Part shown: one piece after another, positions 1 through 64,000 of the stretch
Numbering within the stretch: the first letter of the stretch is position 1
How the letters are laid out: every line of letters begins with the position of its first letter
Assembly (NCBI GenBank): GCA_963924565.1
Contig: OZ004615.1
Span: 6,200,001 to 6,264,000, forward strand
Length of the DNA: 64,000 nt
Direction: 5' to 3'
Origin: Ascidiella aspersa
Taxonomy: Eukaryota
Translations under genes and position numbers: made by a program
Notes under the pieces: model-generated
The model's input: only the letters and a program-made list of their open reading frames with translations
What the model was told of the DNA's origin: nothing
Database searches by the model: none

Positions 1-37
1 CAAATGCCCCTGGACGGGAAAATTGTCGTCGTTTCAG

Positions 38-3000
38 GTTTTGGTGCCGGCCTGGCCGTTTTCTCGGCGAGCAGCGGCATAAACTACTACTTTTCGCGCA
101 ACCGGGCTTTGGCGGAGGGTGTTTCGGGCGGCGGCCTTGGTCTTGGAATGTTCACCTTTTCCTACGTGCTTCAGGTGCTCAGCAATAACTTCACGTGGCG
201 GGTAAGTATACATAGTTGTCAAAAGTGTTCAAATAGATGTCGAGTTTGTGGCAGGGCTGCGGAGTCGGGTTAAAGTAACTCGTGTCCGACTCTCTCGACC
301 AAATAAGTAAACCCGACTACGGCCAAATGTGCGATTTCGTCGAGCCCCGAGTCCGGTTCCGACTGTACAGCCTGTACTTCACCCATTTATAGAACTAAAA
401 TAAGGCGGATAATCAGAATTCCACTCATGGGGGCGTCATATAACTCATCCATCTACAATATTAGGTTAAAATTATACCACCTTTACAATTTACAGTTTAA
501 GGCCTTATCAGTTTCGACATTTGGAACTGCGCATGCACACGGCGAACGCGGGACTCGTGTAGTCTTACATGGTCTTGCACGGGTCCCGAGTTCGACTATA
601 CGCAGCCCTGGTTTACAGTAGGGCGATAACCTCGCATGTCGTCTGAGAAACATGCCATGCCCTTCATGAATTTCAGGGTCCACTTTTCTTGATGGCATCG
701 GTTTTATATCGGTCGTCCCTATATTAACACGAGAAGCACTGCCTGTATCTAAAATATGGTAGCAACTTAATATCACTGTTGCACTAAAAGTATAATATTT
801 CAAACCACCTTTACCCTTGCAAAAAGATATACAAACCTTATCGAATTCAGATATACTGGCGATGCCCTTGCTGGCAAAATAAATATATATTTTTAAATAT
901 CGTTGCAAAGTGTATTACTTTAACTAGCATTGCTGGACCAATGTACTGCAACCCAATATCATTGCCAATTATGTACAATTGTGGTGAGTGTCTCCGGTAA
1001 TTTGTAATTGGACGTTGCAAACTCACAGCATTCCTGTTTAGCCTATATAGAAACGTAATTGTGATAATCGAGGCTTCGTGCTGTCTCAATCTTTAGATGC
1101 TATTTTAATATGGTGGCTTGGCCAGGAAAAACGTTAATTACGACTCGAAATGTTTCTAAACAGCGCAATGTTTTTGTCATGGGTATTGCTTCTGGGTAAT
1201 CGATAATTTATTCTGTCGGTTAGGCCGGGGAATATGCAATAGTAACCCGATGCTACATTCTGTCGGTTATTTGTTCACGTGCCAAGGATGTGTGTAATAA
1301 AAATGCTTATCTAAACGTCCTTAAATGGTTAACTTTAATGGTTGCTGTAAGGTCTACTAATGCCACTTTATTCTGCTCATTAGCCCGGTAAATAGACAAT
1401 AATAACTACGATCCCTTATTTTACCAGTTATTTTTCCGGCTCGACAGGCGATAGGCGTTAATGATCTTAAACTTTATTCAGCTGTTTCGGTCGATAAAAA
1501 CACATTAGAAAAAATAATAACGCATACTTGTTTCTAAACATGACCAACTTGCGATATCCAAGGGTGCCATGCTGCTGTCAGGGGCGATTAGCCTCCACAC
1601 TTCAATCTGCGGCATATTTCTTATCCCTTCCAATCTAATCGCGAAACACCCGTTCAACCGATTTGCCGCAAACATTCAAATACCGGCCGCTCCAGATGAC
1701 GGCTCTGACATAGAAGAGAGTCCTAGAGCCACTATCAGTAAAGAAGAAGAAAAAGACGAGCGTCTGCCCCAAAGGGAGGGGTTCTTTCGGCGGTCCTTTG
1801 CCCTTTGGAAGAATCCGATTTTTCTCCTAATCCTCGTGATGGACTTTATTTCGTGGATTGCTCTCTACGTTCCCTATGTTCATCTTATTGAACGCGCAAG
1901 GTACATAAACACTCAGGCGTTTTTTTCTCTACTTTTTTTGTCGTTACTTGTTAACAAAATGCCAATGTTTTTTTTTTACCTTGAAGAAACATTTTCAGTG
2001 CACTTTTCACGTTGCGCAAGGGCATCTGTATTATATCTGACGTTTCTATTATCGACACGAAAAGCTCTTCCTGTATCTAAAATTACATTCCCAGGCTGGT
2101 TGATGTTACTTTTTTATTGTCCTTACTCCTGAGGCCAGATGGATTTTAATGAACCCTTTTGGTTCAATGTGGCAAAATATTAAAAATATTTGTCCTGCAG
2201 TCCATTAAACATGAATAACATTACAACATAAAAGTGCATTCCAGTTCAGTACTTTTTGTTCAGTAGGCTAATGCTACATTTGCTTTTCCGTATTTGAAGA
2301 AGTCATTATGTATATTTGCTAAAGTTTTCTCCTTTAAATTGGTAAAACTAAAACCGTTAAATTGTCAAGTATTTTGAATAAGAACACTGATTTAACGCAT
2401 AAAATCACTGTAGGTTTAGAAGAGTGTGCTCCAAAAAAACATCACTAAATGCAACAGGGTACTATCCCTACGATTTAACCGTGGGTAGTACGATACATAG
2501 CCTCACTTGTACGACCATAAAGTGACGCTCTGGTAAACCATACAGATATAGGCTATGTCATCAGAGTTGTGAAACAAAAAGGTCTGTGACAATTAGGGCA
2601 TCCAAGGACCAAAAAGTGTGATATTTAAAAATCGTGAAAAATGCACTAATTGAACCTTTTAGGAAAGCCTCAGGCATACATAAAATGAAAATATTGGCTG
2701 AATATTGACAAAACAAAACAAAAAACAGGGATATAAATTTAATAATACTCCCTCTCGAACCCAAACGCTAACCTGCTTTCCAACCCAAAATAATGTGCGT
2801 TGTTTTAATGAATATTTTAACGTAGGGGAAAAAGCCTAAACTCGGGTGGGCAACAAAATAATCTTTCGTTCAGGTTTTATAACGTTGTTACGTCACACAT
2901 TGATGTGTTAATGCCACCCTAAAAAGTTTATATAGTTATTAAATCAACGTACATTAGTTAGGTTAGTGTGCTGGCTAGCGTTTGGGTTCGGGTGGTTCAA

Positions 3001-6000
3001 GTATTAATAAATTTAATCTTCCAATGCCGATTTGCAAAGTTAAAACAGTGCATTGCCACGACCTCCAAATCCAAAAGTCAGACTTTTCGACACTTTGATG
3101 CCCTAATTGTCGTAGGCCTACACATTTTTACTTAGAACTGCATCAATTTCTGACGTTCAGGGTGGCACTTTTATATCGGGTTTTTGTTATTACAATTTTG
3201 CTATACACTTACTATTGACTGTACGACAAAGGCGACGATTTCTGTTTACCCTGCAGACAACAAGGGGTAGAGCCTAACCTGGCATCCTGGCTGTCTTCAG
3301 CTTGTGGAATAGCGAGTGTGTTCGGGAGACCTTTCACGGGCTTCATTTGCAGCTATTTCAAGCTTAATCCTCTCTGGACTTACTTTACAATGCAGGTGAG
3401 GACGTTCAAAGTAGGCTTGTGCTATTTTACTTTGTTTCTTACGGATTTTTTGCCTTAAAATGCTGAACGTTAACATAAACCGTTTATCACTAGTCAGAGC
3501 AATTATCATCGATTTTTCACAATATTGTCTTGGAGTCAAGGACATTAAACAAGGTATATTCCCAGAAATTTTATCTCTCGAGCTTTTTCTGGCGATATGT
3601 GAAACAAAGTAAGCTACTCTTACTTAGTCTTTTTTCACCGGAGTTGTTGTGGTTTTTGTTTGAAGCAGTGTTTTTCTCTAAGCTGCGCACCAGCGCAAAT
3701 TGCGACACATAGGATTACAAATTATATTAGAATTAGAATTACCGAATCATTAAAAAAACGAATTTGAAATAGAATTACATTTAGTTAGTCACAATTAATT
3801 TCATTTAAATCCCGAATTGTTTTCATTGGAGCATGGTTAATATGCGTGTGCTAATTCCTATGCCTTTTAGCTTAGCATATGTGCTTTTCATACTGTACAA
3901 ATTACATACAAGTCGTTCCAACTGAAGAGTTTTACTTCAAATTCTTTGTTGTGATCAAGATAATGAAAAAGCCGTAGGACAAAGAAGCATTTTTGGTATA
4001 ATCCGAATTAGATTAGAACTAGAATTAGAACTAGTAAATAGAGCCCGCAAACAATTAACAAACTAGATTAGATGTAATCTTTCTGCTTTAATTCATTGCA
4101 TTAGGAAACTATAATTACCTAGTTGTCCAAGTCTGCCATGTACAATAAGGCTAAGACCTAAAACTCCGTAATTAGCCCTTAACCGCCTTTCTGTAGAGCT
4201 GAAGTGCAATTTTGGTCTTTCTGGCCGCGCAATTTTTAAACCCATTATACGGCCGGCGCTATGAATACAAGACAATGTAGGCCTATTCGTGAGAGCAAGC
4301 CTAAAAAATCAAACCGCAAATTGCGCATTCGCTTCACATGGCCACCGCCGCGAATCTGTTTGGCAACCAAAGTAAAGCTATTGCTAAAAATTCATTGTAT
4401 GTGTGTTGCAAACCTTGCCAATCTATTAGTTTAACCGTTTCGGGGCCGCATATAATCTAGAATCCAGCCATAATCACCGACAATTGGAAAACTTCGCCAG
4501 CTCCGCTCGGTTTAATTGGCTTAATGATATTGATATGCATAATGTTTTTTCATATCGCTTTTTAACTCAGTTTACCTTTTAAGTAAACAGGGTGCATGAG
4601 TTCGTCACAGCAACTTTAAGGGTTCACCAAACCGAAAAAAGTTGAAGAGCACTGGCGTAGATTTTATCTAAGTCGCTTAAATATTTGACATTCGTGTTAG
4701 GTATTTTGCTCCTTATTCAAGTGTTTGTTCTTTCAGATGATACTCGGCGTCGGAACGCTGCTCAGCCCTTTCTGGTCGGACATATACGGCCTGTTCGCGA
4801 TCGCCATACTGGTGGGCTTTCTTAGCAACAGCTATGGGATGATAAAGGCAAGCACGGCCCGCATACTGGGCATGGAACGTTTTGTGGACGCATATAGCTG
4901 GATGATGCTGTTCGAAGGGATTGGAATATGTGCGGGGCCTGTTATTGCTGGTAGGTTTGCTTGCGAGTTATTTCTGCATTAATAATTAAAACGAAGCCGG
5001 CCCTAAAAGTCCAGCGTGTCCAACAGCACGAATAAGACTCAGTTTACTCGCTGTTTTCGGGTTCAAAACAGTTATTTTGTGTTAAACGCCGATTTTTTTA
5101 GCTTGTAGATTGTGGAACGCTTTATACTTCTATCGTTTAAAAAACGAAACCTCCAACGGATTAATAGGCCTGTTTAGCTAAAGGAGTAGGCTAAGCGTCG
5201 TTTTGCCTAGTTTCATAGGATATATAAGTATTGCCTAAAAATAGGTATAGTAAAATTCTGTTGATATATATACCTTTCCGCGATGTGGTACGGGTGTTTT
5301 ATATCTTGAGTATTTATTATATAAAGCGGCATATAAAATCTATTTTAATACAGCCTCTTTCGAGTGTTTTATATCTTGAGTAGGCCTATTTATTAAATAA
5401 AGCGGCATGTAAAATCTATTTTAATACAGCCTTTTACGAGTAGGCAATTAGGATAAAGCATTAACCCAGCATCGAGCCTAAATCCTTTAGGATTTTTTTC
5501 CTAAAATTAAATTTCAATAAAACGTGGATCTTTGTCCACGTGATCTACGTCTAGACCAGCAGTGCTTCTAATCTAAACCTTATTTCGCGATGACACCTAT
5601 ACGAAGTGTAAGGTTAACGGCGAAGGTTTGGTGAGCCAATTGTCTTTTTTCAACGGAGCTTTATCTGCGCAAACAAACCATAGGACAATCATTATTAATT
5701 TCGAATTTAATTAATATGACCTTTTAATTAGCGATGACCTTTTAATTAGCCTATTATAAGCCAATTTGCTCAAATTTTTTGAGCAATCTTGCTTAGAACT
5801 AGTCTCAACAATTCTAATGATATAAAACTGTCCAGTCGGCGATCCAACCAAATCAGGCAACAACACCTGGGTTGTGAATAACTGTTCTAGACAATTAAGA
5901 CCAATTTACTTCTTTATAGCCCAATCTTTAGGTTGATCCGATATGGCCAAGAAGGCATTTGATACTAATTATTTCGCAGTATCTCTTGTGTCAAACCTTA

Positions 6001-6189
6001 TACGCCTTGTCTACCTTTTCAGGGGTTATTTTTGACGCGACACAGTCGTACAACCTAACCTTCCACTTTTCGGGATCGCTTCTTGTGCTCTCCGCTCTCA
6101 TGTGCTTTCTCAAATCGCCCACCGAGAAGTTAAACCGTCGACTTACCAGAAATAAACTGGGGTTGGATCAGCAGACTGGTGCAATGTGA
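38..6189 (+). CDS. SLC16/monocarboxylate-transporter-family MFS protein, 5'-truncated by the window edge. Exons 38-201, 1563-1900, 3257-3395, 4737-4950, 6023-6189.
   Basis: GT-AG junctions with consistent phases give a continuous ORF to TGA at 6187-6189. SLC16 motifs: YF.RNRALAEG...GG.GLG, WRGAMLL.G, central loop then LWKNPIF, YVPYVHL, GIASVFGRP, GPVIAGVIFDATQSY. The paralogue cannot be assigned. Confidence 0.9.
2558..3153. mobile_element. Foldback/MITE-like element with long degenerate inverted arms in an SLC16 intron
   Basis: ACAATTAGGGCATC...AAATTTAATAATAC...CGAACCCAAACGCTA (~2589-2770) is mirrored by TAGCGTTTGGGTTCG...GTATTAATAAATTT...GATGCCCTAATTGT (~2976-3110). Confidence 0.65.
3715..4135. 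mobile_element. Truncated copy of the TTAGAA-rich hAT-like MITE (complete copy at 57028-57531)
   Basis: Colinear similarity to 57155-57531; ends in the same terminus CTAGTTGTCCAAGTCTG. Confidence 0.75.
5294..5441. repeat. Tandem duplication, about 70-75 bp x2
   Basis: GTGTTTTATATCTTGAGTA...TAAAGCGGCAT.TAAAATCTATTTTAATACAGCCT occurs twice head to tail. Confidence 0.8.
5557..5884. mobile_element. Non-autonomous hAT (Buster-type) MITE
   Basis: CAG...CTG ends; flanks GTCTAGAC / TTCTAGAC (7/8 TSD). Confidence 0.6.
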
Positions 6190-6859
6190 AACAACATGGA
6201 AAATTGCCGATGGTGGAAGCGGATGTGTTATCTTTTTATTTTAAAGATCAAGTAGAAACAATATTTATAAACGGTTTAAAAAAAATCAAGCGTACTGGTA
6301 CTTGCGTTTATATTTGAAAGCAGTGTTTTCTTTTTACCTTCTTCGTTTTTTGCTCATCATGACCCGCACAATACATAGCTGAAAAGCCTTAAAGCTTACC
6401 CATTTTACAATATTTTTACCCTACGCTTGCGGAAACTTTGTGAAAGTAAGCAAAAACAGTGCAACGATTAATACGCAATAGCACAACGTCACTATTCGTA
6501 AAGTTACAAGGAAGATTTTTTAAACTTACGGTTAACATTGGAGGATATATTTTAAATTTACGTTTAATTCTAAAGTGTTTTTTCCGAACTACTTTGTGTG
6601 GAGACTTTGTCCCATGTTTTTTTTTATATGCCTTGTTATAAATAAGACTGCCTTCTTGCAGGCTTTGAGCTTTTTAACGTGAATATTGTATTAGATATTA
6701 CTAATGTGCCTATACTGCCTACTTATGTAATAGTCGCGTGCGCCGTACGTATTTATTCAATAAATATCAAAATCGGTGGTGAGTACATTAAATAAAGTCA
6801 AGTCAGTCATAAAATAGTCTTGTCGAAAAAATAACAAGTAGGCTAAAGCAAGTCGCATT

Positions 6860-7019
6860 TGTAGTGTTTTATAATGTGCCGGTTACCATTTCGTGTCGTC
6901 TGTTACATGAACTGTTGTGTACATAAGTATTCTACCTAGCGTGTGCTGAAGTTGTGCTGCGTAATTGACAGCAACGTAATAAATTTGTTTGAATCCCTAA
7001 AAGCGTGAGTGAGGCTACA
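6860..7019 (+). mobile_element. Short solo LTR (160 bp)
   Basis: TGTAG...CTACA termini, perfect 5-bp TSD GCATT (6855-6859, 7020-7024), AATAAA at 6978-6983; interrupts an AAGTCA-rich MITE. Confidence 0.7.
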
Positions 7020-7226
7020 GCATTCAAGTCAAGTTCTTATCAAAAAAGTAAAGCGTTAAACTATTAAAACTGGTAAACTCGTCCGAATATGAGCAAAAAC
7101 TCCATACACGCAACTGTCCCAACTTATAGCAAACAAATTGTTTTACGTGCAAAAATTAGGCTAAGATAAATAACCCAATTTTATGAAAAAATTGCTTAAT
7201 GAAAACATTAATTTTAACCAAAGTAA

Positions 7227-7600
7227 TGTAGCATTTAGCCTACTTTGACGTCACTACACACGTGACCGTTGTCCACTGAAGTGTGATCGCAGCGCCTATA
7301 TCCAACTGCTTTCTGCATTCATTCTACCTTATGCATCGTACTTAAAATGTCTTACTGATTAGCGACTTGAATCACCGCTTCGTTACATCGTTGTGTTTCA
7401 GAGATTTCCGAATATACTCAACGCGCAATTATCTGCTGAGTGGATCGACTTTTCCTAAAATTCAAGAATTAAGGACAGGTATTTAGCGGCCTATTCCTCT
7501 GGAGTCAGATTAAGAACAATTGTAAGAGACTAAGGCAGCCGTCGGCTCTCGTATACAGGTTCAGCGCCTACTTTCCCCTAACTACAGCCCTCTCTTCGCT
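7227..7600 (-). mobile_element. Probable 3' LTR remnant with polypurine tract
   Basis: On the minus strand, purine-rich AGCGAAGAGAGGGC (7600-7587) is followed directly by TGTAG...CTACA (7586-7227). No clean TSD. Confidence 0.4.
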
Positions 7601-8855
7601 AAAGTAATCGGCCAAGTCAAGTGATTACAACACTGAAATGTCGCCTTCTAGGTGGCATTAAAATGTTTCGGACTTTTTCGTTTGCACTTATTCATCAGGT
7701 GGTTGACGTGCCTTGTATAAGCAACTGAGCTCGGTCGTGGTCAAAAAGTAAAACGTAATTTTGAAAACCAAACTTTTTTGATTAGCCTAGCACAAATATT
7801 TTATGCTTAAAAGAAAAGTTCGTGGTGTTAAACGAAATCCCGTATGCAAGCGAATACGGCTCATCAAGCCAAACAAAAAAATCTAACGGATTTCAGCAAA
7901 GAAATGGCCTAATGGATATATTGCAGTTACATTTTTTTTTACATTTTCTTGCTGCTGCTTTCCAAATTAATTAAAAACTACTTCTTCCTTAACCGAAACC
8001 GAAGACTCACCGAACTTGTATTGCAAACACCAACAACACGAGAACATACAGCAGAGTTCAAAATCCATTTAGCCCACATTTCTTGGAAGTTCGTTGCTAA
8101 TTCGGCGGGGCGAGGACTCGCCATTTGTAACATCACGTATTTTAACGCTTAATATGACCACGTTGGGTACAATAATCAAAATAGCATCTGTAAAGCCTAA
8201 TGTAAATGCACAAAGAACCACGCTCAATCTCATTACAATTTAAGGAGTTGCTTGCTAAGCAATCTGTCTACAGCGATAGAAATTTACCAGTATGCAGGGT
8301 GCAGGCGTTTGGTGAGCCATGAAGCAGGTAATTCTTCGTTTAAGCTTTCCGCAAATTTGGTGAACTGTGTTTATATTTGCTACTACAGGGATTAGAAGAG
8401 TTGTATTGTTTTGAACTCTCTATGCTCCACAAAGAGAAAAACCGAGGTTACTTTAATAAACTGTCGGAAATCAGCAAAGTAACTCCGGGCAAAACGTTCC
8501 GCACTTCCAACAAAACATCACTCATTGTTGTACTTTATAAAAGTAATCGCTGCACTGCAAAAACAGCAGACTAAATACAGTTTGAAAGTTGTCGTCATGC
8601 ATAAGCTTGTATCTTTAAAAATGACGCCACACGTTGATTTTACGCGTGACGTCACCGAGCCTAAATTAATTGTGACGTCACGGGTCGCCGACGAGCGCGT
8701 GACGTCATTATTATCGTCGTAAAATTCACTTTGTAAGCTTGGGTTGCGCGGCGCAACCGATTGGTTTACCGAGTCGCGCTTTCTTATAATACAAATGACG
8801 TCACGCATCCGGTGACGTCATCATGATGGATCGAGCGAGGCGCGTGTGACGTACA

Positions 8856-11800
8856 TTATACGTCAAGGTCTGCTAATTCGTCCTCTAAATCGTCCAGGTC
8901 TTCAGTGAAGAGGTTCTCGTCCACGGCAACGTCCTCCTCCTCCTTTGCGGCGCTCCCGTTGGAAAGTCCGGAGGATTCGGGAGCGGAGGCGGCGTCTCCT
9001 CCTGCGATGCCACTCGTGGAAGGGGACTCGGAGGCTGTAACGAGTAATAGCTTTTGACGGGTTTCATATGGTAGACAGAGTAAATTCTATATAATCAAAA
9101 CGCCACACCTGTTATAGGTAAACAACTAAACATATTTTTTTCAATTTACCTCCGGGACAAGGATAACTCATCATGTGCTTTTAATTCTCGCTGGTTGGCT
9201 TTTCAAAAACTTATAGGTTCATTTTACAGCATTACCAAAATTACAGCATGCAGCTAAGGAACCACTGCCCACAAGTATCGGACAAGTAGCGATACAATAC
9301 TTATGACCTTGGCTACCGATATTAACTATCGGACACGACATAAAGCTGTAGTATTAGACGAGTGCCGAAACTGCGAGATCCAAACCTGTCAGGGATCCAA
9401 ACCCCGCCTGTTTGCCAGCATTCGGATATCTTAAATATAAAGCTTGAAAACAAGAGGAGACAGCTCACCAGGTTGATCCTTTATTCTGTCGGGAGCGGCC
9501 TGAGTCCCGGAGGCGTCGACCTCTGTTGGTATGAACATGCCTTCTGAAACTCCAACCACGTTGACATCCGACTCCTGTTCGTCTTTTTCCTCCCTTTTGT
9601 AACTATCAGACCAGGAAGAGAAAAGAAGAACACTTCAATTAAACCCATGAAAGATACACCCATTAATAGCAACTGTTATCTAGCCCTTTGGAAGCTGCGA
9701 TTTAACCAACGATTAGGGCTTCCATATCATTATAGTACACTAAAAAGCCATCGCAGACTCGCCGAATCTGTCGATCAATGATGCAAGCAGGACATGCCAG
9801 AAAAACAACTAGTCTGCGGTAAAGTTCGAACTCATGACCTCCAGTCATGCCGGGACCGTCGCTCTACCAACTGAGCTACAAAGGCTCAGAGAGGAGCGAG
9901 TCGAGATACGCCAATGGTTGCTTAATTAAACCATTGTAAAGAGCATATGTCCGATAATAGGTTTGTGTCAATTAGGGTTTCCAATAGGGATGTGCGATAA
10001 TGTCGAATCAGAGCCAAAACCCGATGCCAAGTAGTAGTTTCGGTACTAGTACGATACTAGGGTGTGCTGATCCGATACCAAAATAGATAGTACAGGAATT
10101 TCAGACTTGATTTGCGAACCAATGCAGCGATTTTATTTTTAAAATTAAACTTATCAAAACACAGTAGGTTAACAACAGCATGCAACCAAGCTTCAAAAAA
10201 AAAAAAAAAAACGCTAAAGCAAATTTTGGCCTAATAACCTAGAGAAAAATATCTATTAGCATTTAAATTTAGTCTTTTGCCTATTTGAGCATAGTAATGA
10301 CGTCATTTGGTATCCGATCGTATCGCAATATTTTTTCTCCTAATATCGGTCATCCGTATAAAATGTCAAGTATCGGACATCCCTATTTCGCAACAATTTC
10401 CTTTAATAATCCTGGGAATTTTGGGGATTTTTTTACACTCATGTGCTTTAAAATACTTTACGTGAAAAAAGGGAAATTAAAAGAGATTTTAAATGCCTCA
10501 CTGAACCAAATTGTATCAAACCTAAGAACACTACATAGAAGCCATGAAACAATTACAAAAAATGTTGGGGTTGATTTGAATATATTATATTAATCCAGTC
10601 TATGAAAGGGAATCGCGTATCAAAATAATCCTTGGACAAGGGTCAAGTAAATAATACTTTGACAAGGAATTCAGTTATTTTACAAATGACTGGTTTACAA
10701 CACTGGTAGGTGGTTCTGCATTTGCTCCAATGAGATCGCTTGCCATTAACCCACAGTATGAATATTTAGTGGCATGCATAGCAATTTTTTGCTACATATT
10801 GCTGACACGAATTCCAGAGCGTAAGGCATTGCTTCTGGGAGCGATATCACATGGATACAATTCGGGGACGTCATCACTCACCTGACGTCATCAGCGTCTG
10901 CGTCATCCTCTCCAACCATGTCGGGCTGAAACTCGAATACCTCCCGTCCGCTCACCTGTAAACAGCGAATCACGAGCGTCAACTACCAAGAACTGCTGAC
11001 AGCAAGGCGTACAGAAACTGGGTCAAGGTATAGCTGCTAAAGTAATAACTACCTACTCACTAAGGCAGTGATTCTCATACTTTTGTGGTTACGGCACCCC
11101 TTAAAAATAATAATTCGATTTTCGGCACCCCGACTGAAATTTTTGTTTGAGTAGTTCACTGAAATGTCACTATAAATGGAACTGGAACAACACGATCAAC
11201 TTAAAACATGTAGAAAAATGTCATTTGATATAATGGTCCTTGATCGTAAACAAATAGTTGTATCAAGAAGCTTACCAATTGAGCAAAAATCGGATTCTTA
11301 ACAATTCTAAAATAACTATCAGCACCCTTGACCATTAGAATTGACACACAAGGGCTCCGTGGCACCCTTGTTGAGAACCACTGCACTAAGGTAACGACTG
11401 ACGTTGAAACTTAAATTTAAAAAAAAAGGTAACGACTGACTGCTCAGAACAAAGTGAGTGCTGTGTTTTGGGCGTTGACGTAACTTTTTAACAGTGTATA
11501 AACGACAAAATTGTTTCATAGAGCTTAGACATAGCTTAATAGTGACGACTAGAGATGTTCAATAATATCGGATCAGGGCCAATATCCGATGCTGCGTGGT
11601 AGTATTGGTACTCTAAGAGTGGTATCTGTGCTTATACCAAATTAATATACGATTTTTAGCCATAATTTGCGATCAAAGAAGCGATTTCAATGCTGAAAGA
11701 TAAATAAATAAAAAAATACTAATTGGAGGTAACTAAACGTTAAAAGCGATTTTTGGCATGAAAACCTGAAGAAACATTTTCTGTAAAACAGAAAACTCAA

Positions 11801-14800
11801 CATCTACAATGCATCTTTGGTTTAAAACTTTCAAATAAAATTAATTCTTTCGAAATAGTTTTCTTCTCGAATTCAGATGCTTCTAAAAATACTTTTAACA
11901 ATGTTTAAATCATTCAACCATGATTAGACCAGTAACTTACGCCAAGCAGTCTTCCGGATTTAAAATCTTTGTGACGCTTGTCTTTGGTAGCTCTCAGTGC
12001 CTTGATTTTTTCCGCCTTCTTTCGTTTCTTCCAGGCCAAGAATGTCTCTAACGTGACCTTAGAAATAAAAGCAGTCCTTTGAAAATTTTTCTAATAAAAA
12101 GTGATTTATTTATCTAATTAAAGACATTGCACAGCTTGTTCTCACTTAAAAAAACTTAATTTAAGCTTAGAGCTTTATTTTCTAAACCAGAATAAATAAA
12201 ATACTGCAAACTACCCTACCCATTTTGGCAAGCATCAGTTAAGAAAGCCATGGTGAAATTAAACACATTGTTTTGGTAAAATAATTAAGAAAAAAAGGTT
12301 CCACGAACTTTTATTCTGACATTTACTCAAAATTGACAGTTTTGCACGATAACAACCAAAAACGATGATTTTTTCATAGTTTATTTGGTCAGGTTTTCGT
12401 ATGACTGTGGTACTGTTTTTAAGTTTTATTTATTTTAGGCCATGTAATGATATGATCTTACCCTTGTAACTTTGGAACCCAAAGCGGCACGCTCTCTTTC
12501 AACAAGGTCTTCGATGGAGATTTTCTCTTTCTGTTCATCCATAGCCTTCTGTTCACTTTTCAGCACAAATCCAGGTGGCAAAGCATGTCTTGTAAGGCAA
12601 AACAACAATTCACTTAAGATGTAGAAATATTTTTTATTATTCACTATAGATAAACTTGGCCATAAGACCCAAATAAGAACATAAACGTCGAAATAAGACT
12701 TAAATGGCCAGAACCAAGCCTAAGACACATATTTTAATCTAACCTCAAACACCACCCCTAACTTCATTGCTAACTCCCTTAAAAAAGCGTAACCCAGTTC
12801 ATTAACCACTACCAGAGGCAAACGTTCTGGTGCCAAACCAGCACCAAACGGGCGATGCCAAACCGATGTCCCCTGATAGTACCATTCCCTCCCCTATAGT
12901 TTCAGGCGTTATTTTGACCATTTAAGCCTTTCAAATTTAGGGCGTATTTCGACAGGTTGAGGTCTAGTTCGGACGATTTAGATCTTATTTTGTCGTGTAA
13001 ATTACTGTGCATTTGGCTTTGTTATTTCAATGGTCTTATTACTACGGTACTATATTTCTTTTCTGCTTTCGATATTGTTGCTTTGTAGGTCCTATTGTGT
13101 GTTCCTAAAAACTTGAGGCTAAATGATCAAATTTATTTGCAAGAAATCATAGTTTGGTGGAAAAGTTTTCTTACTTGTAAATACAAGAGGTTCCATTAGG
13201 GCAACTCCAAAACCAGCCGTACTTCTTGTTTTCAATTGCTTGAATGAAAAATTTACAGACCTAAAAAAATAAAATGAGGGCTGTAAAATTTAGATAACAA
13301 ATATTTGATCTGTTTTAGGTAAAAAAAACAACATTTGGTTTAATGATTGGGTAAATTTAACAATAGCAAAATATGTTTGTGCATTGAGAGTATGTGGCAT
13401 GTACATTATAAAGAATTGTGGTAAGAAAAAGTAGAAATAATACAGCAGAAAAACAACCAGGATTTTGTCTAGTTTTTTTTTTTTTTTTGATTAACAAAAG
13501 TATAACAACTGCATTGATTTTGTATAACCCTTAGAATCTTACTGTATACCCAATACCCAACTGTATGTTATTTAAAAAAAATTACATCGTTAAATTGAAT
13601 AACAGAGTTTTGGCTGATTATAGGAAGGACTGAGTTCTGCTATGTACAGTGTGTGGTGTACCGTAGCCCTTCTAATCACGTTAAATAAAGTACAGAACTA
13701 ACAATTTCGGTGTGTTGTTTCTTTTTATTTCCTTCTCCGTGTTTCTTTTCCACTACATCTTTCAGCTTGTCCTCATCCCACTTGTCCATAGTGTCTATTG
13801 AAATGGAAAATAAAGTTTTTGTGTGTATGTTATGCAGAAGTATGTAGACAAATTCAGTAAACACTGGGAAAATGCAAAGTTTGGCGATCAAAATATGACA
13901 TTGTAAGTTACTGAGGTCAATACAACACTAACGTACCATGGTAAAAATACTCTGTAAGAACATTCACCACATAGACAAACAACCATAATGAAGTTATGTT
14001 TTATGGAAAAGGCAAAATTCTTCTGCAAATAGCCCTCACCATTTTCCAAGCCTTCTTCCTTTCCATCAGAGTACAAACTTCTCTTTTCGCCCTTGCGCTC
14101 GACGGCGAGGTCGTGCGAAAACTTACATTTGTCACCTTTCCCACACTGACCTTGCTTGAAGAAGGCACAGAGCACCGATTTGGGGTCAGCCCCTATAAAA
14201 AAGAATTCAATCAGACAATAAAAATGGCTACCTAACACAATGCTTTGGGTAATTGTGAGAAACTGAGCATTAGTGTGAAAGTTTGCATACAAAAAGAATG
14301 GGCACAGAACATAATTGTTAACAGTAATTAAAAATATTATTTTATTGCATGTAATTTAAAATTTAGATTTTAATAATTATTCAATATCAATTAAAACAGC
14401 TGTTAATTGTCTGCATTGTTTTTACTTCAACGTTTTGAGAACCTATCCAAATCAACTTTATCTCGGTAACAGCTACTGTATTGGAATGGTAGTGACACAA
14501 TAAACTCTCGGGGGGAAAATAAGAGAAAAAATGCACCCCCGAAAAACTAAACATGAGTAACCCTAAAAAGGCAAGCTGGATAGACTGTTAAAACATTGGA
14601 AAATAAAAACCCATTAACGAAAAAAGCTGTTTTAATTAACATAATGCCTGGTGGCAACTGATAAATAAAATTGCCTATATAATACAACAAACACGTATAA
14701 AAAAGAACCTTTGCCAATTTTTTTTTGCACAATAGTCGGTTTAAACAAGTCGTCCAACTCGGCCTGCTTCTTTTTCTCCAATTCCCGCTTTTTCTTTTCA

Positions 14801-17800
14801 TCAGCACGTTGTTGCTCGAGCTTTAAAAAAGTTATAATAATGAAGAAGGTGCTAATGCAGGGATGTCCAACTCAAACATGCCGACGTGCCAATTTTTATC
14901 TTATAACTTGTTCCTGTGCCAAAGTTTAGTAACTACTTTCAAATATTACAAGCACTTTTTAATGAGTAATAAAAATGCTTATTTGCATGTGAAAAACATT
15001 TCTTTATTTAATCAAGCAAACCATTCATATTTGACAAAAAGCTTGTATAGGCTGATTATGCGAATGCTAGCCTCCACTACAGTATAATGTTATAATATCC
15101 GAAGTAATTGTTAGTTGTCGTAATTGTAGCAATATTGCTTAATATTGCTTAATATTGTGAATAAACAATGGCAATTGGCTGTATAACAAATTTAGATTTT
15201 TTTGACAATTGGCTGAATAACAAATTAAGTACTTTGGCTAGGGCTTGCGTGCCATTTTTTATTAGGTCGCATGCCACATTTGGCACATGTGCCGCAAGTT
15301 CGAAACCCCTGTGCTACTCATCCAGGTAATCTTTTAAAAATCCTAACTAAAAAGGGCATGAATGTTTTTTTTCTACCATTGTTAAGTTCAAACAGTTGGC
15401 CTTTGTTTAAACACAAATTGTTCACTGCTGAAAACATAAAACAAATTATTTACCTTTCTTGTACTAGGGTCGCCACCAAATTTCACTTGCTGGTTTACAT
15501 GCTGCACAAATTTCTGCTGTTTATTTCCTTTCTTGTTCTTCAAGCCAAAAGTTTTGTCCTGTGGATAAGATTATTAACAATACACCATCAATTTTTAATC
15601 AATTTCTGTGATTTAACTTTTAAATGTGTATTAAAAACCATGTGGTTTTGCTGTGGTATTAAACCAAAACGCTTTGGAAGGTTCAACTCAGAAAGAGCTA
15701 GATTTGTTTTGAGAAGGGTTAGTCCTTCCAATATATCCCTTAAAAAGTATATATTATCATACCAAAAGTGCTGTGTGCAATGAACGTTATATGACCACTT
15801 AAATGAAAAGTCTGAAAAGTTTATCAACAAACACCTAATGATTATTATCAACCCAGCATTGAAAGTAGGGATGTCCGATGAATAAAATACCAAATAAGAA
15901 TAATATCGGATCAGAGTTGCTACCTCATGTCAGGTGGTGCGATCTGTAATTATCCAATACTAGAGCATTACTTGTGCTGATGTAATACCAAATTAATATG
16001 GGAATTTCAGCCATGACATGTGTTTCAACCCAATGATTTCCATGTTTAAGGTTAAACAATCAAAAAATAGGAATAACAACACGATGTATTTGAAATTTTT
16101 AATTTCATAGTAATGACATTATTTTTTATTTGGTTGCAATATTATTTATTAGGGTTGGCAAGCCTGTCAATTGACCATACTTTTTTTAACCGGTCAAATA
16201 CTCATTTTGGATTCAAATGTTGTAAATTTGAGTTTTTAATAATCTTGATTGTAACTTTATTTAAAGAATTCAAATATGATATGGTAGGGTTTACCTGATG
16301 CAAACACATGATCTATGGTAATTAATAACAAAGTATTTGTAATAGCAAAGTAGATTTATTTTTGTTTAAAATAAATGCCTGATTGCATGTATATGATGAA
16401 TCGCGTTTGACTAAAAGGAAACACTAGCTGGTGTATACCACAATCTGAGGCTACTTAAAAATTTAGAAGAACCATATGCCTTATGTCCAGTGGACCCTGG
16501 TGATGATTTAGATCAGTGAGGTCCAACTACAGGCCTATGGCCAAAGTTGGCCCGCAAGTTACGCTGTTTTGGCCCGCGAACTGATAGTCAGCTTTTTATA
16601 TCACTTCAATTTTTGTTTTTTTGTTATTGTAATTGACAAAAGAAACAATGATCCTTTGTGGTTTGTAGCACCACTAAGCAAAAGTATATAAAATCACATG
16701 TAATGGAACATTTATCGTATTGCGTTAACTTAAAATGTGTTGCCGACCGTAGCTGAAAAAGCTGTAAATTCCATAAAGTTAGTATATACACCATAAATGT
16801 ATAAAGCAATAAGCCTAAGAATGTGGTGAGGAGTGAAAATATTTTTTTACTGATGCATTTATCTGTTGTTAAATTTCGGTAATAAACTTGTTGGCTTAAC
16901 TTACTACTGGTGGTTGTAGTAATTGTAAAATATACTACAATACTGCTATAGTATTGCTTGGAAGATGGGCATGGTTTTGCAAAAATTCTTATTGATAGTC
17001 AAAAAATAATTGTTTCTGTTTTATAAACCATTATACCTAAGCCAAAATGTTCATATATTTATTTAAAATTAAAATCAAGGTTTATGTTTAACTTCAATTG
17101 CATTAAAAATAGAGTTAGCTCCACCAGGCAACATATCAATAGATAGAAATCGCTCTTCTGGTGTAAACGAGGTATAAACCGGCGACATCTAGAATTATTA
17201 ATCTACGTTTTTTCAATTTTTTACTTCTCAGTATATAAGATGGCTAACGCACTCTCGTTTTAATTATTAACCCTGATGAGGTCAGTTGGTATCTGATGAC
17301 GAAACATCGGTTTATATTTTGTTTACACCAGAAGAGCGATTTCTATCTATTCAATTGCATTATGATAGTGTTTATAGTAATTGACCAATATTTGAGCTAT
17401 TTGACGAGTACTTGAACGGTCAATATTTTTATGGGCCGGATTTAATTTGACTGGTCAAATGCCCAACCCTATTATTTATACAAAGGTATTGGTATTGAAA
17501 CAAAATAAAGTATCAGACAATCCAAATTGGGAGTATATCAAACACATTCAAACTATTAATATTTTTTTCATCCTAATCAGATACAAAGAAATTTATTTCT
17601 TATTTTAGGTATACAATAAGACTGTTGTATCAAGTAGTAAGTACACAAGATTGAGATTTCTGTAGGTTGTTTTGGGTAGCAAGTTTTGACAAAGTTTCAT
17701 AAGATTGTCTCCAAATCTTTCCGAATTCACATAATTCCTATAAATCCTTTCTGTCTTTTTGCCAGTCCCTTTATTTATTGTTGGTTGTGCAACAGTGCCT

Positions 17801-18162
17801 TGGTTCATATTCAAATAATTAAAAAGAAATTTGGTAAAAAACTAACTTAGTAATGCCAAATCAAAAAGAAGTTCGTGGATTATGGATACAAGACAGCTGT
17901 TAAACAATAACTATTTACATTTATTTAGATATACAATTAGAAAATAATAGTTAACTATTAACGTTAACTTCATCCACGTAAAGCAACGAAATGTAGTTTA
18001 ACACTACAAATGTTACAGCAGAAGTAAAAACAGTTCAGAGGAAGGCAGCATGGCGTTAGATTTAAACCACAACATTACTCCAAACTCTTAACTTACCTCG
18101 ATTATTTTGTCCTTTCGTTTTTGTTCGGTCTTATTGCTCGCCTTCTGTTTTTTCGGTGGCAT
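8856..18162 (-). CDS. ZC3H15: Zinc finger CCCH domain-containing protein 15 (DFRP1/LEREPO4, DRG1 partner), 414 aa. Exons 18162-18097, 15558-15454, 14820-14709, 14192-14040, 13794-13703, 13260-13175, 12588-12462, 12057-11941, 10955-10882, 9602-9469, 9034-8856.
   Basis: Spliced translation reads MPPKKQ...[15 protein letters not shown]...[28 protein letters not shown]...[21 protein letters not shown]...[10 protein letters not shown]...[12 protein letters not shown]...SGREVFEF...[17 protein letters not shown], matching ZC3H15 throughout. All introns are GT-AG and phases close (1245 nt). Confidence 0.96.
9095..9180 (-). ncRNA. Candidate degenerate C/D snoRNA, snR38/SNORD1-like, in ZC3H15 last intron
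   Basis: Perfect box C ATGATGA (9174-9168) is followed by GTTATCCTTGT, complementary (one G-U) to conserved LSU rRNA ACAGGGAUAAC. D' and D boxes are degenerate. Confidence 0.35.
9812..9885 (-). pseudogene. tRNA-like sequence (degenerate cloverleaf) within a repeat element, copy 1
   Basis: A box TAGCTCAGTTGG, D stem GCTC/GAGC, stem CGGTC/GACTG, B box GAGTTCGAAC, downstream T5 run. Acceptor and T stems have mismatches. Confidence 0.7.
9985..10385. mobile_element. MITE family with TAGGGATGTCCGAT termini and CCGATAC-rich subterminal repeats
   Basis: TAGGGATGTGCGAT...ATCGGACATCCCTA. Related pieces near 11550, 15866, 28544-28898, 29327, 35583 and 57630. Confidence 0.75.
11066..11383. mobile_element. 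Non-autonomous hAT (Buster-type) MITE
   Basis: TIRs CAGTGATTCTCA / TGAGAACCACTG; perfect 8-bp TSD CACTAAGG; homologous 3' part at about 43300-43430. Confidence 0.9.
14858..15311. mobile_element. Non-autonomous hAT MITE in ZC3H15 intron 2
   Basis: CAGGGATGTCCAAC / GTTCGAAACCCCTG; flanks TGCTAATG / TGCTACTC (6/8). Confidence 0.7.
17106..17349 (+). mobile_element. Non-autonomous Penelope-like/retrozyme-type insertion with inverted repeat
   Basis: 13-bp direct repeat TTCAATTGCATTA at 17093-17105 and 17350-17362. Inverted arms of about 45 bp at 17138-17184 and 17305-17351. Internal hammerhead motif. Confidence 0.7.
17265..17316 (+). ncRNA. Minimal type I hammerhead ribozyme fold, possibly degenerate
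   Basis: AACC-CTGATGA-G-GTCAG...TGAC-GAAAC-ATC-GGTT: conserved core boxes, stem I AACC/GGTT, stem II GTCA/TGAC, predicted cleavage after C17308. Confidence 0.65.
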
Positions 18163-18372
18163 CTTGGACGTATCTTTGAGAAGTTAAGTTAAACTCGAAA
18201 TCACTGCGAATCAATCTTGCCGTAAATTTCCACGCGATTGAACAGCTGGCGCGACATCAAGTCGCGAAACATTTCTGTCGCATGTCGCTAATAAAATTGA
18301 GGGGAAACCCCATTCTACAAATTATCGAACTCTTTTTGGTTCTATTTCTTCCGATTTTGGTAGCATTAAGAA
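18163..18372. promoter_or_regulatory. Bidirectional promoter and 5' UTRs of ZC3H15 and SPRYD3
   Basis: Only 210 bp between divergent ATGs; locally CpG-rich; TCGCGA at 18262-18267; GGGGAAACCCC at 18301-18311. Confidence 0.8.
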
Positions 18373-21300
18373 ATGAACATGGATGGTAACGACATAAAAA
18401 AGAACAAGCACGTACGTGTGAAAGTTAACGGCGATGTTATTAGGTAAGGGTTTTCTTTTTTGCTGAGTGTTGTTAAGTAAGGTTCAAAACCAAGAAATTT
18501 TTTTATTTTGTATTGCTATTTTCCAAATAATATTTTCAAGGCTTAAATGCTAAAAAAAAGATTCATTGGCATACAATATCCCCTAAAATTAACAGCCTTA
18601 TTATAAAAATAATTTTTTTTGTTTGTTTTTGTTGTACTATTATATAAAAAAAAGTGATTTTTACATCCACATAAACATAGATTCTTTTTAGGTATAATCC
18701 TGGCCAAACTAGTGGGGCTGTCGGATGTTTCGTTATGGGTCAGACCCTCAAAGAAAACGGATATTTTGAAATCAAGATTCTGAATGCAGGGGAAGAAGGT
18801 ATAATGTGTTTGTTAATATTACTTCACACAGAACCGGTAATAAGATTGCCTACACTGTAAATTATATGCCATTGTTTATTGTACATTCCATTATACAAGT
18901 GTTGTTTTGTTACAGGGTTTATCTCAATTGGCGTGGTACCTTATGATCATGATATGGATTCAGAGCCAGGTTGGAGAGTTGGATCTGCGGCTTATCATGC
19001 TGAAAACGGAATGTATGTTCTTAGATGGGATTTAAATGTCTGTTAATAATTATTATAAACATTTTCAAAACACCTTTCATTGCTCTAAAATGGTCTGAAA
19101 CAGTGTCCAGTTTATTAATTTTTTTTCAAACTATTGATAAACATTTCAACAATTCTTTTCTGGAAAACCTAGTTTAGAAAAAATATGATTTGCCTAAATA
19201 AGTTGTGCACCATCTTAAAATAAAACTTGCTTACAGCTTAATATGAAACAAGATGATGTTAGATTTATTCCCTGACAATTACTTGCAATAGTATCTATAT
19301 TAATTTATTATTTTACAAACCCCACATATGACCATTCAGCTGCCCATGCACCACATAGAAAACCTTTCTGTAAAATGTTCTATTACGGTTAAGAACCTCT
19401 ATTAAAAAGCATATACATGGTATATTTTTAATCCATTTTGTTGGTAATAGTTTTTGGGATAAGTATTCCCTGTTTGTTTCAGCATCTATTCCAGCTCTGG
19501 TAGTTCTTGTCCAATTGGCCCACGGTCTCAGGCTGGGGACATAATAGGGTGCGGAGTAATGAAGATTGAAGAGATGCTGTTGACATCGCACATGGCCTCG
19601 CACAAGTCCGCTCAAGTCTACTTCACAAGAAATGGAGAAGATGTACTTTTTATCCTAATTTTTGTTTTGAACTTTATTTTTTTTAACTGTTGCTATCCCC
19701 TTTATTTTCGGCCTGTAAAATAATGTATAATGTTGGCAATTACCTGTTTTTGTAGCTATTTTTTTTTTAAATCTTGGTTATCATGGGTGCAACTTTTTTA
19801 AATATATATTGTTGTTTCGCTTTTAAATATTATGTTTTAACTTCCCATTTCTAATGCTTGCAATTTAACTCTTTTTAGTTGTTGCAAGCAATTAATAATA
19901 GTACCATTTGTAGCTTCAAAACTCCAGTTTTACTTGGTATTTTCATTAAATTTCAATTCACCAAAATTCAAACTTCTGAAAATTCCAGCTATAGCTTTGC
20001 TTTGTTTTTCTTCAGATTGGCCAATGCTTGTTGATGGTGCCTGGCCCTGTCACTGACCTTCATCCAGCCATTGGAATGCGCTCACCTGGCGAAGAAGTCG
20101 AAATAACGATTTACCCACAGAAATATGATGCCATACGCAACCTGGTGTCTGCTGTTGACGACTTGATGGTGGTCGACGGTGCTGAAGACGAATGGCTTAA
20201 AACTTACGACGTGAGAATCAATGGACAGGTAAACTAATTTGGTCCTGCTTTAGTTTATTTTTAGTTTCTCCAGTATATAACTCTGCCAAACAACTTCAAT
20301 ACAGTTGTTTCTGAAATGTTGTAGAAGAATATAGTCCACAACAGATTTGTTGCAATATTTACAGTCACATTATCTATAGATTTAGCAAAACAATTGTTTT
20401 CAGTGGCCTTATAGGCTACACCACCAATCTTCTACCCGTTTTGTTTGGTGTTAAGATGAGTTCCTTATTAGGTAGGTAAATTTAACAAAATATACATCAA
20501 AAAATTGGGACATACAAAATATACGTTAATCATTATGTTGCGCTCACCGTTGCCTTAATAACGTAGGTTACCTTTAACTGTAAACTAAAAAAATATTTCC
20601 AATGTTAAAAGCACTACAACACTGGTTTAGTAGTCATTTGAAAAACAATTTTTGTCCAAGTCAAGTATTTTGCCCTAAATAACAAGTCAAATCTTTGTTG
20701 GAGCAAGTTAAGTGATTAACAGAAAAATTGAAACGTTCAACTGTTTAAATTGGTAAACTTGTTCTATTATAAGCATCAACTAAAAATAACAAAACACAAC
20801 ATTTGGAAAGCAAACTGATTTATGGGCAAAACATTAAAGTCAAAAACACAATCTTTTTTAAATGCTCAATGAAACTAATTATTTTAACGCAAGTTATGGC
20901 TGTAATGCCTTGATTCCAAGTCAGGTAGTTTGTCCAAAACACTCAAGTCAAGCCAATTTTTTAAAAATACTTAAGTAAAGACAAGTGAAAACAGTGACTT
21001 AAGTGCACTTAAGTCCTGTATAACATAAACAATGCGAAACCTGTATAACACAAACAATGCAACTCTTGCGTATACAATATAATATCATTGTTTTTGACAA
21101 TATGATACCTTGTTTTTGAGCACTGCTTTTAATATGATATTATCGCACATTTCTGCTGGCACTTGTTCATGTCGCCTGGTGTTGACTGCAGATTGTGGAG
21201 TACACCGGTAACGGAATTCACATCCACGACGTCGGTCTCGCTCAAGGGAAAGTCCCCCTCACTACCACTTGCCATTATTTCGAGATGGAAATTCTGGAGC

Positions 21301-24300
21301 CGGGCGAGCATTGCTATATCGCGATCGGGCTTGTGCACAAGGTACGTTGTTGATTTCTAGCTTTTATAGACTGCCTGAAAAGCTTTTGTTAACATTTTCC
21401 GAATTCGAAAAGCTGTTTTTGTCTAATTCTAAATCTGGAAATCAGGTGTCACTGTTTTGTATGTCAACCCTGTAAGACGAATTTCAACATTATACAAAGC
21501 GGAGAAAATGGGCTCGTCTGATTTTAATAAATAATTTTTCACTCTGTTTTATTGCTCTGTGCCTTGCAGAACTACCCGCCCCACCGGCACCCAGGTTGGA
21601 ACATGGGTTCTATCGCTTACCACGCCGACGACGGCAAAATCTTTCTTGGTCGTGGACAAGGCTCGCCATTCGGACCAAAGTAAGCATTTGTAAACTTTCT
21701 GTTATGTGTAGATTACTGACCTTATCAGCTGCATCATGTACATGTGTGAAACTGTTAAGAGTTGATTAATCTTAGCATTTCAATAACCTAAATAACATAT
21801 GTGTCTAGAGCAGTGGTTCTTAACTCTTTGCCGCGTGAGTACGGTAAAAATGTTTAAATGTGCTCCGCAACCGGTGTGCCGCGGCATTCTTTGTCGCCGT
21901 AAGACCACCCCAACGTCACATTAACAGTGCCAAATCCCACTTGATTTACAGGTGTTACCGTGGCGACATCATGGGATGCGGGATCCTCTTTCCGTGTGAT
22001 TACGTCACGCCTAGCGACGGGGAGGAAGAGGAAGATGAAGATCTGGATGAAGAAGACGACGAGAAGCCGCTTCACATGCAAGGTGGGAATATAAGAAGAA
22101 GGGATCGCATCAAGGCGCGACACGCGACATTTAATCTTTAAGCGACACGCGACATTTTATCTTTAAGCGACTCGAGACATTTAATCTTCAAGCGACACGC
22201 GACATTTAAACTTCAAACGACACGCGACAATTTTAAAGCATCTCAAACACGAGATTTTTTGTTAGGTTAGGCAAGCGACCTTTGAACTAATTAGAAACGC
22301 TTTACGCGTTACGATCGAGCAACCAAACTGGATACTAACGTCTGTCTAATTCCTTAAATTGGTTTTACGTCTCGCATTCAATGTTGCTTCTTATCCGTTA
22401 ATAAACTACAGTATGTCGTAAATTCTGCAGACGGACAGGGAGCAGCCGGCGGGATGCAGGACGCCAACGACATCCTGATCGACCTCCTGGATGATCTGGA
22501 CGACATCGACACGGACGAGGAGGATGATCTCGTGTGGCCGATCTGGAGGAAGCTTGACGACTTCCGACCTGGAAGAGGCGACGAGGATTTGCTCGATGAC
22601 GTGCCGCTTCCCTACCCAGTCGGAGCAGGGCCTGGCAACGTTGAGGAGCGCAAGAGAAGGATGATCAACGTAAGTCGGTGTTTTTATAGGGGTGCTCGAA
22701 TCCATTTCGCTCTTATAGCCACCTTGCCTATTCTAGGAATTATGTTGACGCGCAGCAAATACGCCTTTTTGTTCCGTTAGAAAACAAAAGGCAAATAAAA
22801 AAGATTTATTAGAAGTGAAGGCATGACTAAATCCTAAATAGCTTCAATAGTTGCCCAGAAATGGAAGCATTACATCATACAGATATTTTTTGCTTCCTTA
22901 AAAAACGTCTTTTCCCTAGAGCAGTGCTCATCCTCGGATCCTTACCTATTCCCGATGCCCTATGCTGGTAGTGTCGGTAGTCGCCTTATACAACGGTGGT
23001 AACATCCGAATCGCTTTGTTTTGTTGGTCACGAATCCACGATCGATTGCGGGGCAATGCGGATAGTAGCGATGTCGCTTTATGCTTGTATTTGAATTTGC
23101 TTGTGCGCAGTGGTTCGAGGATCCCCTTCAGCCGCCCCCTGGGATGTCGCGCAAGATTTGCGGCATGATGTCGCGTCGCGGAAGACCCTCGATCGCCAAC
23201 ATCTACGGACGCAAGGGCAAGGGTCTTATGGTTAAGGTGGGCGCAGTGTTGTAGCGACCTAAACGCGCTTTATCACTTCTCCGTTTTCGAACGACTGACC
23301 TTACTTTACGATTTGGGACAGAATGAAGTTTTACTCAGCCTTAAATGAGTTGACTATTTTGTAGTGACCTAAACACACTTATTCACTTCACCGTTTTTAA
23401 ACGATTGACTTTGCTTTACGATTTGGGATAGAATGTACTTTTACTCGGCTTTAAATAACTATTTTAAAAGGTATAGTATTGTTGCGAACTAAACGCGCCT
23501 AATCACCGTTTTTCAATGATTGACTTCACTTTACCATTTAGGACAGAATGACTTGATTTACAACTTTTACTCGAAATCAAGTGAGTTAACTATTGTAATA
23601 ACTGGTGCTGTAGTTGCCTAAACACATTTACTTACTTCATCGTTTTTGAATAATTGACATCGCTTTCCAATTTGGAACAGAATAACTTTATTTAAATATT
23701 TTAATCGGAATCAAGAGTTGGGTATTTTAACAGTTTCGTTGATTTGGTTGCAAAATGACTTAATACAATAATGAGGGCGGGCGATCTCCACCAGTATAAG
23801 AACAAGCGCCCGTTTTAATTGCAAAGTAAAAGAAAATTTAAAATGTCGAAACCTTGTAAAACGAATGAGACTGACTTCTGATATTCTACCGCTGCTCTAT
23901 AAGTATATTTCAAAGGCCACTTAAAGAGTTTAAGACACAGTTTCCAAAACAACAAAGTAACCTATAGTACCAGACGACTACCGATACCACCACAGTCCAC
24001 CAGTATCAGATATCGATTTCAATTATGCGATATATATGCGGTCCAGGACGGTATTCGGGTTAAATAATTTTTGCAGGTATTTCGTGAAAACATTTTTTCA
24101 CCAGGTCATCCCGCCATGTTATGAATGTGTTTGGACTGATTGCATATTTGTCCACTAAATCGAACGATAACCTTCGCTTTTCTTTACTTACTTGTTTTAC
24201 ACGTCTCGTTATGACGCAACTTTGTGAAGTTTTGTCTAAAAAATTGTATGCGTTTTGGTACAAAAAAAATCTTCGTTCCTCTAAGATAGTTAAAAAAAGT

Positions 24301-24886
24301 AACTACCTTAGTTAAGATAGGAACTATCCTACCGGAGCGACGAATTTTTTTACCAGAGCGCATAATTTTTTTTAGCTATTCTACTTTCAACCGTGAGTTA
24401 AACCTATTCTCAACAGAAGGGCGTTTTAGGAATCCAAAACCATTGACAGCAGGTTTCTGTTTGTCGATCACTGTGCCACTGACGCGTATATAAACAAACA
24501 ATAAAACTCAAGTTTAAAAACCTGAGTAAAACCAGGATCAGACCTTTTTAAAAGGAATATATATAATATCGCCTGTGCTGGCATCGCAGTTCCTTATTCA
24601 AATATAATTCTAAGCGAAAAGTATATTCCTTTAAAAAAATGTCTGATGCCATGGTTTTACTTGTTTTTTCAAACTTTGAGTTTTTTTGTTTGTTAATCTT
24701 GCGTAAATCAACCCACAGCTTTTCGATAGTATTTTTGGAATTTAATTGCAGGTGTTCTTCACTCGCAACGGACGTCGCGTCGGCCTGAAAGAAGTCATGA
24801 TGCCTAAGGGCGGTTTCTACCCCTCGGTGGGAATGCTCAGCCTCAACGAGAAGGTCCGCGTTGACCTTCGACCTCTCACCGGGTGA
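18373..24886 (+). CDS. SPRYD3: SPRY domain-containing protein 3 (two SPRY/B30.2 domains), 512 aa. Exons 18373-18443, 18692-18798, 18916-19012, 19483-19642, 20016-20228, 21192-21341, 21570-21679, 21952-22082, 22431-22669, 23111-23236, 24752-24886.
   Basis: Spliced translation includes YFEIKI, PGW...SAAYHAENG, GDIIGCG, VYFTRNG, PAIGMRSPGEEV, DVGLAQ, HYFEMEILEPGEHCYIAIGL, RHPGW..GSIAYHADDGKIF, CYRGDIMGCGILFP, and VFFTRNG...GGFYPSVGMLS.NEKVRVDLRPLTG-stop, as in SPRYD3. Phases close (1539 nt). Start could be 18373 or 18379. Confidence 0.94.
22116..22232. repeat. 25-bp minisatellite, about 4.5 copies
   Basis: Unit AGCGACACGCGACATTTAATCTTTA, head to tail, no spacers. Confidence 0.9.
23247..23735. 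repeat. Degenerate tandem repeat, about 110-130 bp x4
   Basis: Recurring TGTAG.GACCTAAAC.C.C...CCGTTTT...ACGATTTGGGACAGAATG...TTTTACTC unit. Confidence 0.85.
24238..24745. mobile_element. Two adjacent foldback/MITE-like inverted repeats (24238-24372 and about 24430-24745)
   Basis: AAACAAACAATAAAACTCAAGTTT...TCAGAC.TTTTTAAAAGGAATATA is mirrored by TATATTCCTTTAAAAAAATGTCTGA...AAACTTTGAGTTTTTTTGTTTGTT. A second hairpin pairs AAAATTGTATGCG...GATAGTT with AACTATC...CGCATAATTTT. Confidence 0.7.
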
Positions 24887-24999
24887 CGCGGCAAAAGGTC
24901 AAAGGTCGCTAACACTAGTTAAGTTTATTCGAACAAGGGACTGGCGCTGTTGTACAATAGGCATCCGCAGCTTTTCGTCTTTGTAACGTTTACTTAGAC

Positions 25000-25460
25000 C
25001 AGGGGTCGGGAACCTCTTTACCTAAGGGAGCCAGAAAAGTGGAATATTTTTGGTTTGGTTGTATTTCGATGTGAGTCATTTAACTTGTTTCAACATCTAG
25101 TTTGTTGGGAAAAGCAATGATTTCAATAGGGCTGTTTATTTTGTTCTTATTTAAAAGACAGGCCTCTTTCATCGCGAAAAAAATGCCATGATACGAAAGT
25201 GACCTTTTTTAACAATAAGAGATTACGTCAAACGGACTAATCACCATCAACAGACAAATAGTATTCGCGCGAAGCGCTAAAAAAATGTCACTAGTCTTGT
25301 TTTAAAAAAATGTAAATTACAGTTTGTAAAGGGGTTATGGCCGCGTGCAGGTTTTATTAACATCATGCTAGCATTATAGCTTAGTTTTATCTGTGGGCAA
25401 ATTCCTTCATCAATAGAACCACATGGCGTCACCAAAAGAGCCATAAGTTCCCGACCCCTG
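25000..25460. mobile_element. Non-autonomous hAT (Buster-type) MITE just downstream of the SPRYD3 stop
   Basis: TIRs CAGGGGTCGGGAAC / GTTCCCGACCCCTG; perfect TSD ACTTAGAC. Confidence 0.92.
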
Positions 25461-27899
25461 ACTTAGACCTTCCGCCGTGTTTGAAATATACAGGTGTTGC
25501 GATTATTTCAAGCCAGAGGGGAGTCGTATCAAGAAAGCTGTGAAAATCGCTTGCTGACTTTATTGATCACGGCCACTTTTCAAGAAATGCTGTGAATAAC
25601 CCATTCGTTAGTCACGGCCATGTTTTGGGCGTTACCTGTCCAATCGCCATGACATTTTTTAGAGTATTCATTGAAGAAATTCACTCCAGCTCTGTATATC
25701 AGAATATAGGCTATAAGCGCGACTCTGGAAGTGTTTATTTGCTGTTGCCTAACGATACGTGTCGTGTGCAATTTTTGATACGTTTAAAAGTTCGGAAATA
25801 TGAAAACGGCAAAACACGCAGCCGTTACTTGCATTACGTTTGTATTGGGGTCATACGTAAATGCTCCTCCGACAAAGAATCAAATCCTGTTTTTTCAATT
25901 TAATACGTCGTTTCTGTGCACCCAGTAATAAAAGCCTAGTGCACTGTACTAGGCTGAACGGTTGGCAGGGAATACTGGTGTACAAGGACCATAAAATAAA
26001 ATACCAAAATGACGTCATATACATTTATTTGCTCTCAAATGTAAATTGTTGCTGGACGAAATATACATGTCTAGCCTTTTAAAAATTTCTAGGCTTCAAA
26101 TATGAATTTCTTGCCTTTAAGGATCGGATGAAATTATAAATTTTGCAAACCTGCATATCGTGCTATGTATTTTTTCTGTGATTTGTTCCAATTATTCTTG
26201 CTGTTCCTACTTACAAATAAAACTCTATCGTGTTGTACTGTACATTTTCGTGGACTTACAATCAAGTATATTTTGTTTGAGGTTTAGTTTAAACTTTTTT
26301 TTAAATAAGACTTACACTTTTTATCAGCAGTGCGATACGCCCAAAACTCAACCAATATAATAAATATGTTTTAATCAACGAAGATAAAAACACGCAAACT
26401 TAACTTGTAAAATACAACGAAGCTATTCTTTGTGATAATTTGTCTCATTTCGACTTAAAATTCCATGTAAATATACTGACAGCAAGTCTAAATTATTTTG
26501 AACTAGGGGCCAAATTTTCAATTTAATTTCATTCTTAGGTACGCCACGCCTAATTTCTGTGCTGAAAATTCGAATCCACCGTTTTTAGATAAATAAGGTC
26601 GTCGCAGGTGCTTCTTTTTAATTGTCAAAGTTTTGACAAAAACTCTACGAAAATTAATAAGTTATGTAAAAAAAGTGGGAATATTATGCTTGTCGTTTGG
26701 TGGAAAAAATAGTCAGTCGTCTTTTATAATGTACAAAAAGTTTGTTCAATGGAAATCGCTGCTTTCTGTATGAAGCATATAAACCACAAGTCGCCAACCT
26801 AAACGGCTTGCTCATATAATACAGCCAGCCCGAGATTGTTAGTGGAAAATTATTACGGCCCACCAGACGTTGATTTTATAGCCCACGACTAGAAAAAGGG
26901 TTGCCGAACCCTGAAACAAACTAACCAACTAGCGATTTAAAGGAGGAAGTCGGTTTATGTTGACCTTATACGCTGGTCATCTCCTAAAGCGCTCCATCGA
27001 AATTTCCACAATCTTTGCTTCGCTACAGCAGCAGTTATAAATAGACTGCCAGGCGGTCATTTTTAGTTCGTAGTATAGTGTGACTTGTCCCGACCTTATG
27101 AAGTGAAATGTTAACGGAGTTTGCTGTTACGAAGAAACCTGCCAGATCCGCCAGCGAGTGACAACTGCGAGTGGGAAGTTTACTAGCTTCTAGGCTGATT
27201 CACGTGACTGCTGTATAAGCGCCAGGCTCTGTTAACCGCGTCTTTCTCAACTTTGCAAGACAGGTTGCACGACTGACAGAACAGATGCTAGGGCGGTGGT
27301 TGTCGAACTTTGTAAGCATCTAAGCCAAATTTGAACAGTCGGTTTTAAAAGGAGACGCAAAGAGATCTAGCAGTTTATTTGAAAATGTGTCTCTTCCCAT
27401 TTACTCTAAAATGTTCTATTTTCTTGCTGAAGAATGAAAGCTGGAGGGGCGGATCTAGTATTTTGGTTTAGGGGTCATGGAAATTTTCAGGAATGACTCT
27501 ACTAAGTTACGTAATTAAACAAATAATCTTAAAACACCTGCTGTCGTCGAGCGAACTCGTGTACAAGTATGCTTCTGATAAATATATTTTTTAAAACCCC
27601 GATGGGAACCTCTAAAAAATAGTTAGGGACCTCATGCGGCTCTCGGAGCCGCGGTTGCAAACCACTAAGCTAGGGCATCTTTCACTTTCACTGTGGTCTC
27701 CTTAACAGCTTATTTTATTACTGGACACCTTAATTGGTTAAACGCTTCATAAGGCATTACTGTCATTAAGACACTGTAACGGTCAAACGACTGTAAACAA
27801 ACATGTTCTCTTCGTGGTAGTTACAAAACTTCGCCTGCACCACTCCAAGAAAAACACCATCAGGCACAAGTTTCGCAGTAGAGTCTTTTTATTTTGTAA

Positions 27900-27902
<3 letters not shown>

Positions 27903-27938
<36 letters not shown>
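27903..27938. repeat. (TG)18 microsatellite
   Basis: Direct reading. Confidence 0.95.
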
Positions 27939-27941
<3 letters not shown>

Positions 27942-29723
27942 ATCTCTCTATATATATAAAAAAGAAAAAAACACATCAGTCGAACGATAAACACTGAAGG
28001 GAACAACAATGGAACGGAGAAGGTATGCTGGCGAGAAACGAACGGTGTCGAAGTGAGCACAGAAAGGTGAGACAAAAGTAAGACAAGATTAGCAGCGAAG
28101 TGCTCTTGTGGCAAAACAATGGCAGTGTATCACAACTATCAGCCAACAACGCTGCAAAATGGACCTCCGATTTTTCATTAAATGCCAATCTCATAGCTCG
28201 CACTTAGTTCGTGCGTCCGGGTGAAATTGTGAGGTATTGAACACCAGTAGAGAAGCACGTTTGATGCAGTCTTATAAAGCCTAAAAGTAGCTTTTTTGAA
28301 AAAAAAAACATATGCAGAGATCTATAAAGGGAGAAACAAACCTTCATATAAAGTAATGCTTTCGTTGCTATAAACAGCCATGAAGTTAATGTTGTGATGC
28401 CTTAATTCACTTCTAACAAATATTTTATTTGTCTTTTGTTATATACCAAAAAACTTGGCGTTTGTGCTGCGGGTCAACAACATAGTTACCAGAATAGGCA
28501 AAATGGCTATAAAAGCGAAATCGGAATGAATAGTTCTGGGTTGGGATGTCCTGCTTGAAATTTTGTACCGATACCATATTTTTCGGACAAAAAGTATTAG
28601 GATCCGTTCCGTTTCCAAATGACGTTGTAACTACGCTCAAACAAGCTAAAATGATGAAAACGAAACAATGGTATTTTTTTCAAGGTGCTTGTGCTTAAAT
28701 TTGCTGTAGGGTTAGAAATTTTCTGTTGTTAGCCTAAAAATAGTAGCATAGCTTCAGTTGATCGCAAGTCACGGCTGAAATTTCAAAATCAGTTTGGTAT
28801 CGGATTACCAGCGATACCACCCTAGTATCAGATGAGTACCGATACTACCAGTTGGCATCCGGTATCGGCTCCGATCCGATATTATTGGACATGCCCTATA
28901 GTCATGGGCTTGTCACTTACTTGTGGTATATTAGACGGCTCGCGTTGCACCACAATGACAAAACAACAACGTGAATACAGCTTCACAGAAAATCAGGTAA
29001 AGAATATAATTTTATACCAATAATAATATTGTAAGCTGGCTGGTAGCCATACGCAGCAGCTTAACTGAGATTAGTGAAACAAATTATGTTACAGTAAGAA
29101 CGCCATGCGCAGCTAAACACATGATACAATAATGAAAATTGCACGCCCCATTTTTAGCCGTATAAGCATCTAGAAAACGTTGCAAAGCGTCGTGTATTTG
29201 GAACGTATCGACTTCCTAATGTTGCCCAAGCTATAATCGCTGAACGGGATACAGATTGAAGTAAATCGACCACAAAAAAACAAAAAATTGATCAGAATAG
29301 CGTTAAGCCTCTTATGGTTTTCGACTCGGGATGTCCGCTACTTCGTATTATTTGCTGAAAGCGATACCCGAGGTTTAGGTAAACATGTATTGCTGAACCG
29401 ATGCCAGATACCAAAGGATGTCATTTTTGTGGTCAAGCTGTGTGATGAAATAAAACGTACTAACGTGATGTTATTTAAGTTACGTTACCTTTTCATGTTT
29501 TAAAGTTATTTTAAAATAGGTTTGCACCGAATTAACGCCGAATTTAATCCCAAACCATGGCTCAAATGCATTTACCATCGATTTTGACATAGGCGTAAAC
29601 CATGGGTCGAACCAAACCGCTCCCAGTAAAAATCGGCTTCCGAACACATTGGCAAACTCTTTCCACTTGGATCGGACGAAAGGCGAACAACGCCCGTTTC
29701 TGTAAAACTTAACGACGAAAGGC

Positions 29724-32700
29724 TCAGGAAATGTGGGCGTGGCCGCCCTCGTTGGGCTCGCCCACACCGCTGTCCCTGTGCCGCGGCTTCTCTTCAAAAA
29801 CCTCCGGAAGACTAAAGCTGAGGTCCTCATCGTCGGAAGAGGCGCACGAGGTGTTGCTCGACCTGCGCTGCGCCGACGCGTAATCGCTCGACGGCCGGTC
29901 GTCGGACTTCGGGAAGCTTCCGGGTTTCCGCGGCGTTTCGGCGCTCGAGATCCCGCGGTTTCGTCCGGCGCGTCCTGGGCTCGTCACGAATACGCGGATC
30001 TCGGCGCTGGTCGACTTGGGCTTGGGCGCGCCGATCAGTAGAGGCACGCTGGTGCTGCACGCGCTCGCAGCCAGGGTGCATTTGCCGTAGGGGGATTTCC
30101 CGGCGCCGGAGGACCCCGACAAGGTCTGGCTCCGCTCGCGGAAACCGATGCTGGCGTCTGTTGCGTCAATTTGCGAGTCTTCCTCGCTGAAGCGTCCCAA
30201 GCGTCCGAACTTGTGCGACGACGGAGGCACGGCCAGATGCTCGTGACTGCCGAACGAGCGGATTCCGCTGCTGGTCGAGGGTTCGCGACACGCGGCAGAT
30301 ATGGTGCGCCGCTGTCCGATCCGCTGCAGAACGCGCTGACTGCTGGATCCCACCAGCGACTGCGTAAGACAGAAAAGTTGGACTCGATAAAAAACATTTT
30401 TTTTTGTAAACGAATTAATATCTATTCTTGCTTTTCGTTTGATGAGTTTATATAATATATTTTTCGCTTATGGTTGCTGTTATATTTCCTTGAATAAGAT
30501 TACCCGAATATAGGTAATCGAAACGTTGTTTGCCGGAAGAGCAATTTTACAATTATTTCTAAACGCTTGAGGTAAAAGTTCTGGTTTAAATGTCGTGGAA
30601 ATTTTAAAAAGCGAAACAATACCATGTGTTTGTTATGTGTTTAGTCGATTCCAATGCTGTACCGGAACTTTCAGTCAAATCAATGCTATACACTTTGACG
30701 TTAAATGCTAAAGTCAAACGCAACTATTTTAATTTAAACAAAGATACAGCCTGAAGCCTGAACTTAATGTCAAATGTATTTTATGTAAACGTACTCTATT
30801 TCCAACATGGCGACGATTTTTTGTTTAACTTGATAGTTAAGTCGAGAAACAATTTCAAAAAAAGAGACGGGCAATCGAGATTTCATTTACCACCTTTAAG
30901 TTTTGTTTAAATCGCTTTTTAAATCGATTCAGGCAACACTAGTGTTCAAATCGCAAATATTTGGTGTTAAAATAAATATTCAATGAATATGCGATTATCA
31001 TCAGTAAACTGACACTCCAAAGACTTCCTAGCGATGCAGGCAAAAAATTGAAGGGTTAATGTACTGGTGAGTGCGAAAATTATAGTGTTGTAAGCAAGTT
31101 TTGAAATGAGTGAAGTCCTTAAGTAAAGTATTTTTAAATAACAAGTAAAGTCACAGTCCAAGCTATCAGTTGCCCAAGTCAAGTCCCAGTCAGGACATAA
31201 TTAAGGCAATTCACATCCAAATCCAGTACGTAGAACCAGTGTTGTTATTACTTAAGTCAATCACTTGACACGTGACTTGAAATTGACTGGCTCAAATTAT
31301 GACTTGACTTAGGCAACTGATGACTTGGACTGGGACTTGACTTGATATTCATTTAAAAAGACTTGACTCAAGTTATTTTACAAATGACTGGGACTTCATT
31401 TTAAAATAACTCGTTTACAACACTGCGTCGAACTATTAAAACTAGTAAACCTGTCCTGTTATGAGCAATAACTCGACAAAAACGCAACATACAGCAAGTT
31501 AATTGTTTTATGTGCAAAATTAAGATAAATAACCCAGTTTTATAAAATATTGCGAGTGGAATAACCTTATTTCAGCCAAAGTCATTTGTGCAAAAGACTT
31601 GAGTCAAGTCAAGTAATTTTACCCAAATGACTTGTGTTATGTCAATTCATATAAAAACAGTGACTTAAAGTCATACCACACTGGAAAATTGTTTGCCATT
31701 TTTGCAAACAAAAAACAAACTAAGTAGAAATTCACTGCACTTCAGGTAAGCACTGATATTAAATTGCATTTGAACTTAATACGAATTTCGTACTGTATGT
31801 TCGAAATCAACCCGGTAATCGTAGTTACGAAAAAAAAGTCTCTTACGTCAGGATGGGGGCTCGGCTTTTTGCTGCTGCAGATAGACAGCTGGTTGCTTTT
31901 CAGGTGGTTCCCGTTGTTGTGCTGCCCCTGGGTGGGGCTCGTGATCGACCCCTGGTGGCTGCATTTGCTCCACTTGTTTTTCTGACTCCCGTGTTTCACG
32001 CTTTTACCTAAAACAACACACAGGGGTCACCAAACTTTTTTTTATTAAGAGCTGGAAAGCTGTCAGAACTGAGAATAGCGGGTCGGAGATCCAGTTTTGT
32101 GTCTAATTTGCTTGAACTGCCTATTCCAATTCAATGAATGAATAAAAACAATTTATTTTTCAATAAATAAAGTGAGCTTTATAAAAAATTCGGTTAGTTT
32201 AATTTGGGTTTTCATCCGATAAATGTTTCTGATGAAATACTATTAATAACCTTTAGCATGATTAAAGGCTAAATTCCGTGGGGCCAAAAAACTTTTTTTT
32301 TAAAGAACAGAACTATGGAAATGTAATCAATATAAAGGAAAATGGTTTACTGCTTAGTTTACGAATAATAGGCTAAAAATCTGTACAGCTGAAATGAACA
32401 CGAAGCGTTAATAAAATAGATTCCTCGTTTTGGTAGAATTGGGTTTATTTTCCTTAATTATGTTTTTTAGGTAACTATAGGCTTTGCTGTTGGCATTTAC
32501 CACAAACTAAAATCTTGTGTATAACACAGCCTTCAAATTATTACCTGAAATTCGCCGCCGGAACTCCGAGAAAGCTCCCCTTGAGTTTCCATGATGTTGG
32601 CTGTCGCTCGAACTGTCAAGCTCCGAGGCTTTCATGTTTCGCACCAGAACCTGAACGCAACGCAAATGAATCTCTTCGGTTAATTATTTTCTCGGCAATG

Positions 32701-35700
32701 CGACCTGTCTGTTGTCTGTATCGCATTTTACAAAGCTTTAACAATATGTGACTTTAACATATTGTTTAGTTAATGAAATTTGTGTGGTAAACTTTGGTAA
32801 ATACAGTTTTAGAGCAAATGACTAAGTTGTAAAAGCAACCTCGCGACACATTACAACTCAAAGCAAAGTAAAATTGCTTTCTATAATTTCTCCCAATCTT
32901 AAGGAAATAGTTAAACATTTTTGCTTTTTAAACAAATTACAAAACGATTATAACTGTAGCGAAATACAATATTATGTTGATACTTTTAATTGAAAGACTA
33001 AAATCGCGCTTCATTACAAAGTGACCAAATTCATTTATGAACTGTGGAGATTTGTGACCTTACCCGTATGTATAGTCATAATGACCAACGACAACGGAGC
33101 ATTTTTTACAAACAGCAGTATACCAGGTGCCTTCTTGAACTCTTGTCGGCCATCGAAAACCCGAATACAAAAAGTGTTTTATAAGGGCAAGGTTAGTAAA
33201 ACTTAACCTACGATGTAATTCAAGGTTAGATGCCCTAACATTGCCTAAAAAGGATTAATTTCGGTTTAGGGCCCCTAAAGTCGTAAAGAAGTAAGCTTAT
33301 TAGACAGTTTTACGTTCGAAGGTGTTACTTTCATTTCGAAAGCTACACTTTACCAAGATTTTATCAATTCACCCAAAGCAAAAAAACACTTTTATATCGT
33401 TTGAGTTGCAAAACCGTTTTCGTTTCAAAGGTGTAATACGACGCACGCCTCTCTCTATACGACATTTTTTGCGTTAGCGCAGTTAAAATAGGCAAAAATA
33501 CAGTTTAAGGGGACTTGCCTTACTAGATCAGCCTCTGCCCATGACCCGTTGTTTTAAGCGCTAAGAAAAGAAGCATGTATACCTGCAGTTCCTGTCGGTA
33601 GCGTACATTGGTTGCCACATAAACGACCGGGTTAAGCAGCGGTTGAAGGAAGGCAAGCGCGAACGTGGCCCAGGTGAGAAGGGTCGCCGAACGATTGCCA
33701 GACGACGACTCGTACATGACCCTAACCTGTCAGTGGAAAAAGAACTTGTGAGTGACGTTCGTAACACAAAGGCGAAAGCGTTATAGAGCGGGCGCTGGCC
33801 TTTTGACGGCGTCATTGTGACTTTTGGGTGACCTCTGTCGCCCCGTTGAACAATTTTTTTTAAGAAGTTGGCCATGATCGAAACCAGCGTTGAAAGTGGA
33901 GAATAATTTTCTCACCGAAACGCATGGAATTTTTAGAGATGACGTCACAAATTTTCGTCATAACGTCACTAAGTTTCGCCAGGACGTTTAAAACAAATAC
34001 CCTTATATGAAATCGGAGGTTTTCGTTCCATGTCGTGCGCGAATATGTAACTAAAATAGCTGTTTGAATACGTTCAACGAGTTAGCGGGATGGCCTGGCA
34101 AAAAAACAGCCTTTTTTTCTTTCTTTTTCAAATCTTTCACCACTGGTCGAAACACCTTGGGCAGTTTGCTCGTCAATAAACTGACTTAAGTGCACTAAAG
34201 TCAATGTTTTCTAAAGACTTGAGTTGCTAAAGACTTTTTTTTTCTTGAGTTGATAAAGACTTTTTTTCTAAAGACTTTTGGGCAAAATAACTTCATTTAA
34301 CTTCAGTATTTTGGAAAAAGGACTTGACTTATATTTAAGTCATAGTTTCAAAAAAGTTGGGTTAAGCTTACAATGGGATTGTTGATCTCAATTTTAGCAT
34401 ACAAAACACTCTGCTTGCTCTAATTTGCGGTTTTGTGATTTGTTATATTAGTTAAAATAAAATATTTCTCGTTATCTGCTTCGGCACGCATTCGTTAAAA
34501 TTAATGTGTATCCTAATGATTTTGTGTTTCGTCACTGTTGGAATTGTTTATCGAATGTCAGAACAAACTTAATATAAACAGACGCAAAGAGCTTGTGCAA
34601 CTTGTCATCTTTTAAACTTATTGCGCGCCCCCCTGTGTAGGGTTGCCAACCCAGTTTGATAGATCATTAAAAGTTTGCCGTGTGATGATTGGCGTTTATC
34701 AGGAAGGCGACCAGACGATTGGTGCCGCCGACAACAAACGCACAGAGGCATCAAAACAAACGCGAGACAATTAGCAATTTTACTAAAGTCCCACTCAAGT
34801 CATTTGTAAAATAAGTTAAGTCTGTCTAAGTCACGTCATATGTGAAATAACCCAAGCCCACGTCATTTTTTTAATAAATAACTAGTCAAGTTCCAGTTAA
34901 GTCAAAATTATAGAGCAAGTCAATTCCAAGTCAAGTCCTTGGTCATAAAAATAACACGTTAAGCTATTAAAATTAGATAAACTCGACCGAATAATTATGA
35001 GCAATACCTTAACTTAAAAAATAACCAAAACCGCAATATACACCAAGCAAATTGTTTTATGTGCAAAAATTAGGATAATTAACCAAATTTTACAAAAAAA
35101 TGCATGGAAACACTTTATTTTAAGCAAAATCATTTGTCTAAAAAGCTTCAGTCAAATAAAGTCATTTCGCCCAAAAGACTTAAGTCAAGTCATTACAACT
35201 CTGCAAATTAGAAAAGAAGTCCTCTGATCTAAACTTCCTCTTGCCCAATCGCGGGAAATCACCAACGAAGCGGACACGTGGGAGGCAACAACAAGTTGTT
35301 TTCTAGCGACGTTCACAACCAAGTATACGTTTGTGTTGTGCAACACGTCGCGTCAACAAGCAAAGGTGGGTTGCTAGGCAACCGTGACGTCACTGCTACG
35401 CCCATGCGTCACGAACATCCCGTGCCCGAGAGACGGCGTCGTGACCGCGCGCGCATTACGCGATAAGCGCGGGGAAGTTGGGCTAGCGGGGGTTTGTGGG
35501 GTTTGGTGGGTCGGCGAAAGTGAACCCCGCCGTTGCGTAGTTCGTCCGGCTCTGTTTATGCCTGTTATGTATCAGTCATCGTTAGGGATCATCCGATCGT
35601 TTTGGGTCAAAGCCGATACCCGTTATCACGTTACAGCAGGGATTCCCAACCTTTTTTACGATCGCTCTGTAGTGTCACGCGTACCATTTCTTGCAGAAAA

Positions 35701-38700
35701 CTAATTTGATCGAATCATATTTTTATCTATTTTTAGCTTACAACTAGCATTATTCAACGCTAATTGTAGAGTAAGCTATAAAACAGTAGATTATATCTAT
35801 CAAGAGCAATCATTTGACATAACCTAGGACCACTATCCCACAGCGTTGTACGCTTTATAAAGCAACTGTGCTCCTTGTCGACAATTGACATGGCCTGTAT
35901 TTTGAAGATCGCATTGTTTCGAAACAATAGGAAAAGTTCGTTGCAATAAGGTTAAGCTTCGGGGAAGTTTTTTTAAGTATACAAAATATTAAGTTGTGAA
36001 TCCAGGGTTTTGTGAAAAAAACGAAAGCCACTTGCATACCACCTGAACAGCCTTCGCGTACCACAGGTAGGGAACCCCTGCGTTACACTATCGATACTGG
36101 TCCGATATATTTCATTCTTAATTTGTAAACCGTGGCAGCGATTCTGTCTTGAACGTAAAACCGCTAGTTTTACTCACCACGTAGGGAAGATAGCATATGA
36201 TGAAGATGAGGCAGACGGCCATTGTTGTGATGGTAGCGTTCCGAGTTCGGCGTCCCGACGTTCGCTTCTTCTTTACCGCCGACTTGTGCTGGAACAAAAA
36301 TGGCGTCCGAATTAAACAATATGAAAGCTGACATGTGAGAGCGCGAACGGTAAAAAGTGCTAAAGCGAATACGTGGCCGTTGTGTAAACCTGTATACCTA
36401 GATTTAAGTTCACATGGGTAAAATTGGGCGACGCTTTTTTGCTAGCCTAGACAAAAATACTTACAACAACTCAAAACACAGTTTATGCTTGTTATGCAGG
36501 ACTTTAAACTTAAAAAATCTACTCTCTACTCGCTTAACAGTGCCGCTTTTTAGGCACAACCTGAAAGTCTATTTGGGCTTATAAACCTAAACTATTTTTT
36601 CAGGAAACGAAACAACGGTTAACAAAATAAGGTAAAAAGTATACAACAATAAGTGTTGCCTGGCCTTCAAAATGTGCACAGTGTCTGAATTAAACAAACA
36701 TTTTAATTTCAAGTTTAAAGTTAAGTACGGTATAAGTGGTTCAGTATCAAGAACGCCCGGTTTCCAAAAAGTCAGAACATATGCGCCCTCCGGTAAGCAG
36801 GACTTCGGACAGAATCAATCAACACAATTCGGCTTGTGTTATTATGACAGAAGCTTTTCACATAGGCCAAGTTTTCTTGAAAAATAGTCGAGGTCTGGTT
36901 CCTTTCAGCGATATAAAAACAGGTGTTCGCAAAGACCACCCGGGTGTAACTAAAGGGCCTAGGGGAGGCCAAAAACACTCGCCTATCGCGCTGCGGCGAA
37001 ATCAGGGGGGGGGGAATGACGCACAAATAAAGATAACCTCGGGTTGAAGCTGATAGGACGCTAATCTTTGCCGCCTTTTTCTACAGACAAAAGATCTGGA
37101 AAGCTTATGTGCCAGAAACTCCTTTATTGTCCGCCCTAAATAAACTATTGTTGTTGGGCACTGTAGGCCACTTACAAACCAAACTACCAATACACCCTCA
37201 TAAGAAAAAACGAAGCTTATATTTTTTGGTGCCCAAGTTTATGTTCCCCTTAAGATTTGGCTTAATTACCAGACTGTTAAAGTAGAATAAAATTAAGCTT
37301 GATAATGAATTACAAAGCCAAAAAGGTCGAGTAGATCGACATCATCTTGATAAAGACGTTTCTAAACGAACTTGTACCATCTTCAGTTAATTATCTTTAG
37401 CATTTTTGGCTTAATTCATTATCAAGCTACATTACAGATCCGTGTATTTTAGGGTATAACCAAAATTGAAATTAGTTTTCAATAAAATCTTAGCTAAAAA
37501 CGTCATCCATAATTTGTCTAAATCTCTTCGGATTGGCCTTGTGGGTTACGTAATAAAATGGATTTCTTTTCACGACAGATTACCTTACATTATTCATGCA
37601 TGTTATTTAGCAAACTACATGTGGCAGACGACTGAGAACAAAGCTATACCTGGTGAACGTAGTCTTCATACCAAATGCGCATTGAACTTTAGGATGAAAT
37701 AACGTCTAAGGCAATAACGACCGACAGGTGAAATGCGAAGGGCGGTTGTTAACGTACAACCCCACGCTCGTTAAACTCCTGCATAATCGCTCCCTTATGT
37801 TCAACCTGGCACTCATAAACCTTTCATGGCGGCCTACTCTTCTTTGGTGGTAGGAAAGTTCGGCCAGAGGCCATTCCATTTTTTGCACTTTTTGTTTAGG
37901 TTTAACCAATCTACATGTATTTGTCACAGTATGCATCTGGCCGAGTGGTGAACCTCTTTAAGAAAAGAATCGTGGTCGGTGCAATGCCCATTGTTTAATT
38001 GGAACATTAAATCATTATAACTTAGTTTTGTTAGAGCCTTTGTATTTTTACTACAACCCTTAGCTATTTTTTTACATGACATCGTTCACACACTTTAGAA
38101 AAAACGTTTTTAAACATCACAAGTATGGATTTAACATTTTTAAAGAGGTTCACGTTAGTTGTGAAATAAATAACAAGCTTAATTATGGGCTTCGGATGAC
38201 ACAATCATCTCCGATTTTTCGTTTTTTTGTTAAATGTCATTTTTAACAAAATAAACCACAATAATAAGGTAATGATCAGCGGCCAGCCTTTCCACAACGG
38301 CCAACAAAGAGGAGAGGTAACAGAAGAAGTCAGACAGGTGCTTGGGCAAACCGGCCCTTAAACTGCTGGCGAGAATAGATCTGGGCTTATGGCGAGGATA
38401 TCCGCTTGCATAGCAAAGGGTGCTTGACACGTTTGAAACTCGCCCGTTCAGCGAAATCGGGACAGCTGCCGGTCGCGAGGCTAAACGGTCGGGAATCGGC
38501 GTTTAACAACCCCATATTTATGGCGACTGCTGGCGAGCCTCGCTTTTGAATTTGGTTTAAACTTCGCCTTTGTACCAAGCAGGAAGGGGTGTTGTACCAA
38601 GCAGGAAGGGGTGTACGCGACCCATTAAAAATCGCGTCTGCTTAGAGCACAGCGCTCCTCAACCGGTACGGCACGTACGTTTGTCAGGTGACGGGGTGGC

Positions 38701-41700
38701 AAATGGAAAAATTATTCCACAATATAAAACATACGTGTTTATATAATTTTTACTTGTCGATGCCTATGTAGTAAAAACTTTAAACCCGGTTACGAAACAC
38801 TGGCTTACAGTCTACGACTCTAGGACTCTTAGGACTCTCTAGGGCAGTGGTTTTCAACCTTTTTTCTCTCGTGGCCCATTTTCGTTGCACAAAAATTGTG
38901 TGGCTCAATGATTTTGATAAAAGAACAAACTATAAAAAAGGTTTGGAACAAAAAATAGCGGAGCATATATCAAAACAGATTATTTATTCAACCGTGTATT
39001 AGGGAGGTACTTGCTTCTGAACAATAAATTTACGTTTCATTTACATTTCTTCTCAATTCCTCCCCCAAGCAGTTATTCCTGTAAAATTAAGTATAGTGTA
39101 TATACACAGATGAAACTAAACTCTTTAATAGTTCTAACTTTTTTAAATTGGTCTGTGGCCCACCTCAAAAGTTTCCATGGCCCACCAGTGAGCCACTGGC
39201 TGAGAACCGCTGCTCTAGGAAGTAAGCAAATATACAAGCCATTTGAGCGTCACAAAATAATTAGTATCTTAAATAAATATGGAATATAACAAAAAATATT
39301 GAATGGTTTTAGTCCTTACGCAAAATAAAACAACCAACAATCATTAGATTTGTTGACTGGTTTTAAATATTAACTGATTCAAAAGCATAATTATCGTTTT
39401 ACATTCTATTGTATGCGGGAAATTCCTTAGATAAGTGTTTCGGCAACAATGTTTAGATTACGACCCTAAGTAGATTGTGTGTGAAATCGCGTAATTCGTA
39501 ACATTGAGTTACCAGATATATAAGATGTAAGTCAATGTAATTAGTGACGTAATGATTCTCGAAAATTTAAGAAAAGCCAGATAAAATGGGCCAACAACCA
39601 AATTTCATTCCAATCGGTCCATTCGGAAATCTACAAGCCGCAACTGAAAATATACCGAACGAAATATTTTTCAATTCTTTTTGTTGGTAGAAGCCCGATA
39701 ACAGGAAATAATAGCTTCGAGTACACAAATTGCCGCAATACGGCCAAATATAGGTCAAAGGCACAAGTTTACGTTCGTTGGTTTCTCAACGCCCACGCAC
39801 TGATGGTGAACTTTAAGTCGAAGTGCTACAAATAAAAAACAGATTGATAATGAATTTAAAAATCAAAAAGGTCGAGTAAATCGTCATTATCTTTGAAAAA
39901 CCTCTAGACACGTACTTGTATCAATATCAGTTAATGTGACATCGATTTACTCGACCTGTCTGGCCTTGATATTCGTTATAAAGCTACATTACAGATCAGC
40001 GGATATTGTACCTAAAAAAAAAACAGTTCTGCTACGGATATATCAAATGACTTTATAAATATTATTTTTTTTTTGGTTAATTTTGTTTTTCGGTTGACGC
40101 CCATACGCCATTATATAAACTGGCGCTAATTTTTTGAGAAAATACTCGAAAGCTACAACATGTAAGTGCCAACATTAGGCTACATTTAATAGTCTGAAAG
40201 TAAAATAATGAACTGGACTCTTTTTTTGTTTTTGAAAGAGTTTAGCGTCGAAATTAGCCAATGCTGCCAATCAAAGCAATGTATTCTTTAAAAAACAATG
40301 TCGAAATTTGAGATGTGCCTATTTTTACATTTATTTTGGAATACGTTTAAAATTAATAAATTAAAAAAATGTAACATAGTAGCATTGTTTTCTGACCATT
40401 TGAACTGCCGACCCCAAACCAAGCACAACTTCGTCGAAATAGCTCGACTGACGCAAAGTGCGCATCGGCAATTAGCGCAGGAACAATTCGTTATCGCGAT
40501 CGGGCCAGGGCTGATGGTGGGGGGCAAAGTGGCCAGACACTCGATCAAACCGCCTCGCCACCCTCGCATCGCAGGGGGTGCACAGCACTGTACAACTCCC
40601 AATGCGTCAATGTCGCCAGGGGTGCGATCATTACTGTCCGTCGTGCTTGCAATCAAGCCAGGCGCGCTTCTCACAAATGCACACTTAGCTTTGTGTCCGC
40701 CTTTCGCCGAGCCCATGCAATGCATGTACCATGGGCAATTTGCGGCGCCAAAGATTCGGGAATCGGGCTACGAACAGGGTTTCTGGGCCTTTTGAGCACT
40801 GAGAGTTGGCCTGTATGACACATCGCTAAACATTTTTTTCTGTGATTTGTCTAGCATGATCGGAACCTGTTTTACATACTGCCTTTGGTAAAAAAGAAAA
40901 TTATAGAGCCCTCAATTTTAAAAGACAGACCTCAAATTATAATTAGCAAAAATACACCTGACCAACAACAAGCGTATTTAGTGGTTTCTACAGCCATGTA
41001 TGTTCCAAGGCAATTTACGGCTCCAAACATCCGGAGATCGGGCTACGAACAGGCTATTACTGGGTGTTCGGGCATTGAGTGTTGGCTGTACGGCACAGAA
41101 GCTGTGATTTGTTTAAGTATATGATCGAAGAACATTTGGATCATTGGTTCGCAACCTGTTTTACATAGGCCTCCGTTAAAAAACAAAGTTATGGGCACCT
41201 CAATTTTATAAGACAGGCGTCAAATTATAATTTTGCAAAAATACACCTACATATTATATAAAGACAAGAAAACTTTTAAAAACAAAAGAAAGTTCAAATC
41301 TAAAAAATTACGACCCAAGAACTATTGTCGTACATAAGTAACAAAATCCTTTCCGTACCAAGTGTAAAATTAACTAAGAGGAGTTGTCCATTTTCCAACC
41401 TTGTATTATTTATAAAATTTCCTCATGAGATAAAAAGCTGCGTGAGTTCGCAATAATTTGAAATTGAATCGGCATCGCTATTGTCAACGAGTATTTGCGG
41501 TCATCAGCTGTCTGTAGTTCAATGCAGACTAAACATATAGGCGAAAAGCATACTTTGAATAACCTAAGCGCACTCAAGTTACTGTTTCAAAAAAACAAAT
41601 GACTTGTTTACAACACTGCCGTTAACGCGATTGGTAGATCTGTGTATCGAAGTAAGTTATCGCGTAAAAGCAGTGAGTCAAGGGCTCTTAAAACACTTTG

Positions 41701-44700
41701 AAGACAGGGACGGCAAAGCCCACCTTTACCAAAAAGCGCCGCGATAAAAGCAAAAAGGCGCACAGGGCCGTTTAACGGTCAGCAGCCGGCGAGCGAACGC
41801 TGACAAATGCGTTCCTTAATCCGAGCAGGCAGCTCGAGCGATAAGCTATCCTCGATGACGCACGTTCTGACGTCATGGGCGCCGTGGGCCACGGGGAACC
41901 GGAGAAGTCCTGGCTTAGACTCCCCTGCCGTATGCTATAGTGGCCCACCGGCGAGGGATTTTATTTGAATTAAGGTTATATTGTTTTTTAATTAACTTCC
42001 AACACGCCCAATTCCCATTGCGATGCGGTGAAGTTGTAGGTCGGATTTCAGCTGCGTCGTGCAGTATTGCGTAATAGGTCGCTGGGTGTTTTTCGTCCGA
42101 TTCGCTAGATTCGCGAATCGATTTTTTGATGTCGCGCCCGTCGTTTTACGTAACACGCGAAATGGCTTGGCGTGCAAAACGACTCTTGTCAATCAGTCAC
42201 GAACCAGCACCACCGCCGCACCAAACCGAGTGCAATCAGCGGTAAAACTTGATAAGTTGCCCTTCTGTATTGAAACGACAAACTGTGTTTTTTTGCATGA
42301 CCACGATAGCAAAATCAATACGAAAATGGAAAGTGTAAACCTTTCTATTGGGGTAATTAGGTGTAATGGGCACCAGAACTAAACTGTTTGAAGCATTTTT
42401 CTCGTAGTCCAATGGTTCACAATTTTGCACAACGAGAGAATGTTGGTGTATCTAGCAATGGCCACACTTTAAACCTTTTTTAAAGCCAGGGATTAAGAGC
42501 TACGGGGCAGGTAAGTAGACTTTCTTACCTTTTTGTCGAAGGACATACGAAAGAGCTTGACCTGAAAGGTGACGGTGCAGGCGGCCATGAAAAGAAGGGC
42601 CACTAGGAAGATGCAGTGAACCGCCAGCACGTACACAGTGTCCACCCGGTCGTCTGCAATTAGCGTAATATACTCATTTTAGCCAACGTAAGACCGACCC
42701 AGCGCCTTGCCATATTCTGCAAGGATCCTTAGACTGGGGTACAAGCAGTACCGGATTAACCATTAGGCTACCACGGTTATAGCCTTGGGCCCTAGAAAAA
42801 ATCGGATTTTTTAGGGTTAAACTTGCGAGTAGTTGTATGAATTTTTATTACTTTTTTTTAGCTTGGTTTGCAAAATTAGGCCCTTCATTAGTATACAGCC
42901 TTAGGACTACAGTACCCTTAAAACGGCCCTGGGTACACTGACCTCTTGGGGCTATACGTGAACTAGTTTGGACGAAGAAAAACATGTCGACCTTGCTGGC
43001 CAACACGAACCCAAAATTGTTTTTTAGGGGTCTGCGTTAAATATTAGTTTAAGAATCCCTGCCATAAATACAGTACGAGAACATAGTCTCTAGCCTATAA
43101 AATATGCAGAATAGAATTATTTAGTGCGACCAATTTGTGGTACAGCAATGACCTGAAGACGCAACAACCAAGACTTTTAGCGATAATATCAGGAGCAACA
43201 CGTGCTTTTACTACAATTCAAGGTACATCGTTTTTTTGTTTTGTTAGGGTGTATAATATTTAACTATACATCGCTTCGCTTTTCGAAAAAAAAAACGTAC
43301 ACTTATAGTTGTATCAGAAAGCTTACCAATTTGAGCGAAGATCAGATTGTTAAAAAATCCTAAATACCTATCGGCATCTTTGAGCGTTAGAAACACCAGG
43401 GGGCTGCGGCAAACCGGTTGAGAACCACTGGGTTAGATATTAATGTGTATTAGGCTACTTGTGTGAAAACTGCAAGCAAATGCATTTGTGCGCAAATACA
43501 GAAGCGTTTCCGATGCGAGAACGCAATCGTGCGACAAAATTGACTTACTTCTCGTACAAACGGCCATATTTAGTTGACAGCAAGCACGCTGTAAGGTTCA
43601 GGTAAGGTCACACGACCGTTCCGCAAAGGCCTGCCTTTGTTCGACAATCTTTTTATCGCCGCTTGGCCTTTTACGTTTTCAAGGCGAAATAGCCTTGACC
43701 CATTTTTCAGCATTCTTTTGTGCCGTTTTCATACTTCGAAAACCAGTTCAAAATGTTCTCTTCAATTTATGACTACAGTCAGGAGCCAACTGGGCAATTT
43801 TGACCCGCGTTCGATTTTGTCGACTGAAAGGGCATTATTACGCGTGTATTACGTCATATAGGCTCGGGATAGGGTTGGGCAACCACACTGACATTTGGTG
43901 CCCTTGGAAAATAAGGTTTGCCTTCCAAACGAATCAGAGCGGCTGCCAATGCACCATGCATCGAAATACGTTGGCCGAATCCCGAACTTCTCTTTGCGTG
44001 TTGACTATGACTGCGCATAGAACGATACGGTATTAACATTCGATCGATTCGTTTGGACTCTCGCACGGCATTTCGGAGAAGGTCGCATTTCTTGTTTTAC
44101 GAATCGTTAATTTGAGCGCTGATGCTCATTACGCAGCACGGTGGTTTGCGGTTATACTGCAAACAAACAGATTAGATAGATTTCTGTAAACATTCCATGC
44201 AGGTTGACATTGGCCATTCTAGACTAAATGAAAATGAATAAACTATTATTGCCTATAGTGAAGAAATTGTCAATTTAAGCGGTTTACCCCTAAGGTCACT
44301 TCATATTTTGCAAACGTTTTGCAGGATTTGTAAAAACAAAAAAAACACAACACGTTGTTGTCATGAGGAAAATGCACTGTTGACGCACATTTTAATGAGT
44401 TTGTCCGACTTTTTCAAAATTGTTTTTTAGCAAGTGGTAAAGTAAAATTTAGTATCGATAACCAAACGCTATCTCTAGCAGACAAGGTTCTAACCTCACA
44501 AATTGTACATTTTAAAAGATCTTGCACCTTTACCTGTAAATGATCAGACATACTCTTGATCACGTAAAAAATCACTTACAGTATATATTGGCACTGAACA
44601 GTAATAGCAGACTTTTACTCACGAAACAGCACTGTACTTAAACCAAATGTTCGGTTTCACTTCGCTGTTGCAAGGTTCATCCGTAAATTATACCGTTTCT

Positions 44701-47700
44701 AACAGGTTGCGACTCATCCCATTTCTACATAAAACGGAACCCCAGGCCCCAGAGTTCCCATGTAGGGGCAATCAGGCATCAACCCTCACCTGTTATCGTG
44801 TCGAGCAGGCACATCCGCCTCCCACGTACCACGTGATACTCCCCAACGCCAAATATGGGCAGCGTGGTTATGATGAAGACAAAGCCGCAGGCGGAGGGCA
44901 AGAGCACCTTGAGGATCTAAAAATAAATCAGGGTTTGAGATCAGCTTCATTAGAGTTTTACTGAGACAAAGCTAAATGCACGACAAGCTGCCCGTTTTAA
45001 ATGCATAAAATACTGTTCATAGACGCTTTCCAGACTGCCTTTAAAGTTTTCTAAACCGACTCTTTGGCGGGCATGGACAGAGATTCAGAAACTTTTTAGT
45101 CAGCGGTATCGTTTAGTGTAAAACAAAACTGTTCTCGCTGTATGCAGAAACAGATACTATGTAACTTAGTCGGCGATAAGTATTAAAAAAAGTATTGAAA
45201 AACTCGAAATTGTATTATGTGTATTCTGTGATCAGGCCTTTTTCGAGACATTCTGGCCAAAGGTAATGGCGCACATTATGTGGTACACCGGATGCCTTTG
45301 GAAAAGCTTACCGAAATCAATCAACCAGATCGGGATTATGGTGCAAGTCAGGCCAGGCTAGAAAAACAATTAGCCTGCGGCGAGGTTCGAACTCACGACC
45401 TCCGGACCGTCGCTCCACCAACTGAGCTCCACAGGCTAATAGGGAGGCACGTCGAGAAACGACAGAAAGCACCATTGCTTGGTGCATCCTAATCGTACAA
45501 CCTTGGGGTAATTTTCTAGCCTGGTTTTACACTATCATCCTGACCAGACTGATTGATGTTGGTAGGTGTTTCTGAAAGCATCCATTGTGTTATAATATGG
45601 GAGTGGGAGATGCCCTATAATGCTAGGAAGTTTCGAATTAGAGTAATGTTTCTAAACGTTGGTTCTAGTGTGATTTAAATCCCGCCTTAAAAGGGCTGTG
45701 AATGAAGAAAAACCGGCAGTAGTAATGCAACCTTGTTTCAAATCTCAAATTGTATTACAAGCAATCGACGACCTAATTATTGTTAAGTATCCTGGCAATG
45801 GTCGTGAGACCGACAGGGCGAGGTCAAGGTCACTCTTCAACAACAACATCAGCACTTCTACGGCGGCATTCGCTGCTGCCACTACAATGCTATAAAAGGG
45901 CGGACCGAACTGTTTCTGCGTTGCGCGGTTTGCACGTTATCTGGGCCATGGTCCAGGTCCAATCTCACTGCCGGCCGAAGGCGCTTTAATTTGGCCGTGA
46001 GTGTTTTGCAAACAAGGCATTTCAAAATTAATTAAGTTAGAGTCAATTTAAAATGACTGGTGTAAAGCCATTTTCAATAAAACTTATTGCTTTAATAAGT
46101 TCATTCCATGTTTAGTCATTTGCATCAAAATTAATTTCATTGAAATAAATTTTAACGTTTAATATTTAAGATCATTAACCAATTTATTACGAAAAAGATT
46201 TCCAATTAAAACACTCGTGATTAATGTAAGTCATTTCGCCTAAATGACTCAAATCCAAGTCAAGTCATTTGTAGAAATTCGTTGGCATACCGTTGGCGGG
46301 ATTTTATACGCTGTAAGCCCGCAAGCGTAGTAAACAGATTGCCCTTAAAGCTACATAGCGTACAGGGAGACATAACCGCCCAAAGACCTTGCAAGGCTTC
46401 GCTCAATGTGCGACCTCTGGGGAAATTAAACGCTACAAAAATATCACTTGCAAATCGCAACGTCTATTACTGACAAATATCAGAAGATTTAATTGGCTCT
46501 AACATGTATAAATTAAGAGATGCGTGTTAATTTGTCGACGGCGACTAGGCAGTACTACGCCCTAGAATTGGAATTAAGCCTGTTGAAACACGGTTTAAGC
46601 TTGTTACAAGTTAAAAGGTGCTCATTTGGTAAAACGGGCGTCTGATGATTTGACCTCTCAATTTTTCAGCATTGAAATTTCTAAGCGCTGGTAAATATAT
46701 TAAATATTAGCTCGTGTGCTGGACATAAGTCCACGACGTTATTTGAACAAAAACAAATACGCTCGTTCATTACTGCTTACGTATAACGTCAGATAAAAAC
46801 ATGGGAAGTATACAATATTAGGGATTTAATATTGACAAATCTTAATTTTACTCGCGAGGGACTTTCGATTAAAGCGGACTAATTGCAGCAAAAAAGGAAG
46901 TAACAAGTATTATATTAAATGTACAGCAAATGAACGCACATTGACTTTGTGTCTAGTTGGTTTGTTGATGGGCGGAAAAGGGGAGTAACCGCAACTCCAT
47001 TTGTTGGCGTAAGTTTTTAAACAAGCTCATTACGAGGCCGAATTCGCCTAAGAGAACCAACAGCGATTGGCGAAGGATATTGGAGCAATACGGCAGCCTC
47101 ATTTGAACGACCTGGATCGCCTCCAAACACCCTTGGCTCGCTGTATTTAGCGTGGGAAAACTTGCGAGGTGATTTGATACGGATAAGGGCTGGTGCAAAG
47201 CTGTGAAAGCAGACAAAAACACACAAGCAACAGACGGGTGTGCAAGATTTCAGCGGGTCATCGGCAGGTGATTACTTGAAATAGATACTACCTAATACCT
47301 ACAGTGAAACAAATTCAGTAGCCTCTTACAATTTTTTTTGTAATCAAGCAAAATACACAATTTACTGTGTTTTGTGTACAAAGATATTACACAGCAAATT
47401 GAAATAAAAAATGCTGTTTTTTTTCTGCTGTTGGCTTTGGAAGGCAAACCGTTGTCGCTTTTTTAAATTTATTTGTTTCTTCCGAAACAGCTTTTTAGGT
47501 CAAACGCGTCTCTTTTCAGGTTAAACGAAGGGCACCGGCTCCGAATTCCCTGATGTTTGTAAGATAATCATGGCAAAGATAAAAGCAAGATAAGTTATAA
47601 CGCCATGGATTCGTCGCAGGAAAGTGTCAACCACGGAATCGGCAAACCCTTCTGGGAATCGCGAACCGATCGAGAAGAAAGATGGAAGGGCACTGGGAAC

Positions 47701-50700
47701 TTATTGAAGATTGCGTAAAACAAGATCGAACAGCGAAAACACGTTTATTTGTCCGGCTGCCAAACGGTGACTATACCACTTTCGCCGGCACCAGTGGTCA
47801 TGTACGATAGGTCCGGTCTCATGGCCAGCCGACGAGACGCGGAAATGTTCGGTGGCTGTACTGGTCGCTGTCAGACGCAACATTACTAGTACTTAAAAAC
47901 GATTTTTAGCCAGGGTTACCGTCCTTATTTTTTTTTGTGGCGAATCCTAAAATTTGGACTTAAATTTTTCGTAAGAATCCGTAATGTTTTGAACTGAGTC
48001 GAAACTTACTTAAAGTGGGTGACGGCGAATGTTACTTTGTATCGGAAAAATCAATTTCGGAAGGTCGGTTTTTGTTCTTTTATTTTTCGATTGTCCTTGT
48101 TAATTACTTTAAATGGAAATAAATCCCGTAACAGAGAATTGTTAAAAAAATGAGATATCTACGCCGATTTTTAAAAGATTTTAGGAACGTTAAAGCAATA
48201 TTGTCTCGAAAACATAAAATAAAATAGGATCTATGAAATGCTACACTTGATACAGTTTCTCTAGTCTATATTTTAAAAAAGTGTTAAATTCCCAGAAAAA
48301 CTCTGTAACATTGTTACGAAAATTCTGAATGACTGCACATAATCACATATATTTGAGAGCCAAGCAAAGTCAAGCATACAGTAAGTTCATCTGTCGTGGT
48401 GAGATGTTGCAACTGTATGGAAATAAATCGCGAAAAATTCTTAATTCGGCACAATTGCGTTCTATAAAAAAAACCTTCACCCTTTGTTGAGAATCACTGC
48501 TTCACACCAAGAAAAGTATAGGCAAACGCCGACGAGAATCTGGGCGCGCGAAGCGTGTATAGGTTCTAATTGTCGCGACGCCAGACGGGCGACAGTGGCG
48601 TGTAATAAGACGCAGCGCCCGACCCCGACCGCCAATGAAGAGCGAATTGCGACGCTCGAGCACTTCCGGCCCGGCGTCACCAAAACAACCGCGTCCGAGT
48701 GACGTCACGTCCCACACCCCCTCCCCTCTCGTTTTTTCCCCTGGATCGAGTTTGAGCGTTGCTAGAAGTCATGGTCAAAGTAACGTGAAGCTCCTTTTTG
48801 TCCTCTTTTTTTCGCGCCTTTGGTTTCACCAAATATTTAAATTAAAATTTTGCGGCCGCAGCGATCTCGGGCAGTTTCTGACCTTTTCACATTTTCTGGA
48901 AATTCAGTAATTTTTTTGTGCGTTATTTAGTAAAAATAAACATCATTAAATTTAGGCTGAGGCATATAAGTATAAAATATCTGCACTTGGCATAAATTGT
49001 CTACGGATGTGAACTTATACAACATGTCATTGGATGCCCTTGTAACACTTTATTTCGACCAAGGCCCAGGTGGGTTTTCACAGAAGCGGGCATACAACAA
49101 ACCAGTGTTTTTTAACATATGGGCCGCGATTAAAAATTGGGTCGCTGCCTGCAGTAGTTCACGTATAGTTATAGATTTGCTTGACAAACACTGCAATAAA
49201 CGAACCGTTTGACCTTGAAAATAACTGCTGTTTTTTTACCAATGTGTCACGAGGTTGTATATAGTGGGCTTACAAGAAACAAAAACCCTTGGCACAGTCA
49301 CTGAAACGCCGCTGATAATATATTCGGCAATGTTCCTGATAAATAATTTAAACTGCGGCCGATTGCGGACATTCGTGACGTCATTTAGTTACGAAGTGAC
49401 GGATCCTCGATTTGGCGACTAACCCTCAGCAACAAATCAGGTCAAACTGCGCCAAACTTGTGTTTTGTTCCATCGCGCATGCGCAAGGGGTCACCTTGTT
49501 TATGTCGCTGTTATTGAGAAACGCAGTTGACTCGTGACGTCACTGTTTCTGTGTCGTTCGCGAAAGGGAGTTGTTGAAAACAGGAAACATTACAGTGACA
49601 AAAATCACGCGTTTTTTGTTCCTATTTGAAGATATAGCACCCAAAGAGAACTGTGTTTTGAAACGCCGCCTCAAAACGACTTGACTTCTTACGAAAAAAA
49701 AATAATAGAACCGCTTATTAGTCAATTCGTTCGCATTGCACTATTGCAGGTTTTCATCTGCGTGACCATTTCTTGCCTTTTGTTAAAAATCGTAAACGGA
49801 TGAAAAATTGCCTTTTAAATCGCTTTATAGTCAAACGTTGTTGCCTTTCGAGGCTATTTGCTAAAGTTGAGATCAGTAACGCTCGCGAAAAAACGGTCGC
49901 GTTGATCGTCGCTTTTTACCATTTTGGAGTTGAAGGTCAATATATTCAAAAGAGTGCCATTTCTATTTTGTCGGCTTTAAAACCGAATTCGCTAAATAGA
50001 CCATCGACAGCAGAAACAAGATATTTTTAAATCACATCGAACACAATACAAACTTAATTATTTAAAGCCAATTATTTAACTCACAATGTTTTTGTCAAGC
50101 ATAGTCGTAACAAAAGGTTGTTTTTTTTTTGTTTTTTTTTAACACGACGATAAAGGATGTTACTGTCGTGCAATTCGACCACCGTATTTACTGCAAAGAA
50201 AGAGCGTGTAATGTGCTTCGAAACCTACAAAGTGTATAGCGCGATGGCAGTACCCGTCGCACCCTTAATTATTGCATCACACCACCTTTGTTCGCATCGC
50301 ACAGCATCCGTGCGAAGCCATAGAGGTTCACAGCAACAGAAACGTTGACGAACTTCGCGTTCTGAATTAATCAAGGACACGCTTGACAGGCATGTTGTCT
50401 GCAATTACACAGAACGAACGTTCCCGCCCAAAAGGGGCCTCGCGTTTTAGGAAGCGACTGCCTCTATTCGGTATTGCATAACAGACGGCCTGTCGAAGAT
50501 TAATTGGGTGCGACGGTTTAAAGACTGTGCTTTAAATACTGTTTTATTACATTTAAAAGCACGTAGATTGACAGCGCTAGTCGATATTGGTCGAAATTCG
50601 ATCGACCACTTTTACAATTTTTTTGGTAATGTAAGAATAATAAAATATTGGTAAAAATGCACTTATGGTATCAGTTAACAAGTACTGTATTTTTAGGTAT

Positions 50701-53700
50701 GGTATCGTCCAGTATTTTGTGACACTTGCCGGTTTCAACAACTAATAGAAACACAAATTTGTTGGCCAAATTTGTGTCGTTTTATATTTGTCAGTTACCG
50801 TATTAAACGATCAAAAATATTTTGCCCAAAACTAACTTCGTAACAGGACGTCTAAAAAGAGAAACCTTAGGAAACCGGAGGTTATATTTAGATGTCGTAT
50901 ACACAGTCATGCAACTGAAATGTTGGTTAAATATACATTTAGGGAGATGACGGGATGGCCTGAAATAGTGCAGTGGTTCTCTAACTTTTTTAGATGATAT
51001 CAATTGGATGGGCGCACTTGCTTCTTTGCTATCAGCTCGGCTATGTTAACCTCTAACGAATCACTTTTTTGTGTGAAGCAATCACGAACAGTTTTTAAAA
51101 CCGTGACCATACAGCTCACAGTGGCAGCGCAGCAAGCTGTAAAAACGTAACTTTCATTAGCACAATGCAATACTATGACGTCACAATGGACAATTCAACT
51201 CAAAGTGTAAGTGAATGAGGAACTAATCATCTTGCTTTGGAAAAGTAAGTTTCCTGAATTTTTTGTGCACAAGAGGTTTTCTTCTTCAGGAGCGTCGTTT
51301 TGATTTTTTGTTGGGTGCTTGGCGGTCTCAGAAAATTATCTCGCGGACCCTAAAAGGACCGCGGACCCCAGTTTGAGAACCACTGGGTTAGTGCTATACC
51401 TTCCTAGATTATACACAACGCTCAAGCGAAAACATTTAACACAATGAAATTCAGAGGACGGTCCGCTGTTTTTTACCTCGAGTTTGACAAGAAAAGCGCC
51501 GCACGGCAACCACACAGGCAGATTTGGCGTGATTGAAATAAATGTCAACAAGCCACTCTCGCGCTATAGCTAGCCGTCATATGCGCGAGCGTTGCGCGAA
51601 AATGACAGGCGTCGCTCTTGGGTTTCTCAAACCGCTGATGCAGCGAAGGGATGCGCGGTGTCGGGTTTCGTGTACGCTAAATGCGCGCAAAACCAATGTT
51701 ATCACGTCGCCGAGGCCTTGTCTTTACAACGGCCGCTACGAAAGGCGCGGGCGGTCAATTTCGTGTCTTGATGGCCAATTTATATGGCCACGCTGTGCTG
51801 TTCCCAGTCAAGTCATTTGTAAAATAACTAAAGTACAGGTCCAGTCTTTTAAAAATATAAAATCACGTCAGAGTCAAGTCAACATAAGAGCAAGTTAACT
51901 CAAATTAATTTAAATTGCTGACATTAAAATAAAATGATAATCCATTAAGATTGATAAACTTGGTCGATTATTATGAGCAATAACTCAACCAAAAAAATAA
52001 CCTGTAGCAACTTAATCGTTTTATGTGCAACAATTGAGATAAATAGTTTAAATGTATAAATGGTAGCTCCCGAAACAGCAATCGGTCGCGTGTTTTACTT
52101 CCAGCTCAAAGAGCAAGAAAATAATCCCGGCAAACAGGGAACATGAGGCTTTTATAATGGCCATAAAAGGTGGCCTCCTGACAACAACCTCGTCAACTAC
52201 AAGCACTCGTGTCTAATCTGGTTCACAGACTAAAACAAAACCTTGGCGTATGATAGACACTTCCCATATTCTCGCCAGCTAGCTTTTTTAGATAAAACAG
52301 TCAGCTAGTAGTCATTTTTTAAATACAATGAACGCTTTATCGCATTTATGACCGGTGGCCGCTTAGCAAAAGCCAAAGCAAAGTAAATGACGTGTATTAC
52401 GCCTGATCCGATCGTAGGCTTACTCCTGAAAATACCTTGGGCGAAATGAAGCATGTTGGCATTTGTGTAACACCGTCTCTGAAACATGCGACAATAATTA
52501 AAAGACAGGGAATAGTGAAGTCCATTTCGCAAACAGAAACTAAACAAGTAATCCTTTCTGTTGTTTAAATGACGCCGTGGAAGACATGAGATCATAGACT
52601 TGCAAATGGTTATGAAACACTCCAGCGCCCATATTGCAGTAATCAAACGAAAAAAAAGTTATGCACTCAAATTGCACGTCCACCAATTTACATTGTAATT
52701 TTTATTCTGCTTTTAGTAAATCACAAATCGGTATAGGCTGTATTATGTCCTTTACCTCCAGGAAACAGAATACTTTAGTAAGACCGACGGGCCAGTGACC
52801 CATAGACAGTCATAATTATCGAAATACGCTAAACACACCAAAAAATCGCGTTTCGCACCTTCAATCCCAGGTTGCTCCTGTACTTGAATGGCTGGTAGAG
52901 GGCGATGACGCGGTCGAACGCCATCAGAATGGTTATGAGAGGCGAGACTAGGAGCAGAAAGAGGGCCATGAAGCCCATGATGCTGCAACTGACGGCACCT
53001 CCCAGCCATACGCAGTCGGGGTCCGCAAAGGCAGGCATCACCATCAGGAGAATGCTCTGCAACGCAAAACGTCAAACTTCTAAACTCTTTTTGTATTATT
53101 CTTATGCTTAAACTACAAGATTAAAAGACGGACGAGAATACAACAAAGCACCTAACAATATCACCAGAAGAGCGATTTTTCACTAGTAATATTTTGCCTG
53201 GTGAAGCTAGTGCTATATTTACAACTAACTTTTAGGTTTCATTTTTTTTTGAAGAATTACATTTGGTGACCGAAACGGCCTTTGCAAATACTAGAACGCT
53301 ATAGTGTTCAAGACCCTGGACAATGGGTAACCTTAAAATACCAAATAGCGTGTCCTTAAGGACTTTTCGTAAAGCAGAGTTGCCGACATTAGGCTACATT
53401 GAGTTTTCTGCATCAGTCCGTTTAATTTAGTCCATACTACAGTACAGTTACTCTCTTTGTTGCGTCACAGTGTGCAATTATAGCTCTTAATTGTGCTTTG
53501 TTTGAAATCCTGACAGCCCTTTAAAATAGAAAAAAATCCCTGTTGAATTTATCTTCATTTATATAGCTTTGAGATTCCTTTGCAGCGAATTTCAACCTTG
53601 CATGTTTGCCAAACGTGGACTGCGACCAATTTTTGTAGAATTTTTCCCGCCATTGAACTGTTGCGGGTCCCTGTCTGGATTAAAGGCCAGCAACAGTGGA

Positions 53701-56700
53701 TGGTTTTTAACCAACCTAAACACCGATTTTCCATCAGGCTAAAGCTAAGTGGTTTGCCGATTGCTGTTTTAAAAAATGTTATCGCAATCGTTTTAATGGC
53801 ATGATTGAACGACAGATTAGTCGGCTTTGGAAATTGATTCATTCATTGGGCCCATTGACTAGGTTCCTTGATGGATGCCCGACTAAACAGAGTAACGAGC
53901 AATGAGCATAGATTCTTTAGCTGGTATCATTTATTTGTATTGTGACACACTAGACCAGTGCTTTACAACCTTTTTGCTAGAGTGGAACCTTACAGAAACA
54001 TTCCACTGGCTCGGGGAACCCCAGTGCAATAATTCGGTTTTCTTATGCACGCAATTAGTTAAACAATTTAGAAATTGCGGAACTCCTGCACTGCACTAGC
54101 GGAACCCTAAGGTATCGACGCAGGTCCCAAATCACATTTTATGGTAAATAAGTACCAATCCGTTATTTTGAAGGCGTTAACGTAAACTATATTGTGGCGT
54201 ATGACTGCATAGATAAAAGTTCCAGCGCAAAGTTTTTACAAGGGGAATATTTTTATTTTTTTAAAGATTTTAGCTCGATTACAATATGTTTTAGTCCATA
54301 GCTTACCTATATAAAGTATATCTTAAGATAGATGTTTTCCAAAATTCGAGCCATTTCAACATTCTAGAATCTATACTCGAGGAATTTCTTAAGAGGGATA
54401 AATAATTTGTGTATAAATGTGCTAATTAAAACCATTTTTAAAGGTGGTAACGCTAGCAGTGTTTTCTGAAAGTGTCTGAGTTTAAAATAGGCTACGGGTG
54501 CTGTCAGATATTATCAACGTAATTTGCTTGTTTAAAGGCCTTTTTGCATAACTAAAGTTTAATTTTAAAGCACACGCAACCAGTCGATTTTCGCTTTCAT
54601 TTAGGGGTTTTCCCAATTTCCGCAATAACATCCTGCCGTTTAAAGTCGCAAATCCACAGCAAAAACCTCGCACAGGCAAACACCAACCACGTGCTTCTGT
54701 TTTTCGTCTTTTTAGGTGAAGAGAATTTACAAAAGCGACAGCCTAAAAAAAGTTTGGTTTTGACTGTTCTACGAGAAATTTAAACTTCAATGCGGATGGA
54801 AACGGATGTTTTTCGCCATTTTTGCCAATGGAGATTGCCTTGCATTTTTTGTGAATAAACATGCTGACCTAATTCATGACTATTAACTGATGGCTTAGAT
54901 TATATTTAACTTAACAGTTCGCGTCTTGTTTACATTTACAAGAACAATTATTAAAATAATATTGTAAATGTTAGTGTAAAATTTAATTAAAAATATATAG
55001 AGAGGATGAAATAAATAGATCTGCAATTTTGCTTGGGCAAAGCTCTATTAAAATGTTAAAACTTTCAAATGGTAACAAGGCCAAACCTAAATGACGCGCT
55101 TGATAAAATGGTTTGTAACTTTTCACACAAAGCAGGTTAAAGCGATTCTTCAGAATTCAAGGGGTCGCGTTTTACTCAGTACCTACCTTAACATTTACCG
55201 ACAATTGCAGTCACAACTTTTGTATCAATCGCCGATTAATAATATTCCGTTAATGCTTGTACAAACCAAACGACGCTAAATGGACCACCAAGGGATACTT
55301 GTAACCGCACTCCAGGCTCGAGGAACGGAAATAGCTTTGAAAGCCAAGTTTGCCATAAAACAGCGCCTGCAGACTCTAATAAAACTGTAATAAAACTTAA
55401 ACTAAGGAGATAGACCCGCTTCAGCCGAACCTTTTCGAAGATGCGCCAATCGAGCCAAAAACTTTTTGTGTTATAGATTAGATGACAAGTAGAAACACTC
55501 AATATTACGGTTCAGGCCTATATGACCGATGGAAAGTAGTATTGCATCAATACGCCTACGATATGAAAGGGATATTGGATTAGTATTAGTAATAAGATCC
55601 GAAAAAGTCTTCTTAGCCATGGTTTGCGATTTATTTAAAACAGACTTTGCTATATAACATTATAGGGTTCTAATTCTAATTTAATTTGTGAATTAGTTGT
55701 GTGCCTTACTTCTAATTCTAAACAATTTTACCAAAATTGCCACATTTTCCAACCGCCTATTTAGTTTCTCATCCGAAACAAAGAATTATAATTACTCCTT
55801 GGTCGGAACGACTTGAAGGGTGAAAAAAATTTTCCAAATATTTAGGTCTACCATTCACATGTCCATAAGAATGACTTACAACAGCTCATTAAAAAACGAA
55901 TAACAATTGTTTTATGTTATATAATAAATACATTTCACCGTATCAACTTTATCAGCGTCGTTATTCAGATCCCAAGGGTTTGTTTTTATTTAAAAGAAAA
56001 ATCTCGGAGTAATTTTATGAACCAGCATAGTAACGATGCAAGCGTGAACAATTGAGGGTTTAAATATCTTTAAAAAAGTCCAAATAGGGCAAACCAGCCA
56101 TACAGCTACAGTACACTTGTAACGACAGGCTTAAAAATTCTGTAAGGGATTGTTGATGACATAACACCCCGTGACAATGCCCTTTGTTTGATGCGACTGC
56201 AATATAAGTTTCAGCGCCTCTTGGAATTTAGGCGAATTTCACAGACTGCTGGACACTAACAGGCAAACAATGCTGCAAGATAAACTGGGCAACCAGACTT
56301 ATATTTTTGAGAAAAGAGATCTATCATAGCGTATATAAAGATAATTAAAAAGCAAAAAACTTACGAACGATTAAGATAATTTGTTTGTTAATTCCAATTA
56401 TCGCCTAAAACTTTTGGTAAACCCCAGCCAATAGCCAAGTTCGTGGAAATTGAATTGAGTTAATGATTTACAATAGTTTAACATTTGCGCTTACGAGTTT
56501 GGAAAAAGACCAGTTTTGTAGATTCGTCTCTTTTAAATAAAAAAAAAAGATATTTCGTGCAAAAAGTACATCCGTAGGATCCGTCTTTATTATGGTCAAA
56601 CAAGCAAAAAATATGCAAGTTAAATTTACAATGAGAGTCATTGTCGGGAGAAAGGTTAGTTTTGTTTTATATTTTCTGAACGATGTACATTGTGAATTAG

Positions 56701-58587
56701 AAAACGCTACTTGCAAAACATGGCTAAATGCGTCAGTTTGGTATCAGGCATTTCTACCAAGCACTATAGCAGTGTTTCTTAACTTATTTTCGTGGCGACC
56801 TAATTCCCTTCACTAAACTTTTTCATAAGTGAACATAAGAAATTAGTACAAATAAGTTACAATTTATTTAATACGAGTCACGTCGTGATATTGCCTCAGC
56901 AATTTTACACTGTATTGGAGAAATCATGCTCAGAACCAATCTCAATAAATCTAACCATGTGGACTACTTCATTCGGCTACTTAACAAAATGCGACTCAAT
57001 TCTAGGTCGCGATCCATAGGTTGAGAACAGACTTGGACAACTAGATTTATTTTAGCTTTTCAAAATTAGATTAGAATTAAAATTAGAACATTTAAGTTTT
57101 TCCAAATTAGATTAGAATTTGAAGTAGATAATTTTGAGTTTTCTCAAATTAGTTTAGAATTAGAATTACCGAATTGTTAAAAAAACGAATTTGAACTAGA
57201 ATTACATTTAATTATTCACAATCAATTTCATTTAAATTGCGAATTATTCCAATAAGAATGTAAATGGTGAATAAGTGTGTGTTAAGTTTTATGCTTTTAA
57301 GATATTAAATTCTTCATTAAGACGGTAAACATCACCTACAAATTCTGTGTTTTAACTGAGAGACTAAAAATGCCGTTGGACAAAATAGCATTTTTGGTAA
57401 AATTTGAATTCGATTAGAACTAGAATTAGAGCCCACAAGCAATTCACCAATTAGATTAGAATTAGAATTAGCCGCATTTTGCTCTAATTTATTGAATTAG
57501 AAAACTAGAATTAGCTAGTTGTCCAAGTCTGGTTGAGAAACACTGCTCTATAGTTTCACCTCCAAACTGCATCGTACGGAAGACGATACAGCGTATCGGG
57601 GCCAGACGAATGCAACTGAAACCACTGGAAACTACAGATGTCCGATAATATAGGATCGGGACCGATACCCGATTCAAAGCAATAGTATTGGTTCTCGTAC
57701 GACATTCGGTTCGTATCGTTCTCTATCTATTCCATACCAATGTAATTTGTGCATTTCAGCATTGTTTTACGATCTAGTGTAGAGTTTTCTTTCTAGCTTG
57801 AAAGTTGAGTTCATATAAAATATTCATTTAAATGGCGAAGTCGATCAACTTCCTAACGCAATAGCAAATTCGGCCAAAAACCAAGGTTTGTGGAAAACCG
57901 TTGCCTCTTACGAGCTCTCTCTTTTTAAGCAGAGAAGTGACATAAATTGGTATGGGATCGGATAGCCATAGTTTTAACAGAAAAAGACGAAAATGAAAAG
58001 GTACCGAATGCTTTAAATCTAAGGTGGGCAATTATTTTTTTGATAGCGGGACGCATTAGAAATAAAAAAATGTCTTGGCGGGCTGTGTCAAAAACTAGGA
58101 TCTCGAAATACATGTAATGCAAGGTGTGATTCCTTTTAAAAAATCTTTAAATATCGTTGTTTTACCAAGCAGGAATAGGTGAGGATGCCTTACAGGAGTA
58201 ATGTATTTAATAAAATAAATTGAAAATCAGCCGCGGGCCGTAGTTTGCTCAGGTCTGTTCTATAAACACTACAAAATCAAATTTCGAACGCACCTGTGCT
58301 ACGTCGCTGACGTTAAGGAATCGTATGCAGAGGTAGACGGGGTTGCTGCGTCCCCTCACAGTCACCAGGGGTACGCGGAAAAGGATCACGGAGGCGAAGA
58401 CATTGAGCAGCAGGGTGACCACAAGCGAACAGGTCAGGGCCGTGTTCAGGCTGTTCCATTTGCACTGGCCGGCATAGGGGTTCGTGTCGTTTGCGGGCAA
58501 ACAACTGTTCGTGCATCCGCTGCTGTTAAAGCCCCCGGTTGCAGCTGTCCATAAATCCGGATCCAGCAGGCTCTGTACGGTCGTCAT
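29724..58587 (-). CDS. Class A (rhodopsin-family) GPCR, prostanoid-receptor-like orphan, 633 aa. Exons 58587-58294, 53056-52859, 44916-44790, 42653-42529, 36288-36178, 33726-33583, 32650-32545, 32007-31847, 30359-29724.
   Basis: Seven TM segments after splicing: TM1 LLLNVFA, TM2 LNVSD, ECL1 WLGGAVSC, TM3 MAFDRVIALYQPFKY, TM4/ECL2 LPIFGVGEY...MCLLD, TM6 FIICYLPY, TM7 LLNPVVY. N-terminal sequons NSS and NDT. Long Ser-rich tail. All introns are GT-AG and phases close (1902 nt). The ligand class is uncertain. Confidence 0.9.
31120..31683. mobile_element. AAGTCA/TGACTT-rich MITE with an inverted short relative (31237-31425) nested inside
   Basis: Inner CAGTGTTGT...ACAACACTG with flanks CGTAGAAC / CGTCGAAC. 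The outer copy is colinear with copies at about 7025-7225, 20630-21020, 34780-35203 and 51805-52045. Confidence 0.75.
35637..36080. mobile_element. hAT (Buster-type) MITE nested in a CCGATAC-family MITE
   Basis: CAGGGATTCCCAACCT / AGGTAGGGAACCCCTG; flanks CGTTACAG / CGTTACAC. Confidence 0.85.
37295..37442. repeat. Hairpin repeat element (second copy at about 39844-39998)
   Basis: Both copies read TTGATAATGAATT...AAAAAGGTCGAGTA.ATCG...CTTGTA...CAGTTAAT...AAGCTACATTACAGATC, with self-complementary ends. Confidence 0.7.
38570..38613. repeat. Perfect 22-bp tandem duplication
   Basis: TTGTACCAAGCAGGAAGGGGTG x2. Confidence 0.95.
38845..39212. mobile_element. Non-autonomous hAT (Buster-type) MITE
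   Basis: CAGTGGTTTTCAACC / GGCTGAGAACCGCTG; flanks CTCTAGGG / CTCTAGGA. Confidence 0.85.
40723..41248. repeat. Old tandem duplication, about 240-270 bp x2
   Basis: CATGTA...GGCAATTT.CGGC.CCAAA...ATCGGGCTACGAACAGG...AACCTGTTTTACATA...TCAAATTATAATT...GCAAAAATACACCT at about 40723-40959 and 40995-41248. Confidence 0.85.
45274..45617. mobile_element. Inverted-repeat element enclosing a tRNA-like unit (copy 2; tRNA-like core 45436-45373 on the minus strand)
   Basis: Arms at about 45274-45365 and 45512-45600 are degenerate reverse complements. The core has a fully paired acceptor stem GCCTGTG/CGCAGGC, D arm, T arm GTGAG/CTCGC, a deleted anticodon arm and a T5 terminator. Confidence 0.7.
53162..53210 (+). 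mobile_element. Fragment of the hammerhead-bearing element family
   Basis: CACCAGAAGAGCGATTT...ATATTTTGCCTGGTGAAGCTA matches the reverse complement of 17116-17163. Confidence 0.6.
56770..57545. mobile_element. hAT MITE with a second MITE (57028-57531) inserted in its terminal repeat
   Basis: Outer: CAGTGTTTCTTAAC / GTTGAGAAACACTG, flanks CACTATAG / CTCTATAG. Inner: perfect 17-bp TIR CAGACTTGGACAACTAG and perfect TSD GTTGAGAA. Confidence 0.9.
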
Positions 58588-60392
58588 GGCGTTTTAAAAC
58601 CAGGAGTCGACGAGCTGCTGTTTCGGCTGCTGTGTTTGTGTTTCGTGGCTTCGGCGATGGACGGACGTTGAACTTTGCAAATATTGGCACGGGTCGCTTT
58701 TTACGATCGACGGCTCGGTGACTCTATGTGTGAGCGTTGGTCAATAACCTGCCTTAGAGCTGTTGGACTGCGTGAAAAACATCGTTGAAACAAGGTTTTT
58801 AACAAGTACAGTTGCAAACCTTAATCCCCCCCTTTTAACATTACGCGAACCCACGTTTTGGTGAAATAATACCCAAACCGCAGGGTCATTCGATATCATA
58901 TAAGAAATTAATTGTTCCTGCTTTAACGCGATTGCTTTACTGGTACGTATATTGTACTTCTACCATAAAGTCTTTAATCTACTGTTGGCCGCAAAAAAAC
59001 TAAAAAGGCTCGTGTTAAAAGCCGCTGTAAAAACAGGCTCGTTAACGACACGAATGTTATCTGTTTGCAAAGTTTTACATTAACAATACTTTCCCTGTCA
59101 GAGCTTATCTGGTTCTAATCTAACAAGCTTTACTGTGACAGGGTAAAGTAAAGCGTACCGAAAGCTTTCCCTGAACTGGTTTAACAGAATTTAAAGCCAA
59201 ATGGCCAAGACCAAAGCTGAACTAACAAATGGTTCACCGTAATGCGCAGAGCCCTATACCAAAGCGCTGGCTTACACGACACTCGACTGCATATATGTGC
59301 GCAGGGCCTGGGCACTTCAAAGAATTCGAGAGCAAACAGGAATTGCAATATGCAGCCCGCATTTCTCTCACGTGGCGCTGGTGCTCGAGCTAAACGAGTT
59401 CACTTTCGGGAAACTCCTACAGGCGACGGGGAGTCGCTTCCTGGTTGGGGCGATACTGCCTACTTTTTCAGCTCGCTTACAACTTCTAACAGGCCGGTGT
59501 ACAAAGGCGCCACGAAAGTGGACGGCCCCCAGTTTCCGCGCGGGCCGAAAACTGCGACATCCTGCTGCTTTTTCGATCCGCGCAAACTGAAAACAGTGCT
59601 AGAAAGCTGAACACAGGGATAGAAGCGATCACGCGCAGCATCATCAGAGGGAAGCGTTCAGCTCGATATTTCGTTGTGTAATATCTCCGGAAGTAATCAA
59701 GATATCGATCAGAAATTTTTACACATTACTCAAAGCAACGTAACTTAGCCAGCAATCAGACTTTTATTTAAAAAATATTGAAAAATTACTATTCATATTT
59801 ATGAGTAATACTATTCAGCAGTCATATTCGATCCTAAAATTTAAACGAGCGCTAAGTAACTTTTATAGAATGATACCTACTAGTCTACTCGTCATAAAGA
59901 GCCACGACTCGACCGCCAGTTATTCAGGGATAGGATAATGTTTCTTCAAAAATCCATGAACGTCAAAAATTACAGATCGGGCTAAAAAGCAAAAGTCCCA
60001 TAAATCCCAGTCGAGAATATCCCGCAAAAGTACAGAGCAAAAGAGAAAATCCCGACACTTTATAGGTGCTTACCTCCCCACCGAAACAGCGGGTTTTCGA
60101 TTCTGTGTTTCAGGCAGTAATTCAGCTCCCTTAAGTCATCTAGCTCGCCAAATATAAAGCACCGTGGCAAATGTTAAAAAAAATGTGTACGTAGCCAATT
60201 GTTTGCTATTACACATGCGAAACTTTATCTTGCAAAACAACTCGCGGCTTTTAAAAAATAATGGTAATCTCAGTCCTCCAACCAGATTCAAAACTGCTTA
60301 AACATTAGTCAACTCTTATACTTGATACCCTGATTCCAATCTAGCTTGAAACGCTGGGCTAAATAAAATAAAAAAACTGAGCTGTTTGTTAC

Positions 60393-60990
60393 CTCGCACA
60401 TGAGCCTCTTTCAACACTGCATTTCCTCGCAAGCCGCTAACACCTGTCGCACATGCAGATATATACGCACATCTCTATCTGTTACGGAAGCCGCTTAACT
60501 ATAGAAGCACGCGACAAACAGTGGTAACGAGGCAGCGACGCAATACACAAAAGGTGAGCTCGCCCGCCTCGACGGCTTGCTGTTGTACTGATCGTCCGCA
60601 ACAGTCTTCCGTCAAAGCGCGACCAGGCAACAGACTTGCAAAATGCCAAATCGCGGAAGCGCGAACTGGCTACAGCTACAGCGCCAGGCGCGCGACTGTG
60701 ATCTCTCCCACCCCCAGACCAGTCTGTTGCTGCCCTGACGCTTCGCACCGCGGGTCAAGCACACAGCGGGCGCGTTTCGTTCCCACAGAACCAGAGCCGA
60801 GCAAAAGGTGAAGGGACGCAGGCGTTCGCACTCTCCCCGCCGAAACAACTTTGACAGCGATTAGTCAAGCGCGCCCCTTTTTCGCACCTAACTTACAACG
60901 ACTACGGTCGGTCGGTCGGAGTCGGCGGCGTCGCTATTTCGGCACAAATTTGGGCGGGTTGTTCCGCCGAGCTGACGAGGGTTATCTTCG
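60393..60990 (-). promoter_or_regulatory. Probable promoter and non-coding first exon of the GPCR
   Basis: CpG-rich block; minus-strand donor GAG/GTAAC at 60393/60392; acceptor TTTTTCACGCAG at 58768 ahead of the ATG exon. Confidence 0.45.
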
Positions 60991-61481
60991 AAGCCTTAAA
61001 ACGCGTTTTTGTCATTCGAGTTTTACTTACAACATATTCTGACTAGATGCCTTGATGGCGGAATAACAATGGGACTGTTTTTAGATTTCAATCTTTGGGG
61101 AAAAAATGATACTATTTATGGAGGCCAACGACTGAGAACGATTTCAAAGCTTTCCAGTTTACACATAGTTAACTAAAAAGCTTTTAGTTTATACCGGCTT
61201 TATTGAAATGATATATACGCAAAACGGTTACGAGCTGGACATCGTTTTGCATTTATTTACCTAAATTATAGGTAAAAACATAATATGTAACGGTATATCA
61301 GCTACAATTGTTCCTGAAAATACACATAAGTCACTAGAGAACGTGTCGCTCTTTTTTTTGCAAAAAACTTATTCATTTTTTTAGGAAAAATGCACCGTTC
61401 CAGGTAAAATTAAAAGCACAGTATGGCCTTCCAAATATCCAAAAATGGCCTCGGCTTTGATTATATTTTTATGCCTTAATC

Positions 61482-61915
61482 CAGGGGTCGGCAACCTTTT
61501 TTGTACTACGGACCGGTTTAAAACTAAAATTTTGTCGCGGACCGGCCTTGAAAAAACAACAGATGTTCAGGAAAGGAAATTTATTACAACTTTCAATGCG
61601 AACTTTATGCTTGTTTTAGATGCTCCCATCTAAGAATTATTGAACTTACTGAAACCGGCGAACGGCATCCGGCCAGCCAAACAATTCAGTTTAACCCAGC
61701 CCGCGGCTCATTTCAATAAAACTTTTAGGCGTTTTTTTCTTAATTTACACTGGTATAACATAATTACCAATTCCTATATTCTTACCAGCTTCTCAAAATA
61801 AGGATATTAAAGTTCGTTTTTCAACAAAATTTTAATCTTACAACCCTGCTACGGACCGGTAACCAACTCCTCGCGGACCGGTGCCGGTCCGCGGACCGGC
61901 GTTTGCCGACCACGG
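61482..61915. mobile_element. Non-autonomous hAT (Buster-type) MITE
   Basis: CAGGGGTCGGCAAC / TTTGCCGACCACGG; perfect TSD CCTTAATC; GGACCGG subterminal repeats. Confidence 0.9.
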
Positions 61916-64000
61916 CCTTAATCGACAGAACATAAACACATTATAGCTGTACACTAGAAGCGCCATATTAAACACCATTTCTTCGCCGCGTGACTCGACT
62001 GACAGACCGCGGTAAATATGTAAGGCGAAAAGCGGCAAAAAAGTGGTCTTTTATTCGCACTACCATGAGAAAAGTTTTCCGCGCATCTTTATAACATGAA
62101 CTAAAACGAAACCATTCTTTTTTCAAGTTTTATACGTTACTGGGAAACGCTAATCCTATAGAAGCAGAAGGGGTTGCTGACGGCGACCATAGCTGACAAA
62201 CTGTGCGGACCGGGCACCAACTCACAGACCTCCTTCGGCACGCCAAACCCGCACACACTGCATATATACTTCCGACACGCAAACCATTGTCGCGGTTAAA
62301 AACTGCGGTCTCGCGCAAAACAACAGCTCTTCTGCACCGGGCGCCCGCCGCCACACTAGATTCAAAACGCAACGCCTGCCAGAGTTTGTCATTTAAAGAA
62401 TCCACTCGCCCGGGTTCAATCGGTCGGAAGCGCACGACGAGGGCCCGAAACTGTTTCTCCCGCCGCCAATTGCTTGATTGCACGTCTGCGCGTGTTTTTT
62501 CCTTCTAGTTCTGTCGTGACGTCGAAAAAACGTCGGCCGCTTGACCAACAGCAGATGTGGCGCTGATAAAGGCCGCTCTTAACAGAGCTCAGGCTGGGGC
62601 GTTTTCCGGGCACTTTGGGCCATGGCCTGGGTTGTTTTTGCCACCGGGCTGGGGGTCGAGAGCTGATAGCGCGACAAAAGCACGACTGTTTTTCGTCGGC
62701 GCATGTAAATATTCCAGACGGCAAACTTGACCAACACGGCGCCTGTGTTTTTTAGGGCAAAATTAATTTAAAGACGTGTCGCTTTCCTTATTAAAGACAC
62801 TTTTTTCTTCATTAAAAATTTTTAATCATCAAAAATGTTTTTTGCAAAAAAGGGTAAGGCCTCTCAAATTGATAGATAATGGACCCTTAATAATTTGTTT
62901 TGTAGCATTTATGGGAAGTACCACAACAGTCAATTACAACCATCACATACTTATACGTCACAAACGCTGTAGTTATTATTACGTTTGCTATACTTATTAA
63001 TGTATAGTTTTACTATATTTTAGTGATTTTGTTTTTGCTCTTTTGAATATTGCGATAAAACTTTGTCAGTTGCTACTCGAAGCGGTTTGCTGGCATATTT
63101 TACTAGTTCAAGTTCAAAATCTTTGTCCCACTACAAAAAAAATATTACGGCTGCCTCCGCCACTGCTGGTTTATGCTCCCTTTTTTTGCTTTTTCGGTTA
63201 CAAACAAGGCGTCAAAAATAGCTGTACAGCAAAATTAAACCCTGCTCTCGTTACTACTTGCAACTCATTGAATAAGGATACTCTTGCGCTATACGCAAAA
63301 AGAACAGAGCGCTGTGTTTCTCAAACCTAAATATAGACGATTAAAAGCCTCCAAACGGTTATGCAGGTATCATCAAGGGGAGGGGGTTTTGATGAGGAAG
63401 TCTCTGTCAATTGATTGCAACCGGGTATTTGCAAATGGACCACAAGGAAAGTGGCCAGCAAGAGTTCAGGAGTTGATTTGCACCGACAGTGTTTTTTTAC
63501 GCATATAGGTTTTTGCGGTAAGGACATTGGCCGCACTGAATGTAAATTTGCGGATGGCCGTTCGAGCCACGGCGTATTGTTTTCTACTGATTATTCGTAT
63601 ATAGGGCAAAAATTATTTTCGTCAAAGTTATCCCGATTGGATTTTATCGCAAACGCTTGAATGTTTTTGAAACGTAAACAGATTACACAATATAAGTTAA
63701 ATTGTTGTTTGTTTGGAACACGTTAATTTTTTTTAAAGGAATTAAATGCGAAAGTGGGACATTTTTAAGGCATGCCATTATTAACTATGTTTAATTTACG
63801 GAACATGCGTCATTAGGAAAAATATCTAGAAAATCAATTTATTCTAAGCTGGATTCCGAAAAGCCGTGACGAAAATATAAGCGCTCTTATTGCTTTTGTC
63901 CGATCCGATAAACTATAAAAGTTACCAAAACCATAATTGTTGTACACACTTGAGCGTGAGTTCTCCAATTCTTCACAGCTGTAATTCTTAAAATAACTGA

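Follow-up and report, generated by a model that had tools for sequence, protein, structure and literature searches.

The window analyzed here is a 64,000-nucleotide stretch of contig OZ004615.1 from Ascidiella aspersa. On its minus strand lies a gene whose first exon (18162-18097, encoding MPPKKQ...KIIE) is separated from exon 2, beginning at 15558, by an intron spanning 15559-18096 that begins with GT and ends with AG. Exons further down match the zf-CCCH and DFRP_C domains, and from this domain content and general knowledge we take the gene to be ZC3H15/Tma46-like. It stands head to head with a plus-strand SPRY-domain gene (about 18700-24900) a few hundred bases away, which matches Pfam SPRY only at E 0.16 and is presumably SPRYD3-like.

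Intron 1 carries a 244-bp insert between two 100% identical copies of the 13-bp direct repeat TTCAATTGCATTA (left copy, 17093-17105; right copy, 17350-17362), as the initial annotation had described; 13 bp is also the modal target-site duplication of the family to which the insert belongs. Within it, two inverted stretches of 44 nt (17138-17181 and 17308-17351) are 93% complementary, and the insert folds strongly (z = -10.9, with 0 of 200 shuffles as good) because of this inverted repeat.

The right, direct arm (17182-17349, plus strand) is the last 168 bp of a Penelope-like element (PLE), a 5′-truncated pseudo-LTR running from -126 to +41 relative to the predicted hammerhead cut (position 0/+1) and ending there without a tail. 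It contains the annotated TATA-like box TATATAAG (17232-17239), which is also present in the full-length copy described below and would act as the promoter of the pseudo-LTR, and a decayed minimal type I hammerhead (17269-17312) with its predicted cut after 17308. The left, inverted arm (17106-17181, minus strand) spans the element from the cut as far as the tail end at +76 (mapped 0..76) and is 95% identical to the full-length copy over 82 nt. Comparison with that copy identifies its tail (17106-17137) as the first codons of the element frame (ATG at 17134, MLPGGANSI). An inverted copy at the left end, starting at the cut, had been noticed before; the copy is real, but it starts at the equivalent of C17308, one base before the cut, and it is longer than described, including a 32-bp tail missing from the right arm. 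The insert is a 5′-truncated, head-to-head copy of an autonomous PLE, a decayed member of a new family within a known class.

The hammerhead lies on the strand opposite the host gene, antisense to it as first reported. The insertion should leave the host gene unaffected, because the host's RNA is antisense to the hammerhead and no ribozyme core is present in the arm that shares the host's orientation; in itself, the insertion is ordinary mobile DNA in an intron. Elsewhere in the window, an older fragment at 53162-53221 (plus strand), 80% identical, comprises the post-cut and tail stretch without a hammerhead. Other dispersed repeats, GACTT-rich and of the GGCCCAC type, are common to the flanks of the full-length copy and to the window, where they lie at 31103-31426, 39005-39211, 41597-41619, 46228-46271, and 20632-20688.

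The parent element and its hammerhead

A search of the species' own 308-Mb genome gave at least 95 matches among the 40 of 828 candidates that were scored. Exact-pattern counts returned 175 hammerheads, 158 tails, and 322 post-cut stretches, while reversed controls returned 0. Upstream of the motif, most copies continue into a frame ending ...YEIPCGGCSATYIGETKR...EH...FIES...MN...SSL. A protein search located a full-length copy (L051, C3:7.035-7.038 Mb) arranged as pLTR, 815-codon open frame, and pLTR; its frame comprises 790 aa from the first M, its hammerheads lie 2633 bp apart, an inverted tailed arm is present at its left, and TTGATATTTTTT stands at both ends.

The 790-aa frame contains an RT domain (RVT_1, E 2.9e-8, above the cut-off) and, by reading, the motifs YVDD, DKG, and AVY...CxxC...YIG...H...H. 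Pfam GIY-YIG gave no match to this frame at E≤1, and a PDB sequence search with the element frame returned 0 matches. Its GIY-YIG motifs align with a sister frame that itself matches Pfam GIY-YIG weakly (E 7e-4), and on the motifs read and this alignment we assign a C-terminal GIY-YIG endonuclease with CCHH. By eye, the linker between RT and endonuclease contains no CX2-5CxxC zinc finger, a feature that marks the Penelope/Poseidon clade according to the portion of PMC8557442 available to us. The family is probably of the Penelope/Poseidon type, an assignment made from layout and linker reading. With its single RT frame, pseudo-LTRs in direct and inverted orientation, and a 30-40-bp tail at one end, it has the makeup of an EN+ PLE. 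The Penelope-like origin suspected at the outset is borne out, as the same sequence forms the 3′ end of an autonomous RT plus GIY-YIG element, and both further copies and that autonomous partner, including the full copy on C3, are present in the genome. A more distant Penelope family (27% identity; L261 at C4:6.27 Mb, L262 at C9:23.49 Mb, and L263 at C3:10.34 Mb) has open frames of 816-843 codons and includes a tandem array with a period of 2671 bp; the hammerhead motif pattern found no match in these three loci.

The insert had instead been assigned to a non-coding PLE-derived mini-family, a reading that did not survive; nor is it a retrozyme. A non-autonomous, retrozyme-like mini-element spreading as its own small (circular) RNA would suit the short size, the hammerhead, and the duplication, and a 2026 preprint (10.64898/2026.07.22.740005), in the part accessible to us, derives animal retrozymes from Penelope pLTRs. 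Among 70 two-arm insertions, however, there is no common unit: breakpoints are scattered and differ from copy to copy, which argues against any mini-element family. The copies run into the coding frame, the motif is of the minimal rather than the canonical type, and none of the 204 stretches mapped contains monomers with a hammerhead repeated head to tail; the fixed tandem units, free of any coding frame, that define retrozymes were not found in this family. We therefore regard such a mini-element as highly improbable.

The motif in the window reads AACC CTGATGA G GTCAGTTG GTAT CTGATGAC GAAA C A T C GGTT, in the order originally given, with AACC at 17269-72, CTGATGA at 17273-79, helix II at 17281-17300, GAAA at 17301-04, C-A-T-C at 17305-08, and GGTT at 17309-12 (plus strand). 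An Rfam scan found no hammerhead model at E≤10, and the 71-nt hammerhead region folded alone adopted a fold other than the hammerhead, no better than shuffles (z = -0.26), so the motif call draws on relatives and on between-family covariation. The family form is CTGATGA G GTCAGCTG GTAT CTGCTGCC GAAACGTC. The core (CUGANGA and GAAA) is intact in 129 of the 163 arms spanning the motif, and CUGANGA, GAAA, and CGTC are all intact in 116 of these; CATC occurs in 2. This conservation inside the family reflects descent, not selection, because the family is young. Four more Penelope families with minimal hammerheads were identified (L264, L277, L270, and L278). Across 7 aligned motifs from 5 Penelope families of the genome, the core is invariant and six of the eight helix II pairs have changed on both sides; the covariation score, from 7 rows only, is 0.432 against 0.172 when shuffled (0/500) and at most 0.221 in slid controls. 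Conserved core and stem covariation in the family and its sisters thus uphold the earlier call of a minimal type I hammerhead. In the family of the insert, helix I runs without interruption (AACC/GGUU), whereas in sister families B and C it is broken after CC/GG. Families B and C also have a similar tail start (MPGSNS), and families C and E have GUU, not GUC, at the cut.

Helix III is ACGT in all five Penelope families, a palindrome that could allow dimer formation. In the window copy it reads ACAT and is not self-complementary, and helix II carries three further changes. Compared with another copy (L004), the right arm has 7 substitutions in 168 nt, 3 of them at CpG, including ACGT to ACAT. 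Together with the rarity of CATC in the family, these substitutions agree with the earlier proposal that GAAACATC arose from GAAACGTC by CpG decay. The hammerhead of the window copy is probably inactive, a prediction from sequence, because the change to ACAT removes the self-complementary helix III.

Arm ends and the predicted cut

Ends were mapped in 204 stretches, comprising 120 regions on C1, C2, and most of C3 (among the matches listed), 40 on C4-C5, and search loci; 11 duplicated or tandem stretches were removed before the two-arm count. The 3′ ends are bimodal, lying near +43 (+42..+46) and at +72..+79. Of 70 head-to-head insertions, 65 pair one tailed with one tailless arm, 3 have two tailed arms, and 2 have none, against 35 one-tail insertions expected (p 1e-14). 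Sister families follow the same rule in 27/28 and 14/14 insertions. A duplication of at least 10 bp flanks 44 of the 70 two-arm insertions and 0 of 69 shifted controls, with 13 bp as the mode (21/44).

Very probably, the insert is a short, 5′-truncated head-to-head insertion produced by two reverse-transcription events on a staggered 13-bp cut, its own hammerhead having since decayed. Of this explanation, what was observed directly is a parent element carrying RT and GIY-YIG motifs, arms of two types, the duplication, and the motif with its decay. In the proposed course of events, the element's endonuclease would nick both strands about 13 bp apart in the intron; the two cDNAs would have different starts, the tail end (+72..+79) and the short site (+42..+46), as found in vitro for an Anolis element (PMC11167929, sections available). 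Neither cDNA would be completed, and the two would be joined head to head through microhomology of 0-3 nt or by the addition of a few bases. This two-primer model was drawn entirely from end geometry; in the accessible text of PMC3846280, self-priming on an antisense template is proposed as an alternative.

Where the arms stop at their 5′ ends was counted in a set of 292 arms, with 16 duplicates and 9 internal-deletion arms removed beforehand; the count is conservative, since 2 of the 16 duplicates were true second arms at the cut. Ninety-nine arms start in -60..+12, and 21 of them start at 0..+3, where a uniform distribution predicts 5.4. Twelve starts fall at 0/+1 (2.7 expected), including 8 at +1, against 2 at -3..-1 and 1 at +4..+6. 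The arm start at the cut site that had been remarked on for the window insert is thus a recurrent feature of the family. On C1-C3, 11 of 61 starts fall at 0..+3 (p 4e-4), an interval chosen after these data had been viewed. On C4-C9 the figure is 10 of 38 (p 3e-5), with the window copy counted in and with part of the set coming from a query that starts at the cut and so favors arms reaching +1 over shorter, not over longer, ones.

As an independent genome-wide probe, we used 22-mers demanding a wrong base just before the start. The +1 probe gave 20 hits, which resolved into 7 read-through copies, 1 duplicate, 1 internal deletion, and 11 independent starts. A -3 control probe, richer in CpG and thus slightly handicapped, gave 2 hits and 1 start, and a +7 control probe gave 11 hits, of which the script marked 6 as starts and flank reading left only L399. 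Most arms pass through the site: among those reaching +3, 209 of 230 (about 91%) continue beyond the cut. Other excesses in the family lie at -9..-5, the entry to helix II (13 against 6.8 expected, p 0.018), and at -37 (5 starts). An apparent cluster of starts at -61 was set aside, since a deletion in the reference copy had contributed to it, and was remapped with another copy; a splice acceptor or trans-splice site at +1 was also discarded, as the upstream bases are GTC, not AG. Two single copies are also of note. In L374 (C3:27.197 Mb), positions -17..0 are missing precisely as far as the cut, with a GGT repeat on each side; in L379 (C6:1.03 Mb), a brief copy on the same strand precedes a new start at +1, a pattern resembling a template jump.

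The corresponding count in sister families B and C is 2 of 37 for 0..+3, with none at 0/+1; for the difference from the family of the insert, p is about 0.04. Their start hot spots are A/T palindromes at +7/+8 and +10/+12; families without a cut-site peak but with other hot spots make the uniform null crude. Many insertions of these two families are very small hairpins with almost perfect pairing, their arms joined at A/T palindromes that lie 7-12 nt past the cut (L282-L295, L325, L332, L333, and L357-L369).

One way to obtain joints at the cut site without cleavage would be for self-complementary sequence to anneal the two arms. The B and C hot spots, being palindromes where both arms meet, speak for such annealing, as do two insertions of the present family in which both arms end at 0..+2 (C4:3.97 Mb and C1:39.78 Mb). 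Against it, 13 of the 21 arms at 0..+3 have a placeable partner, and the ends of these partners are spread from +22 to -1250, with microhomology of 0-3 nt, while for the other 8 no partner was found; moreover, the ACGT palindrome is centered at -2.5, where starts are rare. In this family, palindrome annealing as the cause of the cut-site joints is largely refuted, and we consider it improbable. The insertion at C4:3.97 Mb exists as three duplicates (L193, L260, and L259 at C4:3.97, 4.03, and 4.10 Mb), with both arms ending at the cut and joined as AAACCGGTTT.

Another account is a structural stop: the obstacle to reverse transcription would be the end of helix I, a self-dimer of ACGU, or a pairing of ACGUCG with an upstream CGACGU, and the stalled cDNA would be joined at that point. 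The weaker excess at the helix II entry fits this account, and so does the continuity of helix I here, in contrast to the two families without the peak, B and C, where it is interrupted. The MFE fold, in addition, pairs the GAAACAUC region with upstream sequence. RNA reads point the same way: in 6% of one RNA run, the 5′ region of the full-length copy showed no pile of molecule ends at the cut. The 183 reads there were mostly read-through of other copies, and no circle-type joints were seen among them, in a library that may miss small circles. Loose read ends at the cut matched the genomic flank of a copy at C2:21.455 Mb and its C6 duplicate and are therefore not products of cleavage. Against a structural stop, reverse transcriptases generally stall on entering a helix from its 3′ side rather than on leaving it. 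Stalls would accordingly lie at +4..+8, whereas the observed peak is sharp and confined to 0..+3; helix III (ACGT) is also identical in B and C, yet no peak occurs there. We consider a structural stop possible but rather doubtful.

The reading that we tentatively favor is that the template was sometimes cut. The left cDNA of the window insert would have ended where it does because its template RNA had been cut by a hammerhead and the enzyme ran off the end; on the positions of the ends, we put this slightly short of an even chance. Against it, the window's inverted arm still has the C preceding the cut, a base that no microhomology accounts for and that requires one added or chance base. Weighing against it too are the missing peak in B and C, the large share of arms that pass the site, the RNA reads without a pile of ends, and the Anolis results (PMC11167929). 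More generally, the genome may keep a single-base record of in vivo cutting, affecting roughly 1 in 10 cDNAs that reach the site, with a dimeric enzyme priming two cDNAs from two nicks and at two start sites, sometimes on ribozyme-cut RNA; this wider proposal is as tentative as the last. If it is true, Penelope families would differ in cutting frequency.

Relation to known Penelope-like elements and retrozymes

The comparisons below refer to those parts of the cited sources that were available. The family shares with Penelope/Poseidon-type EN+ PLEs (PMC8557442) and Adineta Pen2/Pen2a (PMC3846280) a single frame with RT and C-terminal GIY-YIG, pseudo-LTRs with a TATA box, an inverted 5′-truncated copy placed head to head, a 30-40-bp tail on one end, and a target duplication. 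The duplication differs in size, with a mode of 13 bp here against 8-10 bp reported in Adineta (PMC3846280), and the one-tail rule, counted here in 65/70 insertions, appears as ‘often’ or ‘optional’ in the same two sources.

The hammerhead agrees with the minimal hammerheads of metazoan PLEs (Cervera and De la Pena 2014, PMC4209133) in its 8-bp helix II and 4-bp helix I, one unpaired base between 9 and 10.1, a G10.1-C11.1 pair, palindromic 15.2-16.2 without loop 3, and the occurrence of pairs on opposite strands 100-700 bp apart. That source describes low in vitro activity and no in vivo evidence for them, and its available text does not report the excess of genomic 5′ ends at the cut that we observe. 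In vivo cutting by minimal PLE hammerheads is treated as an open question in PMC4209133, PMC8557442, and PMC11167929. Among titles and abstracts, with low coverage of subscription journals and with supplements outside the scope, we found no report of genomic 5′ ends at a PLE cut; the supplements of PMC11167929 and PMC4209133 may bear on this point.

With the Anolis Poseidon element PAc (Frangieh et al. 2024, PMC11167929), the family has in common a tail that is bounded by two neighboring internal start sites and lies within the beginning of the frame, targets rich in A/T, and, as an activity shown for PAc and proposed here, nicking and extension on both strands. In PAc the frame starts at helix II; here the first in-frame ATG lies about 47 nt past the cut. 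No PAc reads end at the cut, and cleavage was not needed in vitro (PMC11167929), whereas genomic 5′ ends gather at the cut in the present family.

Animal non-LTR retrozymes (PMC7229834; 10.64898/2026.07.22.740005) likewise carry a type I hammerhead, with a likely common origin in pseudo-LTRs. Retrozymes, however, have canonical hammerheads and circular RNAs and consist of monomers of about 150-450 bp in tandem, whereas the window insert is dispersed, inverted, and truncated, and derives from a coding element.

An intact full-length copy and a sharp cut-site excess, beside sister families without one, allow a direct bench test and offer a cheap genome-wide assay, and the counted one-tail rule together with the 13-bp stagger constrains models of PLE integration. 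Layout, tail, and minimal hammerhead have all been published for known elements; what this family adds to them is the family-level excess of 5′ ends at the cut site and a counted one-tail rule.
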